Shown here piece after piece: positions 1-64,000 of a stretch of DNA of 64,000 bases. Origin of the DNA: an uncultured Acidobacteriota bacterium. GTDB taxonomy: Bacteria > Acidobacteriota > Vicinamibacteria > Fen-336. The stretch covers positions 9,038-73,037 of the forward strand of contig CAZNNH010000003.1 of NCBI GenBank assembly GCA_964574335.1. The letters are read 5' to 3'. The translations under genes and the position numbers were made by a program. The notes beneath the pieces were generated by a model, which saw only the letters and a list, made by a program, of their open reading frames with translations, was not told the DNA's origin and did not search any database. Numbering within the stretch: the stretch's first letter is position 1; every line of letters begins with the position of its first letter.

Positions 1-1120
1 CGGCAGCGCCCGGCTCGGCGGCCGCCACCCGGTCCTGGTCCAGAGCATGTGCGCCACAAGGACCCAGGACATCGACCAGACCGTGGCCCAGGCCGAGGCG
101 ATCCGCGAAGCCGGCGGCGGGCTGGTCCGCCTGGCGGTCGACAGCCAGAAGGACGTCGAGGCGCTCGTCGAGATCCGCCGGCAAACCCGCGCCAACCTGG
201 TGGTGGACCTCCAGGAGAGCTATCGGCTCGCGGAGCAGGTGGCGCCTCAGGTGGACAAGATCCGCTACAACCCCGGCCACCTCCACCACCACGAGAGGCG
301 AAAGCCCGTCGCCGACAAGGTGCGCTTCCTGGTGGGGGTGGCCCGCACCTTCGGCATCGCCATCCGGATCGGCGTCAACTGCGGCAGCGTCGACCCGGAG
401 CTCAAGGCGCGTCTTCCGGACGACGACGTCCAGGCGATGGTCGCCTCCGCCCTGCAGCACTGCCGGATGCTCGACGACCTCGGCTTCGACCAGTACCTGG
501 TGAGCCTGAAGGACTCGCACCCGATCAAGGTGATCGAGGCCAACAGCCGCTTCGCGGCGGCGCGCCCCGACGTACCCCTCCACCTGGGGGTGACCGAGGC
601 CGGCCTCCCGCCGGACGGCATCGTCAAGACCCGGGTGGCCTTCGAGCAGCTCCTGTCGCGGGGGATCGGGGACACCATCCGCGTCAGCCTGACCCTTCCC
701 AACCCGCGCAAGCACGAGGAGATCCTGGTGGGTCAGCAGATCCTCGACGACGTCGCCGCCGGCCGCTTCCGCTCGGTGCCGAGCTTCGACGACGACCGGC
801 TCAACGTGATCTCCTGCCCGTCGTGCTCCCGGGTCGAGAACGGGCGTTTCGTCGAGCTCGCCTCGGCGGTCAAGCAGCTCACCGAGTACGCCCAGGCCCA
901 CGCCCTGACCATCGCCGTGATGGGGTGCCGGGTCAACGGCCCTGGCGAGACGGACGATGCCGACCTCGGGCTCTGGTGCGGCCCCACCCGCGTCAACCTG
1001 AAGCGCGGGCCGCACAGCGTGGGCGCCTACACCTACGACGAGATCCTGGATCGGTTGAAGCAGGAGCTGGACGCCCTGCTCGCGGAGCGGGGCGTCACCG
1101 ACCTCCGGTCCCGCGGCTGA
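1..1120 (+). CDS. ispG: 4-hydroxy-3-methylbut-2-enyl diphosphate synthase IspG/GcpE. The 5' end is truncated by the window edge.
   Basis: The translation aligns with E. coli IspG from 'PVLVQSM' (E. coli 'PIAVQSM') onward. Conserved motifs are present: HLGVTEAG, the ISCPSCSR Fe-S cysteines and [10 protein letters not shown]. The frame is open to position 1. Confidence 0.9.
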
Positions 1121-1139
1121 AGCCGCGGCCCGACCCAGC

Positions 1140-2174
<1,035 letters not shown>

Positions 2175-2515
2175 TCAAGGAGGCGGCTGGCCCACTGGCC
2201 CACGGCGCCCCAAACAAAACGAAGGGATCGCCACCGGCCACCCCAGCCACCCGGTCCCGCGCGGCCCGGCGGCCGGGCGGTCCGTCCGCGCCCGCGGGGG
2301 CTCCCTCCCAACCCCAACGCCCGCTGCCGGAGATCCGGGCTCCTGCTGGGAGCGCGCCTTGATGGTGCGATCCCTCTGCCCCCCAGGCATGCAGGGTCGA
2401 TGCCACTTCCGGGCCTCCCCACCCACGCCTTTTTGAGACAAGGACTTAGCGCCGACTGCCCAAGGTGCGACAGAGGCCCAACGTTGCAGCACCGCAACGT
2501 GTCTTTGTCACTTCC

Positions 2516-3904
2516 TCAACGTTCGGGTCCCAGCGCCGCCCGCCCAGGGGACCGGATCCCGAGCTGGCGCATCTTGCGGTAGAGGTTGGTGCGCTCGATC
2601 CCGAGGTCCTTGGCCGTCCGTGAGAGGCTCCCCTGGTTGGCCGCCAGCCGGTCCAGGATGTACTCCCGCTCGAACTGGGCGCGGGCCTCCCTCAGCGGGA
2701 GCCGCCCGGGCTCGCCGTCCTCGGCCAGCGGCGATTGAAGGGCCTCCATCACCTCGCGGTGGCCGACCACCTCGCCCGGGTTGAGGACCACCAGGCGCTC
2801 CATGAGGTTGCGCAGCTCGCGGACGTTGCCCGGCCAGGGGAGCTGGACCAGGAAATCCACGGCCCGCGGCGACAGCCGCTTGGGGGTGAGGTCGTTCTCG
2901 ATGCTCGACAGGCGGAGGAAGTGGCGGGCCAGCTCGGGGATGTCGTCTCGACGCGACCGGAGCGGGGGCACGGCGATGGTCAGGACGTTGATCCGGTGGT
3001 AGAGGTCCTCGCGAAAATGCCCCTGGGCGCACTCCTCCGGGAGGTTCTTCCCGGTAGCGGCGAGGATTCTCACGTCGACCGGCCGGTTCTCCGAGGCGCC
3101 CACCGGCGCGACCTCGCCCTCCTGCAGGACCCGCAGCAGCTTGGCCTGGGTGGCCAGGCTCATGTCGCCGATCTCGTCGAGGAAAAGCGTCCCCTTGTCG
3201 GCCACCTCGAACTTCCCCTTGCGGTCGGCGAGGGCGCCGGTGAACGCCCCCTTGACGTGGCCGAACATCTCGCTCTCGATCAGCTCCGAGGGGATCGCCG
3301 CGCAGTTGACCTCGGTGAAGGGTCGCTGGCACCGAGGAGAGCGGGCGTGGATGGCGCGCGCGATCAGCTCCTTCCCTGTCCCGCTCTCGCCGCACACCAG
3401 CACCCGGCACTTGGTCGGTGCCGCCATCTCGATGAGCTGGTAGACCCGGCGCATCGGCTCCGAGCTCCCCACCATTCCGAAGCGGCCCCCGTCGGCTCGC
3501 TCTTCGAGGTCCAGCTCCCCGCCCGGCGACCGAGGCTCCAGCAGGCGATCCAGCAGGCCGAGCAGCCTCTCCGAAGGTATCGGCTTCTCGACGTAGTCGG
3601 CGGCGCCCACCCGCATCGCCTCGACCGCCTCGGCGACGCCGCCGAAGCCCGAGATCACCACCACCGGCAGGCCCGGTGCCTGGCGCTGGACCTCTCGCAG
3701 CACGTCGATCCCGGTGCCGTCGGGAAGTCGCAGGTCCAGGATCACGGCGACCGGCCGGCGCTCGGCGAAGGCGCGTAGCCCCTCCCGCGCGCCGGCCGCG
3801 CCGGCGACCTGGTAGCCACGAGACCGCAGCAGATCGAGGCAGGAGCTGCGGACCCGGTCGTCGTCGTCGATCACCAGGATCCGTGGCTCGCGGACGTCAC
3901 CCAT
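2516..3904 (-). CDS. Sigma-54-dependent response regulator (NtrC family): REC, AAA+ sigma-54 activator and Fis-type HTH domains
   Basis: Receiver N-terminus (ILVIDDD...DLRLPDGTG), sigma-54 activator core (GESGTGKELIARAIH, GAFTGA, ESELFGH) and a C-terminal HTH (SRTAKDLGIERTNLYRKM). Confidence 0.85.
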   Translation of the reverse strand: MGDVREPRILVIDDDDRVRSSCLDLLRSRGYQVAGAAGAREGLRAFAERRPVAVILDLRLPDGTGIDVLREVQRQAPGLPVVVISGFGGVAEAVEAMRVGAADYVEKPIPSERLLGLLDRLLEPRSPGGELDLEERADGGRFGMVGSSEPMRRVYQLIEMAAPTKCRVLVCGESGTGKELIARAIHARSPRCQRPFTEVNCAAIPSELIESEMFGHVKGAFTGALADRKGKFEVADKGTLFLDEIGDMSLATQAKLLRVLQEGEVAPVGASENRPVDVRILAATGKNLPEECAQGHFREDLYHRINVLTIAVPPLRSRRDDIPELARHFLRLSSIENDLTPKRLSPRAVDFLVQLPWPGNVRELRNLMERLVVLNPGEVVGHREVMEALQSPLAEDGEPGRLPLREARAQFEREYILDRLAANQGSLSRTAKDLGIERTNLYRKMRQLGIRSPGRAALGPER

Positions 3905-3947
3905 TCCGAGGCCATGCTATCATCGAGTCCCACTCTGGGATTTCGCA

Positions 3948-4457
3948 TTGAGGACGAGTCGAGTCCGAGCAAACGCATGGCCCGGCCGGTGCCTGGCGGG
4001 CGTCGTCTTCGTTGCCCTTACGGGATCCGGGTGCAACGTGGCGCGGCAGGTCGGCCCGGAGGACCCGCCTCTCATCTCCGCGCCGCGGACGGTCTCGGTG
4101 TCGATCGAGTATCGGCAGGATCCCACCTGCTACAACGATCCCGTGCACTGCGGCGACCTGGTAGTCTTCTTCGGGAGCTGGATGCAGCCAGGGGCCGAGT
4201 TCTTCCTGGTCCGGGACCCGACCGGCTGGATCTGGACCGGCACCGCGTACGGTGTCCCCGTCAACTACCCCGGAGTCGATCCCTACCGGGTGCGGGTCTT
4301 TGATCCGCACCTGAAGCAGACGCTGACCGAGGGCTTCACCGCCGAGAGGCTGAGCGTCGGCGGGCAGCCGGTGCTCCGGATCGACCGTCCCGGCGGGCTC
4401 AACGAGGCCGGGCTGATCTTCATCGACGCCAACGGTCAGGGCCGTAACCCCTACTGA
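3948..4457 (+). CDS. Hypothetical lipoprotein
   Basis: N-terminus has a signal peptide with a lipobox (VALTGSGC). The rest has normal, non-repetitive composition. No recognised domain. Confidence 0.5.
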   Translation: MRTSRVRANAWPGRCLAGVVFVALTGSGCNVARQVGPEDPPLISAPRTVSVSIEYRQDPTCYNDPVHCGDLVVFFGSWMQPGAEFFLVRDPTGWIWTGTAYGVPVNYPGVDPYRVRVFDPHLKQTLTEGFTAERLSVGGQPVLRIDRPGGLNEAGLIFIDANGQGRNPY

Positions 4458-4472
4458 GGCGGCGCCGGCCGC

Positions 4473-5774
4473 TCAGCGCTCAGCCGGCACCAGGCCGTGG
4501 CGGCGCAGCAGCTCGACGGCGCGATTGGCCGCGTCGGAGACCCGTGTGCTCGGATCCTGGAGCAGAGGCTCGAGGTACGTGATGGCCGCCGGATCACCCA
4601 GGGCCGCCATCACGTCCGCCAGCCGGGCCCGGATCTCGGCATCGGGGTCGGCCAGGTAGGGATAGAGCTGGGGAAGAATGCCGGGGCCGAGCTCGACCAG
4701 GTACTCGGCGCAGCGCGTGCCCAGAGTCCCCGAGGGCAGGCTCAGCACCAGGGTATCCAGGAACGCCGGGTCTCCCAGGCGCACGATGGCGAAGGCGTAG
4801 GCGATCCGGAGCTCCTCGCTGTGCTCCCGCTGGAAGTCCTTCTTGAAGGCCGTGATCTGGTCCTCGGCCGCGACCCGCGCCAGGCCCTCGATGGCGAGGC
4901 GGCGGTAGGTCTGGTTCGGGTCCTGGACCAGGGAGCGCAGGAACGGGGCCTGCTCGGGGTCCCCGATCCGGCTGATGGCCGTCAAGATCCTCTCGCTCTC
5001 CTCACGCTTCCGGCTGCTCTCCCAGAGCTCGCGGAGCGCCGGCCCCGCCTCCCGCACCCGAAGCGCTCCAATTGCCCTGATGGCGCGGTCCCGCACCTCC
5101 GGCTCGTCGGCGAGCAGCGGGATGAGGCGCTTCCCCTCCTCGGCGGTACCCACCTTCGCAAGCGCGCCGACCGCGGCGGCCCGGACCGAGGCATCCGGAT
5201 CCGCCAGGACCAGCAGCAGCCGATCCACCGCCCCTCGACCGCCCAGGATGCCGATCGCCTGGGCCGCCTCCAGACGCAGGTCCCGCTCCTCGTCCTGGAG
5301 CAGCCCCGCAAGCCCCTCGATCACGGAGGGGTCCACCGGCACGGAGAGCGTGGCACGAGGCTCCTCGTCCGAGAACAGGGTCAGGAAGCGGCCGACCGGG
5401 CCGCTGCGCTCCCGGTCCGTGTAGATCTCCACCAGGCTGCTGACGGCCTGTTCCCGGACCTTCGGCTCACCGTCCGCCAGCGAGGTGACAAGGGCCGGCA
5501 CCCCATCGAGGTCCCGGAGGCGGCGAAGCGCGCGCACCACCGCCAGCCGCACCTTGGCCTCGGGATCGCGGACCAAGGCCGCCAATGGGGCCACCGCCTC
5601 CCGTCGGCGGCTATTGCCGAGCTCCTCGGCAGCCTGCTCGCGGGTCTTGGCGTTGGGGCTCTTCAGGTTGGCCAGCTGCTCGTCGAAGCTGGCCCGAGCT
5701 GCCTGCAGCGGCCAGGCCGGAGCCCAGAGCAGGGCCAGTACGGCCACCAGGCGAACGCCTCGAGTCATCGGCAC
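4473..5774 (-). CDS. Secreted HEAT/PBS-lyase-type repeat protein
   Basis: Signal peptide (LVAVLALLWAPAWPLQAARA) followed by many about 30-aa repeats of the form 'VRxxAxxALGxxGDPxAxxxL', typical of HEAT_2/PBS lyase repeats. Confidence 0.6.
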   Translation of the reverse strand: MPMTRGVRLVAVLALLWAPAWPLQAARASFDEQLANLKSPNAKTREQAAEELGNSRRREAVAPLAALVRDPEAKVRLAVVRALRRLRDLDGVPALVTSLADGEPKVREQAVSSLVEIYTDRERSGPVGRFLTLFSDEEPRATLSVPVDPSVIEGLAGLLQDEERDLRLEAAQAIGILGGRGAVDRLLLVLADPDASVRAAAVGALAKVGTAEEGKRLIPLLADEPEVRDRAIRAIGALRVREAGPALRELWESSRKREESERILTAISRIGDPEQAPFLRSLVQDPNQTYRRLAIEGLARVAAEDQITAFKKDFQREHSEELRIAYAFAIVRLGDPAFLDTLVLSLPSGTLGTRCAEYLVELGPGILPQLYPYLADPDAEIRARLADVMAALGDPAAITYLEPLLQDPSTRVSDAANRAVELLRRHGLVPAER

Positions 5775-5873
5775 CCTCCACGCTTCGGCCCAGCTCCCGG
5801 CGGCGCGAAGCGCCCCGATGATACCAGAAGCCCCCGAAGGGAAAGCCGGCGGCAGACCCGCGTCTCTCGCGGA

Positions 5874-7571
5874 TCAGGACTCCGAGGAGGCCGCCGCAGT
5901 CTGCTCGGCCTTGAGCCGCGCCACGTAGGCCGCCGGGTCGGCAAGCAGCAGCGTGGCGCTCGGCACCAGATCCAGGGCCTTCTGCACCTGGCGATCCCAC
6001 TTGATGGTCCGGCGCCGCGCCTCTCCCTCCCCGAAGACCTGCCGCAGCACCTCCTCGAGGATCAGCCGCGAGATCTCCTGACGGTGCTCCACGAGCTCGG
6101 TCTCGGCGAACGGGATCTTCTGCTCCTCGAGGTAGCCGCGGAAGGCCCGCAGGGTGGCCTCGTCGACCGAGAAGCTCCGGTCGATGACCCGGACCCGTCC
6201 CGGGACCTGCGAGCGGCTGCCGGTGCCGGCGATGTCGACCTCTCCGGTGGCGGACGCCGCCTCGAAGCCGCGCGAGAAGCCCACGAAGGCCTGCCGCCCG
6301 ATCAACGACGAGACGAACTTGCTGGGCGGCTCGGGCGAGACGCACTGGTCCGGGGTGATCCCGTCGCCGCCGTAGACCTGGCGGCCGGTGTCGGTCAGCT
6401 TGACCTCGTCCAGGCCATGGCCGCAGGCGCTGCGGTCGTGCGGGGCGGCGTAGTCCTCGAGCGCCATGGCGCCGTAGTCCCGCTGAATGGAGCGCCCTGA
6501 GGGGGTGTAGTAGCGGGCGGTGGTCAGGGCCAGGGCGTAGCCACGAACGTTCCGCAAGGGCATGATGGTCTGGACCAGCCCCTTGCCGAACGTGGTCTCG
6601 CCGACGATCAGGCCCCGGTCGTGGTCCTGGATGGCGCCGGCCACGATCTCCGACGCGCTGGCGCTGTGGCGCGACACCAGCGCCACCAGCGGCAGGTCGG
6701 AGAACTCGCTGGTGCGCTCGGTGACGTAGTTGGACTCGTCCTGCTTGTAGCGGCCACGCGTGAAGACGACGAGCTGGCCCTTCTTGAGGAAGAGGTTCGA
6801 GACCGCGAACGCCTGGTCGAGCAATCCACCGGGGTTGTCGCGGATGTCCAGGATGACCGAGGTCGCCCCCTGGCCCCGGAGGGAGTGCAGCGCCGTCTCC
6901 AGCTCCTTCTCGCAGCCGTCCCCTTCCCGCGGCCGACAGGCGGTGGTCTCGTTGAAGTCGGTGAGCCGGACGTACCCGGTGCGCTGGTCGAGCATGAACG
7001 CGTAGGGGACCGAGTGCAGCGGGATCTCGTCGCGGATCACGGTGAACTCCAGCGGCTCCGGGTACCCTTCCCGGATGATGGAGATGTGGACCGGCGAACC
7101 CTTCGGTCCACGCAGCCGCTTGACCGCCTGGTCGATGCCGAGGCCCCTGGCGTCCTCCCCTTCGATGCGGCTGATGACATCGCCGGCACGGATGCCCAGC
7201 CGGTGCGCCGGCGTGCCCTCGAACGGAGAGACCACCGTGATGTTGCCGTCGACGGACTGCACCGTGATGCCCAGGCCATAGTAGGAGCCGCGCTGGCGCT
7301 CCTGGAGGCTCGAGTACTGGCGGACCTCCAGGAAGTTGGAGTGGGGGTCGAGGGTCCTGAGCATCTCACGGATCGAGGCCGCCACCAGCCGCTCCGGCGG
7401 CGTCTCGTCCACGTACTGGTCCTGGATCGTCCCCAGGATCGCCGTGTACAGGCGGAGGTGTCCGTCGAGGCGCTCGGGATCCGCCATCACGCTCTCGCCC
7501 AGCCACCCGCCGGTCAGCGCGGACGCCGCCACGATCCCGAGACACAGCACGCCCAGCCGCCGGCTCCTCAC
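5874..7571 (-). CDS. Carboxyl-terminal processing peptidase (S41 family) with a PDZ domain
   Basis: PDZ region (GLGITVQSVDG...PAHRLGIRAGDVISRIEG) and the S41 catalytic region (ILDIRDNPGGLLDQA, SASASEIVAGAIQD, ETTFGKG). An N-terminal signal peptide is present. Confidence 0.85.
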   Translation of the reverse strand: MRSRRLGVLCLGIVAASALTGGWLGESVMADPERLDGHLRLYTAILGTIQDQYVDETPPERLVAASIREMLRTLDPHSNFLEVRQYSSLQERQRGSYYGLGITVQSVDGNITVVSPFEGTPAHRLGIRAGDVISRIEGEDARGLGIDQAVKRLRGPKGSPVHISIIREGYPEPLEFTVIRDEIPLHSVPYAFMLDQRTGYVRLTDFNETTACRPREGDGCEKELETALHSLRGQGATSVILDIRDNPGGLLDQAFAVSNLFLKKGQLVVFTRGRYKQDESNYVTERTSEFSDLPLVALVSRHSASASEIVAGAIQDHDRGLIVGETTFGKGLVQTIMPLRNVRGYALALTTARYYTPSGRSIQRDYGAMALEDYAAPHDRSACGHGLDEVKLTDTGRQVYGGDGITPDQCVSPEPPSKFVSSLIGRQAFVGFSRGFEAASATGEVDIAGTGSRSQVPGRVRVIDRSFSVDEATLRAFRGYLEEQKIPFAETELVEHRQEISRLILEEVLRQVFGEGEARRRTIKWDRQVQKALDLVPSATLLLADPAAYVARLKAEQTAAASSES

Positions 7572-7646
7572 CTGATCTCCCTCATGGTTTGCATGTTAGC
7601 AGAGCTGGCGACCCCCACAAACCACCGTCGGGGCGCCGGCGCGGGG

Positions 7647-8369
7647 TCAGAACTTGAGCCGGAAGCCGAGCGTGGCGCTGGCGCCCGAGAGGTCGACCCG
7701 CAAGCCCCGGAAGTCCTCGCCCAGGTCGGCCTGGGCCCACTGGTACCGCCCCTCGAGGACCAGGCTGAAGTCGTCGTTCAGGGGGACTCGGACCCCACCG
7801 AGCACGTGAGCGCCCACCGTGGTCCCCTCCGAGAGGAAGGAGTCCTCGTAGACGGCAAAGCTGTCGTCGCTCGGATCATAGCTCTCGTAGTCGACGAACT
7901 CGCCGTACTCCTCGTACTTCCAGAAGACGACGTCACCCCCGACCCCGACGTAGGGCACAACGGACGCCCTCGGACCGGTCGGGAGGAAGCGCACCGAGAA
8001 GCCCAGCGGAACGACCTCCAGCGAGAGCGACTGCAGGATCTCCCGCCCGCTCTCGTAGGTGAAGTCCCGGGAGGAGGTGTGGAGCGTGCGCCCGTAGCCG
8101 TCGAGGTGGAACCCCAGCTCGACGTTTCGGGCCACCGCCATGTTCCACTCGATCCCGCCGGTCCAGCCGTCCCAGTCGGACCTCTTGAGATCGCGACCGT
8201 CGTACGAGTACAGCTCGGCGTCGTCCCGGAACAGGCTGCTGTCGGCGGCCGGGAAGAACCGCCCGCCCCGAACCTCCAGCCCGCCCCCGGCGGCCGGGCT
8301 CGGAACGGCGGCGGCCACCACTACGGCTCCCATCAGGGCGACGATCGTCCTCTTCATCGCTACCTCCAT
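7647..8369 (-). CDS. Outer-membrane beta-barrel protein (OmpW/OmpA-like beta-barrel)
   Basis: Signal peptide, alternating amphipathic beta-strand pattern, Gly/Tyr-rich, and a C-terminal 'GFRLKF' ending in Phe as expected for an OMP sorting signal. The start may instead be the internal MKRT at 8354. Confidence 0.6.
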   Translation of the reverse strand: MEVAMKRTIVALMGAVVVAAAVPSPAAGGGLEVRGGRFFPAADSSLFRDDAELYSYDGRDLKRSDWDGWTGGIEWNMAVARNVELGFHLDGYGRTLHTSSRDFTYESGREILQSLSLEVVPLGFSVRFLPTGPRASVVPYVGVGGDVVFWKYEEYGEFVDYESYDPSDDSFAVYEDSFLSEGTTVGAHVLGGVRVPLNDDFSLVLEGRYQWAQADLGEDFRGLRVDLSGASATLGFRLKF

Positions 8370-8556
8370 TTGGCGGCCCCTCGTAAGACCTCGCCGCCAC
8401 TGCGCCTCGGATTTGCAGGAACGGTGCCAGCCGACCCGCAGGCCGAAATCGTTGTTTCGCGGCGTCTCGGCCCTTGGCCCTCGCGGCCCTTTGTCCTTTC
8501 TGGAGGACGCAGAAGGGGCCAGCGGGTGAGCTCAGGAGCCGGGTCGGAGGTGGGGT

Positions 8557-8632
8557 TGGAGGCGGCGAGCGGATTTGAACCGCTGAATAGAGGTTTTGCA
8601 GACCTCCGCCTTAACCACTTGGCTACGCCGCC
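8557..8632 (-). tRNA. tRNA-Cys (GCA)
   Basis: The reverse complement reads GGCGGCGTAGCCAAGTGGTTAAGGCGGAGGTCTGCAAAACCTCTATTCAGCGGTTCAAATCCGCTCGCCGCCTCCA. It folds as a cloverleaf with a 7-bp acceptor stem, anticodon stem GAGGT/ACCTC, loop CTGCAAA (anticodon GCA), T-arm AGCGG-TTCAAAT-CCGCT and an encoded CCA. Confidence 0.9.
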
Positions 8633-8740
8633 TTCCTCGCCAGAATATAGAAGACTCTTAGGCTGGGATCAAGGCGCGCCCCAACCGGCGCGCGGTTTGA
8701 CGCGAAGCCGCCGGCAACGGTAGGATACTGCCTCGTCGGA

Positions 8741-8815
8741 GCGGGAATAACTCAGTGGTAGAGTGCGACCTTGCCAAGGTCGAAGTCGCGGGTTCGAATC
8801 CCGTTTCCCGCTCCA
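8741..8815 (+). tRNA. tRNA-Gly (GCC)
   Basis: GCGGGAATAACTCAGTGGTAGAGTGCGACCTTGCCAAGGTCGAAGTCGCGGGTTCGAATCCCGTTTCCCGCTCCA. Acceptor GCGGGAA/TTCCCGC, D-stem ACTC/GAGT, anticodon stem CGACC/GGTCG with loop TTGCCAA (anticodon GCC), T-loop TTCGAAT and an encoded CCA. Confidence 0.9.
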
Positions 8816-8862
8816 GCCACCCCGTCGCCGGGCCTTCCCCAGCCTGACCCCGGCAGTCGTCC

Positions 8863-9267
8863 TCAGACGCCCCGCGAGTCGAAGGCCCCCGGGTCGTGGC
8901 GCACCTTGGGCCCGGACGCGCCGCAATCGACCGAGATCACGTCGAAGCGGATGGGGGTCTCGAGCAGCTCGTGCGCAGAGGCATAGGCGTAGGCTGCCCG
9001 AATCACCCGTTGCCGCTTGGCCGGCGTGACTGCCTCGTGCCCGGCCCCGTGACCGGGACCGGTCCTCGTCTTCACCTCGACAAAGACCGTCAGGTCGCCC
9101 TGCCGGGCGACCACGTCGATCTCGCCGAGGCGGCATCGGTAGTTCCGTTCGACGATGTCGTAGCCGTGGGCGAGGAGGTGCCGGCAGGCCACCTCCTCAC
9201 CTTTGCGGCCCGCCGCCCCCGAGCCGCGGGCGCCGGCCAGCCAACGCCTCAGCGCTGCCGCCGCCAC
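8863..9267 (-). CDS. yraN: YraN-family (UPF0102) predicted endonuclease
   Basis: 134 aa. 'GEEVACRHLLAHGYDIVERNYRCRLGEIDVVARQGDLTVFVEVKTR' matches the YraN/UPF0102 core (GxxGExxAxxxLxxxGYxIxxRNxR...GEIDxIA...VFVEVKxR). The annotated start overlaps the cysS 3' end by 19 nt, so the true start may be slightly downstream. Confidence 0.7.
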   Translation of the reverse strand: MAAAALRRWLAGARGSGAAGRKGEEVACRHLLAHGYDIVERNYRCRLGEIDVVARQGDLTVFVEVKTRTGPGHGAGHEAVTPAKRQRVIRAAYAYASAHELLETPIRFDVISVDCGASGPKVRHDPGAFDSRGV

Positions 9268-10646
9268 CTGGTCCCCTTGGGTGTGTCCTCCAGCACCACC
9301 CCCAGCCCCTCGAGCTGTGTCCGAAGGGCGTCGGCGGTCCGGAAGTCCCGCTCCCGGCGGGCCCGCTCGCGCCCGTCCAGCAGGGCCTGCTCCTCCGCGC
9401 TCAGCCGCTCGGTCGCCTCCGGCAACAGCACCGCAAAGACCTCGTTCATCGACCGCAGCCGGCCCAGCAGCACGGCGGCCCCATCTCGGGTCAGCTCGCC
9501 CTCCGCCAGCAGCCGATTGCCTTCGCCGACCAGGATGTGGACCGCAGCCAGCGCCTCAGGGGTGTTGAGGTCGTCGGCCAGCGCGGCCTCGAAGGTCTGG
9601 CAGGCTCTCGCGCAGGCCTCCTGGACGGCGTCGCCGGCCGGCCCCGGCCGCTCCACCTCCTCCAGCCGACGCACCAGGCCGTACAGCCGGTCGAGGGCCG
9701 CTTCCGAGTGGGCCAATCCCTCGAAGGTGAAGTTGAGCTGCTTGCGATAGTGGGCCTGGCTCAGCAGGTAACGGATCGCCGCCGGCCGGTGGCCACGCGC
9801 CAGCAGGTCGGGCAGGGTGAAGAAGTTGCCCTTGCTCTTCGACATCGTCTCGTTGCCGACCAGCAGGTGCTCGACGTGCATCCAATGTCGTACGAAGGGC
9901 TGGCCGGTCCCGCAGTAGCTCTGAGCGATCTCGTTCTCGTGATGGGGAAAGACGAGGTCGACGCCGCCGCAGTGAAGATCGAGCGTCGGCCCCAGGTACT
10001 TCATCCCCATCGCCGAGCACTCGATGTGCCAGCCGGGTCGTCCACGCCCGAACGGCGCCTCCCACTGGGCCCACGCCGGCTCGTCGGACTTGGCCTTCCA
10101 CAAGACGAAGTCGCGCGCGTCTTGCTTCTCGTACTTGTCCGTGTCGACCCGGACCCCGGCCTGGATTCCGGCCACGTCGAGGCGCGAGAGGCGCCCGTAC
10201 TCGGGGAAGGACGAGATCCGAAAGTAGATGCTGCCTTCGGCCTCGTAGGTATGCCCACGCTCGATCAGCCGCTCGATCAGCTCGATCATCTCGGGCACGT
10301 GCTCGGTGGCCCGGGGCAGGAACTCGGGGCGCTCCATACGCAGCGTCTCGAAGTCCTCCTCGAAGGCGCGGATGTGCGCCTCGGTGAACTCGCCGAGGCT
10401 GACGCCGGCCGCCTGCGCCTTCTGGATGATCCGGTCGTCGACGTCCGTGATGTTCAGCACGTGGCGGACCCTGAGCCCCCGCTGGCGCAGGAACCGCCGC
10501 AGGATGTCGGTGACGACCAGCGTCCGGTAGTTTCCGATGTGGCCTCGATCGTAGACGGTGAGGCCGCACACGTACATGGTCAGGTCGGGCGGTGAGAGCG
10601 GCACCAGCTCCTCGACCTGCGCCGTCAGCGTGTTGTGCAAGCGCAC
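9249..10646 (-). CDS. cysS: Cysteinyl-tRNA synthetase
   Basis: Class I aaRS motifs: HIGH ('GHIGNYRT') and KMSKS ('KSKGN'). Cys-specific zinc-binding and anticodon-binding regions are present. The most likely start is the GTG at 10646-10644 ('VRLHNTLTAQ'), which gives a typical CysS N-terminus. The upstream ATG at 10718 would add a 22-aa Arg/Ser-rich extension. Confidence 0.9.
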   Translation of the reverse strand: MRLHNTLTAQVEELVPLSPPDLTMYVCGLTVYDRGHIGNYRTLVVTDILRRFLRQRGLRVRHVLNITDVDDRIIQKAQAAGVSLGEFTEAHIRAFEEDFETLRMERPEFLPRATEHVPEMIELIERLIERGHTYEAEGSIYFRISSFPEYGRLSRLDVAGIQAGVRVDTDKYEKQDARDFVLWKAKSDEPAWAQWEAPFGRGRPGWHIECSAMGMKYLGPTLDLHCGGVDLVFPHHENEIAQSYCGTGQPFVRHWMHVEHLLVGNETMSKSKGNFFTLPDLLARGHRPAAIRYLLSQAHYRKQLNFTFEGLAHSEAALDRLYGLVRRLEEVERPGPAGDAVQEACARACQTFEAALADDLNTPEALAAVHILVGEGNRLLAEGELTRDGAAVLLGRLRSMNEVFAVLLPEATERLSAEEQALLDGRERARRERDFRTADALRTQLEGLGVVLEDTPKGTRWRRQR

Positions 10647-10665
10647 CTTGACCCTCTCCAAGCCG

Positions 10666-11046
10666 CTAGCTCTTGCGCTTGACCAGGCGGAAGACCCGGT
10701 CGGTCGACGAGGGCGCACCTCCGAGGAGTCGCACCTCGACCTCCAGTTGCGGACCCCGATCCTCCAGCCGGACCTCGAGCTCCGGGGCGTCCTCGGGGTT
10801 TGCGGGATCCTCGACCAGACGTGACGCCGCCTCCGCCACGTCTCGCCCGACGCCTCCGCTGGTTTCGTCGTCGAAGCCGGCGAGCTGGGCGGTGCGGGTG
10901 GCGAGGTCCTGGGCCAGGGCGACGACCGGCGGCCCGGTCGGAAGGCGCATGACGAAGCTGGGCGGCCGCGGCCGGCGACGGGAAGCGCCGGCCGCGCCGG
11001 GACGCGTCTTGTCGTTCACCACGCCGCGACTATACCCTTTTCTCAC
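10666..11046 (-). CDS. Small hypothetical acidic protein
   Basis: 126-aa ORF, or 94 aa from the internal Met, between cysS and ribF on the same strand. The C-terminal half has normal composition (ELEVRLEDRGPQLEVEVRLLGG). No recognised domain. It could be spurious. Confidence 0.25.
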   Translation of the reverse strand: MRKGYSRGVVNDKTRPGAAGASRRRPRPPSFVMRLPTGPPVVALAQDLATRTAQLAGFDDETSGGVGRDVAEAASRLVEDPANPEDAPELEVRLEDRGPQLEVEVRLLGGAPSSTDRVFRLVKRKS

Positions 11047-11975
11047 CGCGCCAGCAGCGCCCGCGCGGCTGCGATGTCCATGCGTATCTGGGCCGCCAGC
11101 TCCTCGGCGCCCGAGAACTTCCGCTCTTCACGAAGGCGGGCCTCGAACTCCCAGCGCATCGGTCGCCCGTACAGGTCTCCGGAGTAGTCGAGCAGGTGGG
11201 CCTCGACGGTGCGGCGTCCCCCGCCGAAGGTGGGGCGGTGTCCGATGTTCACCACCGCCGGCCAGCGCGCCGATGCCCCGTGAAGCTCGCGGCAGAAGCC
11301 GGCGTAGACGCCGCTCCCCGGAAGCGTCTCGTTGTAGGCCTCGAGGTTGGCGGTCGGGAACCCGAGCCCGCGCGCCCGGCCGTCTCCCGGCACCACCACT
11401 CCGTCCACGAAGAAGAGGCGCCCCAGCATGGCGTTGACAGCGGCGAGCGCTCCTCGGGCCAGGGCCTCCCGGATCCGGGAGCTGCTGATGGCGGTCCCCT
11501 CGTGAAGGACCGGGAGCACCCCGCGCACCTCGATCCCCCAGGAGGCGCCGAGCCGCCGGAGCAGATCGAGGTCGCCGCCCCGGCCCCTGCCGAAACGGAA
11601 GCCCGTTCCCACCGCCACCAACCGAGCTCCCAGGCAGTCACGCAGCACCGCCCGCACGAACTCCTCGGGCGGCAGGTCCGAGAACTCCCGCGTGAAGGGG
11701 ATCAGCACCAGCCGCTCGACCCCCAGGTCCCCCAGAAGCTCCCCCTTCTGATCCACCGTGGTGAGGGTGGCGGGAGCCCGGTCCGGGGCCAGCACCACCG
11801 AGGGGTGAGGCTCGAAGGTCAGGGCGACGGTGGTGCCCCGGCTCAGGCGCGCCTCGTCGGCAACGGTGCGGGCCAGCGCTTGGTGGCCCAGGTGGACGCC
11901 ATCGAAGTTGCCCACCGTGACGGCCGGCTCGGGCCAGCCCAGCGGGTCGAAGGACTCCAGGCGAAGCCGGCGCAT
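11043..11975 (-). CDS. ribF: Bifunctional riboflavin kinase / FMN adenylyltransferase
   Basis: FAD-synthetase N-terminal domain (AVTVGNFDGVHLGHQAL), C-terminal riboflavin kinase domain (GFPTANL..., GVYAG..., VVNIGHRPTF, EAHLLD). The start is taken at the Met of 'MRRLRLESFDPLGW'. The longer ORF to 12098 adds a junk-like extension. Confidence 0.85.
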   Translation of the reverse strand: MRRLRLESFDPLGWPEPAVTVGNFDGVHLGHQALARTVADEARLSRGTTVALTFEPHPSVVLAPDRAPATLTTVDQKGELLGDLGVERLVLIPFTREFSDLPPEEFVRAVLRDCLGARLVAVGTGFRFGRGRGGDLDLLRRLGASWGIEVRGVLPVLHEGTAISSSRIREALARGALAAVNAMLGRLFFVDGVVVPGDGRARGLGFPTANLEAYNETLPGSGVYAGFCRELHGASARWPAVVNIGHRPTFGGGRRTVEAHLLDYSGDLYGRPMRWEFEARLREERKFSGAEELAAQIRMDIAAARALLAR

Positions 11976-11983
11976 GCGGCCAG

Positions 11984-13204
11984 TCAGGGTCGGCTGCCGC
12001 TCCTGCGAACCTCCGGGCCGGGCTCGCCGTCCGGCGTCGAGGACGCGCGGATCACGTACCCGCCAGGCAGCGCCTGGTACTCGTAGGGACGGCCCCACGG
12101 GTCCCTCAGGCAGCGGTCCGAAACCAGGCCCATGGCCACCAGCTCTTTGAGGTCGGCCGGCACCACACCTCTCGCCAGGCGGTAAGCGTGGGCCGCCCGG
12201 TCCAGACGCTCCACCCGTTCGCGGCTCACCGCCCCGAGCAGCAGGGCCCGGGGCTCCTCCATGAACGAACCAACGCCCACCACCCCGAAGGGGCTGCTGA
12301 AGTGAATGGCCACGGCCGCCGCCGACAGCAGGAGGGCGAAGCCCAGGGCGAGGTGACCCGGGAGTGCCGAGACCGCCTCCGACCGCACGGCCGCCGCCTG
12401 GCGCGCTTCGACCTTCCCCACCGGCGCCACGATGGTGCGGTTCAGCAGGTCGAACAGGACCCGGCAGGTGTCGAACTCGCTGAGGCCACAGGAGTCGATG
12501 ATGGCCTGGACCGTGTTCGAGCCATCCACCAGGCGGAAGACCCGGTGCTCCTCGGCCGAGAGGCGAACCTTGCCTGCCCCGCCCTGAGGCTTGGCCTCGC
12601 CGGCGCCACCAAAGGCGTCATCCAGCCCGGAGCCGTCGCCCTCGCCGGCCTCCACCGAGGAGCGGTCCACCAAGCTCCGGAAGACGATGTCCATCGAGGG
12701 GATCTTCTTCTCGATGATCGGCCACTCGTCGACCATCCGGATCCCCTCCATGAGCACGAAGTCCGCGCTCATCGGGTTCAGGTTCTCCCGGTCATAGTCG
12801 ACGGAGTCGGCGGGGGCGAAGTTGTAGTCGCCCTCCTTCCAGCGGAACAGCCGAAAGACGATCTGCGAGACCTGCAGGGTGATGGCGTCCTTGAGGTTCT
12901 GGGGGGTGATCGCCCCGCTGGCCAGGAGCACGTGACCCAGGCGCTGGAGGGTCTGCTTCTGGACCCCGAGGGCCTCATCGAGCCGCTCCCGGGTCAGCTT
13001 CCCCTGCTTGACCAGCACGTTCCCGAGCCGGTCCTCCAGACGCTTCCCGGAGCTGTCGGCCATCACGATCGCGCCATTCTCGAAGGTGACCGTGACCTGC
13101 TCCGCCACGCTCCTCAAGGTCAGGATGCCGGTCTTCCTCTGCAGCCCGATCAACTGGAAGATGTCGGGAAGGCCGAAATCCTTGATCGTCCCCTCAAGCG
13201 CCAT
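11984..13204 (-). CDS. DUF4388 (PATAN-like) domain protein
   Basis: N-terminal 'LEGTIKDFGLPDIFQLIGLQRKTGILTL' is the diagnostic DUF4388 motif. It is followed by a Gly/Asp-rich linker and a C-terminal region with a hydrophobic segment. Confidence 0.7.
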   Translation of the reverse strand: MALEGTIKDFGLPDIFQLIGLQRKTGILTLRSVAEQVTVTFENGAIVMADSSGKRLEDRLGNVLVKQGKLTRERLDEALGVQKQTLQRLGHVLLASGAITPQNLKDAITLQVSQIVFRLFRWKEGDYNFAPADSVDYDRENLNPMSADFVLMEGIRMVDEWPIIEKKIPSMDIVFRSLVDRSSVEAGEGDGSGLDDAFGGAGEAKPQGGAGKVRLSAEEHRVFRLVDGSNTVQAIIDSCGLSEFDTCRVLFDLLNRTIVAPVGKVEARQAAAVRSEAVSALPGHLALGFALLLSAAAVAIHFSSPFGVVGVGSFMEEPRALLLGAVSRERVERLDRAAHAYRLARGVVPADLKELVAMGLVSDRCLRDPWGRPYEYQALPGGYVIRASSTPDGEPGPEVRRSGSRP

Positions 13205-13219
13205 GCCCGGTCCCCGTCC

Positions 13220-15154
13220 TCAAGCGCGCGCGCGTCGGACCATGCGGCGCGGCAACGAGACCACCGACTCGAAGCTGGGTGTGACCACGTTGGCGATCGC
13301 GTAGACCGCGGCCAGCACCAGAAGCGCCAGACCCAGCATCCACCCCCGGGCGGCGGCCGCCGCCGCCTCGGTCAGGGGGGCCAGCCGGGCGGCCAGCACC
13401 AGCGCCGCCAGCGTCGTCGCCCAGACGCCCAGCAAGGGTAGCCCCATCCCCGGCTTCTGGGCGTAGAGATGACCCGAGCCCGGAGCCAGCAGCGACAGGA
13501 GCCGGAAGACCCGTTGCCGGCGGCCCTCCTCGCTCTTCACCTCCTGCAGCTTCTGGGCTCGCGCCGGCCCCGACACGCCATCCCGCACCACGTAGATATG
13601 ATGGCACTGGGTGCACAACCCGGTGCCGGCGCCGCCGAGCTGGCAGCGGCGACAGAAGGGGGCCCCGCACTTGAGGCAGCGCAGCGTGAACGACCGGCTG
13701 CCCCGCCAGCGCGAGAGCACGAGCGCCGCCAGGCCGAAGATGGCCGCCGCGGCGCTGAACCGGGACCCGAGGCCCAACAGGAAGGCCTTGGCGGCTGACC
13801 CGCCGGCGGGGCCGGCGACCGCCTTTTCGAGCTTGGCCCAGACCTCCTCCTCGCTCGGTCCCACGTCCACCACGGTGGGCACCGCGGTGTCGCCGCTGTG
13901 GTACTTCCATGTGGTGTCGTAAGCCGCGGTGGTCCGGCCCGAGATCGAGTCGGCCGAGGAGCGGGCCTCGCCGGCGGGACCGTAGGAGAAGGTCTGCAGC
14001 AACGCCACCGAGAGGTTGTAGAGGTAGGTGGCGCGGAAGGTGTCGGGGCCGCCCACCTCGGCGGCCTGGCGGTAGCGCTGGATCGCCGAGCTGAAATGGC
14101 CCCGGTCGAACTCGATGTTGGCGAGGTTGTTGAGGGCCACTGCGTCCGTAGAGCTCTCGGCCAGCATCCGCTCGTAGATCGCGGCCGCTTCGTCGTAGCG
14201 TCCCGCCTTCTTGAGAGCCAGCGCCTGAAGGTAGTCGAGATCGTGGTCGTTGCCCTCGGCCGCCACCTTCTCGAGCAGCTCGATCTCGGGAGCCCCGGGC
14301 TCGCCCGACACCGCCGCCAAGCCGGCGCTGAGCAGGGGACTCTGCCGGGCCAGCAGGCCGGTGCGGGCGGACGAGAGCTGGGCCACGCCGATCACCAGCA
14401 GCAGCACCAGGGCGGCACTGATCACCCGGTCGACCTTGGTCCCGTAGACGACCATGAGCGCGATCCACCACAGCGGCAGCAGACCGTAGCCCTGCAGGGC
14501 CACCGTCGGCACCAGCAGCACCAGCACGTAGACCCCGAGGGCGCGCGGGACGCCCAGCCGCTCCTCGATGTCGTGGCGGAGCAAGCTGCCGTGCCGGAGC
14601 AGCAGCGTGACCGAGAAGACCGCCAGCACCATCAGCAGGACAGCCAGGCCGACGGCTCCCAGGTAGCTCACGAAATCGTGACGCCCCGGCAGGGTGGAGA
14701 GACGGGCGGTCAGTCCGGCGATCACGTGTCCCAGCGCGGAGCCGGCCCCGCTGGTGCGGGCCAGGGCGAAGTGGGCCTCAGCCAGGCTCGGGTCGAGGGC
14801 CACCGCGTTCTCGAAGTCCTCGCGGGCGGCCTCCTTGTCTCCCGCCTGGATCTTCTCGAGCCCCTCCGCCACCAGCGACATCGCCACCGTGTCGAGCCGG
14901 ACGATGTTGCGCTCGATCCTCACCCGCTGGATCCTGTCCAGCGCCGCCTGGGCCTGCCCGACGTCCCCCGCCTCCTGAGCGGCCCGGGCGTGCTCCCAGA
15001 GGGCCCCGAACGAGCCCGACATGCCTTCCGGTTGGGACGGGACCGCCGCCGTCGTCCCCGAGTGCTCCTGGGCCGCGGCGGAAAGGGTGATGAGCGACAA
15101 GGCCAACGCCAGGCCCGGCGCCCGCCTCGCCGCTCTCCAGGTCGAGCGCTTCAC
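13220..15154 (-). CDS. TPR-repeat membrane protein with a Cys4 zinc-ribbon-like motif
   Basis: Signal peptide, several TPR-like repeats (LALKKAGRYDEAAAIYERML..., LNNLANIEFDRGHFSSAIQRYRQA), multiple TM helices, and 'CLKCGAPFCRRCQ...CTQCHHIY' (Cys-x2-Cys...Cys-x2-Cys). Confidence 0.65.
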   Translation of the reverse strand: MKRSTWRAARRAPGLALALSLITLSAAAQEHSGTTAAVPSQPEGMSGSFGALWEHARAAQEAGDVGQAQAALDRIQRVRIERNIVRLDTVAMSLVAEGLEKIQAGDKEAAREDFENAVALDPSLAEAHFALARTSGAGSALGHVIAGLTARLSTLPGRHDFVSYLGAVGLAVLLMVLAVFSVTLLLRHGSLLRHDIEERLGVPRALGVYVLVLLVPTVALQGYGLLPLWWIALMVVYGTKVDRVISAALVLLLVIGVAQLSSARTGLLARQSPLLSAGLAAVSGEPGAPEIELLEKVAAEGNDHDLDYLQALALKKAGRYDEAAAIYERMLAESSTDAVALNNLANIEFDRGHFSSAIQRYRQAAEVGGPDTFRATYLYNLSVALLQTFSYGPAGEARSSADSISGRTTAAYDTTWKYHSGDTAVPTVVDVGPSEEEVWAKLEKAVAGPAGGSAAKAFLLGLGSRFSAAAAIFGLAALVLSRWRGSRSFTLRCLKCGAPFCRRCQLGGAGTGLCTQCHHIYVVRDGVSGPARAQKLQEVKSEEGRRQRVFRLLSLLAPGSGHLYAQKPGMGLPLLGVWATTLAALVLAARLAPLTEAAAAAARGWMLGLALLVLAAVYAIANVVTPSFESVVSLPRRMVRRARA

Positions 15155-15594
15155 GAGACCGATCTCGTCATCTCGAGATAGCCCATGCGGAGCTGGTAGA
15201 GGAGGGTCTCGATGGCCCGGTCCTCCTCCGGCGATCGGTTCCCCCTCGTCTTCTCCTCGAGCATCTCCAGGATCGAGATGAGGTGCCGCACCCCCGGCAG
15301 GTCCGGCCCACTCGGCTCCTCCCCGCCCGGGGAAAGCTCGCCGCTGAGCAGCATTCCGGCCTGGGCGGCCAGGCCGGCGAAGAAGCCGACCAGAGTCGGA
15401 CGCTCTTCGGCCGCAGCCGCGGGCTCAGGCTCGGCGGGCGCCGACGCAGGGGTCGGAGCCGGCCTGTCGGCCGCAGCCGGTTCCGCGCTGGTCGGGGCTC
15501 CCCGGCCGGCGGCCACGGCGTCGTCACGCGGCTCGCCGTCCGCGGCGAAGTGGCGACGATCCTTGACGGTGAAGGGCTTCTTCTCCTCGCTCAT
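15151..15594 (-). CDS. Hypothetical protein with a DUF1844-like N-terminus and a Pro/Ala-rich region
   Basis: 'MSEEKKPFTVKDRRHF' resembles the start of DUF1844 proteins. The middle is a low-complexity Pro/Ala stretch. The C-terminus is conserved-looking (LISILEMLEEKTRGN...ETLLYQLRMGYLE). 4-nt overlap with the upstream TPR gene. Confidence 0.5.
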   Translation of the reverse strand: MSEEKKPFTVKDRRHFAADGEPRDDAVAAGRGAPTSAEPAAADRPAPTPASAPAEPEPAAAAEERPTLVGFFAGLAAQAGMLLSGELSPGGEEPSGPDLPGVRHLISILEMLEEKTRGNRSPEEDRAIETLLYQLRMGYLEMTRSVS

Positions 15595-15801
15595 CGTGCT
15601 GCCCGCGTGAGGCCCCTTGACGCCCGGTCGGCCCGGGACGCCGTCTTCAGTCGTCCCCTCCCCGCACGCCGTCGCGACGGCGAGGACCGGCCCAAGCCAT
15701 GGACTTCGGGGGCGGATGTTATCACAAACTCAATGGGCAAACTCACTTCCCGGCAGCCGCCAACCGGCGGCAGCGAGCGTCCCGTGGGGCCAGAGGCCGG
15801 C

Positions 15802-18231
15802 TCAGCGCACCCGTCGCTCTCCGGGGCCCAGGTGGGTCCGCACCCACACCCGAGCACCGTCCGTCGAGACGGTCACGGCCCCGTCCTGGTCGGTCCTGAA
15901 CACGGCCGCGCCTGCGGTGACGTATCGGCTCACCACCTGCGGATCGGGATGGCCGAACGACGCAGCGCCGGCCGAGACCACCGCCACCGCAGGAGCCACG
16001 GCACCCACGAAGGAAGCGCTGCTGCTCGAGCGGCTGCCGTGATGTGGCACCTTGAGGACCAGCGACCGGACCTCGCCCAGCCGCCGCTCCGCCTCGCCGC
16101 CGATGTCCCCGGTGAGCAGGAAGCGCACTCGTCCCAGCCGGAGGGCCAGCACCACCGAGTCGTCGTTCGAGATCAGGGGTGGTGGCCGGTCGGGCCGCGG
16201 CGGACCGAGCACCCGGACCTCGACGCCATCCCATTCGCAGGCCCCACCGCTGAAGACCGTCCTCCGCGAGATGTCTGCCTGGGCGATCCAAGAGTCGAGC
16301 CGCCGGTACCCACCGTCGCGGATGGGGGCCGGGCCCTCCCAGACCTCGTCGATGTGGAACGCGTGGAGCAGAAACGGGAGACCGCCACAGTGGTCGCCGT
16401 GAGCGTGGGTCACCAGGACCCGATCCAGCCGTCTGACTCCGAGCTGCCACAGATACGGCGCCACCACCCGCTCGCCGGCGTCGAATCGCTCGGGGACCCG
16501 GGGCCCCGCGTCCACCAGCCAGTACCTGCCGCCGGGCGAGCGAAGGACCAGGGCCTCGCCCTCTCCCACGTCGAGCACCGTCAGCGACAACCTTCCGTCG
16601 CCCGGCGCCGCCGTACGCATGACGGTCAGCCCCAGTAGGCCCGCCACCACCAGGCCCCACCCCGGGCGCCGCCAACGCTCGCCGGCCAGCGCTAGAAGGC
16701 CCAGCCACACGACCGCCGCCGCCCAGAGAGGAGGCGAGGGCACGCGGATGTCCAGCCAGGGCAGCCCTCCCACCCACTGTCCGCTGGCCAAAAGGGCGCG
16801 TGCGCTCCAGAAGCAGGCCGCGCCCAGCAGCCCGGAGAGCACCGGCACCGCCGCCGCCGACAGCAGCAGCGAGTAACCGCACAGGAGCACCGCGGCGGCG
16901 AGAGGGATCGCAACCAGATTCAGGACCAGGGCCGCCGGGGCCAGGCGGTGAAAGTGGGCCGCCAGCAGCGGCAGCAGCGCAAGCTGCGCCGAAAGCGAAG
17001 CGGCCAGGGGCCAGGCCAACCTCCGCGGCAGCCACCTGACGCTGCGGCAAAGCGGCGGCGTGAGGGCGATGATGCCCGTGGTCGCCGCAAACGAGAGCTG
17101 GAAGCCGACGTCGTCGATATCAAGGGGATGGCGCAGCAGCAGGAGGCACGCGGCCAGGCCGAGCAGGTTGAGCGGGTCGGCGTCGAGGTCGAGGCAGCGG
17201 CCGGCCGCGAGCACGATCACCATGGTGACGGCCCGCACCACGGGGGTGTGTCCGCCGACCAACTCCGCATAGAAGACGAGCAGCGACGAGGCGGCGGCGG
17301 CCACCGCCACCCGCCCGAGGCCGAGCGCCCGCAGACCCCAGAGCAACAGCCCCGCCAGCACGGCGACGTGGGCCCCGGAGATGGCCAGCACGTGGTAGGT
17401 TCCCGCCGCCCGGAACGACTCCTCGGTAGCCTCGTCGAGACCGGAGCGGTCGCCGATCAGGAGCGCTTCGCAGAGCGCTCGTTCGGGACCGGGGGGCAGG
17501 TTCTCGGCCAGGCGCTCCCGGATCCAGGCCCGCAGGCGGGCCGCCGTTGCCGGCACGAAGCCGACGGACCCCACTCCGAGGACGTGCACCAGCCGCGGGC
17601 TCTTGCAGCGTCCATAGGCGTGCACACCCTGCCTCACCGTGTGGGCGCCCAGGGCGAAGCTGCCGGGGTTCGCGAACCCCCGCGGCAGCCACAACGTCGC
17701 CCAGAGCCGGAGCCGGTCTCCGAGGCGAACCGATGGACGGGGGAGCCGACCTCTCACCTGCACCACCACCCGGCCTCGCAGGTCGAGGCTCACGCCCCGG
17801 TGCCGCACCCGGTCCACGTCGAGGGTGAGACGCCAAAGGTCGCCGAGATCCTCTGCGTCACGTACGGCGGTCCCCGCCAGCTCGACGGGGGCGTGGGCCG
17901 CCGTCCTCGCCCGCACGAAGCGGCGCAGCGGGTTCTGCTCGTGCTCCCGACGCTGGCCGAAACCGCCGACGGCGCCGAGTGAGAAGGCGATCCCGCACAG
18001 CGCGAGGCTTGCCGCACGCGCCGATCGCGACAGCACGCACATCGCCAGCAGCAGCGCCGCCAGCCCCAGCGGAACGCCGACCCCGAAGGATCCCCGTCCT
18101 CCCAGCCAGGCGCCCGCCGCGATGGCGATCGCCAGCCAGAAAAGGGGTCTCGTCACCTCGCCCTCCCGACCCAGCCGTGGGCCGAGGTGCAGGATAAGGC
18201 TCGCTGAGCCGGGGGCGCCCCCCGACCGCAC
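15802..18231 (-). CDS. comEC: DNA internalization competence protein ComEC/Rec2 (DUF4131, competence domain and metallo-beta-lactamase domain)
   Basis: 809 aa. N-terminal TM/DUF4131 region, central polytopic competence domain, and a C-terminal MBL domain with 'LVTHAHGDHCGG' and 'KVPHHGS'. Confidence 0.85.
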   Translation of the reverse strand: MRSGGAPGSASLILHLGPRLGREGEVTRPLFWLAIAIAAGAWLGGRGSFGVGVPLGLAALLLAMCVLSRSARAASLALCGIAFSLGAVGGFGQRREHEQNPLRRFVRARTAAHAPVELAGTAVRDAEDLGDLWRLTLDVDRVRHRGVSLDLRGRVVVQVRGRLPRPSVRLGDRLRLWATLWLPRGFANPGSFALGAHTVRQGVHAYGRCKSPRLVHVLGVGSVGFVPATAARLRAWIRERLAENLPPGPERALCEALLIGDRSGLDEATEESFRAAGTYHVLAISGAHVAVLAGLLLWGLRALGLGRVAVAAAASSLLVFYAELVGGHTPVVRAVTMVIVLAAGRCLDLDADPLNLLGLAACLLLLRHPLDIDDVGFQLSFAATTGIIALTPPLCRSVRWLPRRLAWPLAASLSAQLALLPLLAAHFHRLAPAALVLNLVAIPLAAAVLLCGYSLLLSAAAVPVLSGLLGAACFWSARALLASGQWVGGLPWLDIRVPSPPLWAAAVVWLGLLALAGERWRRPGWGLVVAGLLGLTVMRTAAPGDGRLSLTVLDVGEGEALVLRSPGGRYWLVDAGPRVPERFDAGERVVAPYLWQLGVRRLDRVLVTHAHGDHCGGLPFLLHAFHIDEVWEGPAPIRDGGYRRLDSWIAQADISRRTVFSGGACEWDGVEVRVLGPPRPDRPPPLISNDDSVVLALRLGRVRFLLTGDIGGEAERRLGEVRSLVLKVPHHGSRSSSSASFVGAVAPAVAVVSAGAASFGHPDPQVVSRYVTAGAAVFRTDQDGAVTVSTDGARVWVRTHLGPGERRVR

Positions 18232-18270
18232 ACTTGTGGTGACTGTTCGGTGGCGCGACTCCCGCGGCGG

Positions 18271-19635
18271 CTAGCGGGGGACCAATTGCACGACCGTCTC
18301 CAGGTGATAGGTGTCCGGGAACAGGTCGAATCCCCGGATGCTGGCGGGCCGGTAGCCGAGCGCCGCGAAGCGGCGCAGGTCCCGAGCCAGCGTGGTGGGG
18401 TCGCACGAGACATACACCACGCTCTCGGGGTGGCGAGCGGCGATGGCGGCCACCACCGCCTCGCCGGCCCCCGTGCGGGGGGGGTCCAGGACGACACGCT
18501 CCGGCCTGGGCGACCTCGCCGGCCGCAGCATCTCCTCCACCCGACGACGCTCGACGCGAACGTTCCTGAGCCCGGCGGCGCGAGCGTTGAAGCTGGCGTC
18601 GGCGGCTGCGGTGGCGTTCTGCTCGACGGCCAGCACCCGCTCGGCCCGACCCGCAAGCGCCAGGGCGAACAGGCCCACCCCGGCGTACAGGTCGAGGACC
18701 ACGCCAGCTTCAGGGGTCCGGTCGACGACCTCGCGCACCAGCGGCTCCAGCAGGTAGCGGTTCCCCTGGAAGAACGAGCCCACGTGGGCGCGCAGCTCCA
18801 GGCCGGCTACCTTGGCGGTCACGAAGGGCTCGCCCCTGAGGTGGAGGTAGAGGCGGCGACCGGCCCGACCCGGCAGCACGCCGAAGCCGGTGAGGTGGGG
18901 CGCGGCGGCGGCCAGGCGAAAGAGACTCGCGGCCTGGGCCGAGGGCAAGCTGGTGTCCAGGGCCGCCACCAGGCGGTCTCCCGCATCCGACTCGGCCAGC
19001 TCGATGCCGTGGATCTGCTGCCACGCCGCCGGGCTCGCCTCTATCCCCAAGCGGAACGAAGCCAGCGCCCGGTTCATGGCCGGCGACACCTGTAGGCACT
19101 CGTCGAGGTCCACGACCTCACGGGAGCCCGCCCGATACAGGCCGAGGCGCGCGGTGCCGCCGCGCTCGGCCAGGTGGAAGCGGGCCCGGGTCCGCCAGCC
19201 CTGCTCGGGAGAGGCCACCACCTCGATCTCCTCATCCCAGTTGAGGCCGCCCCGGCGCAGCGTCTCGCCGAGCACCTCCCCCTTGATCCGGCGCTGGGTC
19301 TCGTAGCCGAGCTCCTGGTAGCTGCAGCCTCCACAGCGGTCGTGGAACCGGCAGGGCGCCGGCCGGCGCTCGCGGCTCGCTTCGAGGACCGTCTCGATGG
19401 TGGCGCGGGCGTAGTCTCGGGACACCGACGAGACGCGGACCCGCAGCCGGTCGCCGGGGAAGGCGCCGGGGACGAAGACCACCTGACCCTGGTGGCGTCC
19501 CAGCCCCTGACCCTGGTACACGGCCTTCTCGATCGAGAGATCGATCACGTCACCGGTCCGCAACCCCTGGCGCGGTCCCGACGAGGAGGAGGCCCCGGTT
19601 CCCGCCCCGGGAGGGGCGCCGCGGCCGGGGCTCAA
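18271..19635 (-). CDS. rlmD: 23S rRNA (uracil-C5)-methyltransferase RlmD/RumA (TRAM domain, 4Fe-4S Cys cluster and SAM methyltransferase)
   Basis: TRAM domain (GDVIDLSIEKAVYQGQGLGR), Fe-S cysteines (CRFHDRCGGCSYQ) and methyltransferase motifs (VLDLYAGVGLF, the DPPRTG catalytic motif). The start is called at the TTG at 19635-19633 because an AGGAGG Shine-Dalgarno sits 7 nt upstream. The 591-aa ORF to 20046 is an Arg/Gly-rich artefact. Confidence 0.8.
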   Translation of the reverse strand: MSPGRGAPPGAGTGASSSSGPRQGLRTGDVIDLSIEKAVYQGQGLGRHQGQVVFVPGAFPGDRLRVRVSSVSRDYARATIETVLEASRERRPAPCRFHDRCGGCSYQELGYETQRRIKGEVLGETLRRGGLNWDEEIEVVASPEQGWRTRARFHLAERGGTARLGLYRAGSREVVDLDECLQVSPAMNRALASFRLGIEASPAAWQQIHGIELAESDAGDRLVAALDTSLPSAQAASLFRLAAAAPHLTGFGVLPGRAGRRLYLHLRGEPFVTAKVAGLELRAHVGSFFQGNRYLLEPLVREVVDRTPEAGVVLDLYAGVGLFALALAGRAERVLAVEQNATAAADASFNARAAGLRNVRVERRRVEEMLRPARSPRPERVVLDPPRTGAGEAVVAAIAARHPESVVYVSCDPTTLARDLRRFAALGYRPASIRGFDLFPDTYHLETVVQLVPR

Positions 19636-20300
19636 GGCGCGACCTCCTGATGATGAAACAGACTCAGCCGTGGAATGCCGAAGCCCCCCAGCAGGCGGCG
19701 GCGCAGCGACTCGCGACGCACCTGCGCGTAGACGGTGGCCGGCATCCGGGAGCGGTACGGCGCCAAGTCGGCGTCGACGGCCACCCCCAGCTCGGCCACG
19801 CCGGAAGGGCCAGCCCGCCTCTCCAGGGCCCGCACCAGCCGGTCCTCCGCTCGGCCGAGCTCGGCCTCGACCCCGCTGGTCTGGGCGGGCTCTCGCGCAA
19901 GCTCGCGAAGGACTTCTGTGATCTCGCGGCAGACGCGGGGAGCCCCCCTCTCGTCGGCAGCGCGCTGAAGCGCCGCGGCGAGCCGCTCCAGGATCGCAGT
20001 CGTGTCCACGCCGGCCGCGGCCCCGAGGGAGAGGGCCCGCTGCCACCTCTCGCGCGCCTCCTCCACCTCCGCCTCACAGTAGGCGAGGCTCATGACCTTC
20101 TGGTGCCGGGACCAGGAGTGACGATGGGCGTCGAGGGCATCCGCGATCCCCCGCAGCACGATGCGAAGCGGCAACTGCGCCTTCCGCCATTTCCTCACCA
20201 GCAGCCAGTCGGCGTTCGAGAGGAACAGCGGGTCGCCGCGGCGGGAGACGAAGAACTCCTCGATCGACTGGTAGTACTCGGCCTCGGGGTCTTGGGGCAT
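19632..20300 (-). CDS. Conserved hypothetical protein
   Basis: 222 aa with balanced composition (MPQDPEAEYYQSIEEFFVSRRGDPLFLSNADWLLVRKWRK...). Its stop overlaps the rlmD TTG start by 4 nt, implying translational coupling. No recognised domain. Confidence 0.5.
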   Translation of the reverse strand: MPQDPEAEYYQSIEEFFVSRRGDPLFLSNADWLLVRKWRKAQLPLRIVLRGIADALDAHRHSWSRHQKVMSLAYCEAEVEEARERWQRALSLGAAAGVDTTAILERLAAALQRAADERGAPRVCREITEVLRELAREPAQTSGVEAELGRAEDRLVRALERRAGPSGVAELGVAVDADLAPYRSRMPATVYAQVRRESLRRRLLGGFGIPRLSLFHHQEVAP

Positions 20301-20364
20301 TCCACCACACGGCGACTAGTGTTCCGTATCGCAAGTCATGCTGGCAACAACCAGGAGAAGAGAT

Positions 20365-20490
20365 CCGGGGTACACGATCCCGATTCGACGGAAGCGGTGC
20401 CATGGGGACATGACCCGAATCCGTCGGCAGCCCGGGATTCGGGATCGTGTCCCCATGGCCGGTCTCGCCGAAATCGGGTCATGTCCCCGG
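20365..20490. repeat. Array of four about 25-bp imperfect repeats in F-F-R-R orientation, including a 59-bp near-perfect palindrome
   Basis: Copies sit at 20365-20391 (ccggggtacacgatcccgattcgacgg), 20400-20427 (ccatggggacatgacccgaatccgtcgg), 20431-20458 (cccgggattcgggatcgtgtccccatgg, inverted) and 20467-20490 (gccgaaatcgggtcatgtccccgg, inverted). The span 20400-20458 is a long imperfect palindrome. Confidence 0.5.
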
Positions 20491-20595
20491 ATCTCCGGTT
20501 GGAGCTCCTACCATCAGCCCGCGATACCGAACACGTCGTGTCCAGTCGGCAGGCCCACGGAGCCGAAGTCCGTCGGCGCCTTCTGGTACAGGACA

Positions 20596-21372
20596 CTAGC
20601 GCCCGCCCCGATGACGCTCGTGGATCAGACGCAGGCCGGTCAGGGTCAGCACCGGGTCCACCACCTCGATCGATGGGATGTCGGCGGCCAGCACCTCGGC
20701 CAGGCCGCCCGTGGCCACCACCCGGGCCGGCTGGCCGAGCTCCTCGCGAATGCGGAAGATGATCCCCTCCACCATGCTGCAGTAGCCGAAGTAGAGGCCC
20801 GACTGCATCGACTGCACCGTCGAGCGCCCCACCACCCGCGCCGGCTTCCGTACGTCCACCCGCGGCAGCCGGGCGGCCCGTTGGAACAGGGCGTCGGCGC
20901 TGATCCCGATCCCCGGGCAGATCACCCCCCCGAGGTACTCGCCGCCCTCGGTCACCACGTCGAAGGTGGTGGCGGTGCCGAAGTCGACGACCACGCAGGG
21001 GCCACCGAAGGCGGCGAGCGCGGCCACCCCGTTCACGATCCGGTCCGCGCCCACGTCGGCTTGAGGCTCGTAGAGGATGGGCATCCCGGTGGGAACGCCC
21101 GCCTCCACCACCAGCGGCTCCTGGCCCAGGTCTCGCTGGCAGAGGGCCACCAGCACGGATGTCAGCGGGGGCACCACGCTTGCCAGGGCCACCCCGCCGA
21201 TCTCCCGCGGGTCGATCTCGGCCGAGGAGAAGAGGTTGCGGATCAGGATCCCGTACTCGTCGGCGGTCTGCTCGCGCCGCGTGGTCAGCCGCCAGTGGAC
21301 TTCCAGCCTCCCGTCCCGATGGACGCCGAGCACGGTGTGGCTGTTGCCGACATCGATGGTCAGGAGCATCAT
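20596..21372 (-). CDS. coaX: Type III pantothenate kinase
   Basis: 258 aa. N-terminal 'LLTIDVGNSHTVLGV', and 'GADRIVNGVAA', 'VVVDFGTATTFDVV', 'GLAEVL' match the CoaX/Baf (ASKHA fold) family. Confidence 0.9.
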   Translation of the reverse strand: MMLLTIDVGNSHTVLGVHRDGRLEVHWRLTTRREQTADEYGILIRNLFSSAEIDPREIGGVALASVVPPLTSVLVALCQRDLGQEPLVVEAGVPTGMPILYEPQADVGADRIVNGVAALAAFGGPCVVVDFGTATTFDVVTEGGEYLGGVICPGIGISADALFQRAARLPRVDVRKPARVVGRSTVQSMQSGLYFGYCSMVEGIIFRIREELGQPARVVATGGLAEVLAADIPSIEVVDPVLTLTGLRLIHERHRGGR

Positions 21373-21385
21373 GCCGCCAGGATCC

Positions 21386-22183
21386 TCACGATGACCCGCG
21401 CCGGAGCGTCCAGGCCTCGCCCGAGTGGACGCTCATCGTGGAGCCGTCCGGCTGCCGAAGCTGCAGCCCCCCGTCGGCGTCGACTCCCAGCGCGATCCCG
21501 CGACAGGCTGCCCCGCCGAAACACACCTCTACTTCCTCCCCCCACCACGGCACGGAGCGCTGCCTGAAGGCGTCGAGAATCGCGGGACCACCCTCGCGGG
21601 TGAGGGCATGATACCAGACGCGCAGACGGCCCACGATCCGGGCCGCCATCACCAGCGGGTCGGAGCCGGAGCCGCTCTCGGCGGCAACGCTGGTCGCGTC
21701 CACGCCGGCCGGCGCCACCGTGAGGTTGACACCGCACCCGAGGACCACGAAGGTCGTGCCACGCGCCTCCGTGCTCGCCTCGGCCAGCACACCGGCCAGC
21801 TTGCGGCCCCCGACCACGACGTCGTTCGGCCATTTCAGCAGCGCCGCCACACCCAGCGAGGCAAGCGCCTCGTGAACCGAGACGGCCGCGGCCAGCGGGA
21901 TCAGGGTCAGGCTGACAACGGCCGGGTCCGGCCGCAGCAGCACCGAGAGATACAGGTTGCCGGCCGGCGACACCCAGGTCCGGCCCCGGCGGCCGCGACC
22001 GGCCGTCTGGCACCCCGCCAGAACCAGGCTCCACTCCGGCGCCCCCTGGGCGGCCAGATCGCGAAGCCGATCGTTCGTCGACGGGAGCGCGCGGTGGAGC
22101 TCCATGATGGCCGGAACCGCGCCGGCATCCTGCTCCAGCAGTCGGACCAGCCTCTGAGTCTCGGGGCTCGACAAAGGGCTCAC
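21386..22183 (-). CDS. birA: Biotin-[acetyl-CoA-carboxylase] ligase (BirA catalytic and C-terminal domains, no HTH)
   Basis: 'QTAGRGRRGRTWVSPAGNLYLSVLL' (biotin-binding GRGRRGR motif) and 'LKWPNDVVVGGRKLAGVL'. It lies directly upstream of coaX, which is the common birA-coaX arrangement. Confidence 0.85.
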   Translation of the reverse strand: MSPLSSPETQRLVRLLEQDAGAVPAIMELHRALPSTNDRLRDLAAQGAPEWSLVLAGCQTAGRGRRGRTWVSPAGNLYLSVLLRPDPAVVSLTLIPLAAAVSVHEALASLGVAALLKWPNDVVVGGRKLAGVLAEASTEARGTTFVVLGCGVNLTVAPAGVDATSVAAESGSGSDPLVMAARIVGRLRVWYHALTREGGPAILDAFRQRSVPWWGEEVEVCFGGAACRGIALGVDADGGLQLRQPDGSTMSVHSGEAWTLRRGSS

Positions 22184-22232
22184 TCGCGCCCGCGGGCACG
22201 GGCGTGGCTCGGCGGGACGTCGAGATGCCGCC

Positions 22233-23867
22233 TCAGGTCTCCTGGAGCTCCTTCTTGAGGCGCTCGATCTCCTGGGTGATGAGGGTCTCGGCCAGCTCGG
22301 GGATCACCTCCCAGGCGATCTCACGAACCACCTTCTCCGAGACCTGGGCGATCACCCGGCGCGCGATCTGCTCGACGTCCTCCGGGGCGACCCCCACATC
22401 GGCCGCCTCGCTCACCGGGGCCTCGGTCGCAGACGTCGTCACCAGGTCCCCGAAGGACTCCTCGGCCAAGGCCGGTGGCGGCTCGATCGCCTCCGGCTCG
22501 CCGCCCACGTCTTCCTCCACCTCGTCGAAGACGGGAGGAGCCGGGGGAGACGACGGGTAGGCCGACTCGACGCTGGCGCGGGCCCGCTCCTCCAGAGGCA
22601 CCTCGAGGGTCGCCACCCGCTTCTCGGCGGTCCCCGGCGGGCCTGGGCTCAGGTCCTCCTCCGCCCCAGGAGCGGAGGCTGGCAGCTCGGCGCCGAACTG
22701 CTCCAGTCCCGCGTCATCGTCGAATGACTCGGCAAAGCCCGAGGCAGGCTCCTCGCTCGGTGCCTCCTGACCCGACGGCACGAGGTCTGCCGCGGCCTCG
22801 GGCTCGAAGGCCGGCTCGGGGATCTGCTCCACCGGCTCGCCGATGAAGGGCTCGTCCGCCGCGCCCATCGGATGCTCCGCCGGGGCCTCGCTGATGAAGG
22901 CTTCGTCCACCACCGGCTCCACGGGCGCCTCGGCGGCTTCCGCCTCGACCCCTCCGATGAAGGCCTCATCCGCCGAGATCGGGGGCTCCATGGGGGCCTC
23001 CGGCTCGCCGACGAACACATCGTCCGCCGCGTCCAGGGACGGCGGGGCTTCCGCCGACGGCGCCTCCTCGATGTCGGCGAAGCTGGGCACCGAGTCGAAG
23101 ACGTCGGCAGGCTCGGCCGAGAGGCCTTCGCCCCCGACCAGCGGCCCCTCCGGCGTTTCGTACGAGAGCGCCCCCTCGGAAGCGGGAGCGAAGGCGACCT
23201 CCTCCGGAAACGCCTCTTCGGCTGGCGGCTCGGGCGCGGCCTGATACGGCTCCCAGACCACCTCGGGGCCGCGCGGCGCCTCTTCGCTCGGGTCCGAGAC
23301 GAAGGAGGGCTCGGGCCGCGGGGCCGAGACGGGGACCGTGGAGGCCGCCGCCGGCGCGGCAGGCTGCGGCGGCAGAGCGGCCGGTGCGGGCGGAGCGGCG
23401 GGACCAGCAGGCGCCGGCGCCGCGGACGGGGCGGCGGTGGGCGCCGGCCGCGGCGCGGGCGCGGGTACCGCAGCCACCGCCGACGGCGCGCGCTGCGCGG
23501 TCTGGGCCAACAGCTCCTTGACCTTGGCGATCAGCGTCTGTGGCTCGAAGGGCTTGGCCAGCGACCCGTCGGCGCCGACCCGGGTGGCCTTCTCTTGATC
23601 GAAGGGCTCGAAGGCGCCGGTCAGCAGGAGCACCGGGACGTGGGCGAGTCGCGGGTTCTGCTTCACGAACTGGCACACCTCGTACCCGTCCTTCTCGGGC
23701 ATGATGATGTCGCACAGGACCACGTCCGGCTGGACCTCTTCGGCGCGCTCGATGGCGAGCCGGCCGTTGCCCACCGTCACCACATCGAAGTCCTCGTCCA
23801 AGAAGGTCAGCTCGATGACCTTCTGGATCGTGATGCTGTCGTCGGCCAGCAGGATCCTCTTGCCCAT
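22233..23867 (-). CDS. Response regulator with an N-terminal receiver, a long Pro/Ala/Glu-rich disordered linker and a conserved C-terminal helical segment (RomR-like architecture)
   Basis: REC domain (KRILLADDSITIQKV...DVVLCDIIMPEKDGYEVCQFVK...LLLTGAFEP). About 350 aa of low-complexity PAAPA/EAPxEE repeats follow. The C-terminus 'IARRVIAQVSEKVVREIAWEVIPELAETLITQEIERLKKEL' looks structured. The start is taken at MGKRILL. Confidence 0.7.
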   Translation of the reverse strand: MGKRILLADDSITIQKVIELTFLDEDFDVVTVGNGRLAIERAEEVQPDVVLCDIIMPEKDGYEVCQFVKQNPRLAHVPVLLLTGAFEPFDQEKATRVGADGSLAKPFEPQTLIAKVKELLAQTAQRAPSAVAAVPAPAPRPAPTAAPSAAPAPAGPAAPPAPAALPPQPAAPAAASTVPVSAPRPEPSFVSDPSEEAPRGPEVVWEPYQAAPEPPAEEAFPEEVAFAPASEGALSYETPEGPLVGGEGLSAEPADVFDSVPSFADIEEAPSAEAPPSLDAADDVFVGEPEAPMEPPISADEAFIGGVEAEAAEAPVEPVVDEAFISEAPAEHPMGAADEPFIGEPVEQIPEPAFEPEAAADLVPSGQEAPSEEPASGFAESFDDDAGLEQFGAELPASAPGAEEDLSPGPPGTAEKRVATLEVPLEERARASVESAYPSSPPAPPVFDEVEEDVGGEPEAIEPPPALAEESFGDLVTTSATEAPVSEAADVGVAPEDVEQIARRVIAQVSEKVVREIAWEVIPELAETLITQEIERLKKELQET

Positions 23868-24083
23868 CTCCTCAGGCCCTCCCCGCACAACCGGCCTCAA
23901 CGCACGCCAAGACGCGTCACCCGGTGCCCGGGCCCCGCCTCGGTTGAGAACCAGACAGGTGCCGCGATGTCGCCCTCACGATAGACGCCTTCTCCCCGTA
24001 TGTCAAGGAATCGTCTATGGTTGCGGAGTCTGGGGAGTCCCCTTCGCGGCCCCTGGGCGGCTCCGCCGGGCGGCCGATCGGGC

Positions 24084-24539
24084 TCAGTCACGCTCGGCGG
24101 CGGCCCGGACGCCGCTGACGATGTCGGCCAGCCGGGCCCCGGGTAGGAACACCGCCGAGACACCCTGTTCCTTCAGCTCCGCGATGTCCCGATCGGGGAT
24201 GATGCCCCCGACGAAGAGCTTGACCCCGCCGAGTCCACGCTCCCGCAACAGCTCCAGCACCCGCCGGCAGATCGGCAGGTGGGCGCCGGAGAGGATCGAC
24301 AGACCGACCACGTGGGCGTCCTCCTGCGCGGCGGCGGCCACGATCTGCTCGGGGCTCTGGCGGAGCCCCATGTAGATGACCTCCATGCCCGCGTCGCGCA
24401 GCGCCCGCGCCACCACCTTGGCACCTCGGTCGTGGCCGTCGAGGCCCGGCTTGGCGATCACGACCCGGATCCGGCGCGCTCCGCCGGTCCCTCGGGTCGC
24501 CCCTTCGCGGGGATCTTCGGGCATCTCCAACTCCTCCAT
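24084..24539 (-). CDS. Methylmalonyl-CoA mutase, small (B12-binding) subunit
   Basis: B12-binding domain: '[35 protein letters not shown]' carries the DxHxxG cobalamin-binding motif. 'GGIIP' is present. Confidence 0.85.
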
Positions 24540-24569
24540 CTCGCGCCCGGCTCGGCGCCGGGTCCCTGG

Positions 24570-26201
<1,632 letters not shown>

Positions 26202-26217
26202 GAGCTCAGAATCGATT

Positions 26218-27267
26218 CTAGTCCTGGACCAGCCGCTCCACCACGTCGGCCCAGGTGTGGGCGCGCGCCGACTCCGCCGCTGCCGCTCCCATCCGTGAGG
26301 CGGTGGTCGCGTCCCCGGCAGCCTCGAGCCAACCGGCGATGGCCTCGGGAGTCGGCGCCCCGACCCATCCGTTGTGGCCGTGGCGGACCAGCTCGGCCGG
26401 CCCCCCGCTGTCGGTGGCCGTGATCACGGCCTTCTCCGAACGGAACGCCTCGAGGGTGACGAACCCGTAATCCTCGTTCCAGGGGGCAAAGAAGACGGCG
26501 CGGCAGCCGGCGTAGAGGTGCACCAGCTCGGCCTCCCCGACCGCCCCCAGCAGCTCGACCCGCCCTGCCAGCCCGAGCTGGTCGATCCGGGCCTGCAGGC
26601 GGGGGCGCTCTTCGCCCTCGCCGACGATCTTGACGCGCAGCGAGGGGGCGCCCGGGAGCGCCGCCGCCTCCACCAGCAGGTGGAGGCGCTTGAGCGGGTG
26701 GAGCCGCGACACCGCCAGCACGTAGTCGCCGTACCCGTCGTTCCTATAGGGACGCTCCGGCGCGGGTGGGTACAGCACCTGGCTCGGGATCCCGCCCATC
26801 TCCGCCAGCCTCCCCCTTATCGTGCGCGACTGGGCGTAGAGACGGGTGACGTTGCGGGTCAGCAGGTGCCGGTCCAGCCTCCGAAAGACGGCTCGACGGA
26901 CCCGCTCCTTGAGACGCCCCCGTCGTCCCAGACCCCGGACGAAGCGCGCCCACAGGTCGTAGTACTCGCGCATCCGGTGATTGAGCCAGCAGATGTGATG
27001 CGGGTGACGGACCGCATACGACGGGAAGCGGAAAGAGATCACCTGGTCGATGGGCCGCCCGTCGGCGGTCTGTTCGACGTCGGTGAGCCAGGTGGCCAGG
27101 TAGGCGCTGAGCTGCCGGCCGAAGCGATTCTGCGGGGTCACCAGCAGCTCCGCGTCGTGGCCGGCCCGCCGCAGCGCGGCGCAGGTGTGCTCGGCGATCA
27201 CCATGTGCCCGCCGCGCACGAACAGGGCGCCCGACGTCACCACCAGGATCCGCCGGCGGCTTCCCAT
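26218..27267 (-). CDS. Glycosyltransferase family 1 (GT4-type)
   Basis: 349 aa starting at [10 protein letters not shown]. It has the GT1 C-terminal Rossmann fold with the E-x7-E region ([27 protein letters not shown]). The ATG overlaps the upstream gene's TGA in an ATGA overlap. The 837-aa ORF call merges two genes. Confidence 0.8.
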
Positions 27268-28018
27268 CAGGACGTCGTCTCGCGGCCCCGTAGGACGCGG
27301 GCCGGGACCCCGGCGGCGATCACCCGGTCGGGGAGATCCTGGGCGACCACGGCGCCCGCCCCCACCACCACGTCCGCCCCGATCGTCACCCCGTCCAGCA
27401 CCTTGGCGCCGGTGCCCAGCCAGACGTTGGGTCCCAGCCGGATGCCCCGCGAGCTGCGGGGCTGCTCCAGCACCGGCACCCCGGCCTGGTCGAACTGGTG
27501 GCCGCCGCCCACCAGGTAGGTGTAGGCGGCGAACAGGCCGTGATCCCCCACCGTCACCGTCGAGCCCGAGAACACCTCCGAGTGGAAGCCGATGTTCACG
27601 TGCGCCCCGAGCTCGATGTCGCCGTTCTTGCAGGAGAGGATGGTGCCCCGGCCGAGGAAGGCGTGGTCGCCGATGGTGATGCCGTGGTTGTGCTCGCCCT
27701 TGGCGTCCAGCACCACCAGGTCGTCGACGATCACACCGTCGCCCAGCCGGATCTTGTGAGGATGGCGCAGCACGACCCCGTGGCCGAAGGTCACGTTGCG
27801 CCCCACCGCGCCCAGCAACCAGCGATAGCAGACGCGCCGGAGGGCCAGCCCCAGCGCCCCAGGGACCCAGGAGGTGGCCGTGATCACGATCTCGTGAAGC
27901 AGTAGCCGGGCCAGGCCGCGGCTCCCCACCACCAGGTCCTGGTACTTGCGCAGTGCCGAGCGGCCCTCGGCCCCCACCGCCTCCTGGATCCCCTCCTGGT
28001 GCCGGCTGGCGGTGTCCC
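27267..28018 (-). CDS. Hexapeptide-repeat (left-handed beta-helix) acetyltransferase
   Basis: Tandem hexapeptide repeats (IGDHAFLGRGTIL, IELGAHVNIGFHSEVF, VTVGDHGLFAAY, IRLGPNVWLGTGAKVL, VTIGADVVVGAGAVV). The start is proposed at the TTG at 28018 with a GAGGGGGAGG Shine-Dalgarno sequence 4 nt upstream. An upstream alternative cannot be excluded. Confidence 0.7.
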
Positions 28019-28125
28019 CGTGCTCCAAAGCCTCCCCCTCGCCGCGCTCTGCGCGCAGGTTTGACCGTCTCGCGCAACGTACTGTAGCATGAGGCCTTTG
28101 CGGGAGGCTGTCCCGCGCCCACGGA

Positions 28126-29103
28126 ATGCCCGTCGCCCCCGAGAACCGCACCCGAACCTCCCGACCGGTGCGCCGGCCCGGTCGCCCTCGACCGGTCGTG
28201 CTGCTGGGCCTGGTGGCCGGCTGCCTGGCGACGTCCACCTGCGGTGGCGGCTCGCCGAGCGCCCCCTCGGATCGCCCCCCACCCCAGGGCACCGAGCTGC
28301 CCACCCTTCCGGTGCCGCTCAGCCCGGTGGCCGGGGCGCAGGTGGCCACCGACACCCCGACGCTCGTGGTCCAGAACGCCCGCGGCTTCGACGTCGGACA
28401 GGCCCAGTACACCTTCCGGGTCTTCACCGCCTCCGGCGCCCACCAGCTCGCCGAGGCCGCCGCCCCCGCCGGCTCGGGCAACACCTCGGTCCAGCTCACC
28501 ACCCCCCTCCCCCGCGGCATGCTGCTGATCTGGAACGTGGTAGCGCGCTCGGCGACCGCCGAGGCCGGCTCCACCTACGCCAGCTTCGTCGGGCCCAGCG
28601 TGGACTGCCTCGCCGCCGCCGACCCCTTCGCCAAGCGGGTGGTGGACTGGTGGATCTCCGAGTGCTCGCTCGAGCACGACATCTACAACGACCCCGAGGA
28701 GCTGCTCGGACCGCCGGACTCGTCCGGACACGGACCCGACCAGTACACGGGCTTCGTATCGCTGGGCGAGGGCGGGTACGTGACGGTCGACATGGAGGCC
28801 TGCGCGGTGGATGCGCCTGGCCCCGACGTCCGGGTGTATCAGCGCGCCTCGGCGGAGCCGGTCACCCTCTACGCCGCCGGCCAGCCCGAAGGCCCCTTCG
28901 TCCTCATCGAGTCACGCAAGCCGTGCGGCGAGGCCATCGAAGGAACCCGCTCCGGGATGTGCGAGTTCGACCTCGCCCTCGGTGAGGTGCAGGAAGCCCG
29001 TTACCTGCGGATCGAGGACGGCGAGCTGTTCCCGTGTCCCGGCACCACGGTGACGGAAGGCGCCGACATCGACGCCGTGGAGCTGCTGAACCACCGGCCA
29101 TGA
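28126..29103 (+). CDS. Hypothetical secreted lipoprotein
   Basis: Signal peptide with lipobox (LLGLVAGCLATSTC). The mature part has normal composition and several Cys. No recognised domain. Its stop overlaps the next gene's ATG. Confidence 0.5.
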   Translation: MPVAPENRTRTSRPVRRPGRPRPVVLLGLVAGCLATSTCGGGSPSAPSDRPPPQGTELPTLPVPLSPVAGAQVATDTPTLVVQNARGFDVGQAQYTFRVFTASGAHQLAEAAAPAGSGNTSVQLTTPLPRGMLLIWNVVARSATAEAGSTYASFVGPSVDCLAAADPFAKRVVDWWISECSLEHDIYNDPEELLGPPDSSGHGPDQYTGFVSLGEGGYVTVDMEACAVDAPGPDVRVYQRASAEPVTLYAAGQPEGPFVLIESRKPCGEAIEGTRSGMCEFDLALGEVQEARYLRIEDGELFPCPGTTVTEGADIDAVELLNHRP

Positions 29104-30056
29104 AGCGGGGCGCGCTGGTGGTGCTGAAGGTCGCCGTCAGCCTGGGGCTGCTCGGCTACCTGTTCGCCACCACCGATCTCGAGGCCCTGCTCCAGAGGGT
29201 GCGGACCGGAGACCTGCTGCTGCTGGCGGCGGCGGTCTTCCTCTACGCCGCCATGCTGGGCCTGTCCACCTGGCGCTGGGGGCTGCTGCTGAGCGCCCAG
29301 GGCTACCCTGCCCCGCTGCGGGACCTCTCGGCCTCCTACCTGGTGGCCACCTTCTTCAACAACTTCCTCCCGAGCAACATCGGCGGGGACGTGATCCGGA
29401 TCCGCGACGGCTCCCGCCTGACCGGCTCCACCACCGCCTCGGTGGCGATCGTGGCCATCGACCGCATCCTCGGCTTCGGCGCCCTCTACTTCCTGGCCGC
29501 CGCCGCCTTCGCGTTGGGAGGCACCGAGGTCCGTGAGCTGGCCGGGGCACGAGCCGTGGTCGTCGGTCTCGGGGGCTTCTTCGTGGTGCTGGCCTACGTC
29601 TTCTTCCAGCCCGGCACCGCCCGTCGCGTCATGGCCGCCACGCGGCTGAACCGGATCGGCTGGGCGCGCGACCGCTTCGAGACCGTGCAGGCGGCGGTCC
29701 ACGTCTACCGGAAGGAGCTGCCCACGGTCTTCCTGGCCCTCGGGGCCAGCGTGGCGCTGCAGGTCCTGATCGTCTTCTACTTCTTCGCCGTCGCCCACTC
29801 GCTGCGTATCCCGCTCCCGCTATCGGCCTGCTTCCTGATCGTGCCGCTGTGCACGCTGGTGCAGGCGATCCCGGTCTCCTTCAACGGCTGGGGGATCCGG
29901 GAGAGCCTGTTCATCGTCTACTTCGCCCAGGTCGGCCTCTCCCGAGACAGCGCCCTGGCCTTCAGCCTGGTGGGGGCCAGCCTGATCGTGCTGCTGTCGC
30001 TCTCGGGCGCCGTGGTCTGGACCACTCGCCGCCGGGACCAGCCGGCGGAGGGTTGA
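29100..30056 (+). CDS. UPF0104 / lysylphosphatidylglycerol-synthase-TM-like (flippase-like) integral membrane protein
   Basis: About 8 TM helices. Motifs 'FFNNFLPSNIGGDVIRI' and 'PVSFNGWGIRESLF' are typical of the PF03706 (LPG_synthase_TM / TIGR00374) family that is commonly linked to glycosyltransferases. Confidence 0.7.
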   Translation: MKRGALVVLKVAVSLGLLGYLFATTDLEALLQRVRTGDLLLLAAAVFLYAAMLGLSTWRWGLLLSAQGYPAPLRDLSASYLVATFFNNFLPSNIGGDVIRIRDGSRLTGSTTASVAIVAIDRILGFGALYFLAAAAFALGGTEVRELAGARAVVVGLGGFFVVLAYVFFQPGTARRVMAATRLNRIGWARDRFETVQAAVHVYRKELPTVFLALGASVALQVLIVFYFFAVAHSLRIPLPLSACFLIVPLCTLVQAIPVSFNGWGIRESLFIVYFAQVGLSRDSALAFSLVGASLIVLLSLSGAVVWTTRRRDQPAEG

Positions 30057-31183
30057 TGCCGATCTCGGTGCTCCACGTCTGCGACAAGTTCGGCGTCGCC
30101 GGCTCCAGCATCCACGGCGTCTCGCGGCTGTTCGCCTGGTGGTTCCCCCGCTACGACGGGGCGCGCTTCCGGATCGCCCTGTGCGGCCTCAAGCACCCCG
30201 AGCCCGCCACCGAGCGGCTGCGCGAGCAGGGGATCGAGGTCGATCACCTCGGTCGCGGCCGCTTCGACCCGCGGATCCTCGGCGACCTGGTGAGCCGCGC
30301 ACGACGGCTCGACGCGCGCATCCTCCACGTTCACGGCTACGCCGCCGCCGACTTCGGCCGCCTGGCCGCGCGCCTGGTCGGTGCGCGGCTGGTCCTCCAC
30401 GAGCACTTCGCCGATCCCCGCATGCCCGCCTACCAGGGGCTCGCCGACCGGCTGCTGGCGCCGCTCACCGATCGGGCCATCGCCGTCAGCGAGTCGACCC
30501 GCCGGTTCCTGGTCGAGGAGCGACACGTCGCTGCAGACCGGGTGCGCTTGATCTGGAACGGGGCGCCGCTCTCGGAGTTCGCCCCCGGCGATCCGGGACG
30601 AGGGACACGGGTGCGTGGAGACCTCGGCATCCCGCCCTCGGCCCCGCTGGTGGGCATCGTCGGCAGGCTGAGCGCCCAGAAGGGGCACCGATACCTGATC
30701 GAGGCGTGGCCCCAGGTGCGGCAGCGACACCCCGCGGCACGCCTGCTGGTGGTGGGAGACGGCGACCTCCAGGCGTCGCTGCGGGGACAGGCCGAGGCCC
30801 TCGACGTCGCGGCGTCGGTGCTATTCGCCGGCCACCGCACCGACATCCCGGCGGTCCTCCAGGCCCTCGACGTGCTCTGCATCTCCTCCACCTACGAGGG
30901 GACGCCGCTGGCGCTGTTCGAGGCGATGGCGGCCGGCAAGGCCATCGTCTCCACCGCGGTCGACGGCTGCCTGGAGGTCCTGGAGGACGGGGTCACCGGG
31001 CTGCTGGTGCCGCCGGGCGACGCCCCCGCGCTGGCCCAGGCGCTCGATCGTGCCCTCGGGGACAGGGCGCTGCGCCGAGCGATCTCCGAGGCGGCGCTCG
31101 CCGCCTCGCGCCGCTACGACGTCGACGCCTGCGTGCGCCAGATCGAGCAGGTCTACGAGGAGCTGCTGGGCGACGCCGCCTGA
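30056..31183 (+). CDS. Glycosyltransferase family 1 (GT4-type)
   Basis: 375 aa. N-terminal GT4 domain (ISVLHVCDKFGVAGSSIHG) and C-terminal Glycos_transf_1 with E-x7-E (YEGTPLALFEAMAAGKAIV). The start overlaps the previous stop in a TGATG overlap. Confidence 0.85.
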   Translation: MPISVLHVCDKFGVAGSSIHGVSRLFAWWFPRYDGARFRIALCGLKHPEPATERLREQGIEVDHLGRGRFDPRILGDLVSRARRLDARILHVHGYAAADFGRLAARLVGARLVLHEHFADPRMPAYQGLADRLLAPLTDRAIAVSESTRRFLVEERHVAADRVRLIWNGAPLSEFAPGDPGRGTRVRGDLGIPPSAPLVGIVGRLSAQKGHRYLIEAWPQVRQRHPAARLLVVGDGDLQASLRGQAEALDVAASVLFAGHRTDIPAVLQALDVLCISSTYEGTPLALFEAMAAGKAIVSTAVDGCLEVLEDGVTGLLVPPGDAPALAQALDRALGDRALRRAISEAALAASRRYDVDACVRQIEQVYEELLGDAA

Positions 31184-31190
31184 GCCCGGG

Positions 31191-32378
31191 ATGACGCCTC
31201 TGGAGATCCGGGAGAAGCTCGAGCCGCTGCTCGAGGTCCCTCGCGACCTGCTGCTCGGCCGCTACCCCGACTTCGTGACCGGCGGCGCGCTCCCCCGCGG
31301 ACAGGTCCCGGTCTTCGTCTTCCACAGCCTGGAGCCGGCGAGCTTCGAGCAGAAGCTCGTCCACCTGAAGGACAACGGCTACCAGACCCTCTCCGCCGAC
31401 GAGTACCTGGCGGTCCTCGAGGGCAAGACCGATCCGCCGGACCGCGCCGTCCTGCTCACCTTCGACGACGGACGCGGCAGCTTGTGGAGCGTCGGCCTCC
31501 CGCTGCTGCGCCGCTACGGGATGCGCGGCCTGGTGTTCCTGGTGGCCGACCGGATGGCCTCGCACGAGGCCACCCGGCCGACCTGGGACGACGTCCGGGA
31601 CGGTCGGGTCCCCGCCGGGGAGGTGCTCGGGCGCGAGCGCGGCAGCGGCGCCTTCCTCTCCTGGGACGAGGTCGAGGTCCTGGCCCGAGCCGAGGTCTAC
31701 TCCTTCCACAGCCACACGCTGCGTCATGCCCGGGTGCACACCCAGCCCCGGGTGAGAACCTTCCTCTCCCCCGCCCACCGCGCACCGGCCGATGTCCTGG
31801 ATGTGCCCCTGGTCCGCGAGGGCGACCACGACCTCTCGGCGGCGGAGCTGCCGCTCGGGACGCCACTGCTCGTGGCGAAGCCCCGGACCTCGGAGTGGCG
31901 GCGCTTCTTCGAGGACCCCGGGATCCGGGCGGCCTGTGTCGCGTTGGTGGCGGACGAGGGCGGCGCGGCCTTCTTCGAGCGCCCAGGCTGGAAACGCCGG
32001 CTGCACCGGACAGTGCCCCACCCCATCCCGGGGCGTCTCGAGACGCCGGCCGAGCGAGAGGCCGCGATCCGGGCCGAGCTCCTCGAGGCGAAGGCCCGGA
32101 TCGAGGCCCACACCGGGCGCCCTGTCGAGCACCTCTGCTATCCCTGGCACACGGCCGGCCCCACCGCCCGGCGCCTGGCCGCCGAGGTCGGCTATCGAAC
32201 CGCGTTCTGCGGCAAGGTGAAGGGCGTGCCGGTGACGCTCCCAGGCGGTGACCTCCTCTCCATCGCCAGGGTCGGCGAGGACTACCTCGAGCTGCTGCCC
32301 GGGAAGGGACGGGGCCGGCTCTTCGAGGTGCTGCTCAGGAAGTGGCGACGCCGAGTCACGCCGGGGGTGCCTCCGTAG
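31191..32378 (+). CDS. Polysaccharide deacetylase (CE4 / NodB homology domain)
   Basis: 'AVLLTFDDGRGSLW' (the TFDDG Asp-Asp metal-binding motif), 'FHSHTLRH' (His pair) and 'LCYPWH'. Confidence 0.8.
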   Translation: MTPLEIREKLEPLLEVPRDLLLGRYPDFVTGGALPRGQVPVFVFHSLEPASFEQKLVHLKDNGYQTLSADEYLAVLEGKTDPPDRAVLLTFDDGRGSLWSVGLPLLRRYGMRGLVFLVADRMASHEATRPTWDDVRDGRVPAGEVLGRERGSGAFLSWDEVEVLARAEVYSFHSHTLRHARVHTQPRVRTFLSPAHRAPADVLDVPLVREGDHDLSAAELPLGTPLLVAKPRTSEWRRFFEDPGIRAACVALVADEGGAAFFERPGWKRRLHRTVPHPIPGRLETPAEREAAIRAELLEAKARIEAHTGRPVEHLCYPWHTAGPTARRLAAEVGYRTAFCGKVKGVPVTLPGGDLLSIARVGEDYLELLPGKGRGRLFEVLLRKWRRRVTPGVPP

Positions 32379-32433
32379 TACCATTCGCCGCACTCCGTGT
32401 TCGCCCGGCCGGCTGGGCCGCGTGGGAGGTCAT

Positions 32434-33078
32434 GTGGTGACCGCGACGACGAAGCCCGCCCGAGGGAGCCACCTCCTGCTCCCCGTTCTCCCGTTGCGGG
32501 ACGTCTGCCTGTTCCCGGAGGCCCACCTCGCGGTGAGCATCGTGCGCCCCCCCGTGCTCGAAGCCCTGGCGATCGCGCGACGCGCGGGAGGCCGGCTGCT
32601 GGCCCTGGCCCAGAAGGATCCTTCCTCACCCAGCCCGGGCCCGGCCAACCTGCACGACGTGGGCACCGTGGCCGGGCTCGGCTCGGCAAGCCCGCTGGAG
32701 ACCGGCCGCTCGGCCATCGACGAGGGCTCCGAGCTTCTGGAGCTGATCGGTCAGAGCCGTGCGCGGGTGGTCGGCCTGCTCGGGACCGGCGTGCTGATCG
32801 CGGAGGTGGAGCTTCTCGACGAGGGCTCACCCGGTGACGAGTGGGGTCCGGCGGTCGAGGCCCTGGCCCGCTACATCCACGCCCACTCGGAGCTGCGAAG
32901 CTTCCTCGACGAGCAGCGCCGATCCAACGCCCCCATGGCCTGGGTGAACCTGGCCTGCCAGCACCTCCCGATCACCGCCACGGCGCGCCAGCGGCTGCTC
33001 GCCTGCGACGCCGCCGAGCGTTGCGCCAAGATCAGCCGCGGCCTCGACGCCCTGCTGCGCAAGGAGCAGTCGACCTGA
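32434..33078 (+). CDS. Stand-alone Lon protease N-terminal (LON substrate-binding) domain protein
   Basis: 'LLLPVLPLRDVCLFPEAHLAVSIVRPPVLEAL' matches the Lon N-domain start (IPLLPLRDVVVFPxMVxPLxVGRxxSIxAL). There is no AAA+ or protease domain. GTG start with a GGGAGG Shine-Dalgarno sequence 4 nt upstream. Confidence 0.65.
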   Translation: MVTATTKPARGSHLLLPVLPLRDVCLFPEAHLAVSIVRPPVLEALAIARRAGGRLLALAQKDPSSPSPGPANLHDVGTVAGLGSASPLETGRSAIDEGSELLELIGQSRARVVGLLGTGVLIAEVELLDEGSPGDEWGPAVEALARYIHAHSELRSFLDEQRRSNAPMAWVNLACQHLPITATARQRLLACDAAERCAKISRGLDALLRKEQST

Positions 33079-33100
33079 GCCGACCGGGCACCGGCCGCCC

Positions 33101-35038
33101 TCAGGGCGAGGCCATGGGCCGTGGCCGCCTGGCGACCTCGAGCCGGATCCGAACGAAGCACCCGAGGTTTCGGCCGTCCACATCCGCCCCCGGTCCCAGC
33201 GAGCGGAAGCGCAGCACGTAGACGAAGGTGTCGTAGTAGGGGAAGCCCTTCCCCGGCCGCAGCTCGATCCGGCGGGTGTCCCCCGGCGGCACCCGCACCG
33301 GCTGCCGGTGCGCGAGGCGGACCGTGTCGCCCGCCGGACCGCCCTTCAACTCGATCGTCATCCCGACCACCGGCTCCAGCGCCCGCAGGATGACCTCGGC
33401 CGGCTCCCCGCCTCGGATCCAGAAGCCCTGCTCCCCCTCCGGGACCGGGTCTCCCTTCCGGACCCAGAAGCCTTTCCCCCGCCCCCCCTCGAGGCCGTAG
33501 GTCCCGTCATCGGTGAAGTAGAGGTAGTAGGCCTTGGGGTCGGCCGGCCAGTTCCGCCAGCGGTCCCCCTCGGTGTCGCCGACCGAGCGCTTCTTGCGCC
33601 ACGGCTCGGTGAACACGCTCAGGTCGTTGAGCATGGTCAGCTCGGCCGGCAGGACACGGAACGGCGCTGCGGCGGCGTGGCGGCCCGGCTGGAGCGAGTG
33701 GCGAAGCGGGGAGCCGAGCACCGGGGCCAGGAACACCACCCCGCCCAAGAAGCCCAGGATCGCCACCGGCCACTCGCGGCCGCGTGGCACCAGCAGCACG
33801 GCCAGGGGCAGCAGGTTCAGGAAGTAGCGGTTCCCCACCGTACCGCCGCCGCCGTACCAGTTGTCGGGGATCATCTGGATGTAGAACAGGAACCCGACCA
33901 GAAGCGCCAGCAGCGACAGCCACCCCTCCCGGCTCCGGGGCCCGGCCAGCAGGAAGACCAGCACCGTGGCCAGGGCGCCGGTGTAGTAGGCCAGGACGCC
34001 GCCGAACCTTCCCACCCAGAAGTAGCCGAGGTTGCGCACGAACGCGGCCCGGAACTCGTAGGCCGGTCGCGGCGGACCGGTGCGCCGGGTCACCAGCTCG
34101 TCGTCCTGCCCCTGAACCAGCGGCCCGAGATGGTCGGTGGTCATCCACTGGCCGCTGTTGCCGAACGTGGTCTCCCCGTCGAAGGGGAACCGCCCGTAGA
34201 ACGTCTTGCGCTCGCCCCCCTGGTAGTTCACCTCTCCGGTGAGCGCGCCGTTCAGGCCGAACAGCACCAGCACGGTCGTCGCCATCACCGCCCCCCGCCG
34301 CAACGACTCGACGAAGCCCCGGGCCAGCCGAGCGCGACCGGACACGAGCAGGGGCGACACGCCCAGCGGGAGCGCCAGCCAGAGGTTGTAGGGCTTCGAG
34401 TAGGTGGCGATCCCCAGAAGCACCGCCGAGAGAAGCGGTCGGTCGCGGCGCCACGCCCACAGCCCCGCCGCCACCAGCGAGAGATTGAAGATCTCGGGCG
34501 TCAGCCACAGCAGGTAGAGGGGTGCCACCGACGCCAGGTACAGGGCCGAGGTGGTGGCCAGGGCGCGGGCCGGGCTCGACTGCCGGCGCAGCTCGCCGTA
34601 GCCCATGAAGAGGCAAAGCGCCAGAAGCGCCGAGTTGAAGACCAGGAAGCCGCGGTCCCCCAATACCGCCACGAACGGGGCCGCGAAGGCCGGATAGGCC
34701 AAGGCCTTGGCGAAGTAGATCGGGCGGTGCTCGGGGTCGACCAGGGCCCGGCGCAGGAACGGGAGACCGTGCGCCGAGTCCCAGGTGAGGCCTCCCCGCG
34801 TGCGCTTCAGGAAGATCCCCTGCGGCTCGCTTCCGTAACGCTGCTTCACCCGCTCGAGGTCCTTCGGCTGATAGCGGAGGTCGAGGTCCTCGGCCAGGCT
34901 CCAGGTCATCGAGTAGTAGGTCGAGGCGTCGCTCCAGAACTGGTGGCCGGCCTCTTCCGGAAGGTCGAAGCCAAGGGAGGCGACGAGAAGCATCGCCGTC
35001 AGCAGCCCCAGGATGCCGCGGGCGAGCCGATCGCTCAC
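33101..35038 (-). CDS. Large polytopic membrane protein, probably a GT-C-fold glycosyltransferase (PMT/ArnT-like)
   Basis: About 645 aa. At least 12 predicted TM helices across the N-terminal 450 aa and a soluble C-terminal domain of about 200 aa. Its position beside a GT2 polyprenol-phosphate sugar synthase fits a lipid-linked-sugar GT-C. The GTG start at 35038 overlaps the epimerase TGA in a GTGA overlap. An alternative ATG lies at 34993. Confidence 0.6.
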   Translation of the reverse strand: MSDRLARGILGLLTAMLLVASLGFDLPEEAGHQFWSDASTYYSMTWSLAEDLDLRYQPKDLERVKQRYGSEPQGIFLKRTRGGLTWDSAHGLPFLRRALVDPEHRPIYFAKALAYPAFAAPFVAVLGDRGFLVFNSALLALCLFMGYGELRRQSSPARALATTSALYLASVAPLYLLWLTPEIFNLSLVAAGLWAWRRDRPLLSAVLLGIATYSKPYNLWLALPLGVSPLLVSGRARLARGFVESLRRGAVMATTVLVLFGLNGALTGEVNYQGGERKTFYGRFPFDGETTFGNSGQWMTTDHLGPLVQGQDDELVTRRTGPPRPAYEFRAAFVRNLGYFWVGRFGGVLAYYTGALATVLVFLLAGPRSREGWLSLLALLVGFLFYIQMIPDNWYGGGGTVGNRYFLNLLPLAVLLVPRGREWPVAILGFLGGVVFLAPVLGSPLRHSLQPGRHAAAAPFRVLPAELTMLNDLSVFTEPWRKKRSVGDTEGDRWRNWPADPKAYYLYFTDDGTYGLEGGRGKGFWVRKGDPVPEGEQGFWIRGGEPAEVILRALEPVVGMTIELKGGPAGDTVRLAHRQPVRVPPGDTRRIELRPGKGFPYYDTFVYVLRFRSLGPGADVDGRNLGCFVRIRLEVARRPRPMASP

Positions 35039-36015
35039 AGCCAACCCGCTTCCCGATACCACGCGGCGGTGCGCTCCACGCCCTCGTCGACGTCCACCCG
35101 CGGCGCGTATCCGAGTAACCGGCGCGCCTTGGCGATCGAGAAGGCCCGGCTCTTGGTCCAGAAGTCCACCCGGCGCCGGTGCAGCGGCGGCTCCATGCCC
35201 AGCGGGACGCAGATCGCCTGGCACAGGTCCCCCGCCCACTGGATCGGACGAGCGGGAATCCGGAAGGGCAGCACCCGTCCGCCGGTGTGCCGGGCGATGA
35301 TCGCGGCCAGCTCGCGCTGCGAGACGTGGCGGGGCCCGGCCAGGATGAACGCCTCCCCCACCGCCTCCGGCCTTTCGGCGGCCAGCAGGAAGCCGTCGAC
35401 CAGATCATCGATGTAGACCAGGTGGTAGCGGGGTCGGCCCGAACCGACCAGCGCGTAGCGGCCCCGGGCGATGGCCCGGAACAGCTTGAGCAGGCGGGTC
35501 TCGCCGGGGCCGTAGATGGCGCCCGGACGGACCACCGCCACCGGAAGGCCCCGCTCGCGATGGAAGTCGAGGGCCAGCCGCTCGGCCTCCGACTTGGTCT
35601 CCTGGTACACGTCGCCGGGGCGGTGCGGTGACGATTCGTCGGCCTCGCCCTCCTTGACGTCGCCGTGAACGCCCACCGTCGACGTGTGGACGAACCGCGA
35701 AACCCCGGCTCGAGAGCTGGCTTCCAGCAGCCGCCGGGTGCCCAGGACGTTGACCTCCCGATAGTAGCTGTCGGGATGGCCGGCGGTCCGGTAGACCGCG
35801 GCCACGTGCAGCACCACCTGCGCTTTTTCCACCAGCCGTCGCAGGGCGGCCTCGTCGCCGAGGTCACCCTCCACCAGCTCCGCCCCGCTCTCCCGCAGGT
35901 CCGCCGTGATCGAGCCCGGCCGGACCAACGCCGAGACCTGTCGCCCCTCCCGCAGCAGCCGGCGCAGCAGGTGGCCGCCGGTGTAGCCCGACGCGCCGGT
36001 GAGCGCCACCTTCAT
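35035..36015 (-). CDS. NAD-dependent epimerase/dehydratase (extended SDR)
   Basis: 'MKVALTGASGYTGGHLLRRLL' (the GxxGxxG Rossmann motif), the active-site 'YQETK' (YxxxK) and 'VRPGAIYGPG'. Confidence 0.85.
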   Translation of the reverse strand: MKVALTGASGYTGGHLLRRLLREGRQVSALVRPGSITADLRESGAELVEGDLGDEAALRRLVEKAQVVLHVAAVYRTAGHPDSYYREVNVLGTRRLLEASSRAGVSRFVHTSTVGVHGDVKEGEADESSPHRPGDVYQETKSEAERLALDFHRERGLPVAVVRPGAIYGPGETRLLKLFRAIARGRYALVGSGRPRYHLVYIDDLVDGFLLAAERPEAVGEAFILAGPRHVSQRELAAIIARHTGGRVLPFRIPARPIQWAGDLCQAICVPLGMEPPLHRRRVDFWTKSRAFSIAKARRLLGYAPRVDVDEGVERTAAWYREAGWL

Positions 36016-36310
36016 CGCACCCGTCAACTGGCTCAACCTGGGCTCCCTCTCGGCCGCGCGATCGCCTCATGAGGCGCGACCGCCCGAGGCGCGACCGCGT
36101 GCCGCGCCAGTGTACCCGAGGAGCCCGATCTGCCGGTTGTCCCAAGCCGCCCGATCGCCAGCCGGCAGGCCGCCTCCGGGGGCTCGGATCCTTGACTTAT
36201 CTCGGGCCGCAACCTATTGTCTCGATGGGAGTAGGCCGCCTTCGGGTGGCGCCCCGGAAAGACGCTCGTCAGCCGGCCTGGGGTAGCCCCTCCCGAGACT
36301 GGAGGGTCAT

Positions 36311-37402
36311 ATGGCCAAGCGACGCCACGAGCTGGACACTCGCGTCTTCACCGTTTTCCTCCTCGTCGCCATGCCGTTCGTGGCCTTCGGCTCCATCGTG
36401 GTGGTCACGATGGCGCGAGGCGCTCTTCACGACTCGGTCGGCCAGAGCCTCGAGCAGCGGGCGTTCCAGACCAAGCTGCTGATCGAGCGCTACGTGGCGG
36501 ACCAGGTGGTGATGCTCCGGATGCTGGCCGCGGACCCACAGGTCCAGGACGCGCTGGCGGCCAGCGCACGCGATCGCTCCGACGACGCCCAGCGCCTGGA
36601 GCATGCCTCCAAGTCGGCGTTGGCCGAGAGGCTTCGCGGGCAGGCCCAGATCCGCCCGGGTGTCATCGTCATCCACGCCCTGGATGCGGCCGGGCGTCTG
36701 GCCGCCACCTCCGGCCGGATGGGCCCGGTGGACCAGGCCGACGCCGACTGGTTCCGGGCCCTGGCGCAGGACGAGCAGCCCGAGCCCTTCGTCGGCGACA
36801 TCCACAAGGCCGCCAACGGCCAGGGGGTCATCGAGATCGCCTACCCGGTCTACGGCGACGACGGGCAGTGGCTGGGGGGAGTGCAGACCGTCCTCGAGTC
36901 GGCCGATCTCTACTCGGTGCTGGCGCCGGTCCGTGTCGGTCGCACCGGCCATGCCGAGCTCATCCACAGCAAGGACGGGCTGATCCTGGCCTCCGACAAC
37001 TCGGCTCGCGAGCTGTCGATGGTCTACCCGGGGTTCTCGGCGATCCAGGCGGCGATCCGTGAGCGCCGCGGCTTCTGGATCATCCCCGACGTCGACGAGG
37101 CCAAGGAAGACGGCTCCCACTTCAAGGAGCCGGCCCGGATGATGGGATACGCCCGCGTCGAGCAGGTGCCGAACGCCGAGTGGTGCGTGGTGGTCGAGCA
37201 GGAGCTGAGCGAGGCCAACGCTCCGATCCGGATGGTGACCCGATACCTGTGGATCCACTTCATCGGCGGCTTCGGCACCGTGATCCTGCTGGCCCTCTAC
37301 TTCTCGTTCAAGCTGGAGACCCCGGTGCTCGAGGAGGAGCTGCATCTCCACGAGCAGCACATCCCGCCGAGCATGAAGACGGAGGCCTCCGCCGCGGAGT
37401 GA
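36311..37402 (+). CDS. Membrane-anchored periplasmic sensor-like (Cache-like) domain protein without an output domain
   Basis: TM1 (VFTVFLLVAMPFVAFGSIVVV), a periplasmic region of about 260 aa with Cache-like features, TM2 (YLWIHFIGGFGTVILLALYF) and a 35-aa cytoplasmic tail. There is no kinase, MCP or GGDEF domain. Confidence 0.55.
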   Translation: MAKRRHELDTRVFTVFLLVAMPFVAFGSIVVVTMARGALHDSVGQSLEQRAFQTKLLIERYVADQVVMLRMLAADPQVQDALAASARDRSDDAQRLEHASKSALAERLRGQAQIRPGVIVIHALDAAGRLAATSGRMGPVDQADADWFRALAQDEQPEPFVGDIHKAANGQGVIEIAYPVYGDDGQWLGGVQTVLESADLYSVLAPVRVGRTGHAELIHSKDGLILASDNSARELSMVYPGFSAIQAAIRERRGFWIIPDVDEAKEDGSHFKEPARMMGYARVEQVPNAEWCVVVEQELSEANAPIRMVTRYLWIHFIGGFGTVILLALYFSFKLETPVLEEELHLHEQHIPPSMKTEASAAE

Positions 37403-38588
37403 GCTCGGCGAAGAGGGAGAGGTAGCGGTCTCGGCAGTCGGTGGCGTCGAACCGCGACGAGGCGACGAGGCGGCCGCTTCGTCCCATCGCTCGGCGCCGC
37501 GGGGCGTCCTCGGCCAGCCGGCCGATCGCCGCGGCCAGCTCCGAGGTCTCGCCGGGCGTGAACAGCAGCCCGGAGCCTCCGTCGTCGATCACGTCGACGA
37601 TCCCCCCGGTGCGGGCTCCGATGCAAGGGAGCCCGCACGCCGCCGCCTCCACCAGGGAGAGGCCGAGGGCCTCGAACCAGGACGGGAACACGAACACGTC
37701 GCCGGCCTGCAGGTACTCCTCGACGTTCTCCACCCGGCCGGTGAAGGTCACCCGGCCCCGCAGCGTCTCCTGCCGCGAACGATCGAGAAGCTCGTCCTCG
37801 ACCGAGAGTGACTGGCCGTGTCCGGAGCCGACCAGCACCAGGTGGAGATCGGGGTGGCCCGGAAGGGCGGCCTCCAAGGCGTCCAGCAAGACGTCGAGCC
37901 CCTTCCCCCGCAGCAGCCTTCCGGTGTAGACCAGGAGAAGACCATCCACCGGGAGCCCCAGGCGCCGTCGGAGCTCAGGGCGCGTCGAGGTCTCGATCGG
38001 CTGGAACCTCCGAAGATCCACGCCGTGGGGGATCAGGTGGATCCTCTCGGGTGGGATCCCGCAGACCCGCATCTCCTCGTGGATCCGGCGCGACATGGCG
38101 ACGAAGGCATCGGCGTCCCTCATCCAGAGGTTGCGGACGCGGGTGGCCAGACGGACCGCGCTTCCCACCGCCGACCGCTCGAGCCCGGTGCCCCAGGTGT
38201 AGACCTCGCCGCTCAGCTCGCCGTTGACCTCGGGCTGGATCACCACCCGCGCCCCGTGTGCCCGGCCCATCAGCAGCCCGGGCAGGCCCAGCACCCGCGA
38301 GCCCCGGACCACCAGCACGTCGTAGCACCGCCGCAGCCGGTGCAAGGCCAGGCCGGCCCAGGGGACCATCAGGTACTTGCCGAGCCGCCCCGGACCCGCC
38401 GGAGGTACCCGCCGCACCTTCACCCCGTGAAGCGTCTCCTCGACCGGCAGGTGCCCCTCGCTGCGACGGGTGACCACCGTCGCCTCCATGCCGGCGGCGA
38501 CCAGCCCCGTCGAGAGCTCGCGGATGTGGCGCTCGCCCCCGCCCAACACGGGATGGAAAGACTCGGTGAGGAAGACGATCCGGGTCAA
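37308..38588 (-). CDS. Glycosyltransferase family 1 (GT4-type)
   Basis: 'MTRIVFLTESFHPVLGGGERHIREL' (GT4 N-domain) and C-terminal 'FVFPSWFEALGLSLVEAAACGLPCIGARTGG' (E-x7-E). The 3' end overlaps the convergent Cache-like gene by about 95 nt. Confidence 0.85.
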   Translation of the reverse strand: MTRIVFLTESFHPVLGGGERHIRELSTGLVAAGMEATVVTRRSEGHLPVEETLHGVKVRRVPPAGPGRLGKYLMVPWAGLALHRLRRCYDVLVVRGSRVLGLPGLLMGRAHGARVVIQPEVNGELSGEVYTWGTGLERSAVGSAVRLATRVRNLWMRDADAFVAMSRRIHEEMRVCGIPPERIHLIPHGVDLRRFQPIETSTRPELRRRLGLPVDGLLLVYTGRLLRGKGLDVLLDALEAALPGHPDLHLVLVGSGHGQSLSVEDELLDRSRQETLRGRVTFTGRVENVEEYLQAGDVFVFPSWFEALGLSLVEAAACGLPCIGARTGGIVDVIDDGGSGLLFTPGETSELAAAIGRLAEDAPRRRAMGRSGRLVASSRFDATDCRDRYLSLFAELTPRRRPPSSCSAGCAARGDAAPPRAPGSPA

Positions 38589-39562
38589 GGTCGCGGGCGA
38601 CCCTCAGGTCCCGGCCGCCGCAACTGCTTGATCACGTAGATGGGCTTCCCCTGGCTCTCGTGGTAGGTGCGGACCAGCAGCTCGGCGACCAGCCCGAAGT
38701 TGACCAGGATGATGCCGGTCAGCAGCAACAGCGCCCCCAGCAGGAGCAGGGGACGGCCGCCGATCGCCGTGTCCATGAACAGCCGGATGAAGGAGAGGTA
38801 GCAGAGGATGGCCAGCCCGGCCCCACCACAGCCCAGCCCCATGAACCCGAAGAGGTGGGCCGGTCGCGTCCCGTAGGCGAGCAGGAACTTGACCGTGAAC
38901 AGGTCGAGGACGACTCGGAAGGTGCGGCCGAGCCCGTACTTGGTGACCCCACGGACCCGCGGGCGATGGTTGACCTCCAGCTCGGCCAGGGTCACGCCCA
39001 TCCAGGACGCCACCGCCGGGATGAAGCGGTGCATCTCCCCGTAGAGCCGGAGCCCCTTGGCCACCTCGGACCGCATCGCCTTCAGCGAGCAGCCGTGGTC
39101 GTGGACGGAGACGCCGGTGGCCCACCGGATCAGGCGGTTGGCGAACCACGAGGGGATCCGCTTCGACGGCGGGTCCATCCGCCGCCGGCGCCAGCCGCAG
39201 ACCATGTCGAATCCCTCGTCCAGCTTGGCCAGCAGCCGGGGGATGTCGGCGGGGTCGTTCTGCAGGTCGCCGTCGGAGGTGACCACCACCTCCCCGCGGG
39301 CGTGGTCGAAACCCGCCGAGAAGGCCGCGGTCTGGCCGAAGTTGCGGCGCAGCCGCAGCACCCGCACCCGCGGGTCGCGGGCCTCGATCGCGAGCAGCCG
39401 CTCGAGGGTGCGGTCGCTCGAGCCGTCGTCGATCATCAGCAGCTCGTAGCTGCGGCCGGTGCGGGCCAGGCTCTCGGTCAGCTCGAGGTGGAGCTGCTCG
39501 ACGTTGGCCTCCTCGTTGAACAACGGGATGACGACGGAGACCTCGGGAGGATCACTGCTCAT
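38585..39562 (-). CDS. GT2 polyprenol-phosphate sugar synthase (DPM1/ArnC/GtrB-like)
   Basis: 'VSVVIPLFNEE', 'LLMIDDGSSD', 'VTSDGDLQNDP' (DxD) and 'FRRNFGQ' followed by two C-terminal TM helices. This is the classic ArnC/GtrB/Ppm1 architecture. Confidence 0.85.
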   Translation of the reverse strand: MSSDPPEVSVVIPLFNEEANVEQLHLELTESLARTGRSYELLMIDDGSSDRTLERLLAIEARDPRVRVLRLRRNFGQTAAFSAGFDHARGEVVVTSDGDLQNDPADIPRLLAKLDEGFDMVCGWRRRRMDPPSKRIPSWFANRLIRWATGVSVHDHGCSLKAMRSEVAKGLRLYGEMHRFIPAVASWMGVTLAELEVNHRPRVRGVTKYGLGRTFRVVLDLFTVKFLLAYGTRPAHLFGFMGLGCGGAGLAILCYLSFIRLFMDTAIGGRPLLLLGALLLLTGIILVNFGLVAELLVRTYHESQGKPIYVIKQLRRPGPEGRPRP

Positions 39563-39607
39563 GGCCCTGAAGTATACGGGGGCCTGCCGCCCGACGGTGA
39601 GCCGGGC

Positions 39608-40072
39608 TCAGACGCCGGCCATCACCAGGTAGACCCAGTTGGCGATCAGCAGGACGACCGCCGCCACCCGGGCCGCCCGCGCGGCGGAGGGCGACAGCTC
39701 CAGGCCGAGAGCCCGCCCGCTGGGCAGAAGCGCCGCATCCACGGCGCCCCAGACCAGCACCGCCGCCGCCACCAGCGTGACCAGCGGGTTCAGGCGCAGC
39801 GCCGTCTCCAGGTGGAGCCGGACGAGCTGCCCAACGGCGCGCGTCCCGCCGCAGCTCAGGCACGGCAAGCCGGTCATCTGCTTGAACAGGCAGACCGGGA
39901 ACGGCAGCCGATCGAGGTGCAGCAGCAGCACCGCGACGCCCCCCAACAGGCCGCAGCCCGCCAGAATGGCTCCCAGCGGCCGCCCGCCGCGGACGGCGGT
40001 CAGCCGGACCCGGCCCGGGCGCGGACGAGTCTCGCAGCCAGTGGGCGGCGACGCGACCTCGGTGGCACTCAC
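39608..40072 (-). CDS. DUF2752-family small membrane protein
   Basis: 'CLFKQMTGLPCLSCGGTRA' matches the DUF2752 'LTGxPCPxCGxTRA' motif. 3-4 TM helices. The proposed GTG start overlaps the yip1 stop by 4 nt. Confidence 0.5.
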   Translation of the reverse strand: MSATEVASPPTGCETRPRPGRVRLTAVRGGRPLGAILAGCGLLGGVAVLLLHLDRLPFPVCLFKQMTGLPCLSCGGTRAVGQLVRLHLETALRLNPLVTLVAAAVLVWGAVDAALLPSGRALGLELSPSAARAARVAAVVLLIANWVYLVMAGV

Positions 40073-40848
40073 CTCAGCCCGGCCTGCAGCCCGGCCAGCC
40101 CGGCGACCCCGATGAAGCCCACCACCAGAGCCCCCACGCAGCAGCAGACGGCCAGGAACGTCAGCAGCAGGGCGCCGTAGGCGCGGCCCTCGGGGATTTC
40201 GTGGGTGGTCGACAGACCGATCACGTACAGGGTCACCAGGTAAGGCAACGACAGCAGGCCGCCGCAGATCGGCAAGAGCTGGAAGACCGCCACCGCCTGC
40301 GCGTAGCAGAAGACCTTGAGCGTCATCTCGAAGCCACGGCTGCGGCCCACCAGCAGGAGGCCCAGGTGCGACAACGCGGCCGAGAAGAAGATCCCCATCA
40401 GCACCAGGACCGGTCCCAGCACCACCTGCAGCGCGAAGCCGAGCCATCCCTCGACGAACTGAGGGAGCTCTCCGAAACGGGAACGGGTATGGAACCCGCC
40501 CAGGCCCCCGCCCACGAGGTGGATCACCTGGCCGTAGACGGCCGAGGCCAGCAGGCCCAGGTAGCCCAGGACCGTCCCGTAGACGAGCTCGCCTCCCACG
40601 CCGCCTCCCTCGCCGCCTCCCGCCTTGACCGCGGCGAAGAACCTCGACGGCGAGAGCAGCACCGCCACGGTGGTGTCCCAGGCCGCCGCCACCAGGCCGA
40701 TCTGGTCACGTCGGTCCCAGGGAGTCGCCTCCGATGGCGTCGCGTCTTCGGGGAGCGCCGCAGGCTCGTCGGGGACCGCCCCTTCGGGACGGACCGTCCC
40801 TTCCGGTGGCGTCGTGGGTGGCGGCGGCGGCGGCGGGGTGGTCGTCAT
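40069..40848 (-). CDS. Yip1-family integral membrane protein with a poly-Pro N-terminus
   Basis: N-terminal 'TTTPPPPPPPTTPP' tail. The Yip1/DUF1282-like core has 5 TM helices (SPSRFFAAV..., LVYGTVLGYLGLL...). Confidence 0.7.
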   Translation of the reverse strand: MTTTPPPPPPPTTPPEGTVRPEGAVPDEPAALPEDATPSEATPWDRRDQIGLVAAAWDTTVAVLLSPSRFFAAVKAGGGEGGGVGGELVYGTVLGYLGLLASAVYGQVIHLVGGGLGGFHTRSRFGELPQFVEGWLGFALQVVLGPVLVLMGIFFSAALSHLGLLLVGRSRGFEMTLKVFCYAQAVAVFQLLPICGGLLSLPYLVTLYVIGLSTTHEIPEGRAYGALLLTFLAVCCCVGALVVGFIGVAGLAGLQAGLR

Positions 40849-40991
40849 CGATCGCCTGCTCGAGGAACGGGGATGGGCAACGTGCTCGAAGTCTATGAGG
40901 CCCCTGGCGGCCCGTCAAGGACTCGGCCAGGAGGGCCGCAGGAGCCCCGCTTGGCCAACGCCCCCACCCTGATGGTAGTCTTCTGTCCCCA

Positions 40992-41282
40992 ATGAGCCGA
41001 GTCACGATCGAGACGGTGGATCACGTGGCCAGCCTGGCCCGCCTGTCGCTCACCGACGACGAACGCGAGACGTTTGCCCGCCAGCTCGACGGCATCCTCG
41101 CCTACGCGGAGTCGATCCAGTCGCTCGACCTCGAGGGCGTCGAGCCGATGAGCCACGCCGGTCACGGCCAGAGGCTTCGGGAGGGCCCGGCCGCCGCCGG
41201 CCTCCCTCGCGAGCGCGTCCTCGCCGCGGCCCCCGACGCCGCCGACGGCCTGTTCCGCGTCCCTCGGATCATCGGCGAATGA
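40992..41282 (+). CDS. gatC: Asp-tRNA(Asn)/Glu-tRNA(Gln) amidotransferase subunit C
   Basis: 96 aa. 'VDHVASLARLSLTDDERETFARQLDGILAYAESIQSLDLEGVEPM' is the canonical GatC sequence. Its stop overlaps the gatA start. Confidence 0.85.
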   Translation: MSRVTIETVDHVASLARLSLTDDERETFARQLDGILAYAESIQSLDLEGVEPMSHAGHGQRLREGPAAAGLPRERVLAAAPDAADGLFRVPRIIGE

Positions 41283-42772
41283 GCGAGCTGTTCGATCTGG
41301 ACGCCGGCTCCCTGGTCCGGGCCGTCGCCCGCCGGGAGGTCTCGGCCGAGGAGGTGGTGCGGGCGCACCTGGCCCAGGCCGAGCGGGTGGACCCGACGCT
41401 GCGGTGCTTCCTGAGGCTGCTGCCCGAGCGGGCCCTGGCCGCCGCCCGGGCCCAGGACGAGGCGCTCGCCCAGGGCCAGCCGCCGCGGCCGCTCTCGGGG
41501 CTCCCCATCGGCGTCAAGGACGTCCTCGACATCGAGGACGTCCCCACCACCTGCGGCTCGCGGATCCTCGAGCACTACCGCCCGCCCTTCACCGCCACCG
41601 CCGTCACCCGCCTCGAGGAGCAAGGCGCGATCGTGATCGGCAAGCTCAACATGGACGAGTTCGCCATGGGCTCGTCGACCGAGAACAGCGCCTTCTTCCC
41701 GACCCTCAACCCCTGGGACCACTCTCGGGTCCCGGGAGGATCGTCCGGGGGCGCCGCGGCGGCGGTCGCCGCGCACCTGCTACCGGTGGCGCTGGGCTCG
41801 GACACCGGCGGGTCGATCCGCCAGCCGGCCGCCCTGTGCGGCGTCTCGGGCCTGAAACCCTCCTACGGCCGGGTCAGCCGCTTCGGCCTGGTGGCGTTCG
41901 CCTCCTCTCTCGACCAGGTGGGTCCACTGGCCCGGAGCGTGGCCGACCTGGCCCTCGTCTGCGAGAGCCTCTTCGGCCACGATCCGCGCGACGCCACCAG
42001 CGCGGAGCTGGAGGTGCCCGGCTTCCACGGGGCGCTCGTGGGCGAAGCTGCCGGGCTACGGATCGGCGTCCCCTGGTCGTTCCTCGAGTCGGGGGTCGAC
42101 GAGGCGGTCCTCCTCCGCTTCCGCGAGGGGCTCCAGGCGCTCCAGAAGGCGGGGGCCGAGCTTCTGGACGTCGAGCTCCCCAACCTCCGCCACGCCATCG
42201 CCGCCTACTACATCGTGGCGACCGCGGAGGCGTCCAGCAACCTGGCCCGGTACGACGGCGTGCGGTATGGGGTCAGAGCCGACGACGTCACCGACCTGCG
42301 CAGCCTGTACGGGCGGACCCGGGATCGGGGCCTCGGCGCCGAGGTCAAGCGTCGCATCATCCTGGGCACCTTCGTGCTCTCTTCCGGCTACTACGACGCC
42401 TACTACCTCAAGGCCCAGAAGGTGCGCACCCTGATCCGGCGGGACCTGGAGACCGCCTTCGAGCGCTGCGAGGTGATCGCCACCCCCACCACGCCGACGC
42501 CGGCCTTCCGCCTGGGCGAGAAGACCGCCGATCCGCTGCAGATGTACCTGGCCGACATCTTCACCGTGCCGGCCAGCCTGGCGGGTCTTCCGGGGCTTTC
42601 GATCCCCTGCGGGCTGGTGGAAGGGCTGCCGGTCGGCCTCCAGCTCATGGGCCGTCGGTTCGACGAGGCCACGCTGCTGCGGGCCGGACACGCCTTCCAG
42701 CGGGCCACCACCCACCACACCCTGGCCCCTCCCCGGCTCGACGAGGCTGGCGAGCGACCGGCAGCCGGCTAG
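41279..42772 (+). CDS. gatA: Glutamyl-tRNA(Gln) amidotransferase subunit A (amidase signature family)
   Basis: 497 aa. Amidase signature 'GGSSGGAAAAVAAHLLPVALGSDTGGSIRQPAALCGVSGLKPSYGRVSR'. Confidence 0.9.
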   Translation: MSELFDLDAGSLVRAVARREVSAEEVVRAHLAQAERVDPTLRCFLRLLPERALAAARAQDEALAQGQPPRPLSGLPIGVKDVLDIEDVPTTCGSRILEHYRPPFTATAVTRLEEQGAIVIGKLNMDEFAMGSSTENSAFFPTLNPWDHSRVPGGSSGGAAAAVAAHLLPVALGSDTGGSIRQPAALCGVSGLKPSYGRVSRFGLVAFASSLDQVGPLARSVADLALVCESLFGHDPRDATSAELEVPGFHGALVGEAAGLRIGVPWSFLESGVDEAVLLRFREGLQALQKAGAELLDVELPNLRHAIAAYYIVATAEASSNLARYDGVRYGVRADDVTDLRSLYGRTRDRGLGAEVKRRIILGTFVLSSGYYDAYYLKAQKVRTLIRRDLETAFERCEVIATPTTPTPAFRLGEKTADPLQMYLADIFTVPASLAGLPGLSIPCGLVEGLPVGLQLMGRRFDEATLLRAGHAFQRATTHHTLAPPRLDEAGERPAAG

Positions 42773-43236
42773 GTGGTCCCCGTCGGCTCCTGGCCAGCGC
42801 CAGGGCGCGGGGGTGCCGAGGGCGCTCGCGAAGACGACAAGAAGCGAAGCGCCAGGACGTAGCTGACCGACCCTGCCGCCACCCCGAGCACCAGGTTGCC
42901 GACCACGAACGGCCAGAGGTACGGCATCAGGCCGGTCAGGCTCCACTCGATCTGCTCGAGCTCGTGCGCCGAGACGCCGAGCAGGGCGCACCCCACCCCG
43001 GTCCCGGCCAGGTAGAGGGGGCCCATCGTCCAGGGGTTGTTGATGTAGGCGCCGATGAGGATGGCGACCCGGTTCAGGCGGAAGACGAAGGCGATGGCCA
43101 GCGCCAGCAGCGTGTGCAGACCCAGGATCGGGGAGAAGGCGATGAGCACGCCGATGGCGAAGGCGAGCGCGGTCCTCTGGGGCGGCTCGTCGATGTGCAG
43201 GAGCAACTGAGCCGCGCGGCGGAACCGGCTGCTCAT
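42769..43236 (-). CDS. DUF2062-family membrane protein
   Basis: 155 aa. 'LAFAIGVLIAFSPILGLHTLLALAIAFVFRLNRVAILIGAYINNPWTMGPLY' is typical of DUF2062. 4-nt overlaps on both sides. Confidence 0.6.
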   Translation of the reverse strand: MSSRFRRAAQLLLHIDEPPQRTALAFAIGVLIAFSPILGLHTLLALAIAFVFRLNRVAILIGAYINNPWTMGPLYLAGTGVGCALLGVSAHELEQIEWSLTGLMPYLWPFVVGNLVLGVAAGSVSYVLALRFLSSSRAPSAPPRPGAGQEPTGTT

Positions 43237-44321
43237 CCGACCGTCGGCCGAGTCGGCGGGCCCGGCTTGCGGCTCCCGAAGGCGTCGTGCCCGGCCGGGG
43301 CCAACGGAGACAGCCGCTCACCCCGCCGGAGCGACACCGAGGGTGCGCCGCTCGTGAACTCCCCGATGCTGTGAAGGGGCACGTCCCAGACCACCGCCAG
43401 GTCGCGCACCGCGCCCAGGCGATCGGGGGCCACCGCCAGCAGGAGCTGGTAGTCCTCGCCGCCGTGCAGGGCCAGGCCCAGGCTGTCCCCGCCGCGGGCG
43501 CGCTCCAGGGCCGCCGCCTTGGGGTCCACCGGCACCGCCTCGAGGTCCACCACGCACGGGAGCCCGCTCTCCTGGCACAGCTCGGGGAGGTCGCTCGAGA
43601 GGCCGTCCGAGACGTCCATCGCCGCGTGCACCAGACCCTCCTGCTCGGAGATCGCGCGGGCGAACGCCAGCGGCGGGGCAGGGTCGAGAAACGCACGCAG
43701 GCAGTCGAGGACTGCAGGCTTGGAGGAATCGGTCCACACCCCGGTGGCCTCGACCTCGCCGTCCTCGTTGAGCCGCGCCCCCTGCCGGACCAGGTCGAGC
43801 CCGGCCGCCGCCGCTCCCAGGCTTCCGGTCACCACCAGCAGGTCGCCGGGCGCGGCGCCTCCCCTCGTGATCAGGCGGTCGCCGGCGCCCAGCAACGTCA
43901 CGTCGATGACCACCGGACCGGAGCTTCTGGCGACGTTTCCGCCCACCAGGCTGACGCCGGTCTCGGCAGCGCGCTCCAGCAGGCCGTCGTAGAGGCCGGC
44001 CACGAAGGACAGGCGCAGGTCGGGCGGCAGGTGGAGCGAGACCGTGGCGTAACGCGGCACGCCGCCCATCGCGGCGATGTCCGAGAGGTTCACCGTAAGG
44101 GCCTTGCGACCCAGAAGACGCCCGGGAGACCAGTCGCGCTCGAAGTGCTCTCCCTCGACCAGGCTGTCGGTGGTCAGGAGGGTCACCGGGCCGGTCTCGA
44201 CCGCCGCCGCGTCGTCCCCGGGTCCCACGGTGACGCCCACTCCCCCCGGTACCCGCGAGCGCAGGTAGCGCACCAGCGCTCGCTCGCCGAGCTCGCCGAC
44301 CTTGAGGTCCAGATCGATCAC
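43233..44321 (-). CDS. thiL: Thiamine-monophosphate kinase
   Basis: AIR-synthase-related fold. N-terminal 'GDDAAAV...LLTTDSLVEGEHF' and 'LSDIAAMGGVPRYATVSL' match ThiL. Confidence 0.85.
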   Translation of the reverse strand: MIDLDLKVGELGERALVRYLRSRVPGGVGVTVGPGDDAAAVETGPVTLLTTDSLVEGEHFERDWSPGRLLGRKALTVNLSDIAAMGGVPRYATVSLHLPPDLRLSFVAGLYDGLLERAAETGVSLVGGNVARSSGPVVIDVTLLGAGDRLITRGGAAPGDLLVVTGSLGAAAAGLDLVRQGARLNEDGEVEATGVWTDSSKPAVLDCLRAFLDPAPPLAFARAISEQEGLVHAAMDVSDGLSSDLPELCQESGLPCVVDLEAVPVDPKAAALERARGGDSLGLALHGGEDYQLLLAVAPDRLGAVRDLAVVWDVPLHSIGEFTSGAPSVSLRRGERLSPLAPAGHDAFGSRKPGPPTRPTVG

Positions 44322-44425
44322 CAGGGCACCCCCCTTGTCGGGAGCTGTCGGCTCGGGGCTGTGGGGCGGAGACGCTGGCAGAAGACCCAGCGACGACGAG
44401 GTCCCCCGCCCCTGCCGTGTGGGTG

Positions 44426-44446
44426 GGTGACCTGAACCAGGTCACC
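44426..44446. promoter_or_regulatory. Perfect inverted repeat GGTGACC-N7-GGTCACC in the thiL upstream region
   Basis: The 21-bp sequence ggtgacctgaaccaggtcacc lies 105 bp upstream of the thiL start and has perfect 7-bp arms. It is a candidate dimeric transcription-factor site. Confidence 0.3.
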
Positions 44447-44636
44447 AGGTGGGGGCCCTACGTCCCGCTTCAGGCTTCCTCGACGCGGAGGCGTGCACAC
44501 CGCGGAGCGACAGCGGGCTCCCTAGACAAGCTACGTTGGTTCACGGTTCCCTTACCATCACGAACAGCGCAGGGGACCTCTTCGGGAGCCATCATAGGCA
44601 CAAGCCCGATGGCTTGGCAAGAGAGAGCACGGGGGC

Positions 44637-45575
44637 TCAGTGCCCGAGCCGACGCAGCTCCTCGAACAGCTCGCGCTCGCGCGCGCCGATCTGGGTCTTC
44701 AGCTCCACCTTCAGCACGGCCAGGAGGTCACCCCGCTGGCTGCGGCTTTCCAGGCTGGGGAGTCCCAGCCCGCGGAGCCTGAAGGTGCGCCCGCTGGGAC
44801 TGCCGGCTGGGATCTTGATGCCGCGGGGCCCGTCCAGGGTGACCACATCCACCTCGCCCCCCAGCACGGCGGTGGTCAGCGGGACGGCCAGCGTCGTCTG
44901 CAGGTCGTCGCCCTGCCGCTCGAAACGCGGGTCGGGGCGGATGTGGACGCGCAGGAAGAGGTCGCCGCCGGATCCTCCGCCGGAGCCCGGGCCCCCTTCG
45001 CCCGCGGCCCGCACCCGGGATCCCTCCCGTACCCCCGGCGGGATCTTGACCGTCAGCTTCCGTGAGCCGCTTTGGCCCGAGACCGAAAGCTCCCGGGTGG
45101 TCCCGTTCAGGACATCCTCGAGGCTCAGCTCGACGTCGGTCTCGAGGTCCTGGCCGCGCTGCCCTCCGCCCCGCCCTCCGCCGCGTCCGCCGAAGCCGCC
45201 CGGGAAGACCTCCTCGCCGCCGAAGCCGGCGCCGGAGAAGAAGGTCCGGAAGAAGTCGGAGAAGCCGCCCAGGCCCTCGACCCCGCCCACGCTGAAGTGC
45301 ACGCCGCCGCCGCCGCCCGGCCACGGTGGGGCCTGCCGTCCCGAGTAGGCGGACCAGTTCTGGCCCAGCACGTCGTAGCGGCGTCGCTTCTCCGGGTCCG
45401 AGAGCACCGCGTTCGCCTCGTTGATCTCCTTGAAGCGTGCCTCAGCCTTGGGGTTGCCCGGGTTCACGTCCGGGTGGTGCTTGCGCGCCAGCCGCCGGTA
45501 GGCGGCCTTGATCTCCTTCTCGGGGGCGTTCTTGGGCACCCCGAGGATCTTGTAGTAGTCCTTGTACTCCACCAC
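44637..45575 (-). CDS. cbpA: DnaJ-domain co-chaperone of the CbpA type (J domain plus C-terminal substrate-binding domains, no zinc finger)
   Basis: J domain '[63 protein letters not shown]' with the HPD motif. A G/F-rich region follows. The C-terminal DnaJ_C domains have no CxxCxGxG repeats. Confidence 0.85.
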
Positions 45576-45626
45576 GGTTCCGTGCCTCGTCTCATCATCG
45601 AGTCTAGCTCAGGACGCGGACGACGA

Positions 45627-47714
45627 TCACCGCCCCCCTCGAAGCGCGGCGACCGCCCGGTCAACGGCCCGCACCAGCCTCTCCGCCTCGACCCGGGCGC
45701 GGTCGGCGTCCTGGGCCTCCACCGCCTCGGTCAGGCCGGGAAGGACCAGCGCCGCGTAGGTGGGGCGTGGCGCATACACGAGGTGCCGGAACCAGGGACG
45801 GCCCTCGAGACCGGCGGGGTCGATCAGGGCCCGCTCGACCCGAAGCAGGGCGGCGTGGATCCGCCCGAGGCGCGCCCGGTCGCCGTCGGCCAGCGCCTGC
45901 TCGGCCGCCTCCCCGACCGCTCGCGCCGCCTGTTCCCAGCCCCGCACCGCCGCCTGCAGGGGGGCCAGGTCCACGTCGACGTGACGCTTCCGGGCCTCGC
46001 GGCCGACCTCGTCGACGTAGGCTCCCACCTCCCGCGCGTAGGCCGCGTAGTCGAGGGGAGCGACGTCGCACTGGGCGAGGCGCAGGCCCGCCACCGCCCA
46101 GTAGCGGGCCAGCGTGGCGTGGTAGAGGTAGCCGGGATCCCCGATACGATCCACCCAGTTGAAGCTGTCGTAGATCGAGTGGTACACGCCGTAGGGCCCG
46201 TCGAACGTCAGGTCGGCCACCGGGATGCCGAGGAAGTTCAGGAAGACGGTGTAGTCCGAGCCGCTGCCCAGGCGAGTGGCCACCTCGGCCTGGTCGGCAG
46301 CGACCGAGCTGGCCCGCCGGGCCGACGGACTCTGGCCCTGCCGGAGCCAGTTGTCGTAGACCGACCCACCCCGCGGGTCGGGGACCGCCCGCGCCACCTC
46401 GCGCAGGAAGCCCGCCAGCGCCGGCACCGCCGCCGCCCGGAACTGGTTGCCCGAAGCGGAGCTGTCCACGTTGAGGTAGGCGAGGGCCCCCGCCTGCAGA
46501 CGCTCGGCCTCCAGCTCGCCCCACTCGGTGCTGCCGGTGAGCGTGAACTCCTCGGCGTCCCAGGAGGCGAACACCAGCGTGCGGCGGGGCCGGAAGCCGT
46601 CGCGGGCCAGCTCGCCGAAGGCCCGCACCATCTCCATCAGGCTGGCGCTGCCGCTCGACGGGTCGACGCCCCCGTAGACCCAGGCGTCGCGGTGGTTGCC
46701 CAGGACCACCCACTCGTCGGGTCGCTCGGCACCCTTCAGCCGACCCACGACGTTCCAGATCGAGCGCACCTTGCGGTCGTTTTCGATCACCAGGTGCAGA
46801 CGCGCCGGCCCCGGGCCGAGGCGGTAGGTGACCGGCAACCCGCCCTGCCAGGCCAGCGGGGCCACCGGTCCGCCGAGGTTCTCGACCAGGTGGCGCGCGT
46901 CCTTGTAGGAGAGGGGCGCCGCCGCCACCGTCGGCATCGACACCGCCTGATCTGCCGGGACGAAGCGGCCTCCCGGAACCGATGCCCAGCCGGGCGTGCG
47001 TGGGTCGCCCGGCAGGTTGAAGTCGTAGACGATGCCCCCCCGCTGCAGGTGGCTCTCGGGGCCCCAGGGCCCCCGGGGATACACCTCACCCTTCCGGTAC
47101 CCGTCGTCGGCCGGGTCCGAGTAGAGCAACAGCGCGGCGGCGCCCCGCTCCTGTGCGGTCTGGGCCTTGAAGCCGCGGTAGCTGTAGGGGACCGAGTAGC
47201 GGGCCAGCGCGATCTTGCCCCGGACGTCGATCCCCTCCCCCTCGAGGACGTCGTAGTCCTCGGGGTTGCCGCTGTTCACGTAGACGACGTCCGCGGTCAC
47301 GTCGACGTCCGCGGAGTAGGCGCAATAGGGGATGCCGACCTCGGCGTAGGAGTCCTTGTCCTCCGGGATTCCTTCCTCGCGGAGCGAGAGCTTCTCGGCC
47401 ACCGGCGCGACCAGCTCGGCCTGGTAGCGCACCGGCCAGGGGAGGTAGACGGGGTGCTCGATGAGGCGCACGTCCTCGAGCCCCCAGGCCCGCCACCGCT
47501 CGGCCACGTACAGGGCCAGCTCGTGGTTCCGCTTGGAGCCCGCCATGTGCGGCTCTTCAGTGAAGATGCGGTGCTCGCGGCGGCACGCCTCGGGACGGAT
47601 CGTGGCCAGAAGCCGCGCCTCGAGCGAAGCCTGGCCGGCGACGCGGTCCGGAGTGAAGCCGGCCGGAGCGCCCGCCACGCCCGCGGCCAGGAGCAGCCCG
47701 CACAGAGAGATCAT
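45627..47714 (-). CDS. Secreted M28-family peptidase with PA and transferrin-receptor-like dimerisation domains (glutamate carboxypeptidase II / PSMA-like)
   Basis: 695 aa. Signal peptide, PA domain, M28 zinc-binding region (HRDAWVYGGVDPSSGSASLMEMVRAF, SWDAEEFTLTGS, the NVD motif) and a C-terminal TFR-dimer-like helical domain. Confidence 0.8.
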   Translation of the reverse strand: MISLCGLLLAAGVAGAPAGFTPDRVAGQASLEARLLATIRPEACRREHRIFTEEPHMAGSKRNHELALYVAERWRAWGLEDVRLIEHPVYLPWPVRYQAELVAPVAEKLSLREEGIPEDKDSYAEVGIPYCAYSADVDVTADVVYVNSGNPEDYDVLEGEGIDVRGKIALARYSVPYSYRGFKAQTAQERGAAALLLYSDPADDGYRKGEVYPRGPWGPESHLQRGGIVYDFNLPGDPRTPGWASVPGGRFVPADQAVSMPTVAAAPLSYKDARHLVENLGGPVAPLAWQGGLPVTYRLGPGPARLHLVIENDRKVRSIWNVVGRLKGAERPDEWVVLGNHRDAWVYGGVDPSSGSASLMEMVRAFGELARDGFRPRRTLVFASWDAEEFTLTGSTEWGELEAERLQAGALAYLNVDSSASGNQFRAAAVPALAGFLREVARAVPDPRGGSVYDNWLRQGQSPSARRASSVAADQAEVATRLGSGSDYTVFLNFLGIPVADLTFDGPYGVYHSIYDSFNWVDRIGDPGYLYHATLARYWAVAGLRLAQCDVAPLDYAAYAREVGAYVDEVGREARKRHVDVDLAPLQAAVRGWEQAARAVGEAAEQALADGDRARLGRIHAALLRVERALIDPAGLEGRPWFRHLVYAPRPTYAALVLPGLTEAVEAQDADRARVEAERLVRAVDRAVAALRGGR

Positions 47715-47994
47715 GGGTCCCCCCTTTCCCCCCGAGTTTCGGAGGAGGACTGCGCGGATTCTACCCCCCGGCCGGCCCCGGGACTCTCCCCCCGGGAAGG
47801 CCCCAGGCGGGACCTCGAGGGGGCGCGGGGCGTGCCCGGGGACCGAGTCGCCGATCGGAGTCCCCTGCTATCTGGCTTGATACAAGCCGGTTACCGCCTT
47901 GCCCTCGGCCCAACATCAGTCCCCGAAAGAAAAACGAATCCCCGGAACTCCCCTGGCAGGGCCTGCGTCTATGCTGTCGGGTGGAGGAGGAACC

Positions 47995-48144
47995 GTGATC
48001 CTGATCCAGATCCTCGGAGCCCTGGCACTCCTGGCCGGAAGCGCCCTCGTGCTGCTCGCCGTCTGGGAGGCCGATCGCACCCAACCGGAGGCCAGCCCGG
48101 CCCGCACGCTCGAGACCGGAGAGACCTTGCGCAGGGCGGCGTGA
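47995..48144 (+). CDS. Small single-TM hydrophobic peptide (49 aa) upstream of tRNA-Glu
   Basis: GTG start preceded by GGAGGAGG 4 nt upstream. The translation VILIQILGALALLAGSALVLLAVWEADRTQPEASPARTLETGETLRRAA has one TM helix. An in-frame ATG at 47971 is an alternative start. Confidence 0.3.
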   Translation: MILIQILGALALLAGSALVLLAVWEADRTQPEASPARTLETGETLRRAA

Positions 48145-48195
48145 CCCGGCAGGCCGCCGACCGCGACGTGGTAAACTCCCTTTTCCCCCGACCAC

Positions 48196-48272
48196 GACCC
48201 TGTGGTGCAGAGGCCCAGCACGTCACCCTTTCAAGGTGAAGATCGCGGGTTCGAATCCCGCCAGGGTCGCCA
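48196..48272 (+). tRNA. tRNA-Glu (TTC)
   Basis: GACCCTGTGGTGCAGAGGCCCAGCACGTCACCCTTTCAAGGTGAAGATCGCGGGTTCGAATCCCGCCAGGGTCGCCA. Acceptor GACCCTG/CAGGGTC, D-arm GTGC-AGAGGCCCA-GCAC (the E. coli tRNA-Glu-like 'AGAGGCCCAGGAC'), anticodon stem TCACC/GGTGA with loop CTTTCAA (anticodon TTC), T-arm GCGGG-TTCGAAT-CCCGC and an encoded CCA. Confidence 0.9.
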
Positions 48273-48293
48273 CCTCCGATCGCCCCGGCGGGG

Positions 48294-48608
48294 CTACCGC
48301 GCGTAGGCCGAGTCGTGATCGGGGTGCAGTGAGACGACGCGCAGGAAGTCCCCATCGCGGTACGCGACAGCGCGGATCTTCTGGCTCAGGCGCAGCGAGT
48401 GGACCTTGGCCCCGTTTGGGGCCTTGAGGTGCTCGATCCCCTCCCATTGGAGGCCGGTGTGGCGGTAGAGGGCCGTCCACTCCAGCGCACGCAGTCGGCG
48501 CAAGGGCGCAACGACCTGCTTGAGCTCGGCCTGCTCCAACCTGAAGAAGACGTCCTGGAACTCCGGGCTGTTCAGGTCGAGGCGGACGCGGCTACTTCCG
48601 GCGGCCAC
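48294..48608 (-). CDS. Type II toxin of the RelE/ParE superfamily (HigB/ParE-like)
   Basis: 104 aa. The C-terminal 'LKAPNGAKVHSLRLSQKIRAVAYRDGDFLRVVSLHPDHDSAY' fits the RelE/ParE pattern (G..vxSLRisxxyRxxyrxxgdxLxvlxxxHxxxxY). It lies immediately downstream of an AbrB-type antitoxin and overlaps it by 17 nt. Confidence 0.55.
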   Translation of the reverse strand: MAAGSSRVRLDLNSPEFQDVFFRLEQAELKQVVAPLRRLRALEWTALYRHTGLQWEGIEHLKAPNGAKVHSLRLSQKIRAVAYRDGDFLRVVSLHPDHDSAYAR

Positions 48609-48891
48609 GCGAGCGTCCCCGCGGGCCCGTGCGGCGCCTCGCCAACTCCTCCACGTCGCTCTCCGCCGCAGGCGTCGCCGCGGCCCAGGCGAGGCCGCTT
48701 CCGATGCGGGAGCGGTCGGGCTCTTCGAGCGTCCAGAGCTGGGACTGCGGCACCACCGCGACGGCCGTCAGCAGGATGCTGCCGTCCGGGCGCCGCTCGA
48801 CGCGGAGGGGCTTCCCCGCGTAGCTCTTGCCGAGCGAGATCTGTCCGCTCTTTCCCACCACCTTGATCTCGGCGCCGGCCACGATGGGCAT
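48592..48891 (-). CDS. AbrB/MazE/SpoVT-type (swapped-hairpin) antitoxin
   Basis: About 100 aa. The N-terminal 'MPIVAGAEIKVVGKSGQISLGKSYAGKPLRVERRPDGSILLTAV' matches the SpoVT/AbrB swapped-hairpin domain. The C-terminus is disordered. The start at 48891 is preceded by AAGGGAGGGGG. Confidence 0.6.
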   Translation of the reverse strand: MPIVAGAEIKVVGKSGQISLGKSYAGKPLRVERRPDGSILLTAVAVVPQSQLWTLEEPDRSRIGSGLAWAAATPAAESDVEELARRRTGPRGRSRGRRK

Positions 48892-48912
48892 TGCCCCCTC
48901 CCTTACTGCTGT

Positions 48913-48924
48913 CATGCTAGCATG
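48913..48924. promoter_or_regulatory. Perfect 12-bp palindrome CATGCTAGCATG about 22 nt upstream of the antitoxin start (candidate TA operator)
   Basis: The palindrome sits inside the probable promoter of the antitoxin-toxin operon. A TTGGCA (-35-like) lies immediately 5' on the coding strand. Confidence 0.35.
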
Positions 48925-49191
48925 CCAACATGCAGACGTGCAATGGTGCCGCACGACTCCCGACGACAGAGCAGGCTTCGGGCATCTTGGACGTCGCGGC
49001 TGTGGTTGGCCGTGGGACGCTCGCGTCCCAGAACCGCGCATCAGGAAGCTCCCAGCTCCCCGGTTGTGCCGGTATGTGCCGGCACTGCGCGTTCCGGGCA
49101 CAGGCATGAGGCTTGCACCCAGCTCCGCGGAGTGCGCCACCGACCGCATCGACGGCCCGGTCCCGAGGATCGACGGCGGCGAGGGAGATCG

Positions 49192-51588
49192 ATGATGACC
49201 GAGTTCCTCCGAGACCTGGGGTTTGCGCTGAGGGTGCTTCGACGCCGGCCCGGATTCACCTCGGTGATCACCCTGACTCTGACGCTCGGGATCGGGGTGA
49301 CAGTGCTGGTCTTCAGCCTCGTCAAGGGCCTGCTCTTCGACTCACCCTTCCGCGACGTCGATCGGCTGCTGTTCATGGCGGAACGCGTCTCGGGGATGGA
49401 TGGTGGCGCGCTCTCCTATCCCAGCCTGCTCGAGTATCAGCGGGATGATCGGGCGCTCGAAGAGCTGGCGGGCTTCCGCCTACAGTCCTGGAACCTCACG
49501 GGCGACTCCGCCCCCGAGCGCCTCGACGGGCTCCAGGCGTCCTCGAGCCTCTTCAGCACCCTGGGCGTCCGCCCCATCCTCGGACGTACGTTCACCGCCG
49601 AGGAGGACCGACCCGGAGGCGCCCGCGTGGTGGTCGTCAGCGAGGAGCTCTGGCGGCGGCGCTTCGGCGCCGATCCGAGCGTCCTGCAACGGACCCTCCA
49701 GCTAGACGACACGCCCTACCGCATCGTGGGTGTGATGCCCTCCCGCTTCCAGATCTGGCGCCGGGCCGACCTCTTCACCCCCCTCGGGCATCGTGCCCCC
49801 TATACCGACCGACCCGAGTGGAAGTGCATCTACGCGGTCGGGAGGCTGAAGCCCCGGGTTTCGCCGGATCAGGCCCGCGCGGCCATGGCCGTCGTGGCCA
49901 GCCGCCTGGCCCAGGCCGACCCCACGGCCAATGGCGGGCGGGAGTGCAGCCTGACGCCGATGCGGGATCATGCCGTCCGAGGCGTGCGACGGGTTCTCTG
50001 GACCCTCGCCGGCGTGTGCCTGCTGGTTCTCGTGCTCTGTTGCATCAACGTGGCCGGCCTCCTGCTGGCCCACGGAGTGGAGCGATCCCGGGAGCTCTCG
50101 ATTCGCGCCTCCCTGGGTGCCGGAAGGCTCAGGCAGGTCCGACCGCTGCTCGCCCAGAGCCTTGTCCTCGCCCTCGGCGGCGCCGCGGGCGGCTTGCTGC
50201 TCGCCACCTGGGGCGTCCGCCTGGCCACCGTCGTGCTCCCCCGCTTCACTCCGGACGCCGGTCTCCCCTGTATCGACGCCCCGGCCGTGATCGTTGCGGT
50301 CCTCCTGGCCGTGGTCGTCGGCATCACCACCGGGAGCGCCCCCGCCTGGTTCTTGACACGCCGACCCGCGGCCACCGCCGAGGCGGCGCGCCAGGGTCGG
50401 GCCACGGCCGGCCACACCCGACTTCAGGACGGCCTGGTTGTGGCCCAGGTGGCCCTGGCGGTCGTGACGCTGACCGCCGCAACCCTCATGCTGCACAGCC
50501 TCCTGAAGCTAATGGCCGTCCCGCTGGGCCTCCAGCAGCAGGGAGTCGTCCTGGCCGACCTGACCCTCCCGCCGCACACGTACCCGGATGCAGCCCGCGT
50601 CAGGCTCTTCTATCAGGAGGCCCTCGCGCAGACGGAGCGAATCCCTGGCGTCCGCTCGGCGGCGATGATGACCACAGCGCCGATGAGCGGCATCCCCTGG
50701 GACGCCTCCTATTCGGTAGAGGGCCAGGAGCCGCCCGACAACGACGACGAGAACGAGTGTGACTACGTGGCCGTGTCCCGCGACTACTTCAGGACCCTGG
50801 GGATCGCTTTGACGGAAGGACGCGCCTTCTCCGATCGGGACGATGCCGAGGCGATCCCTGTCGCCGTCGTGAATCGCGCTTTCACCGCCCGGCACCTCGC
50901 CGGTGGCAGCCCGCTCGGGAAGCGCCTCTCCTTCCCCTTCATGGGCGGCCGCTCGCTCGAGATCGTCGGAGCCGTGGAGGACGTGCGGCGCTGGGGACCT
51001 GAGAGCGCTCCCCGCGTGACGATCTACGTGCCGCTAGCTCAGAGCCCATCGGCGATCGTGACCCTCGCCACCCGTACTTCGCACGCCCAAGGGCTGGCGG
51101 CCTCCATGCGAGACGCGCTCCGGCGGGTCGATCCGAATCTCCCGCTGGCAAACCTTCGGACCATGGCCGAGGTGGTGTCCGAGGCATCGGGCACACGGCG
51201 CATGGCGGCCTCGTCCCTCGCCACCCTGGGCGGGATTGCGCTTTGTCTTTCGGCCCTGGGGCTCTATGGCGCTCTGAGCCGACGGGTGGTGAGTCGGAGG
51301 CGCGAGATCGGCATTCGCCTCGCGCTCGGCGCCCAGAGCCGAGAGATCCTCCGGCATTTCATGAGGCGCGGGCTGTGGCTGACCGCCGCGGGGGCGGCTG
51401 CCGGAAGCGTCATCTCACTCCTGCTCGCCCCCCTGCTCGCCAGCCTCCTCTTCGGAGTCCGTCCGAGGGATCCCATCTCCCTGGTGGTCGTTCTCGCCGT
51501 CATGCTTCTCGCCGCGGCCCTGGCGACCTCGCTCCCTGCTCGGCGCGCCGCCAGCGTGGACCCGGCGGTGGCGCTGCGGGGCGAGTAA
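49192..51588 (+). CDS. ABC-transporter permease of the MacB/FtsX type with duplicated FtsX domains (ADOP family), with no adjacent ATPase
   Basis: About 798 aa. The N-terminus 'LRDLGFALRVLRRRPGFTSVITLTLTLGIGVTVLV' is typical of FtsX-family permeases. There are two periplasmic MacB_PCD-like regions and two 4-TM FtsX modules (RELSIRASLGAGRLRQV... and REIGIRLALGAQSREIL...). Shine-Dalgarno GAGGGAG upstream. Confidence 0.8.
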   Translation: MMTEFLRDLGFALRVLRRRPGFTSVITLTLTLGIGVTVLVFSLVKGLLFDSPFRDVDRLLFMAERVSGMDGGALSYPSLLEYQRDDRALEELAGFRLQSWNLTGDSAPERLDGLQASSSLFSTLGVRPILGRTFTAEEDRPGGARVVVVSEELWRRRFGADPSVLQRTLQLDDTPYRIVGVMPSRFQIWRRADLFTPLGHRAPYTDRPEWKCIYAVGRLKPRVSPDQARAAMAVVASRLAQADPTANGGRECSLTPMRDHAVRGVRRVLWTLAGVCLLVLVLCCINVAGLLLAHGVERSRELSIRASLGAGRLRQVRPLLAQSLVLALGGAAGGLLLATWGVRLATVVLPRFTPDAGLPCIDAPAVIVAVLLAVVVGITTGSAPAWFLTRRPAATAEAARQGRATAGHTRLQDGLVVAQVALAVVTLTAATLMLHSLLKLMAVPLGLQQQGVVLADLTLPPHTYPDAARVRLFYQEALAQTERIPGVRSAAMMTTAPMSGIPWDASYSVEGQEPPDNDDENECDYVAVSRDYFRTLGIALTEGRAFSDRDDAEAIPVAVVNRAFTARHLAGGSPLGKRLSFPFMGGRSLEIVGAVEDVRRWGPESAPRVTIYVPLAQSPSAIVTLATRTSHAQGLAASMRDALRRVDPNLPLANLRTMAEVVSEASGTRRMAASSLATLGGIALCLSALGLYGALSRRVVSRRREIGIRLALGAQSREILRHFMRRGLWLTAAGAAAGSVISLLLAPLLASLLFGVRPRDPISLVVVLAVMLLAAALATSLPARRAASVDPAVALRGE

Positions 51589-51632
51589 CGCCTCCGGCCT
51601 GAAGGCTGATCGATCGCTTCGGGACCCTCGAC

Positions 51633-52628
51633 TCAGCCCTTCAGGTGCTGGTCCAGGAACCCGATCACCGTCTCCCAGGTCGGCGTGTAGGGCATCGGGT
51701 TGGTGACCTTGCAGCCGTTGCTGGAGGTCGACCGTATCGTCGCCGCCTCCCGGAGGGTGTCGTCGGTGAGGAAGGCGTTCCAGGGGCCGTGGGGCGCCGT
51801 CGGCAGGCTGATGAAGACCGCGTCCCGGCAGGCCTTGTTGAGGGCCATGTAGAGTCGCTCGCCCTGGTTGTGCGGCACCAGCGGATCGGAGTCCCCGTGC
51901 AGGATCAAGAGCGGTGGGTCGGCGTCGCTCACGTAGCGCGCGGGGTCGGCGGCCTGCACCTTGTCGGGGCAGGACTGGATCGCGCATCCCACCAGCCGGG
52001 ACTCGGGAGACGTCTCGCTGTCGTGGCACTGTGAGGGCGCGCACCTCTGCAGGGCCCAGTCATCCATGATCAGGAAGTCGGTGGGCGGATAGAAGGCCAC
52101 CGCGGCCTGCACCCGACTGGAGACGCCGGTGGTCCCGACCGAGCCTTCCATCTCCGGAGCGTCGCCGGTCAGCGCCGCCATCGCAGCCGTCCAGCCTCCG
52201 GAGCTGTCGCCCATCACACCGATGTGATCCGGATCGAGGTGGTACTGCACCGCATGCACCCTGAGCCACCGGATGGCAGCCTTGATGTCGTGGAGCTGAC
52301 CCGGGAACTTCACCTGCGAGCTGGAACGGATGGAGACGCCGGCCACGGCATAGCCCGCCGGGTTGAGCCGCTGGGCGAGGATCCCGGCCGTGCTCTTCCC
52401 CGCGTCGGCCATCCAGGCCGACCCGCCGGTCCAGATGACGACGGGCACCGGCCCCGCCGCTCCCGCGGGCAGGTACAGGTCGAGCTTGTGGCCGTTGCTG
52501 GTCAAAGGCTCCGGCGGTGCGTAGTCGAGGTCGGCGCGGGTGGGCGGCGGCTGAGCAAAGGCCATCGACCCCACCAGAGCGGTTGCGAGCCCCAAGATCG
52601 CGATCTGTCGAACGCTGAGCCGAACCAT
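51633..52628 (-). CDS. Secreted alpha/beta-hydrolase (esterase/lipase family)
   Basis: Signal peptide, then 'VVIWTGGSAWMADAGK', a nucleophile-elbow 'GDSSGG' (GxSxG) and 'LILHGDSDPLVP' (the catalytic Asp/His region). Confidence 0.8.
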   Translation of the reverse strand: MVRLSVRQIAILGLATALVGSMAFAQPPPTRADLDYAPPEPLTSNGHKLDLYLPAGAAGPVPVVIWTGGSAWMADAGKSTAGILAQRLNPAGYAVAGVSIRSSSQVKFPGQLHDIKAAIRWLRVHAVQYHLDPDHIGVMGDSSGGWTAAMAALTGDAPEMEGSVGTTGVSSRVQAAVAFYPPTDFLIMDDWALQRCAPSQCHDSETSPESRLVGCAIQSCPDKVQAADPARYVSDADPPLLILHGDSDPLVPHNQGERLYMALNKACRDAVFISLPTAPHGPWNAFLTDDTLREAATIRSTSSNGCKVTNPMPYTPTWETVIGFLDQHLKG

Positions 52629-52878
52629 CGGCCACCTCCTCCTCGGGCGGGGACGGCACCCGCCACGCCATCAGACACGGGTATAGATCGACCAGGGCGG
52701 AGGGTCAACACCCTGTCGCGGCCGCGCTCCACATGCCCCGGCGCCCCCCCCGAGAGACGCTGACAAGGTTTAACGCGTCCGGCCGATGACAGAGCCGACG
52801 GACGGCACTAGGCTACAGGTCAGTTTGGGGGAGCCGTGGACGGACGCTGGACGAACCGATGAATAGGAGCTTCTCGCC

Positions 52879-54171
52879 ATGATGCAGCCCAACAACCCAG
52901 CACGAGGGCTGGCTCTGCTCGCCGCGGCGGCGGTCTGCGCCTGGGCCGCGACGGCCGCCGCCGACGACTGGCCCCAGTGGCAGGGCCCAGACCGCAACTC
53001 CATCTCCCAGGAGCGCGGCCTGCTCCAGCAGTGGCCCCAGGACGGCCCCCCTCTCGCGTGGAAGGCGGAAGGCCTGGGCGGCGGCTACAGCGCCCCCTCC
53101 ATCGCCAAGGGGCGGATCTACGGCATGAGCGATCGGGGCCAGGACGAGGTGGTCTGGGCGCTGACCGAGACGGACGGCCGCCCGCTGTGGGTAACGCGCC
53201 TCGGGCCGGCCTTCCAGCAGAGCTGGTCGCAAGGCAAGGAAGGCCCCGGCGCGACACCGACGGTCGACGGAGAGCGGCTGTACGTGGAGGGCCTCGCCGG
53301 GAACGTCGCCTGCCTTCAGGTTCGGGACGGCAAGCTCGTCTGGCAGCGCAGCATGCAGAAGGACTTCGGCGGCACCGTGCCTCGTTGGAGCTTTCGTGAG
53401 TCACCCCTGGTCGACGGAGACCGGGTCATCGTCACGCCGGGAGGCCCAGGCGCCACGCTGGTGGCCCTCGACAAGGGGACGGGCGCCACCCTCTGGAAGA
53501 GTCGGGTGCCCGGCGACCCCAAGGCCGCCTACGCCTCACCCATCGCCATCGACTTCGACGGGCAGCGACAGTACGTCCAGCTCACCGCCCAGACGCTGGT
53601 CGGGGTGGCCGCGTCCAACGGGGCGTTCCTGTGGCGCTACGACCGGCCCGCCAACAGCCACGGCATCAACTGCGCGACACCCCTCTACCACGACGGTCTG
53701 GTCTTCGCGGCTTCGGCCTACGGCACCGGTGGCGGGCTGGTCCGTTTGAAGAGGGCCGGTGGCGGAGGAGTCGAGGCCGAGGAGGTCTACTTCACCAACA
53801 AGATGCAGAACCACCATGGCGGCATCGTCCTCATTGACGGCTCCCTCTACGGCGCCAACGGCGGCAACTCCGGTGGCTATCTGGTGTCTCTGGACTTCCA
53901 GACCGGAGCCGTCCACTGGGACGAACGCCGAGGCGAACGCCGCGCGCCCAAGGGCTCGGTGGCCGTCGCCGATGGCCGCCTCTACTACCGTACGGAGGAC
54001 GGCACCCTGCTGCTGATCGAGCCGAACCCTCGTGAGTACACCGAGCGCGGGCGCTTCGAGCAGCCGTTCCGGACCGACAAGCCGGCGTGGGCGCATCCCG
54101 TCATCGCCAACGGCAAGCTCTACGTACGCGACCAGGACCTGCTGCTCTCGTACGACGTCCGACGGAGATGA
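52879..54171 (+). CDS. Secreted PQQ-like beta-propeller repeat protein
   Basis: Signal peptide. Starts '[15 protein letters not shown]' and carries repeated '[10 protein letters not shown]...VWAL', 'DGKLVWQ', 'GAFLWRY' and '[18 protein letters not shown]' motifs typical of PQQ/BamB-type propeller blades. Confidence 0.75.
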
Positions 54172-54219
54172 GCGCGGGCCGCCGCGGCTCGCCACCGCGC
54201 CGGCGTCGCCGGGGGATCC

Positions 54220-54901
54220 CATGAGACGCGTCGACTCGATCGAAGACCTCCTGGGCGAGGTCGTGCCCCTCTCCGCGAGGACGATCGTCGACGTCGGCTG
54301 CGGCACCGGCGATCTGGTGCGCTGGCTGGTCGGTCGGGGCGCGAGGGTCACCGGCGTGGACACGCCTGCGATGCTGGCCCGCGCCCAGACCCAGCCGCCG
54401 GCCGGCCAGGAGGCCTATCTCCCGGGGGGAGCGGAGGCGCTCCCGCTGCCGGACCAGGCCGTGGACGTGGCGATCTTCGACGCCAGCCTCCACCACGTGC
54501 CCGCCGAGCGAATGCGCGACGCCGTGGCCGAGTGCGCCCGCGTGCTGCGGCCCGCCGGACGCGCGGTGTTCATCGAGCCGGTCGCCAAGGCCGGCTCCTA
54601 CTACGACCTCACCCGGGTGGCCGGGGACGAGGCGGAGGTCCAGAGGCTGGCCCACGCGGCCATCCTCGAGGCCCCGGCCCAGGGACTCGAGCCAGAGAAC
54701 GAGGAGCTCTTCTACCTGTCGCGCTCCTTCGCCGACTACGAGCACCTCGTGGCCGTCTTCGTCGAGGACGAGAAACGTCTCGCCGACTGCCTGGCGCGAG
54801 CGCGCGAGGAGACCAAGCGCCGCGCCGCCGAGGCAGGCATCGCCTTCGGCGACGTCCGCTACCGCTCGATCTGCCGCCTCGACGTCCTCAGGCGATCCTG
54901 A
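54220..54901 (+). CDS. Class I SAM-dependent methyltransferase
   Basis: 'IVDVGCGTGDLVRWL' (motif I, GxGxG), 'AVDVAIFDASLHHV' and 'VLRPAGRAVFIEP' (motif III/post-II). Confidence 0.7.
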
Positions 54902-54942
54902 GGCTACCTGGTGCCTCGGGTGCCCTTCCCAAGCGCACGTTC

Positions 54943-54990
54943 TCGACATCGGACGTGGCAGTGCTTACAATGCAATCAGTGATGACACTG
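54943..54990 (+). promoter_or_regulatory. Putative sigma-70 promoter and operator for vapBC
   Basis: TCGACA (-35, 54943-54948), a 17-nt spacer, TACAAT (-10, 54966-54971), then the inverted repeat CAGTG-ATGA-CACTG (54977-54990) and a GGAGG Shine-Dalgarno sequence 4 nt before the vapB ATG at 54999. The region has locally lower GC. Confidence 0.4.
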
Positions 54991-54998
54991 GAGGCGCA

Positions 54999-55247
54999 AT
55001 GGCCAGCCTGACGATCCGAAAGCTCGACGAGCGCATCAAAACGCGACTTCGCATCCGGGCCGCCCGACACGGCCGGTCGATGGAGGATGAGGCTCGCACT
55101 TTGCTCCGGAACGCCCTCCGGGACGAGGTGACCGCCGGAACCGACCTGGCCGAGGCCATTCGCGCCCGCTTCGTTCCCCTCGGTGGAGTCGACCTGACCC
55201 TTCCGGAGCGCGAGCCGATCCGCGAGCCCCCGAAGCCTGGCCGATGA
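54999..55247 (+). CDS. vapB: Type II antitoxin VapB/FitA-like (ribbon-helix-helix, plasmid-stability-protein type)
   Basis: 'MASLTIRKLDERIKTRLRIRAARHGRSMEDEARTLLRNAL' is the canonical FitA/VapB RHH N-terminus. Its stop overlaps the vapC ATG. Confidence 0.8.
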   Translation: MASLTIRKLDERIKTRLRIRAARHGRSMEDEARTLLRNALRDEVTAGTDLAEAIRARFVPLGGVDLTLPEREPIREPPKPGR

Positions 55248-55684
55248 TCCTCCTCGACACGAACGTACTGTCGGAGCTGATGAAGCCGCGACCCGACCCG
55301 GCCGTGCTCGAGTGGGTCGGGTCGCAGCCTGCAGCCAGCCTGTACACGACGAGCATCACCCAGGCCGAGATACAGCTCGGCCTGATGCTCCTGCCGCGGG
55401 GTGCCCGCCGAAACGCGCTGCAGGCGGCCGCCGACGCGATGTTCGCGGAGGAGCTCGAGGGTCGAGTCCTTCCGTTTGGCTCGGAGGCGGCTCGGCCCTA
55501 CGCGGAGATTGCCTCCGACCGGCGGCGGGCGGGACGGCCGATTTCCCAGTTCGATGCCCAGATCGCTGCAGTCGCGCGTGTCGCCGGAGCGGCAATCGCA
55601 ACCCGCAACGTGGCCGACTTCGCCGGCTGCGGCGCGAGGCTCGTCAACCCGTGGGGACCGGACCGGCCGGCCAGCAAGAGATAG
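55244..55684 (+). CDS. vapC: PIN-domain ribonuclease toxin VapC/FitB
   Basis: 'MILLDTNVLSELMKPRPDPAVLEWV' (first acidic residue, the LDTNV motif), 'TTSITQAEIQLG' and 'IAATAR' with downstream acidic residues consistent with PIN. Confidence 0.85.
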   Translation: MILLDTNVLSELMKPRPDPAVLEWVGSQPAASLYTTSITQAEIQLGLMLLPRGARRNALQAAADAMFAEELEGRVLPFGSEAARPYAEIASDRRRAGRPISQFDAQIAAVARVAGAAIATRNVADFAGCGARLVNPWGPDRPASKR

Positions 55685-55753
55685 CCCGGGTTCAGGCGGT
55701 GTGGGCGCGCTGGGTGTCCACGTTGACGACGTCCCGCGTCCCGCGACGAAGCT

Positions 55754-56917
55754 CTAGTACTCCTCGCCATAGAGGACCCGCAGCCAGCGGGCGGCCTCGC
55801 CCGCGCCGCCCTCGAGAGGGAACAGGCTGCGCCGCGCGGTCGGGTTGAGCCAGGTCGCGACCCAGAGGCTGAGGCCGTTGTCTCGCAGGAGGCGGATGTC
55901 GGCGCGCGCGAAGATCCTCCCGCCGCGCGCCTTCAGGTAGAAGGCTTCCTCGCACACGTTGGAGGCCTCAGGCGACGGGCGCAACCAGCCTCGCCAGGAG
56001 GCCTGATAGCCTCTCTCGGGAGCGAGGAGCCGGTAGCCCCGCTCGGCCTCGGCCACCTGCACGCCCCCGTCGGGCGCCTCGAGCTCCACACGCCAGGGGC
56101 AACCCTCTGCTGCGCCCTCAGAGGAGGCAAGCCGGATGGTGAGGTCGGCAATCGGGGTGGGGTCCATTGTGATCTGCTGGCGCAGCACATTGACCCGGTA
56201 GCACCCCTCCCCGGGAACGACCTTCAGCGCGACCACGCGTGAGAGCAGCACCGAGGACGCCGGCGGCGACAACCAGGCGGGCAAGACGATCTCGTGGAAG
56301 GATCCCCGTCTCTGGTACGAGGCCAACCGGGCGTCGATGGCGTAGCCGTCAGCCTCGGACCCGCAGACCTGCACGCGACGCTCGCCGTAGAAAGTCAGAT
56401 GCACACGCCCGCTCGGGTCCGTGACGTGGTCTCCCAGCCCGCACATCCGCAGGCGGGCGCCCACCACGGGCCGGTCGTACTGGTCGCGAACGCTCACGGT
56501 GCACGTGCCTCGAAAGACCAGGTGCAGACACAGCAGCAGACCCGCCGCGACCCCCAGCGGTAGACGTACGGCGCCCCGCTTCCACCAGGCCTCTCGGGGC
56601 CGGACCCAGAGTGCGGCCAGCCCGATGGGAACGGGCAGCAGGAACAGGAACACCACGAACACCACAAACGAGAATAGGCCCCACGGGTCCACCGGGCCGG
56701 CCAGGGCCCTCGCGAATCTCGATACGTCGAAGTGGAGTCCCCATAGGGCCACGACGATCGTGACCGACACGAAGGTCACCGCAAGAAGCCAACCCCAGAT
56801 TGTCGGATAGTGACGGGATCCCCGGGCCCTGCGCAGGACGAGGCTGGTCAGCGTGCCAATGCCGCCGTAGGCGAGGAGTCCCACCACGACGAGGAGCTGG
56901 TGAAGGGGCGGTAGCAT
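55754..56917 (-). CDS. Hypothetical membrane protein with 4 TM helices and a C-terminal soluble domain of about 270 aa
   Basis: The start is taken at the ATG at 56917 with a GGTGG Shine-Dalgarno sequence upstream. TM helices (LLVVVGLLAYGGIGTLTSLVL, TIWGWLLAVTFVSVTIVVALWGL, LFSFVVFVVFLFLLPVPIGLAAL). The Cys-containing C-terminal domain has normal composition and no recognised family. Confidence 0.45.
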   Translation of the reverse strand: MLPPLHQLLVVVGLLAYGGIGTLTSLVLRRARGSRHYPTIWGWLLAVTFVSVTIVVALWGLHFDVSRFARALAGPVDPWGLFSFVVFVVFLFLLPVPIGLAALWVRPREAWWKRGAVRLPLGVAAGLLLCLHLVFRGTCTVSVRDQYDRPVVGARLRMCGLGDHVTDPSGRVHLTFYGERRVQVCGSEADGYAIDARLASYQRRGSFHEIVLPAWLSPPASSVLLSRVVALKVVPGEGCYRVNVLRQQITMDPTPIADLTIRLASSEGAAEGCPWRVELEAPDGGVQVAEAERGYRLLAPERGYQASWRGWLRPSPEASNVCEEAFYLKARGGRIFARADIRLLRDNGLSLWVATWLNPTARRSLFPLEGGAGEAARWLRVLYGEEY

Positions 56918-56979
56918 GCCGCCACCATGACCTGCGCCCGTCGTTCGCTGTGACCCGCCGTCCCGGTGGTGGCGGCGGC

Positions 56980-57368
56980 TCAGGCGATGTGGGCGCCCTG
57001 GGTGTTGCCGTTGCTGTTGCCGGACGGGCGGCGGAAGACGCTGACGTGCCCGTCCTCGTCCAACCAGCGGAGCTGGACGTCGTTCGGGATGTCGCTCCAT
57101 ACCGGGTAGCGCCCCACCCCGTTCCAGGCCGGGCCTTCGGCCCAGAGCATGCACCGTGGAGGCGCTGGATCGGCGTGTTGCCGATCACGTAGCGGCCGAA
57201 TCGGGGATCCAGCGCCACGATGTCGGGATCCGGGTAGCGCACGGGTTCGCCGCCGGAGAAGTCGCGGGACTGCGCCCGCGCCCAGCTCGCCCCGGCAGCG
57301 GCGGCGACCGCGGCGCCGATGAAGCCGCGACGACCGAGCCCGGCCGGGCGGGTCGTATTGCAGGTCAT
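56980..57368 (-). pseudogene. Remnant of an SMP-30/gluconolactonase/LRE-like (SGL) gene: the N-terminal third only, with a frameshift
   Basis: The frame from the ATG at 57368 gives a Tat-type signal (RRGFIGAAVAAAAGA) and 'RYPDPDIVALDPRFGRYVIGNTPIQRLHG', then shifts by +1 near 57165. 'WAEGPAWNGVGRYPVWSDIPNDVQLRWLDEDGHVSVFRRPSGNSNGNTQGAHIA' continues in the next frame to a stop at 56980. About 170 C-terminal residues are absent. Confidence 0.5.
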
Positions 57369-57489
57369 GGTCCTGTCCCGAAGCACGGGCGCCGCGCGAC
57401 CTACGACGACCTCCTCCAGGTGCCGTTCGAAGCCGTCGGGCTCGACCTCCTCGCCCTCTGGGGCGAAACACGGCCGTCCACCACCTAGC

Positions 57490-57898
57490 TCAGTAGCCGC
57501 GCTGCTTGTCGACGACGTTGCGGAGCGGCTGGCCGCGCACGAAGCGCTCGATGTTCTCGCGGAACAGGCCGATCCGGCGCTCGCTGAACCCGTCGGACCG
57601 CCCGGCGATGTGTGGGGTGAGGATCACGTCGTCGCGCTTCCACAGCGCGTGGTCGGGGGGGAGCGGCTCGGGCTCGGTGACGTCCAGGCCGGCCCCGGCC
57701 AGCTTCCCCGACTCGAGGGCCGCCAGCAGGGCGAGGGCGTGGTCGGCGATCTCGGGCCCCTGGATGATCTTGGCGTTGGTCAGCACGATCTCCGACTCGC
57801 GCAGCTCGGGCGCCGCCAGGTAGCCCTCGACGCCGGAGCTCCCCACCTGCACCCAGTGCACCTTCCCGCCCTCGCGGAGGAGCGCCGCCACGCCCTAC
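57490..57898 (-). pseudogene. Remnant of a D-isomer-specific 2-hydroxyacid dehydrogenase gene, with an internal deletion and an upstream in-frame stop
   Basis: The 133-aa ORF joins an N-terminal substrate-domain segment (KVHWVQVGSSGVEGYL...IVLTNAKIIQGPEIADHALALLAAL) directly to the C-terminal catalytic segment (GAGLDVTEPEPLPPDHALWKRDDVILTPHIAG). The NAD-binding Rossmann core of about 150 aa is missing. In-frame homology continues upstream (GGGKADDLLPRVSACDALVGFSV) but is broken by a TAG at 57896-57898 and a further TGA. Confidence 0.45.
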
Positions 57899-58011
57899 AC
57901 GGAGAAGCCCACCAGGGCGTCGCACGCCGAAACCCGCGGGAGCAGATCGTCGGCCTTGCCACCGCCCAGAACGCGGTATCATCGCCGCGCCGGTCGCCAT
58001 CCACGGTTCGC

Positions 58012-59451
58012 ATGCCCGACACGCCCAAGCCGACGGCCGCAGACGAGGCCCGGACGCTCCCCCCCGACGAGGGCACGGCTTCCGCGCCAGCACCACGGCA
58101 GGTGCGGTGCTCGACCGACTCGTCCCTGCAGGAGACCCTCCACATCGAGCTGCCGTCCCAAGCGGCGGCGCAAAGGCCCGAAGCGCCCGAGGCCCCCGGG
58201 ACCCAGCGGGAGCGCTACCAGGAACTGGGCGAGATCGGCCGTGGCGGCATGGGCACCGTCCACCGTACCCTCGACAGCCTGCTGCTGCGCGAGATCGCGA
58301 TGAAGACCATCGAGCGTCCGTTGGCGGACGCAGCCAGCGTGGTCCGCTTCGTCGAGGAGGCCCAGATCACGGGGCAGCTCGACCACCCCAACATCGTCCC
58401 GGTCTACGACTTCGGCGCCCAACCCAACGGCCAGGCCTTCTTCACCATGAAGCTGGTCAGCGGGCGCACCCTCGGCGAGCTGATCACCGATCTCCACGAT
58501 CAGGGCGTGCCGAGCGACGGCCTCGAGCGGCTGCTGCGAATGATCCTCAAGGTCTGCGAGGCGGTCTCCTTCGCGCACAGCCGGGGGGTCGTCCACCGCG
58601 ACCTGAAGCCGGCCAACATCATGATCGGGAGCCACGGCCAGGTCTACGTGATGGACTGGGGGCTGGGCCTGCTCCTCGGCGCCAGCCCGCGCGCCGAGCC
58701 GAGCGGAGGGCCGCCGGCTGACTCGATCCGGACCTCGAGCGCCCGTCGCTCGGGCCCCTCCCTGGCCGGCACGGTCGGCTACATGGCGCCGGAGCAGGCC
58801 CTGGGGCGCCTGGCCGAGATCTCTCCCCGCACCGACGTCTTCGCGATCGGGGCCATCCTCTACGAGGTGCTGACCGGGCGGCCCCCGTACCAGGCCGACG
58901 ACATCCACCAGGCGCTGATGCTGGCGCGATCGGGTCAGATCGTGCCGCCCGACCAGGCGGCCGAGGGCCGGCAGCTCCCCCCCGGTCTGTGCGAGATCAC
59001 GATGCGGGCACTGCAGCCCGCCCAGCAGGACCGCTATTCGTCGGTCGACCACCTGGGTGCCGACCTGGAGGGCTTCCTGCGTGGCGGCGGCTGGTTCGCC
59101 ACCCGACGTTTCCGCTCCGGCGAGGTGGTGATCGAGGAGGGCGGCCCGGGGGACGCCGCCTACGTGGTCGTCGAGGGTCGCCTGGAGGTGTTCCAGCAGC
59201 GCGCCGAGGGACGCAGCGCGATCCGGACCTTGGGGCCGGGAGACGTGTTCGGCGAGGCCGCGCTGTTGAGCTCCAAGCCCCGCACCGCCAGCGTGGCCGC
59301 CCTCGACGACGTCACCGTCAAGGTGATCACGGCCGAGGCGTTCGAGCGCGAGCTGGGCCGCAGCTCTTGGCTGTCGGCCCTGGTCAAGCAGCTCACCGCG
59401 CGTTTCCTGGAGCTCGAGGGCCGGCTGGCCGCGACCGAAGCCTCCCGGTAG
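58012..59451 (+). CDS. Ser/Thr protein kinase fused to a C-terminal cyclic-nucleotide-binding (CAP effector) domain
   Basis: Kinase subdomains: 'LGEIGRGGMGTVHR' (Gly-loop), 'AMK', 'HRDLKPANIM' (catalytic loop), 'DWGLG' (DFG-like) and 'GTVGYMAPE'. The C-terminal cNMP-binding domain is 'FRSGEVVIEEGGPGDAAYVVVEGRLEVF...GPGDVFGEAALLSSKPRTASVAALDDV' with the FGE and RTA motifs. Confidence 0.85.
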   Translation: MPDTPKPTAADEARTLPPDEGTASAPAPRQVRCSTDSSLQETLHIELPSQAAAQRPEAPEAPGTQRERYQELGEIGRGGMGTVHRTLDSLLLREIAMKTIERPLADAASVVRFVEEAQITGQLDHPNIVPVYDFGAQPNGQAFFTMKLVSGRTLGELITDLHDQGVPSDGLERLLRMILKVCEAVSFAHSRGVVHRDLKPANIMIGSHGQVYVMDWGLGLLLGASPRAEPSGGPPADSIRTSSARRSGPSLAGTVGYMAPEQALGRLAEISPRTDVFAIGAILYEVLTGRPPYQADDIHQALMLARSGQIVPPDQAAEGRQLPPGLCEITMRALQPAQQDRYSSVDHLGADLEGFLRGGGWFATRRFRSGEVVIEEGGPGDAAYVVVEGRLEVFQQRAEGRSAIRTLGPGDVFGEAALLSSKPRTASVAALDDVTVKVITAEAFERELGRSSWLSALVKQLTARFLELEGRLAATEASR

Positions 59452-59457
59452 CGCCCG

Positions 59458-60891
59458 TCAGTAGCCGTGCTCGAGGCGGCGGCAGGCGGGCTGGTGGCCC
59501 GCCTGGCAGGCCTTCTGGTAGAGAGCCTTGACCCTCTCCGGGTCCCGCTGCATCGCGGTGCTGGTCTCGATCAACTGCCCGAGCGCGTAGCACCCCTCCG
59601 CGACGCCCAGGTCGCAGGCCTTGCCGTAGAGCTCCGCCGCCCGGCCCACGTCCCTGACCACCGAGCTCCCCTTCTCGAGCCGCCCGGCCATCCGGTAGCA
59701 GGCCAAAGCCGCTCCCTGGTCGCACGCCTTCTGGTAGAGGGTCATGGACTTCGGCATGTCTCGGGCCACCCCCACCGCGGTCTCGTACATGTAGGCGAGC
59801 TGGGCGCAGGCTTCCACCGCACCCGCCGCGCACGACTGGTCGAAGAGCTTGGCCGAGCGGGCCAGGTCCTTGGGCAGGTACTTGCCCTCCAGGTACAACC
59901 GCGCCAGGGCCAGGCAGCCCTGCGCGTCGTCGGCCGAGCAAGCCTTGCGCTCCAGGTTGGCGCCCTTGGCCAGGTCCTGGGTCGAGCGGGGCCGCGCCAG
60001 GAGCTGTCGTGCCAGCTCGTGGCAGGCCCGGGCCACCTCCCCGTCGCAGGCACGGGTGAGCAGCTCGGTGGACCTCTCGCGGTTGCGGGTGGTCCCCACC
60101 CCGTCGCGAAGCATCAGGCCCAGCCGGAAGCAGGAGCGCCATTCCTGCGCCTCGCACGCCTTCGAGTGGAGCGTGAGGGCGTGAGCCAGGTCCTTCGGGA
60201 CGCCGTCCCCCTGCTCGTAGGCCACGCCGAGGTGATAGCACCCGTCCGTGACCTGTGCCTGGCAGACCCGGTCCGCCAGCTCCGCAGCCCGCTTCCGATC
60301 CCCCGCCGGCCGCCCCGGCGTCCTCAGCATCTCGGCGAGCTCGGCACACGAGGCCATGTGGCCACCCTCGCAGCCCTGCCCGAAGAGCCGCTCGGCCCGA
60401 GCCAGGTCCCGAGGGAACGGGGCTCCGTCCCGGTAGAGCTCGCCGAGGGCGCCGCAGCCGCCGGCGGTCCCGGCCTCGCACCCCTTCACGAACAGCTCCG
60501 CCGCCTGCCCGAGGTTCAGGGGGACGCCCTCTCCGGCGCGGTAGGCGGCACCGAGCCGCACGCATCCCTCGCCGCTGCCCGCCGTGCAGGCCCGCCCCAG
60601 GTACTCGAGGGCGCTGTCGACGCTGACCTTGACGCCCTCGCCCTTCCGGTGCATGCCGGCCAGCTCGAGGCAGGACTGGGCGTCGCGCAGGTTGCAGCCC
60701 TTCTCGAAGTACTTGGCCGCCTTCCCCGCATCCTGAGCCACGCCGGCTCCGGTCCGGTACATCCCGGCGGCACGGTAGCAGTCGGCGGCGCTCCCCTTGT
60801 CGCAGCTCTTCTTGGTGGTCTCGAAGTCCGCGCCGCCGGCGGTGCCGGCCAGCAGCAAGGACGCCCCGATCAAAGCCGCCGCGTGTCGCAT
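59458..60891 (-). CDS. Secreted Sel1-like (SLR) repeat protein, Cys-rich
   Basis: Signal peptide followed by about 12 tandem 36-aa Sel1 repeats. Each carries a conserved Cys pair ('C..AA.LYR.G.GV..D...A..LY.KAC', the Hcp/HcpA-like pattern). Confidence 0.8.
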   Translation of the reverse strand: MRHAAALIGASLLLAGTAGGADFETTKKSCDKGSAADCYRAAGMYRTGAGVAQDAGKAAKYFEKGCNLRDAQSCLELAGMHRKGEGVKVSVDSALEYLGRACTAGSGEGCVRLGAAYRAGEGVPLNLGQAAELFVKGCEAGTAGGCGALGELYRDGAPFPRDLARAERLFGQGCEGGHMASCAELAEMLRTPGRPAGDRKRAAELADRVCQAQVTDGCYHLGVAYEQGDGVPKDLAHALTLHSKACEAQEWRSCFRLGLMLRDGVGTTRNRERSTELLTRACDGEVARACHELARQLLARPRSTQDLAKGANLERKACSADDAQGCLALARLYLEGKYLPKDLARSAKLFDQSCAAGAVEACAQLAYMYETAVGVARDMPKSMTLYQKACDQGAALACYRMAGRLEKGSSVVRDVGRAAELYGKACDLGVAEGCYALGQLIETSTAMQRDPERVKALYQKACQAGHQPACRRLEHGY

Positions 60892-60946
60892 GCTCCCCTC
60901 CCTGCCTCGCCCCCCCGAGTCGGGCCGGGTCGGCTGGACGCTGCGC

Positions 60947-62815
60947 TCAGCTCTCTTGCCGAGGCAGTGCCCGAAGGTGGCTCTCGATCTCCGGTGAGAT
61001 CGAGGTGAAGCGGACCACCAGCACCCGGCCGTCCTCGCCCCGGACCTCCGTCACCTTGGCATACAGGTCGCCCGCGACCGGCGCTCCATCCTCACCCTTC
61101 AGCTCCAGCTTCAGGTTGCTGAGGGGGGGCAGCGAGCTCTCCGAGAGGATCTCGGCACCGATCTCCGAGAGCTTCGAAAGCCGCGCCGAGAACCACTCGT
61201 CGCCGACCTGCTTGCCCTCCAGGATCCAGAAGCCCATCTCCGCCGGGCGGCTCAGCGCCTGCAGATGGTCCTGCCGCTCGGGCAGGAACACATCGTACGA
61301 GCCGCCGATGCCCTTCAGGTCGTAGACGGTGACCGGCTCGCGGGCCCCCTTCGCCTTCACCGACAGCCTGTCGCCGACCTGCACCGCGTCGCCCGTCCGC
61401 TGCCGCGTCGCCTCGGAGATCAGGATCTGCCCGCCCACCGTGTAGGACTCGATGCGGCCGGTGAGGTTGACCGGCGGGCCCACGATCCCGTACTTGGTGC
61501 GCCGCTGGGACCCGATATTGCCCACCACCACCTCGCCGGTGTGGATGGCGATCCCCATCTCGATGCGCGGCAGCCCCTCGCTCTCGTTGCGGGCGTTGAC
61601 CTCCGCCATGGCGAGCTGCATCTCCACCGCGCACGCTACCGCGCGCCGGGCGTCGTCCTCACGGGAGAAGGGAGCCCCGAAGATGGTCAGGATCGCGTCG
61701 CCGATGAACTCGTCGATGGTCCCCTGGTGACGCATGATGATGTCGGTCATGTCCCCGAGGTAGCGGTTGAGCATCCGGACCACCTGCTCCGGGCCCAGCC
61801 GCTCCGACACCGAGGTGAAGGCCCGCAGGTCCGACATCATGATGGTGACGGTCTTCTTCTCCCCGCCCAGCTTCAGCCCCTCCGGCGACTCCAGCAGGCT
61901 CTCCACCACCTCGTCGCTGAGGTAGCGACCGAAGATGCTCCGGATGAATCTGTTGCGAACCTCGAGGTCCTCGGCCAGGCGCTGGATCTCGTCCTTCTGC
62001 CGCTTGAGCACCAACTGGGTCTGGACCCGGGCCATCACCACCGGGAAGTCCAGGGGCTTGGTGACGTAGTCGTTGGCGCCGAGCTTCAGGGCCTCGACGA
62101 TGTCCTCGCTCTGGTCTTTGGCGGTGGCCATGATCACCGGCAGGTCGGCCATGGCGTAGGTCCGGCGCAGCGTCTCCAGCACCTCCAGGCCGCTCATCCC
62201 GGGCATCATCACGTCGAGCAGCACCAGGTCGTAGCGGCTGCCGCTGATCTTCAGCAGCGCCTGCGCCCCGTCTTCTGCTACCTCCACCTCGAAGCCGCGC
62301 TGGGTCAGCCGGCGCGAGAGCATGTCCCGGTTCATCTCGTTGTCATCGACGACCAGGAGCGGCCCGCCCTCCCCCGCCGTGGCGGGCGTCCGCCGGGCCA
62401 GGTCCAGCTCCCCCGACGGGGCGTCCGGGCTCGCCGGCGGGGCGGCGGCCGGCTCCGAGCCGGCGGCGGGCGGCGGGGCCTCCGGGACGGCGGCGGGCGT
62501 CGGAGCAGCGGCCGGTGACGCGGCCTCGGCGGCGGGCGTCGGAGACGCGCCGGTTCCGGCCTCTGCACCCTGCGCCGCAGCAGCCTGGGCGGCGGCCGCC
62601 GGAGACAGGTACTTGTCGATCAGCTCGAGCTGCCGTCGCGCCGCCTGCTGGATCTTCTTCAGGTCCGAGGCGAGGTCCTCCCGACCCTCCTCATCGGCGA
62701 TCTCCTCGAGCAGCTCGCTGTAGCCGATGATCTGGTTGACCGGCGTGCGCAGGTCGTGGCGCGCCTGCGAGAACGGGTCGGCGGGCTTTCTGCTCTTGGC
62801 GCTCTCGTCGCTCAT
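60947..62815 (-). CDS. Multidomain signalling protein: HisKA-like phosphoacceptor (DHp) domain, Ala/Pro-rich linker, REC receiver, class III adenylate/guanylate cyclase catalytic domain, and a C-terminal domain of about 130 aa
   Basis: H-box 'FSQARHDLRTPVNQIIGYSELL' with no downstream HATPase_c. REC domain 'LLVVDDNEMNRDML...DLVLLDVMMPGMSG...YVTKP'. Cyclase domain 'VTIMMSDLRAFTSV...GTIDEFIGDAILTIFGAP...HTGEVVVGNIGS...VGPPVNLTGR'. The start is taken at MSDESAKS (62815). Confidence 0.8.
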   Translation of the reverse strand: MSDESAKSRKPADPFSQARHDLRTPVNQIIGYSELLEEIADEEGREDLASDLKKIQQAARRQLELIDKYLSPAAAAQAAAAQGAEAGTGASPTPAAEAASPAAAPTPAAVPEAPPPAAGSEPAAAPPASPDAPSGELDLARRTPATAGEGGPLLVVDDNEMNRDMLSRRLTQRGFEVEVAEDGAQALLKISGSRYDLVLLDVMMPGMSGLEVLETLRRTYAMADLPVIMATAKDQSEDIVEALKLGANDYVTKPLDFPVVMARVQTQLVLKRQKDEIQRLAEDLEVRNRFIRSIFGRYLSDEVVESLLESPEGLKLGGEKKTVTIMMSDLRAFTSVSERLGPEQVVRMLNRYLGDMTDIIMRHQGTIDEFIGDAILTIFGAPFSREDDARRAVACAVEMQLAMAEVNARNESEGLPRIEMGIAIHTGEVVVGNIGSQRRTKYGIVGPPVNLTGRIESYTVGGQILISEATRQRTGDAVQVGDRLSVKAKGAREPVTVYDLKGIGGSYDVFLPERQDHLQALSRPAEMGFWILEGKQVGDEWFSARLSKLSEIGAEILSESSLPPLSNLKLELKGEDGAPVAGDLYAKVTEVRGEDGRVLVVRFTSISPEIESHLRALPRQES

Positions 62816-63780
62816 GGTGTCGATCGAAGCTGCAGCACGAAGGCCTTCCGCCGGGCATCCCACAGGTAGGTCCGCCCCTCGGTGGCCACGTGGAAGTTGG
62901 TGACCCCCCGCCCGTGGCGGCGCGAGGCGGCCCGGATCTGGGGATCGGTCAGGGTCGGGCCGTGGTGCCCGGCCAGGATCAGGGTATCGGGGCGGTCCTT
63001 CGCCAGATGGGCGGCGTGCTCCTGAGACCCGTGGCCGTATCGGTGGTCGCGGATGTCCGGGAAATGGGCGTCGAGGAGAGCCAGGTGGGCGCCCTCCAGG
63101 AGGCGGGCCTCGGACCGGGCGGTCTTGGCGGTCGGCTCGTGATCACACATGTAGACCACGGTCGGGCCGCTCTTCGAGCTCAGACGGTAGCCGACCGTGT
63201 CCAGGAGCTGAATGCCCTCGCCCTCGCCGCTGTAGTGGTTGAGGGGGCCGGTGCGCACAGTCCACCCGCTGATTCGACGGCGCTGGCCGGACCCGACGGT
63301 CCGATACTCGAGGTGGGCCAGGGTGCCGGCCGACAGCAGGCCGAGGGGGACGTAGGATGGGTGGCCGTAGCCCGAGAGGATGGCGCCAAGGGCCTCGGCC
63401 GGCGCCGAGATACAGACCTCGAGCCCGTTCCCCTTGTCCCAGAACCAGTCGGCGTCCTTCAGCCCCTCCCAGTGGTCCATGTGGGCATGGGTGATCAGGA
63501 CGTGCAGCCGCTTGACCTCCTGGAACCGCCCCTGGCTGCCAAGGGCGTGGGAGAGCAACGCCAGCCCGCGGCCGGCGTCGAAGACGAACAGATCCTGGCC
63601 GCAAAGGACCGAATAGCACGAGGTGGCGTTGCCGACGTTGGAGCGCCGGGGGAACAGGCTGCGGGAGCCGCGACAACCCCAGACGTCGAAGTGAATGGGC
63701 GGCCACGAGCCGTCCTGCACGCTCTGCTTGCGCGCCTTCCCGTACCCGGCCGTCTCGAAGACCGCTCTCGCTGTCGCCAT
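62812..63780 (-). CDS. MBL-fold metallo-hydrolase (candidate class II-type cyclic-nucleotide phosphodiesterase)
   Basis: 'VLITHAHMDHWEGL' (the HxHxDH metal-binding motif), further His/Asp ligands (YMCDHEP, LAGHHGP). 4-nt overlap with the upstream cyclase gene. Confidence 0.75.
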   Translation of the reverse strand: MATARAVFETAGYGKARKQSVQDGSWPPIHFDVWGCRGSRSLFPRRSNVGNATSCYSVLCGQDLFVFDAGRGLALLSHALGSQGRFQEVKRLHVLITHAHMDHWEGLKDADWFWDKGNGLEVCISAPAEALGAILSGYGHPSYVPLGLLSAGTLAHLEYRTVGSGQRRRISGWTVRTGPLNHYSGEGEGIQLLDTVGYRLSSKSGPTVVYMCDHEPTAKTARSEARLLEGAHLALLDAHFPDIRDHRYGHGSQEHAAHLAKDRPDTLILAGHHGPTLTDPQIRAASRRHGRGVTNFHVATEGRTYLWDARRKAFVLQLRSTP

Positions 63781-63900
63781 CCTAAGGGAACGCCTCCACC
63801 GCCCGGAGCCCCCCAGCCCGAGGAGATCGACCGCCCTGCGCGGCGGCGGATCGCGCCATCCTATCAGACCTGATACCCGCTCGTGGGGATCGGGCCGGGC

Positions 63901-64000
63901 TCACACCCGCGAGAGGAAGCTCTCGATGGCGGGGCAGAAGCGCTCCATGTCCACCAGGAACGAGTCGTGGCCCTGCAGCGACGGAAGCACCGAGAACTCC
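63901..64000 (-). CDS. 3' end of a gene running off the window edge, possibly the C-terminus of an alpha/beta-hydrolase (homoserine O-acetyltransferase-like)
   Basis: The minus-strand frame reads '...EFSVLPSLQGHDSFLVDMERFCPAIESFLSRV*' with its stop at 63901-63903. 'GHDSFL...F...FL' resembles the C-terminal motif of MetX-type acyltransferases. Only 33 aa are visible. Confidence 0.3.
   Translation of the reverse strand, partial: EFSVLPSLQGHDSFLVDMERFCPAIESFLSRV

Follow-up and report, generated by a model that had tools for sequence, protein, structure and literature searches.

The RUP of Streptococcus pneumoniae is an IS630-family MITE that is reportedly moved by IS630-Spn1. REPs are by definition extragenic, are usually lineage-specific, and carry a 5' GTAG-like tetranucleotide. 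The SDR of heterocyst-forming cyanobacteria, said to go back to Elhai et al. 2008, are reportedly repeats of ~21-27 nt that insert in one another and in genes.

The IS630-family elements are known to transpose by cut-and-paste into TA, which is duplicated (PMC2170065). A preference of IS630 for TA within CTAG is credited, in a citation given in PMC2170065, to Tenzen & Ohtsubo 1991. The Chunjie MITE of Geobacter uraniireducens (Chen et al. 2008) is A+T-rich and has 21-bp TIRs and 9-bp direct repeats according to the summary in PMC3184786. The Rickettsia palindromic elements (RPE; Ogata et al. 2000) are given as ~100-150 bp long and confined to Rickettsia in the summaries of PMC10969869 and PMC3184786.

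We analysed a 64,000-nt stretch of DNA (referred to as the window), in which the original prediction had pointed out a cluster of short repeats downstream of coaX. With a probability of about 80%, we regard this cluster as the core of a 278-bp IS630-type MITE that landed on the coaX stop codon and carries two nested mobile hairpins. The cluster lies in a gap of 295 bp, as had been claimed, between coaX and an ORF of 222 aa. On the same strand, the gene order downstream of coaX is the 222-aa gene, an rlmD-like methyltransferase gene, and comEC. The organisms named by the CoaX homologues are Acidobacteria and Vicinamibacteria. In the two closest relatives (L002 and L003; CoaX 94% identical, flanking DNA 89-91% identical), the coaX stop codon is followed by 15 bp and then by the ATG of a 221-aa gene, and in L004 (CoaX 82% identical) coaX and the hypothetical gene overlap with no insertion between them. 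When the window was aligned with L002 and L003, the flanks were the same and 278 extra bases were present in the window alone, between two CTAG. The empty site reads GGGCG-CTAG-TCGCC and the filled site reads C-TA-(278 bp)-TA-G. The features of the insertion and its surroundings are listed below.

20596-21372, minus strand: coaX (type III pantothenate kinase; Pfam PF03309, E = 1.8e-70), upstream of the insertion
19632-20300, minus strand: conserved 222-aa hypothetical gene, downstream of the insertion and followed by the rlmD-like methyltransferase gene
20319-20596: inserted non-autonomous IS630-type element (MITE), 278 bp, absent from L002, L003 and L004
20317-20318: left copy of the target TA, within CTAG 20316-20319, from the empty-site alignment with L002 and L003
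20597-20598: right copy of the target TA, within CTAG 20596-20599
20319-20335, plus strand: left TIR, GTGTTCCGTATCGCAAG, matching the family end motif CTAGTGTYCYGTAYCRSAAG
20580-20596, minus strand: right TIR, GTGTCCTGTACCAGAAG on the minus strand, matching the family end motif
20521-20534, minus strand: third, internal TIR-like copy, GTGTTCGGTATCGC on the minus strand (inverted repeat I5)
20535-20595: 61-nt terminal segment, which forms a hairpin of its own in the folds and ends in the right TIR

The GC content of the element is 63%, compared with 71% for the window. The coaX stop codon is the TAG formed by 20598-20596 on the minus strand, with the element's final base now supplying its G. 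The insertion left this stop codon intact, since a second TA was generated and CTAG was re-formed at each junction by the G...C ends of the element. Among the options that had been proposed, a miniature REP/MITE-like element is the one borne out by these data, given the precise insertion into TA (CTAG), the absence in close relatives, and the IS630-type TIR ends. The repeat cluster at 20365-20490 is real, but the reported span was too short, the inserted unit being 20319-20596. It had also been held that lack of conservation in related genomes would indicate a random local duplication; the locus is indeed not conserved, but the cause is mobile DNA.

The end motif CTAGTGTYCYGTAYCRSAAG was searched for. 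Its two matches in the window are the two ends of the element, against 0 expected. The metagenome scan with this motif matched at least 120 contigs, with 129 ends among the matches listed, many of them at contig ends. Among the same matches listed, paired ends delimited 40 short elements that are non-coding (64-214 bp, the commonest lengths being near 166 and 193 bp), together with 11 longer spans (1146-1371 bp) that have a transposase match, the full-length IS elements being ~1146-1201 bp long (L137, L073, L090 and others). The TIR family as a whole is highly multi-copy, and the flanks of most paired elements read c-TA...TA-g. The left TIR of the window element is matched by an end in L068 without a difference over 25 nt, and the 20-mer of the right TIR also stands at element ends in L031, L052, L061, L084-L086, L093 and L107. 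Two junctions in this family were observed in passing. The 1371-bp span in L023 (236-1606) is a MITE abutting a full IS with one common CTAG, and at 2109-2295 of L098 a MITE and a solo end abut in the same way; in both, each IS630-type element end recreates the preferred target.

The 366-aa ORF of L137, which was the one transposase tested directly for domains and for NF033545, contains DDE_3 and HTH_32/29/23 domains and scored 246.5 bits with the NCBIfam model NF033545 'IS630 family transposase' (cutoff 100). An IS5 or IS481 origin, which had been raised by the CTAG duplication and the TGT...ACA ends, was rejected because elements with the same ends encode an IS630-family transposase; on the IS481 model, the L137 ORF reached 69 bits against a cutoff of 224. 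Since the TA/CTAG is duplicated and the TIRs are common to elements encoding IS630 transposases, the window element was assigned to the IS630-type MITEs.

Like other IS630/Tc1-mariner MITEs, the window element has matching TIRs with the same motif as the NF033545 elements, a TA duplicated within CTAG, a small non-coding body without an ORF (only short overlapping ORFs cross the 278 bp), and a presence/absence difference among relatives at the orthologous site. No transposase was found in the window by tblastn with the L137 IS630 transposase. The sampled MITEs with the same TIRs (64-214 bp) differ from the window element, which is longer (278 bp), has an unrelated interior, and contains a third TIR-like copy and two nested unrelated hairpins. 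With the hairpin block removed, its interior gave z <= 2.25 against 18 MITE subfamilies of the TIR family. Among the 120 family loci sampled, nothing was shared with the window element beyond 27 nt or less of TIR. Furthermore, there was no second copy of the 278-bp element in the 64-kb window, and nothing beyond chance in cultured phages and plasmids. Chunjie, as summarised in PMC3184786, is likewise a MITE inside an operon, between co-oriented genes and with a very stable RNA/DNA hairpin, but it belongs to another IS family.

The internal TIR-like copy pairs with the left TIR (93% complementary) and closes a long hairpin, 20319-20534. Judging from the sequence, this copy and the 61-nt hairpin may represent two family members joined in tandem, or else an inner (transposase-)binding repeat; mini-elements of 64-92 bp, to be compared with the 61-nt terminal segment, occur in the TIR family (L132, L067). 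The left and right TIRs agree at 11 of 16 positions. Since the TIRs differ to this extent and a third, internal TIR-like copy is present, the window element may be decayed or composite and no longer able to move.

The target of the element is scarce. Base composition predicts 169 CTAG in the window and 15 are present, which is an ~11-fold under-representation. The first eight lie at 10666, 16692, 18271, 20316, 20596, 26218, 42769 and 44522, and the remaining seven at 45604, 48917, 49702, 51034, 52808, 55754 and 57485; two of the 15 flank the element. At least two others (18271 and 26218) fall on minus-strand ORF ends, where they are TAG stop codons, and TAG stop codons may make up a sizeable share of the remaining CTAG targets. 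A landing exactly at the end of coaX would fit, because TAG stops are among the scarce CTAG targets, and the CTAG scarcity would funnel IS630-type insertions to gene ends.

Other differences were seen around coaX. The gene upstream of it (21386-22183, minus strand) is birA-like, 45% identical to BirA of L004 (E = 3e-62), and an ORF at 21369-22199 that overlaps it is spurious. L002 (1234-1347) and L003 are without these ~770 bp and pass directly from a response-regulator gene to coaX, and the birA-like region is thus a second presence/absence difference adjoining the MITE. In L005 (1053-1285; CoaX 80% identical), an unrelated sequence of ~230 bp lies between coaX and the hypothetical gene. Its coaX stop is again in CTAG, and IS630-type ends are absent; the coaX junction in L005 is disrupted independently. 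We also noted that L001 (1495 bp; JGI sample 3300031277) is 100% identical to 20391-21885 of the window and ends in the middle of the nested hairpin, an assembly break of the kind that palindromic repeats cause. L143, a contig of an Acidobacteriota MAG, likewise begins within a hairpin copy.

The repeat cluster itself was then dissected. Its four units and the two hairpin copies that they form are as follows.

20367-20386, plus strand: unit A, GGGGTACACGATCCCGATTC, a type 1 arm
20404-20421, plus strand: unit B, GGGGACATGACCCGAATC, a type 2 arm
20436-20454, minus strand: unit C', reverse complement of GGGGACACGATCCCGAATC, a type 1 arm
20471-20488, minus strand: unit D', reverse complement of GGGGACATGACCCGATTT, a type 2 arm
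20360-20495, plus strand: outer hairpin copy, canonical in orientation on this strand, with arm A at 20367-20386 (type 1, GGGG(T)ACACGATCCCGATTC) and arm D' at 20471-20488
Flanking arms A and D': stem extension of the outer copy, 7 bp, GAGATCC/GGATCTC
20404-20454, minus strand: inner hairpin copy, canonical in orientation on this strand, with arms B (20404-20421) and C' (20436-20454) and a 14-nt loop

All four related units that had been described were found, each of ~19 nt, with a start-to-start spacing of 32-37 bp, and the 59-nt near-palindrome at 20400-20458 was confirmed, with CCATGG at both ends and a DNA fold of -26.5 kcal/mol (z = -6.8). The orientation, which had been called alternating, flips once only (+ + - -), and the units form a nested hairpin made of the outer pair A/D' and the inner pair B/C'. 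The array was rightly said not to be CRISPR-like, in view of this + + - - order, the small number of four units, and the 'spacers', which are loop and stem parts of one hairpin. The palindrome as a whole extends from ~20319 to 20534; the paired segments in the inverted-repeat survey are 20319-20332 with 20521-20534, and 20316-20335 with 20580-20599.

No further copies of the units were found in the 64-kb window by blastn, motif search, or the inverted-repeat survey, and weak motif matches at 29385 and 61739 are ordinary coding sequence. A single copy in the window is what a chance local duplication or palindrome without relatives elsewhere would give. However, both layers of the structure have many relatives elsewhere, and the folds and motif counts are far beyond those of shuffles: the unit pattern had 5 matches against 0.36 expected from shuffles, the folds of 20360-20495 gave z = -8.4 to -9.8, and 0 of 200 shuffles folded as well as the whole gap on either strand. 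The probability of a chance origin is practically negligible.

The folding check that had been proposed was run on the whole gap and gave z = -8.5 for the plus strand and z = -10.7 for the minus strand, the transcript of which has a very strong predicted fold of -177.6 kcal/mol. Such a fold, together with the position of the element between co-oriented genes that are coupled in relatives, would be expected of a cis-acting RNA element of the coaX-rlmD operon kept for regulation, be it an attenuator, a terminator, a processing or stabilising hairpin, or an sRNA, and an exapted effect on read-through or mRNA stability is conceivable. Nevertheless, none of the relatives compared has the element at the orthologous site, its ends are transposon TIRs with a TA duplication, and the hairpin unit lies inside ORFs in both orientations relative to transcription. 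The terminator or attenuator first suggested did not materialise in a scan of 20100-20800, which gave no terminator-like site (no U-tract terminator) on either strand. The small structured RNA fared no better, as the same scan gave no promoter-like site and the locus had no match in Rfam even at permissive E-values, apart from two sub-threshold chance matches, to a plant miRNA and a luteovirus element (21 bits against gathering cutoffs of 45-69; E = 0.1-0.3). A regulatory RNA is therefore considered decidedly unlikely, and the MITE with its hairpins is retained as the preferred reading.

The arms of the cluster indicate how the two hairpin copies came together. The loop of the outer copy contains the inner copy, which is extended by CCAT/ATGG to 20400-20458 and was scored by the covariance model R1 at 60.2 bits (E = 2e-11). 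Arms A and C' belong to type 1 (CACGATCCCG) and arms B and D' to type 2 (CATGA-CCCG). A simple inverted duplication was rejected, since it would give the order type1-type2-type2'-type1' and the arms here stand in another order. A nested insertion fits, because the A/D' and B/C' pairs each reproduce the canonical mismatch and bulge. With the R1 model, ~600 kb of IS630-type loci yielded no copy of the hairpin, and neither did the rest of the window; therefore, the hairpin does not belong to the regular make-up of the MITE family. The idea that the four units are sites of the transposon was also discarded, the units being instead the arms of two copies of a separate hairpin element.

This hairpin is an imperfect one of ~45 nt, GGGGACACGATCCCG...CGGGTCATGTCCCC. 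The canonical unit consists of GGGGACACGAT(C/A)CCG, an upper stem of 4-5 bp, a loop of ~8 nt, and CGGGTCATGTCCCC. The type 1 arm has an extra T, plus a C where the type 2 arm has a T. One strand consequently has a C·A mismatch and a bulged T, and the other a G·U(T) wobble and a bulged A. In an alignment of 12 distinct copies, 96.8% of the cells were paired and 4 upper-stem pairs had compensatory changes; the search patterns themselves account in part for the invariance of the lower stem. At positions that the patterns left open, the asymmetric form was present in every copy. Moreover, the IMG/VR scans recovered the asymmetric hairpin on 5 viral contigs and two perfect-palindrome versions on none. 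The 45-nt core corresponds to 15 codons, and 5 of the 6 frames are open when the consensus is translated. The literal hairpin strings had no match in the literature searched, including the supplements of the G. metallireducens multicopy-sequence paper.

At least 14 distinct copies of the hairpin are now known, from Geobacter, viral contigs and an Acidobacteriota MAG. The hosts are Geobacter sp. UBA6151 (L007), the IMG/VR contigs L014-L018 and L139-L142, and the end of the L143 contig. The GTDB scan, over representatives that do not include the genome of the window, with ATGGGGACAYGAN{0,1}CCCGAWTC, a pattern made needlessly narrow by its required 'AT' prefix, gave 8 matches against roughly 9 by a hand chance estimate; seven of the eight were single chance matches and L007 was the only true hairpin. 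The L007 copy closely resembles the outer pair of the window, including the GAGAT...ATCTC flanks. The scans of IMG/VR yielded further copies on nine contigs, and those of the cultured phage and plasmid collections nothing beyond chance. The copies lie mostly within long ORFs, in frame, and in both orientations relative to the host ORF, which points to a DNA-level element rather than an RNA function. The Mu-like contigs among the hosts are as follows.

L142: hairpin within a MuA-type transposase ORF
L014: hairpin within a Mor ORF; a GemA gene on the contig
L015: a GemA gene on the contig with the hairpin
L018: hairpin just past the gpT head protein gene
L016: hairpin within a lytic transglycosylase ORF
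L141: hairpin within a primase ORF

These locations bear on the multi-site operator that had been among the options. Four related ~19-bp sites with a regular spacing of ~34 bp in an intergenic region could be half-sites for a dimeric or tetrameric transcription factor controlling the downstream genes. However, the sites arrived within an insertion, and the same units lie in the coding regions of unrelated proteins, namely HypF, a MuA-like transposase, Mor, a primase and a lytic transglycosylase. In addition, the conserved mismatch and bulge are relevant to a folded single strand and not to a duplex operator, and there is no adjacent regulator gene. An operator is thus very improbable, compared with the arms of a mobile hairpin.

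To our reading of the sequences, HypF of Geobacter relatives offers the clearest evidence that the hairpin may be mobile. An insert of 15 aa, DTIPNQ(K/T)ADSGHVP, is present at both sites in P0122, at site 1 in L007 and at site 2 in P0124, and is absent from 8 orthologues (P0121, P0123, P0125-P0128, P0132 and P0151). At the DNA level, the empty sites are gaps of 42-45 nt. The flanks of the filled and empty HypF sites were too diverged to define the hairpin boundaries or a target duplication. A word-indexed search with the 15-aa peptide gave 6 small ORFs, and a search of 50%-identity cluster representatives gave 23 matches, several of them flank noise; neither is informative on abundance, because insert-carrying proteins are seldom cluster representatives. 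The hairpin family, with its conserved asymmetry, is polymorphic for presence in HypF.

Some further observations concern the surroundings of the hairpins. The right flank in HypF is native coding sequence and the left flank resembles its new complement, which hints that the flank may be copied in inverted form upon insertion. At 7098-7150 of L007, that is, at HypF site 2, there is a second, different palindromic in-frame insert, GGGTCCAGACGGTCAAAAGCTTTTATCGAACCCAGGACCCC, and this is where P0122 and P0124 carry the canonical hairpin. Site 2 is either a hot spot or a loop in which inserts are tolerated, and a second family of hairpins may exist. Beside complete hairpins, partial tandem reiterations of one arm and a few flanking bases were seen (L014 10469-10500, L016 9922-9968, L018 1880-1901; e.g. 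...GTCATGTCCCCGCAACC CC CGAACCGGGTCATGTCCCCGCAACC), which suggests slippage or repeated events at one site.

The behaviour of the hairpin is like that of the RPE, as it is a palindromic insert, in frame in unrelated genes and variable among orthologues. RPE, as summarised in PMC10969869 and PMC3184786, are likewise selfish palindromes that add a peptide and leave the ORF intact. The hairpin differs from them in its length (~45 nt), in its hosts (Acidobacteriota, Geobacter relatives and Mu-like phage contigs), and in having no sequence similarity to RPE.

The hairpin also shares features with REP/REPIN and with the subterminal hairpins of IS200/IS605, all being short imperfect palindromes with an extrahelical base and strand asymmetry, which occur in inverted pairs with no TIR or obvious target duplication. 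The cluster could accordingly be a BIME-like mosaic of REP/REPIN-type hairpins spread by RAYT (Y1 HUH) and not a DDE-type MITE. The conserved extrahelical base would agree with this, and so would the flanks: in 7 of 17 copies they extend the stem by at least 5 bp (5-8 bp) with unrelated sequences, as at L007 6964-7024, L014 10414-10476 and L142 2045-2102, compared with 2% at random positions. Such traits, location at the tips of longer palindromes included, are typical of sites recognised as a single strand; either the hairpins land at palindrome tips, or the stem base is a variable part of the element. Nevertheless, the outer boundaries of the cluster are IS630-type TIRs with a TA duplication, and REP-type spreading would explain the inner layer only. 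Furthermore, the hairpins start with GGGG, a motif different from that of REPs, are common to distant phyla and phages, and are mostly intragenic, with copies inside HypF and the phage genes listed above, where a REP would be strictly extragenic. We regard a REP/REPIN-type origin of the whole cluster as unlikely and keep to a MITE that holds two hairpins. The SDR, compared by description only, are similar in being very small mobile repeats that are nested and intragenic, and differ in phylum and in sequence.

The following course of events can be proposed. The MITE would be mobilised in trans by an IS630-type DDE transposase, whose gene lies elsewhere and which would bind to the TIRs (TA followed by GTGTYCYGTAYCRSAAG...). 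The element would be excised and pasted into the TA within the CTAG that holds the coaX TAG stop, and the duplication of TA, with the G...C ends of the element, would restore CTAG on each side. The hairpins probably entered the centre of the MITE palindrome after the MITE itself was in place, and one copy would have inserted, in the opposite orientation, into the loop of the other. A strand-specific enzyme may handle the hairpin as a single strand, much as REP/RAYT or IS200/IS605 ends are handled, and the hairpin presumably tends to land at palindrome tips. A very stable 278-nt hairpin would separate coaX from the formerly coupled genes; the element is probably selfish, and any effects that it has on the coaX-rlmD-comEC operon would be incidental at most.

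We further propose, tentatively and at somewhat less than even odds, that the hairpin (GGGGACACGATMCCG-upper stem/loop-CGGGTCATGTCCCC) represents an undescribed family of ultra-small mobile elements. Such a family would cross between Acidobacteriota and Desulfuromonadales, ride Mu-like phages, and insert in frame, at palindrome tips and into itself, and a putative dedicated enzyme would read the invariant mismatch and bulge in the single strand.

At this locus, what looked like a regulatory repeat array is transposon debris, and the outcome is above all a clean explanation. The MITE itself is ordinary; the hairpin family is an interesting by-product and a modestly surprising lead. An element that targets CTAG can split a tightly coupled operon and leave both genes undamaged, and in high-GC genomes the few CTAG left would favour landings on TAG stop codons. 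The hairpin is tolerated in frame in essential-type genes and is common to distant bacteria and Mu-like phages. If its mobility is confirmed, it would provide a tractable case for how the smallest selfish DNAs move and are carried by phages between hosts.

Follow-up and report, generated by a model that had tools for sequence, protein, structure and literature searches.

A plausible cyclic GMP module with candidate hydrolase and kinase reader in an uncultured Acidobacteriota bacterium

The window analysed here, i.e. the whole stretch of 64,000 nucleotides from an uncultured Acidobacteriota bacterium, has a GC content of about 70% and carries four adjacent open reading frames with a coding-type composition (GC3 0.87-0.92; Table 1). 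All four were present with the boundaries given in the first-pass annotation, and the domains named there (Pkinase, cNMP_binding, Sel1, HisKA, Response_reg, Guanylate_cyc and the MBL fold, the last as Lactamase_B_2) were all recovered with Pfam where they had been placed. The proposed four-gene module had to be narrowed, however: the genes of the metallo-beta-lactamase (MBL)-fold hydrolase, the cyclase and the Sel1-repeat protein form a minus-strand operon, whereas the kinase gene lies outside this operon on the opposite strand, convergent with the Sel1 gene, with the two stop codons 6 nt apart. The 4-nt overlap between the hydrolase and cyclase genes is real (ACACC-ATGA-GCGAC), but its polarity is the reverse of that described earlier. 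The MBL gene runs at its 3′ end into the start of the cyclase gene and is therefore the first gene of the operon. The cyclase of 622 aa that starts at the overlap ATG is also the gene call of NCBI, and the same junction in other Acidobacteriota loci shows gaps of approximately 0-22 nt or overlaps.

Table 1. Features of the locus (positions in the window)
Feature	Position	Strand	Evidence
Hanks-type Ser/Thr kinase with C-terminal cyclic-nucleotide-binding domain, 479 aa; predicted cGMP reader	58012..59451	+	Pfam
Phosphate-binding cassette of the kinase cNMP-binding domain, FGEAALLSSKPRTA, residues 413-426	59248..59289	+	
Cys-rich Sel1-repeat protein with N-terminal signal-peptide-like segment, 477 aa; last gene of the operon	59458..60891	-	
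HisKA(DHp only)-REC-cyclase-PilZ protein, 622 aa; predicted receiver-gated guanylate cyclase	60947..62815	-	Pfam
C-terminal PilZ-fold domain of the cyclase, without RxxxR	60965..61207	-	Pfam PilZ 2e-05, 25.3 bits, cutoff 22.5
Class III cyclase catalytic domain, Cya2 type	61316..61858	-	Pfam Guanylate_cyc (PF00211) 1.7e-27, 96.6 bits, cutoff 21.9
Receiver domain, D157, D158, D201, T231, K253	62024..62356	-	Pfam Response_reg (PF00072) 3.6e-31, 108 bits
HisKA/DHp domain, H-box RHDLRTP (His20)	62603..62770	-	Pfam HisKA (PF00512) 1.1e-10, 41.8 bits
ATGA overlap, MBL stop TGA / cyclase start ATG	62812..62815	-	read from sequence
MBL-fold hydrolase, 322 aa, first operon gene; candidate cGMP phosphodiesterase	62812..63780	-	
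HAHMDH metal-binding motif, MBL residues 98-103	63472..63489	-	invariant in 34 family members
Intergenic region upstream of the MBL gene, ~120 nt; presumed operon promoter region	63781..63899	-	

No match to the sigma-70 consensus was found in the region upstream of the MBL gene, scans for promoters and terminators stayed at chance level, and an Rfam scan of positions 57000-64000 gave no match. Upstream of this region an unrelated gene for an alpha/beta-hydrolase ends near 63900; from its C-terminal residues we take it to be metX-like, and its counterpart in a 91%-identical relative matches Pfam Abhydrolase_1. The module is surrounded by housekeeping genes. An ADOP-family permease match of 797 bits points to a probable acidobacterial origin, as do the nearest relatives of both the MBL protein and the cyclase, which are found in Vicinamibacteria; the best MBL match among the species representatives scanned was 61% identical.

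The Sel1 protein (Pfam Sel1 6.7e-53, six repeats scored) would be secreted, and its gene co-transcribed here with the MBL-cyclase pair. The 91%-identical relative has a gene of the same length at the same position, but across 46 other loci the pair never has a Sel1 orthologue beside it, and the sole match, at a distance of 6 kb in locus L018, is weak. The Sel1 gene is lineage-specific, a passenger or an accessory that lies outside the core module.

The MBL family was used to anchor 46 genomes. An orthologous cyclase gene lay within 10 kb in 29 of them and was directly adjacent in 22 of these 29; the linked cyclases have catalytic domains that are 58-74% identical and the same PilZ tail. At least one cNMP gene was found at 36 of the 46 MBL loci, and none nearby at approximately ten, six of which have incomplete flanks. 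Among the neighbouring genes are ones for cNMP-GGDEF, TPR-cNMP, MFS/HEAT-cNMP and stand-alone cNMP-binding proteins. A cNMP-binding protein is encoded immediately upstream of the MBL gene in six Myxococcota loci and reads as cNMP-GGDEF in four of them. Moreover, the pair is sometimes fused. Fusions of the MBL-HisKA-REC-cyclase type, in which both catalytic motifs are intact, were found in three distinct 50%-identity cluster representatives and at locus L030, so that at least three distinct lineages encode them. Cya2-type cyclases were also found without an MBL gene. The MBL-cyclase pair recurs in many soil bacteria, with synteny that spans two phyla, and the conserved unit consists of this pair and a variable cNMP-binding reader. 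Thus, of the earlier expectation that the four genes would be conserved together, the part concerning producer, candidate eraser and cNMP readers held across two phyla, while the Sel1 gene was shared with the 91%-identical relative only.

The reader at this locus is a kinase with matches to Pkinase (PF00069; 5e-38, 131 bits, aa 69-343) and cNMP_binding (PF00027; 3.9e-23, 81.7 bits, aa 365-448). It has the Hanks-type features (GRGGMG loop, K98, HRD 195-197, D215 in DWG, PE 260-261), and the catalytic residues K98, H195-R196-D197, N202, D215 and P260-E261 show no or almost no variation among 29 orthologues; the best matches of the kinase domain are bacterial PknB/PknD-type kinases. Within the cassette, which has the form FGE...PR[TS]A, residues G414, E415, R424 and A426 are invariant in the 29 kinase orthologues; with a single exception, these have Thr or Ser at position 425. 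The ligand-contacting pair E415 and R424, on which the first-pass annotation had made its assignment depend, is thereby retained. The R-T/S-A motif is compatible with cGMP or cAMP as the ligand; HCN channels carry R-T-A and yet prefer cAMP, so R-T-A alone is no proof of cGMP selectivity. The kinase-cNMP_binding architecture is common to more than 120 database proteins. In the literature covered, nothing relevant was found on cNMP-binding domains in bacterial kinases or on acidobacterial cGMP, which is no proof of novelty.

The placement of this kinase could be coincidental, in which case it would read a nucleotide made by other cyclases and the unit would be the MBL-cyclase(-Sel1) genes only. 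The gene is convergent to the operon and shares no promoter with it, and an indel of approximately 2.3 kb adjoins it in the comparison of the window with the 91%-identical relative. Additionally, three of five sampled more distant kinase orthologues have no linkage to any cyclase, and neither a cyclase nor a family MBL gene was found within 10 kb of orthologues P0124 (63% identical), P0205 (50%) and P0192 (47%); a Lactamase_B_2 gene near P0192 is from a different family (25% identity) and was therefore not counted as linkage. We nevertheless consider coincidence unlikely, since six Myxococcota loci show the linkage again with another order of the genes; there, orthologues that are 43-49% identical and have both domains lie 0.1-9 kb from the pair. 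In three of these loci (L032, L049 and L050) the kinase gene is divergent from the cyclase gene, with approximately 125 nt between them in L049, and one further kinase orthologue adjoins a different class III cyclase. The claim that the kinase is the reader of the module gains support from linkage in six Myxococcota genomes, but elsewhere the kinase is unlinked and is one of several readers.

The MBL protein had been proposed as a candidate eraser on account of its HxHxDH motif and of the fold used by class II cNMP phosphodiesterases, and both features were confirmed: the motif is HAHMDH, and yeast PDE1 is among the fold neighbours. The only Pfam matches are Lactamase_B_2 (PF12706; 3.6e-13, 50 bits, cutoff 27), Lactamase_B and Lactamase_B_3; of the two profiles suggested earlier, Lactamase_B or PDEase_II, the former was thus matched, but PDEase_II (PF02112) had no match in 34 MBL family members even at E values up to 10. 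Residues H98, H100, D102, H103, H182, D213, H214, D237, H239, H250 and H272 are invariant in the 34 members and include the complete set of binuclear-metal ligands (H98, H100, D102, H103, H182, D213, H272). The structure model (pLDDT 90.5) has phosphodiesterases and nucleases as fold neighbours, namely ZiPD, PhnP, YhfI, yeast class-II PDE1 with GMP, to which the fold is similar, and Apyc1. A search of PDB sequences with the family profile gave no informative relative, the only match being a weak one to an 'arylsulfatase' (2.4e-07), and YhfI was not detected. Assignment to an unrelated family, which had been named as a possible objection, was not supported by Pfam, NCBIfam or the fold neighbours. 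The protein is neither a lactonase nor a true RNase Z nor a beta-CASP enzyme: it has no beta-CASP Pfam match and only 322 aa, and it scores 26.4 bits with the NCBIfam RNase Z model TIGR02651, whose cutoff is 293. The MBL family is small (32 representatives at 50% identity) and uncharacterised, and belongs within PF12706 to the structural branch of RNase Z, PhnP and class-II phosphodiesterases.

A different activity of the MBL protein is also conceivable. The MBL-cyclase pair would then be a true unit in which the MBL protein is an RNase Z-like nuclease, a hydrolase of 2′,3′-cyclic or linear dinucleotides (pGpG, c-di-GMP) or a partner of the cyclase with a non-catalytic or regulatory role. We regard this as improbable. 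A score so far below the RNase Z cutoff does not favour a nuclease of that type, and the invariance of the full metal-ligand set argues for catalysis. In Acidobacteriota loci the MBL gene is adjoined by genes for cNMP-binding proteins, with no GGDEF gene beside it. Moreover, more distant MBL relatives are fused to cNMP_binding-GGDEF (P0449) and to GAF (P0421), and cNMP-binding and GAF domains are regulatory domains typical of cNMP phosphodiesterases.

The gene proposed as producer of a cyclic nucleotide does encode a class III cyclase, and the messenger can be narrowed to predicted cGMP on account of its Cya2-type residues. The catalytic domain matched the guanylate cyclase Cya2 (PDB 2W01) with 4.8e-72 and 246 bits. 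When the domain was aligned residue by residue with 2W01 and with 6FHT, an engineered adenylate cyclase, all eight active-site residues listed for Cya2 (PMC6005667) were found, namely D329, R331, E369, D373, G443, N450, R454 and K489. D329, D373, N450 and R454 align with D448, D492, N569 and R573 of Cya2, i.e. the metal-binding Asp pair and the transition-state Asn and Arg. The base-specificity pair E369-G443 is present instead of the Lys-Asp/Thr of adenylate cyclases, and the specificity region reads IDEFIGD here, IDEFMGD in Cya2 and IDKFMGD in the 6FHT chimera engineered to an adenylate cyclase. Because all eight residues are kept, including the Glu-Gly pair, the predicted product is cGMP.

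Signalling by cAMP, or by cAMP and cGMP together, rather than by cGMP specifically, would agree with the database names of these proteins, which call them adenylate cyclases, and with the replacement of the specificity Gly by Ala in three of 29 intact cyclase orthologues (Gly in 26 of 29). The specificity of Cya2 comes from faster GTP turnover and not from exclusive binding (review PMC4284465), and PF12706 phosphodiesterases such as Rv1339, a demonstrated cAMP/cGMP phosphodiesterase, hydrolyse both nucleotides (PMC9293780). Yet the specificity Glu is present in all 29 intact orthologues, whereas Lys takes its place in the adenylate cyclase engineered from Cya2, and Cya2 strongly prefers GTP (PMC6005667). 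We therefore hold a cAMP or mixed signal to be quite improbable and continue with cGMP as the predicted messenger.

The cyclase activity had presumably been gated, according to the first-pass annotation, by an N-terminal phosphorelay module. The H-box His and the receiver of this module are present, but no ATPase domain accompanies them: HATPase_c had no Pfam match in the cyclase protein, and the DHp domain is followed by a Pro/Ala-rich linker of approximately 75 aa. The protein is thus unable to autophosphorylate and is not a histidine kinase. With the conserved His present and the ATPase domain absent, the DHp domain is probably a His-phosphotransfer or dimerisation module. The receiver, which is 80% identical to that of a Vicinamibacteria orthologue, has its phosphorylation residues intact (acidic pocket, phospho-acceptor Asp, Thr and Lys). 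The C-terminal PilZ domain is an addition to the earlier domain list. The tail has the PilZ beta-barrel fold; no RxxxR motif was found before strand 1, where the sequence is LPERQDHLQALSRP, and none is conserved in the 29 intact cyclase orthologues. At the [D/N]xSxxG site, which reads K44-L-S46-E-I-G49, the Ser is invariant, the Gly is frequent and the D/N position varies. The tail may form a further regulatory site on the cyclase.

That the cluster would serve in anti-phage defence as a Pycsar-like system, in which a cyclase is combined with a cNMP-binding effector, is scarcely credible, since the matches of the cyclase domain to PADLOC PycC models (best 7.4e-25) and of the kinase to PD-T4-6 kinase models are generic (86 bits versus 246 for Cya2), the MBL and Sel1 proteins are without PADLOC matches, no TM or TIR cNMP-binding effector is adjacent, and the housekeeping surroundings, the two-component input and the synteny conserved across phyla all speak against it.

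We read the locus as a plausible module for cGMP synthesis, degradation and kinase read-out, with a probability of approximately 0.6 and with all activities predicted. An unlinked hybrid histidine kinase would pass a phosphate to the cyclase protein, ending on Asp201 of the receiver. Phosphorylation of the receiver would alter the cyclase dimer via the helical linker, and GTP would be converted to cGMP. The MBL hydrolase, translationally coupled to the cyclase by the ATGA overlap, would hydrolyse cGMP to 5′-GMP and so keep the signal transient or local. For the read-out, binding of cGMP to the C-terminal domain of the kinase may relieve autoinhibition, and the activated kinase would phosphorylate its substrates, as eukaryotic PKG does.

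Bacterial cGMP signalling rests on few cases, namely Synechocystis Cya2, Rhodospirillum centenum and Xanthomonas. We know of no bacterial guanylate cyclase that has a dedicated family of cGMP-degrading enzymes as its partner, and of no bacterial cGMP-dependent protein kinase that has been characterised. It is tempting, if tentative and somewhat doubtful, to propose a widespread and undescribed cGMP system in Acidobacteriota and Myxococcota, with a new MBL family of cGMP phosphodiesterases coupled or fused to a Cya2-type cyclase, a PKG-analogue reader and, through the PilZ-fold domain of the cyclase and the neighbouring cNMP-GGDEF proteins, a possible feedback from cGMP via c-di-GMP to the cyclase. 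If true, this would provide a defined candidate family of cGMP phosphodiesterases that is small enough to survey, a natural synthase-hydrolase fusion for studying the balance of opposing activities, and a path by which cGMP acts on Ser/Thr phosphorylation in soil phyla that are abundant and genetically hard to work with.

The circuit had been described as new as a unit. Receiver-gated cyclases and neighbouring genes for a cyclase and a cNMP receptor are already known, so that the claim of novelty is narrower than it was made. In cyanobacterial CyaC, a receiver upstream of a class III cyclase and a complete kinase (HisKA and HATPase_c) are present in one chain. The algal 2c-Cyclop guanylate cyclases (PMC6284317) likewise have a receiver upstream of a class III cyclase and histidine-kinase modules in the same chain, again with a complete kinase (HisKA and HATPase_c), whereas the window cyclase has the DHp domain only. 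The catalytic domain of the window cyclase is closely related to that of Cya2 of Synechocystis PCC 6803 and has the same eight active-site residues. The CHASE2-transmembrane N-terminus of Cya2 is common to the Myxococcota cyclase orthologues; in the window cyclase, DHp and receiver domains take the place of CHASE2. The window cyclase also carries the PilZ-fold domain, Cya2 having been compared by its catalytic domain.

The Xanthomonas campestris pair XC_0250/XC_0249 similarly places a class III guanylate cyclase gene beside a gene for a cNMP-binding effector, and XC_0249 has the cNMP-GGDEF architecture seen in the four Myxococcota genes upstream of MBL. XC_0250 has a TPR-type partner domain, and the reader XC_0249 is a diguanylate cyclase, whereas the reader in the window is a kinase. 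To our knowledge, neither an MBL-fold hydrolase nor a Ser/Thr kinase is part of the Xanthomonas system. The R. centenum proteins gcyB and gcyC, which were considered as MBL homologues, are described only as hypothetical proteins and as non-catalytic subunits. With the atypical class-II phosphodiesterases (M. tuberculosis Rv1339, C. glutamicum CpdA and, as structural template, B. subtilis YhfI) the MBL protein shares PF12706 and the HxHxDH binuclear site. YhfI is among its best Foldseek matches (E 3.8e-13, TM normalised to target 0.73-0.80), but is only approximately 17% identical. The MBL family also differs from this group by extra invariants, namely W34-G-x-R-G-S, N51, C55-Y-S, H214, D237, H239 and H250. 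Dictyostelium GbpA, a class IIb, MBL-type and cGMP-stimulated cGMP phosphodiesterase, also couples an MBL catalytic domain to cNMP-binding domains, as does P0449 by fusion; GbpA is, however, eukaryotic and holds catalytic and sensor domains on one chain, whereas the window MBL protein stands alone and is coupled to the synthase. Finally, in eukaryotic PKG and in the window kinase alike, a single polypeptide holds both a Ser/Thr kinase domain and a cNMP-binding domain whose cassette is of the R-T-A type. Unlike PKG, the window kinase has a single, C-terminal cNMP-binding domain, and the resemblance is one of function.

The locus at 58012-63780 comprises four long ORFs with a coding-type third-position G+C of 0.87-0.92 in a window with a G+C content of about 70%, and all four genes and all domains named in the first-pass annotation were recovered by Pfam in their expected places (see table). 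The 4-nt overlap between the MBL and cyclase genes (ATGA) exists, but its direction had to be reversed: the ATG of the cyclase gene overlaps the stop of the MBL gene, which is thus the first gene of a minus-strand MBL-cyclase-Sel1 operon, to which the kinase gene is convergent. The public gene call for the cyclase gives the same 622-aa product with the same ATG start. The Sel1 gene follows the cyclase gene after 55 nt, with no terminator-like site between the two, and its product, with a signal-peptide-like N-terminus and Cys-rich repeats, was taken to be a passenger or accessory protein that is lineage-specific and co-expressed. The intergenic region 5' of the MBL gene measures about 120 nt, and beyond it ends an unrelated alpha/beta-hydrolase gene, whose C-terminal residues were read as metX-like and whose counterpart in the close relative matches Pfam Abhydrolase_1. 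The further neighbours are ordinary (VapBC pair, methyltransferase, BamB-like protein, ADOP permease, DnaJ and amidase). The ADOP permease, taken with the likeness of the MBL and cyclase genes to those of Vicinamibacteria, suggests an Acidobacteriota origin of the window. In the 91%-identical relative the gene order is VapBC, kinase, 478-aa gene, cyclase, MBL and alpha/beta hydrolase. There the toxin-antitoxin pair, which is FitA-like/PIN, abuts the kinase gene directly, so that about 2.3 kb at ~55700-58000 of the window represents an indel between the two genomes; a 466-aa ORF within this indel had no Pfam or NCBIfam match. A 133-aa ORF just upstream of the kinase gene, with a very high GC3 of 0.99, looks like a truncated dehydrogenase remnant from its profile match.

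Features of the locus, its surroundings and the compared loci (window coordinates unless a locus from another genome is named)
Feature	Coordinates	Strand	Evidence or remarks
Kinase	58012-59451	+	Pfam Pkinase 5e-38, cNMP_binding 3.9e-23
Sel1-repeat protein	59458-60891	-	Pfam Sel1 6.7e-53
Cyclase	60947-62815	-	Pfam HisKA 1.1e-10, Response_reg 3.6e-31, Guanylate_cyc 1.7e-27; C-terminal PilZ 25.3 bits
MBL protein	62812-63780	-	Pfam Lactamase_B_2 3.6e-13; HAHMDH motif
ADOP-family duplicated MacB/FtsX permease	48469-51588	+	TIGR03434, 797 bits
VapB-like / VapC (PIN) pair	54999-55684	+	genes overlap by 4 nt
133-aa ORF	57490-57891	-	match confined to last 43 positions of 2-Hacid_dh_C profile
L030 fusion	L030 9836-12709		single-chain MBL-HisKA-REC-cyclase; natural fusions 878-957 aa overall
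L014 cluster	L014 1780-9958		conserved Acidobacteriota gene order, similar in L010, L026, L028, L047
Kinase orthologue by other cyclase	L059 6515-9757	-	50% identical; divergent from class III cyclase of CHD-AAA_16-TPR type
Cya2-type REC-cyclases	L057 8001-9515, L058 8001-9515		504 aa

For the analysis of gene context, 46 loci from species-representative genomes were anchored on the MBL family and their flanks were searched with the window proteins. An orthologous cyclase with a 58-74% identical catalytic domain and the same PilZ tail was found in 29 of them, and a thirtieth was severed by a contig end; at six of the loci where no cyclase was detected, under 1 kb of sequence was available downstream. 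In 22 loci the cyclase gene lies immediately next to the 3' end of the MBL gene; in Acidobacteriota the two run in the same direction and overlap or are about 0-22 nt apart, and in Myxococcota they are convergent. In seven further loci the cyclase gene lies 5-8.5 kb upstream within a conserved cluster. With about one copy of the gene in a genome of 5-10 Mb, such adjacency by chance is expected at well below 1%. Like Cya2, the Myxococcota cyclases have CHASE2 and transmembrane segments. Co-conservation in relatives held for the MBL-cyclase pair, in two phyla, but not for the whole block of four genes, as the kinase is facultative and no Sel1 orthologue was found beside the pair outside the close relative.

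The strongest single result on this context is the occurrence of gene fusions. Besides the L030 protein, the representatives of three distinct clusters at 50% identity (P0365, P0371 and P0372; 878-899 aa) are single-chain MBL-HisKA-REC-cyclase proteins, with HxHxDH, IDEF.GD and KYG.. all kept in P0365 and P0371, and HxHxDH and IDEFIGD kept in P0372. Two shorter proteins pairing the MBL domain with HisKA (P0366 and P0367) seem to be truncated versions of the fusion. GGDEF-EAL proteins provide a precedent for joining synthase and hydrolase in one chain. Among next-tier relatives, P0449 (875 aa) is an MBL-cNMP_binding-GGDEF and P0421 (600 aa) an MBL-GAF protein, which bring to mind GbpA of Dictyostelium, a cGMP phosphodiesterase of the MBL type that carries cNMP-binding domains; animal phosphodiesterases, too, are regulated by GAF domains.

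One or more cNMP genes are present at 36 of the 46 loci. In six Myxococcota loci the MBL gene is immediately preceded by a gene for a protein with a cNMP-binding domain; this upstream gene is cNMP-GGDEF by Pfam in L043 and shows a readable GGDEF motif in L034 and L050, and a cNMP-GGDEF gene lies ~1.7 kb upstream in L025 (Holophagales); the Xanthomonas cGMP receptor XC_0249 has the same architecture. Other loci encode TPR-cNMP proteins, a 1069-aa MFS/TLC-HEAT-cNMP protein or stand-alone cNMP-binding proteins. The annotation of the kinase as carrying a CAP-type cNMP-binding domain was confirmed, with the Glu and Arg of the phosphate-binding cassette (FGE...PR[T/S]A) invariant in 29 orthologues, and the full Hanks residue set is present. 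This architecture occurs in more than 120 database proteins, mainly from Myxococcota, and in six Myxococcota loci an orthologue and the MBL-cyclase pair are 0.1-9 kb apart, the orthologue being transcribed divergently from the cyclase in L032, L049 and L050. Neither a cyclase nor a family MBL gene lies within 10 kb of three other orthologues, with identities of 63%, 50% and 47%. The linkage is regarded as genuine though facultative, which makes the kinase one of several interchangeable cNMP readers of the module; a merely coincidental adjacency, which would be compatible with the core model, is a real but minor prospect. The class III cyclase of L059 has Gln at the specificity position, which is Lys in adenylate and Glu in guanylate cyclases.

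Homologues of the MBL protein at 45-65% identity number more than 340 and come mainly from Acidobacteriota (Vicinamibacteria, Thermoanaerobaculia) and Myxococcota. When 1.84 billion cluster representatives (50% identity) were searched, just 32 scored better than 1e-30, followed by a sharp score drop, which delimits a small family. Invariant are the binuclear-metal set (H98, H100, D102, H103, H182, D213, H272), H214, D237, H239 and H250, and the N-terminal signature W-G-x-R-G-S...N-x-T-x-C-Y-S. The assignment as an MBL-fold hydrolase with an HxHxDH-type motif stood, and a beta-CASP enzyme was ruled out, as was a typical class-II phosphodiesterase (PF02112 matched in 0/34 family members). Near the top of the Foldseek ranking is YhfI, the homology-modelling template for Rv1339, an 'atypical class-II' PF12706 phosphodiesterase with demonstrated cAMP and cGMP hydrolysis (PMC9293780). 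The predicted fold says phosphodiester hydrolase on nucleotides or RNA and does not fix the substrate, which leaves some room for a different substrate or role, considered unlikely. The cyclase and cNMP gene context, the fusions and the likeness to GbpA and GAF proteins together make a cyclic nucleotide, most likely cGMP, the best reading.

Among solved structures, Cya2, a guanylate cyclase of Synechocystis (2W01, 4.8e-72, 246 bits), is the best natural match of the cyclase catalytic domain, whereas the next-ranked bacterial adenylate cyclases reach only about 110-118 bits. The aligned segment reads IDEFIGD in the window cyclase, IDEFMGD in Cya2 and IDKFMGD in 6FHT, a Cya2-derived chimera deposited as an adenylate cyclase, whose Lys results from the engineered substitution E488K. 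In 29 intact cyclase orthologues of other genomes the specificity Glu is present throughout, and just three have Ala in place of the Gly. A review lists D448, R450, E488, D492, G562, N569, R573 and K608 as the Cya2 active site and explains its preference for GTP by the unusual pair of Glu and Gly (PMC6005667). All eight are kept in the window cyclase (D329, R331, E369, D373, G443, N450, R454, K489), and on these residue patterns cGMP is the predicted product; cAMP as the messenger is improbable.

The N-terminal phosphorelay module proposed for the cyclase was found in part: HisKA with its conserved His and an intact receiver (D157, D158, D201, T231, K253) are present, but HATPase_c is missing. 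The protein is therefore no kinase, and its DHp domain could be a His-phosphotransfer or dimerisation module. A phosphorelay input is supported by one group of Acidobacteriota loci with the orthologous cyclase in a ~10-kb cluster. In L014 this runs from HisKA-REC-cyclase-PilZ, a single-domain receiver and a 353-aa gene without Pfam match to a hybrid HAMP-PAS-HisKA-HATPase-REC-REC kinase, a candidate phosphorelay partner, the 1069-aa membrane protein, which could be a cNMP-regulated transporter, and the MBL gene. No hybrid kinase of that kind adjoins the cyclase in the window. The PilZ domain, a fourth cyclase domain overlooked at first, has an established fold; its tail lacks the RxxxR c-di-GMP motif and partly keeps [D/N]xSxxG (K-L-S-E-I-G). 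In L057 and L058, one of which carries the name Candidatus Tectomicrobia, REC-cyclases 56-59% identical to the window catalytic domain and tail are the final gene of a complete chemosensory operon (MCP-CheW-CheR-CheW-CheA-CheB-[REC-cyclase]), which looks like a Wsp-like pathway with cGMP in place of c-di-GMP as output.

Domain content, catalytic and ligand-binding residues, folds, translational coupling, synteny and fusions were shown. The overall picture, drawn entirely from sequence, structure prediction and gene context and given a probability of about 0.6, is that phosphotransfer to D201 would gate cGMP synthesis, the MBL enzyme would hydrolyse cGMP, cGMP binding to the cNMP-binding domain would activate the kinase, and the PilZ tail may add further regulatory input. 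An anti-phage defence role is scarcely credible, as PADLOC matches were only generic.

The circuit had been annotated as undescribed as a unit. This holds for the MBL family and its systematic pairing and fusion with Cya2-type cyclases across two phyla, which were not found in the literature searched; neither were a PilZ-fold domain on a guanylate cyclase nor bacterial Ser/Thr kinases with a cNMP-binding domain in a cGMP context. The locus is a lead with good support that can be tested directly, in a field with little prior work. The claim does not extend to what is already known, namely Cya2-type guanylate cyclases, class III cyclases gated by receiver domains, the cyclase and cNMP-receptor gene pairs of Xanthomonas and R. 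centenum, and PF12706 and MBL-type cNMP phosphodiesterases.

Follow-up and report, generated by a model that had tools for sequence, protein, structure and literature searches.

A DHp hairpin without an ATPase domain, a receiver and a predicted Cya2-type guanylate cyclase combined in one protein family

The cyclase gene on the minus strand of the DNA analysed here (a stretch of 64,000 nucleotides, referred to as the window) raises the question of what a helical hairpin of the histidine kinase type may do in a protein that carries a receiver and a class III cyclase, but no ATPase domain. The anatomy described in an earlier note on this DNA, i.e., an H-box with DHp helices, a linker rich in Ala, Pro and Gly, a REC domain and a class III cyclase, is right as judged from Pfam, an AF2 model and the amino acid composition. 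The same applies to its claim that HATPase_c is missing from the protein, since Pfam yields zero matches even at E <= 1; the DHp is not followed by HATPase_c, and the protein does not contain a complete histidine kinase core.

Gene organization and conservation of the architecture

The features of the cyclase gene and its neighbours are compiled in Table 1. As indicated by Pfam and the homologues, the domains follow each other in the order DHp, linker, REC, signalling helix with cyclase-transducer element (CTE), Cya2-type cyclase and PilZ-like domain, and the protein is predicted to be cytoplasmic. More than 100 homologues of 52-89 % identity keep this architecture, and the N-terminal feature is therefore no chance match. 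Several tblastn matches over residues 8-290 proved to consist of the HisKA domain of a hybrid kinase and a separate REC and do not represent CA-less proteins. The family of CA-less DHp-REC-cyclase proteins comprises thousands of metagenomic members, and relatives with a taxonomic label come chiefly from Acidobacteriota (Vicinamibacteria, Thermoanaerobaculia). The family represents a new version of known protein types, and the combination of a CA-less DHp with a cyclase is a common design among uncultured soil bacteria. In the source annotations of the databases, the homologues are named 'adenylate cyclase'.

Table 1. Features of the cyclase gene and of the adjoining genes, with their positions in the window.
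Feature	Residues or length	Position	Strand	Basis and remarks
Cyclase gene (whole CDS)	622 aa + stop	60947..62815	minus	ATG start; ORF list, translation, Pfam
HisKA/DHp helical hairpin	16-85	62561..62770	minus	Pfam HisKA, AF2, conservation
Disordered Ala/Pro/Gly-rich tether	86-149	62369..62560	minus	pLDDT < 50, composition
Receiver (REC)	152-268	62012..62362	minus	Pfam Response_reg, invariant residues
Signalling helix and cyclase-transducer element	269-318	61862..62011	minus	AF2, FGRY motif
Cya2-type class III cyclase catalytic domain	319-504	61304..61861	minus	Predicted guanylate cyclase; PDB 2W01
PilZ-fold beta-barrel and C-terminal helix	505-622	60950..61303	minus	Pfam, AF2, Foldseek
MBL-fold hydrolase, candidate cNMP phosphodiesterase	322 aa	62812..63780	minus	PF12706 (Pfam); ATGA overlap
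Sel1-repeat protein	477 aa	59458..60891	minus	Downstream, 55 bp past the cyclase gene; Pfam Sel1, E = 7e-53
Ser/Thr protein kinase with C-terminal cNMP-binding domain	478 aa	58012..59451	plus	Convergent; Pfam Pkinase and cNMP_binding

The ATG of the cyclase gene overlaps the stop codon of the upstream MBL gene in the sequence ATGA, and this translationally coupled hydrolase, which was overlooked by the earlier note, belongs to the cyclase unit. An MBL gene lies directly upstream of the cyclase gene at the loci L001, L002, L003/4, L086 and L088, and is fused to the N-terminus of the cyclase protein in P0008-P0012, P0018, L087 and P0225. Where the two are fused, the MBL domain directly precedes the DHp, i.e., it takes the usual position of the sensor in kinases. 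The MBL protein matches PF12706 with 50 bits vs. 27 (Pfam), and the metal motifs HxHxDH, His, Asp and His are complete, with D68, H98, H100, D102, H103, H182, D213 and H250 being invariant. The same Pfam family contains Rv1339, a cAMP/cGMP phosphodiesterase. RNase Z-like, PhnP-like and other hydrolases are further members. To compare the protein with the known cNMP phosphodiesterases, the PDB was queried with phmmer and profiles, and NCBIfam and Pfam (relaxed) were scanned as well. Neither a PDEase_II or YhfI match nor a specific link to Rv1339 emerged; the matches obtained were generic only (MBL, RNase Z, PhnP, arylsulfatase), the best one in the PDB being an arylsulfatase (E = 6e-6).

Catalytic domain and C-terminal extension

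The Guanylate_cyc match covers residues 320-500 (Pfam, E = 1.6e-27), and the catalytic domain aligns without gaps to that of Cya2 from Synechocystis sp. PCC 6803 (PDB 2W01) with approximately 60 % identity (E = 1e-72). Based on the table of catalytic residues of Cya2 given in a review (PMC6005667), D329, R331, E369 and D373 correspond to D448, R450, E488 and D492 of Cya2, and G443, N450, R454 and K489 to G562, N569, R573 and K608. The metal-binding Asp pair (D329/D373), the transition-state residues (N450/R454) and the phosphate-binding residues (R331/K489) are all present, together with a Glu-Gly pair as base-specifying residues (E369/G443); out of 120 homologues, 107 carry E-G. GTP is the preferred substrate of Cya2, and the exchange E488K turns this enzyme into an adenylate cyclase. 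Because all eight catalytic residues of Cya2 are shared, including the Glu-Gly pair, the question of A or G specificity, which the earlier note had wanted to see checked at these residues, can be narrowed to a likely preference for G, and cGMP is the probable product; it counts against this assignment that the two-residue specificity rules are not obeyed by some bacterial class III cyclases.

Behind the catalytic domain, the earlier note had recognized an extra domain of about 130 aa and left it unassigned. Such a domain indeed exists, but it comprises 118 aa and can be assigned as PilZ-like. PilZ (PF07238) matches residues 537-617 with 25.3 bits, compared to a gathering score of 22.5 (Pfam), and the domain is modelled by AF2 with a pLDDT of 91. 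Since sequence and profile searches of this domain against the PDB gave chance matches only, a comparison of folds was needed: nearly all of the top approximately 35 Foldseek matches in the PDB are PilZ domains, most of them with probabilities of 0.98-1.0, and single-domain PilZ structures match with TM values of about 0.5-0.6. A motif analysis of 134 representatives did not reveal a conserved RxxxR, and at the positions of [D/N]xSxxG, the D/N is replaced by K or R in 86 of them, while the Ser is present in 110 and the Gly in 58. The family has an invariant set of its own, consisting of EGK, LS, SNLK, LYAKV and RFTS. Canonical binding of c-di-GMP by the C-terminal domain was considered and rejected because of the missing RxxxR and D/NxSxxG motifs.

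All of the 10 full-length proteins scanned carry the domain C-terminal to the cyclase domain, and the same PilZ-like domain trails Cya2-like cyclases with CHASE2, PAS, GAF, HAMP or REC heads; the barrel regularly accompanies cyclases of the Cya2 type. Cya2 itself possesses a C-terminal extension of 118 aa, which stimulates its activity; a description from 2018 calls this extension structurally uncharacterised, but necessary for high activity in optogenetic constructs. As judged from the Cya2-like CHASE2 proteins, this extension appears to be homologous to the PilZ-like domain. Fusions of PilZ domains with class III cyclases go unmentioned in one PilZ survey.

The N-terminal hairpin, its receiver and the genomic context

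The HisKA profile (PF00512) matches residues 16-71 with 41.8 bits (gathering score 26.9, E = 1e-10; Pfam), and two helices (residues 16-42 and 46-70/85) are predicted by AF2 with pLDDT > 90, forming a helical hairpin. The sequence of the H-box is ARHDLRTPVNQIIGYSELL, as given in the earlier note, with R19-H20-D21-L-R-T24-P25 as its core, in agreement with the pattern H-[E/D]-x-x-[T/N]-P, and the codon for His20 at 62756-62758. Alignment A1 shows no variation at R19, H20, D21, T24 and P25, and among the best 120 homologues, all 117 that have the N-terminal region keep the Arg-His of the H-box, with Thr24 being invariant alongside His20. Asp21 is kept in most homologues; approximately 10 carry Q, H, K or A at this position. 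In a subfamily with tandem DHp domains, the His is gone from the second hairpin. The variable residue after the His and the His-less second hairpin suggest that the role of the domain may be partly structural. The earlier note had also considered that the N-terminus might be a mere coiled coil or that the His might not be conserved; the HisKA match, the AF2 hairpin and the conserved residues, including the His of the homologues, lead to the rejection of a mere coiled coil.

The N-terminal domain belongs to HisKA rather than to HPt by sequence, and no match to the Hpt profile (PF01627) was obtained with the cyclase protein at E <= 1, but it may work in an HPt-like manner. The proposal of the earlier note that the H-box may act as a phosphoryl-exchange module is supported in part, namely by the invariant His20 and Thr24, the similarity of the DHp to those of hybrid kinases and the context of neighbouring genes. 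Hybrid kinases have DHp domains of the same subtype and of closely similar sequence. The DHp also resembles that of a PilS-like kinase whose gene lies directly upstream of the gene for a REC-cyclase orthologue lacking a DHp (L010), suggesting that it was derived from a cognate kinase.

A CA-like domain is absent after the hairpin, and the respective region is of low complexity and disordered according to the AF2 model and the composition, with Ala, Pro and Gly making up 68 % of residues 71-150 (80 aa). The spacing between H-box and REC amounts to 87-172 aa in the family, compared to approximately 245-255 aa in most related hybrid histidine kinases (HKs); by this sequence comparison, the tether occupies the position of the CA/HATPase domain of the hybrid kinases. 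The Response_reg match (PF00072) covers residues 154-264 (Pfam, E = 3.5e-31), and the complete Asp-Asp/Asp/Thr/Lys quintet of the receiver (D157, D158, D201, T231, K253) is invariant. The phospho-accepting Asp, whose conservation the earlier note had left to be checked, is Asp201 (codon 62213-62215). Residues 257-295 are predicted by AF2 to form an unbroken helix, and FGRYLS is invariant in the alignment of the homologues; a CTE motif -FGRY- has been described for Cya2 constructs (PMC5995499).

A view on the neighbourhoods of related genes adds to this picture. The scan of contigs at 80 loci employed peptide patterns derived from the REC domain, which mostly detected unrelated REC proteins, and only L006-L011, L017, L074 and L076 were informative. 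Three of the four examined relatives without a nearby MBL gene adjoin a hybrid HK and/or a conserved single receiver: at L009, the cyclase gene is followed by a hybrid HK (HAMP-HisKA-HATPase-REC-REC), overlapping by 4 bp, and then by a single REC; L008 shows a convergent hybrid HK and a single REC, and L005 a single REC directly upstream of the cyclase gene. The single RECs are orthologous to each other, and their alpha1 helix has the sequence NEMNRDMLSRRL in common with the REC of the cyclase. Moreover, L011 and L017 encode Ser/Thr kinases to which the same CA-less HisKA-REC head is attached, and the copy at L011 adjoins a hybrid HK. None of the neighbours scanned showed an HPt domain, and together with the hybrid HKs and single RECs, this is the setting in which a step of histidine phosphotransfer would be expected. 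At the MBL-bearing loci, including the window, no such kinase or single REC is located nearby; no further ORF of the 64-kb window matches kinase DHp+CA queries, and a kinase partner was not found there. The relay partners of the MBL-type loci, if any, are encoded elsewhere.

On the output side, genes for cNMP-binding proteins adjoin the cyclase gene in the window and at L086, L005 and L010. The Ser/Thr kinase with cNMP-binding domain encoded in the window is a candidate reader of the cyclic nucleotide as judged from its domains; its start was fixed via the 90 % identity to its orthologue at L086, where the synteny is kept. L086 represents an 86 % relative, which was also used for the context past the end of the window. 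The Sel1-repeat protein has a hydrophobic, signal-peptide-like N-terminus and is conserved only in this close relative.

The best reading of these features is that of a built-in DHp station for the protein's own receiver, serving in phosphotransfer and/or as a phosphatase. With a probability of roughly 0.55, the protein is regarded as a phospho-controlled guanylate cyclase of the Cya2 type, in which the CA-less DHp acts as phosphoryl-exchange partner of its own REC and is fed by a separate kinase. The DHp would form a dimeric four-helix bundle and exchange phosphoryl groups with the receiver: His20 would be phosphorylated by a kinase with a gene of its own, most likely via the receiver of a hybrid kinase in a ChpT/Spo0B-like manner, and pass the phosphoryl group on to Asp201, and probably the DHp would also take it back or catalyse its hydrolysis. 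The phosphotransfer, its direction and the source of the phosphate are inferred. Phosphorylation of the receiver may then shift the register of the helical stalk, and it is proposed that this change switches the cyclase dimer. Within the cyclase cassette, the PilZ-like domain would support the activity, in the way reported for the extension of Cya2. The MBL hydrolase, translated together with the cyclase, may serve as the matching cGMP phosphodiesterase, or else as a regulator docked to the DHp, and the cGMP signal would be read by the neighbouring Ser/Thr kinase with its cNMP-binding domain.

Isolated DHp of EnvZ keeps its phosphatase activity, and it is conceivable, if unlikely, that the hairpin studied here is a phosphatase only. 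REC would then be phosphorylated by acetyl phosphate or an unrelated kinase, and the DHp would just accelerate the dephosphorylation of Asp201 without any His~P, its state being determined by the MBL domain, which takes the place normally held by a sensor. This would agree with the location of MBL directly in front of the DHp in the fusion proteins, with the lack of nearby kinases at the MBL-type loci, with the variation of the acidic H+1 residue, which is needed for kinase activity, in approximately 10 homologues, and with the invariance of Thr24 (H+4), which is reported to be needed for the phosphatase activity of HisKA proteins (preprint 10.64898/2026.02.27.708494). However, the neighbourhoods with hybrid kinases and single RECs, but no HPt found, suit a relay better. 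A strictly invariant His also argues against this alternative, because the phosphatase activity of well-studied HisKA kinases does not need it. Quite unlikely is a split or heterodimeric kinase, in which a complete kinase either contributes its DHp to a mixed dimer or reaches over with its CA domain, so that His20 would be phosphorylated in trans directly from ATP before Asp201 receives the phosphoryl group from it. Precedents exist in the form of split CheA proteins with phosphorylation in trans and of heterodimers of DHp domains (e.g., RetS-GacS), the DHp is very near in sequence to those of the hybrid kinases adjoining family members, and Asp21, needed for ATP-dependent phosphorylation of the His, is kept in most homologues; but DHp dimerisation is usually strongly homodimer-specific, and no gene for a CA-only protein or a kinase is conserved beside the cyclase gene.

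A purely structural hairpin, i.e., a leftover of a kinase that now acts as a clamp for cyclase dimerisation or as a dock for MBL without any phosphoryl chemistry, appears decidedly unlikely. Class III cyclases need to be dimeric for activity and the catalytic dimer of Cya2 is weak (KD 8 uM), the second hairpin of the tandem-DHp subfamily lacks the His, and the long disordered tether means that there is no rigid coupling. On the other hand, a pure clamp would not demand the invariance of His20, Thr24 and Pro25 over a wide divergence, and it would make a poor dimeriser with 25-100 aa of disordered tether and an entire REC between it and the cyclase. It is also very unlikely that the protein is an adenylate cyclase, as its homologues are annotated, with the PilZ-like domain being a true receptor which links c-di-GMP to cAMP. 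The PilZ score above the gathering score and the fold matches to c-di-GMP-bound PilZ structures would agree with this view, in addition to the source annotations; it is opposed by the identity of the Glu-Gly pair and the other catalytic residues to GTP-specific Cya2, where a Lys in place of the Glu creates an adenylate cyclase, as well as by the absence of RxxxR and the frequent Lys/Arg instead of D/N in the second c-di-GMP motif (see above).

If the reading as a phospho-controlled guanylate cyclase is true, the family would form a large additional group of proteins that likely produce cGMP and are controlled by a phosphorelay; to our knowledge, only few cases of bacterial cGMP signalling are known (e.g., Cya2, Rhodospirillum centenum, Xanthomonas XC_0250). 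The family offers a natural test of what a DHp without ATPase is capable of, be it phosphotransfer, phosphatase activity or a scaffold function. In addition, a fold, PilZ-like with missing c-di-GMP motifs, is assigned to the extension typical of Cya2-type cyclases, and the dedicated MBL-fold partner may be the missing cGMP phosphodiesterase. A farther-reaching and quite improbable view would regard MBL, DHp, REC, cyclase and PilZ-like domain as a self-contained machine for cGMP turnover, consisting of two co-translated chains here and of a single chain in other lineages. The DHp would then be the mechanical hub and more than a stop of a relay, and the phosphorylation state of REC would switch reciprocally between synthesis (cyclase on) and hydrolysis (MBL on). 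Such a machine would be analogous to the bifunctional GGDEF-EAL enzymes, but would act on cGMP and employ an ATPase-less helix bundle derived from a kinase.

Relation to known systems

The closest similarity is seen with Cya2, which shares approximately 60 % identity in the catalytic domain, the same eight catalytic residues, the FGRY transducer element and a C-terminal extension of approximately 118 aa. Cya2 sits in the membrane and carries its CHASE2 sensor outside the cell, whereas the protein described here has a cytoplasmic DHp-REC head. In the cyanobacterial CyaC-type enzymes and ACR of Dictyostelium, a His-to-Asp module and a class III cyclase likewise occur in one polypeptide, and the cyclase is controlled by the receiver. 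They possess a full, autophosphorylating kinase core with HATPase, while the protein here lacks HATPase and is predicted to make cGMP.

ChpT of Caulobacter is, according to PMC3433190, a dimeric histidine phosphotransferase of the DHp type which shuttles phosphate between receivers without ATP. Like ChpT and Spo0B of Bacillus, the present protein contains a DHp-like hairpin with a putatively phosphorylatable His, and the gene neighbourhoods fit the logic of a shuttle. In contrast, ChpT and Spo0B are free-standing proteins which keep a degenerate CA-like domain, whereas a disordered tether is found here in its place and the DHp shares one chain with its presumed target; moreover, the DHp belongs to Pfam HisKA instead of the ChpT or Spo0B families. 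The upstream MBL protein shares PF12706 and the full binuclear metal motifs with the atypical class II MBL phosphodiesterases of the Rv1339 type, but the searches did not tie its sequence specifically to Rv1339 or YhfI. The C-terminal domain exhibits the same beta-barrel plus C-terminal helix as the canonical PilZ receptors (Alg44, MapZ, YcgR, PilZ of BcsA), but carries its own invariant set in place of RxxxR and D/NxSxxG. Finally, HisKA proteins without HATPase_c are recognised as incomplete histidine kinases (iHKs) among the categories of P2CS (preprint 10.64898/2026.02.27.708494). This category serves for bookkeeping and has no mechanism assigned to it, whereas the family described here is distinguished by a defined, conserved architecture and a gene partner.

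Domain architecture and conservation

The ATG start codon of the cyclase gene overlaps, in the sequence ATGA, with the stop of the gene before it; a GTG start 16 codons further upstream is possible, but homologues begin at the ATG. The domains recognized in its product agree with the earlier note, which had described an N-terminal H-box with DHp-like helices, an Ala/Pro/Gly-rich linker (these residues make up 68 % of positions 71-150), a REC domain and a class III cyclase. The claimed absence of HATPase_c likewise held in a Pfam search, which gave no match in the 622-aa protein even at E <= 1, while the C-terminal domain, which that note had left unassigned, can now be assigned as PilZ-like. 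AlphaFold2 predicts helices at residues 16-42 and 46-70/85 (pLDDT > 90) and an uninterrupted helix at 257-295; it also models the REC domain and the C-terminal beta domain with confidence, and disorder is predicted for residues 86-149.

Features of the cyclase protein (residues), the window and related contigs (nucleotides)
Feature	Position	Strand	Evidence or counterpart
Cyclase ORF	window 62815 to 60947	minus	622 aa
HisKA	residues 16-71	minus	Pfam, 41.8 bits (gathering score 26.9)
Response_reg	residues 154-264	minus	Pfam
Guanylate_cyc	residues 320-500	minus	Pfam
PilZ	residues 537-617	minus	Pfam, 25.3 bits (gathering score 22.5)
Active site	D329		Cya2 D448
Active site	R331		Cya2 R450
Active site	E369		Cya2 E488
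Active site	D373		Cya2 D492
Active site	G443		Cya2 G562
Active site	N450		Cya2 N569
Active site	R454		Cya2 R573
Active site	K489		Cya2 K608
Sel1-repeat gene	window 59458-60891	minus	L086
Ser/Thr kinase gene	window 58012-59451	plus	L086
Dehydrogenase remnant	window 57493-57960	minus	L086
SMP-30/gluconolactonase-like gene	window 57001-57368	minus	L086
HisKA-tether-REC-Ser/Thr kinase	L011 7598-9985		Polyangiaceae MAG
HisKA-tether-REC-Ser/Thr kinase	L017 108-2519		Deltaproteobacteria MAG
MBL and distant cyclase genes	L074 3605-7383		alphaproteobacterial MAG
MBL and distant cyclase genes	L076 4628-6867		alphaproteobacterial MAG
ECF sigma/zf-HC2/DUF4097 block	L001 3837-6767		
ECF sigma/zf-HC2/DUF4097 block	L002 2568-4716		
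ECF sigma/zf-HC2/DUF4097 block	L088 3955-6055		

Searching 5.8 billion proteins gave thousands of matches. The best 120 share 52-89 % identity, and nearly all of them combine HisKA, REC and cyclase domains in a length of 560-690 aa. In a 21-sequence alignment, R19, H20, D21, T24 and P25 of the H-box are invariant, as are D157, D158, D201, T231 and K253 of the receiver, D201 being the phospho-acceptor presupposed by the His-to-Asp relay of the earlier note. All 117 of the best 120 homologues that possess the N-terminal region keep Arg-His plus Thr at H+4; the position after the His is mostly Asp, about ten homologues having E, Q, H, K or A there. One subfamily carries two tandem hairpins, the second without the His.

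In most of the related hybrid kinases found on genome contigs, about 245-255 aa separate the H-box from the first REC domain, with HATPase_c in between, whereas the distance in the cyclase family is 87-172 aa (median 111; down to about 80 aa in locus L009), bridged by a tether of variable length and composition. The DHp of the cyclase (RHDLRTPVNQIIGYSELL...DLKKIQQAARRQLELID) belongs to the same subtype as that of the hybrid kinases (SHELRTPLNAIIGYSEML...DLRKIQSAGKHLLSLIN). In a Burkholderiaceae MAG (L010), the gene for an orthologous REC-cyclase without DHp immediately follows that for a complete, PilS-like HisKA-HATPase kinase. This kinase has the same type of DHp, and the arrangement suggests that the hairpin derives from a cognate kinase which lost its CA domain and became fused to its response regulator.

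Predicted product and C-terminal domain

The catalytic domain aligns without gaps to Synechocystis Cya2 (PDB 2W01; E = 1e-72, about 60 % identity), with a constant numbering offset of 119. The metal- and substrate-binding residues, which the earlier note had named as predictors of cAMP or cGMP synthesis, all correspond to those of Cya2 (PMC6005667), whose strong GTP preference is set by a Glu-Gly pair and which becomes an adenylate cyclase by the E488K exchange. Because the pair is shared by our protein (and by 107 of the 120 homologues), cGMP is the predicted product, as far as the imperfect base-specifying rules for bacterial cyclases allow.

Residues 505-622 in isolation are predicted to form a beta-barrel with a terminal helix (pLDDT 91), and a Foldseek search of the PDB returned PilZ domains for nearly all of its top ~35 matches, among them those of Alg44, MapZ, PA4608, BcsA, YcgR and MotI (probability mostly 0.98-1.0; TM about 0.5-0.6 for single-domain structures). 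The canonical c-di-GMP motifs are absent: among 134 diverse representatives RxxxR is not conserved, and 86 have Lys or Arg in place of the D/N of D/NxSxxG. A set of residues particular to this family is invariant, namely L511, P512, G534, K535, S550, N567, Y585, K587, F603 and T604. Among 1.84 billion representative proteins searched, 456 have the domain, which lies at most 10 residues from the C-terminus in 105 of 134 full-coverage matches and follows a cyclase domain in all ten full-length proteins scanned. These carry CHASE2, PAS, Ser/Thr-kinase-AAA-GAF, HAMP, REC or MBL-HisKA-REC heads, and in the cyclase domain they share 54-61 % identity with Cya2. Of 34 sequences scored, 33 have Glu at the base-specifying position. 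Judging by CHASE2 proteins that resemble Cya2 (766-772 aa), the 118-aa C-terminal extension of Cya2, described as structurally uncharacterized and strongly lowering activity when removed, is very probably such a PilZ-like barrel.

Gene neighbourhoods

The neighbourhoods of the cyclase family fall into two recurrent kinds. In the window, its close relative L086, L001 (Vicinamibacteria), L002, L003/L004 and L088, a PF12706 MBL-fold hydrolase gene lies directly upstream of the cyclase gene, often with a 4-bp overlap, and in P0008-P0012, P0018, L087 and P0225 the MBL domain is fused N-terminally, about 25-35 aa before the H-box. The coinciding longest-contig sizes of many MBL and cyclase homologues (e.g., 21743, 15254, 60776 and 25465 bp) suggest that these also share one contig. 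In L074 and L076, a distant MBL homologue immediately precedes a class III cyclase that is likewise more distant, which suggests that the pairing reaches past the family. All metal-binding motifs of the MBL partner are invariant; the upstream protein matches only generic MBL models (best PDB match an arylsulfatase, E = 6e-6), and profile and PDB searches gave no match to class II phosphodiesterases. PF12706 includes the cAMP/cGMP phosphodiesterase Rv1339; a cGMP phosphodiesterase is the simplest inference for the MBL partner, as a candidate only. In three related contigs, but not in the window, genes for an ECF sigma factor, a zf-HC2 anti-sigma factor and DUF4097 protein(s) directly precede the MBL-cyclase pair.

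Five loci (L005-L009) show no MBL gene in the available sequence, which in L007 begins with the cyclase gene and so lacks the upstream side. Two-component partners occur in three of the four whose neighbours were inspected: in L009 the cyclase gene is followed, with a 4-bp overlap, by a hybrid kinase gene (HAMP-HisKA-HATPase-REC-REC) and this by a single-REC gene; L008 has a single REC and, in convergent orientation, a hybrid kinase (GAF-HisKA-HATPase-REC-REC); and in L005 a single REC is encoded 18 bp upstream of the cyclase. L006 has neither MBL gene nor such partners nearby. The single RECs are mutually orthologous, and their alpha1 helix NEMNRDMLSRRL is identical to that of the cyclase REC. 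This helix is the main DHp-docking element of receivers. No HPt domain was found among the neighbours scanned at family loci, and DHp+CA queries matched no further ORF of the 64-kb window. The CA-less HisKA-tether-REC head is also fused to Ser/Thr protein kinases in L011, directly after a hybrid histidine kinase gene, and in L017, and therefore behaves as a portable input module.

Proteins with cNMP-binding domains adjoin the cyclase gene in three settings: the window and L086, L005 (two proteins), and L010 (a patatin-like protein, read from the ORF sequence rather than Pfam). That of the window, encoded convergently to the cyclase operon, is a Ser/Thr protein kinase carrying a cNMP-binding domain at its C-terminus (the phosphate-binding cassette reads FGEAALLSSKPRTASV) and is a candidate cGMP effector; its start follows from comparison with L086, the long ORF from 57319 being over-extended. 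A Sel1-repeat gene 55 bp downstream of the cyclase, whose product has a hydrophobic N-terminus like a signal peptide, is conserved in L086 only. Further along, a D-2-hydroxyacid dehydrogenase remnant aligns with the intact 343-aa L086 orthologue only over residues 55-128 and 270-343, indicating that about 140 aa have been lost internally and that the N-terminus is missing, with an in-frame stop near 57894; it is likely a pseudogene or assembly artefact. An SMP-30/gluconolactonase-like gene (with twin-arginine signal) changes from frame -3 to -2 at about 57151 relative to its L086 orthologue, which is a frameshift or sequencing error.

Possible mechanism and relation to known systems

The domain set, the intact His and Asp phospho-acceptors, the missing ATPase, the Cya2-type active site and the conserved MBL partner are established, and the favoured reading is a relay. 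A separate kinase, for which the hybrid kinases are the best candidates, would feed the DHp dimer, which would exchange phosphoryl groups with its own REC domain in a ChpT- or Spo0B-like manner and probably also act as phosphatase; the phosphorylated REC would then act, by way of the helical stalk and transducer element, on the cyclase dimer, whose activity the PilZ-like barrel would support. Alternatively, the DHp may act solely as a phosphatase, or be phosphorylated in trans by the CA domain of a complete kinase, and the sequence data do not separate these two readings from the relay. The invariance of His20 speaks against a purely structural clamp.

HisKA proteins without HATPase are a recognized bookkeeping class, the 'incomplete HKs' (10.64898/2026.02.27.708494), and DHp-type phosphotransferases, REC-regulated cyclases and Cya2 itself are already known. 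Literature searches found no experimental work on the DHp-REC-cyclase family, and cyclase fusions go unmentioned in a survey of PilZ-related domains. [quoted passage not shown]
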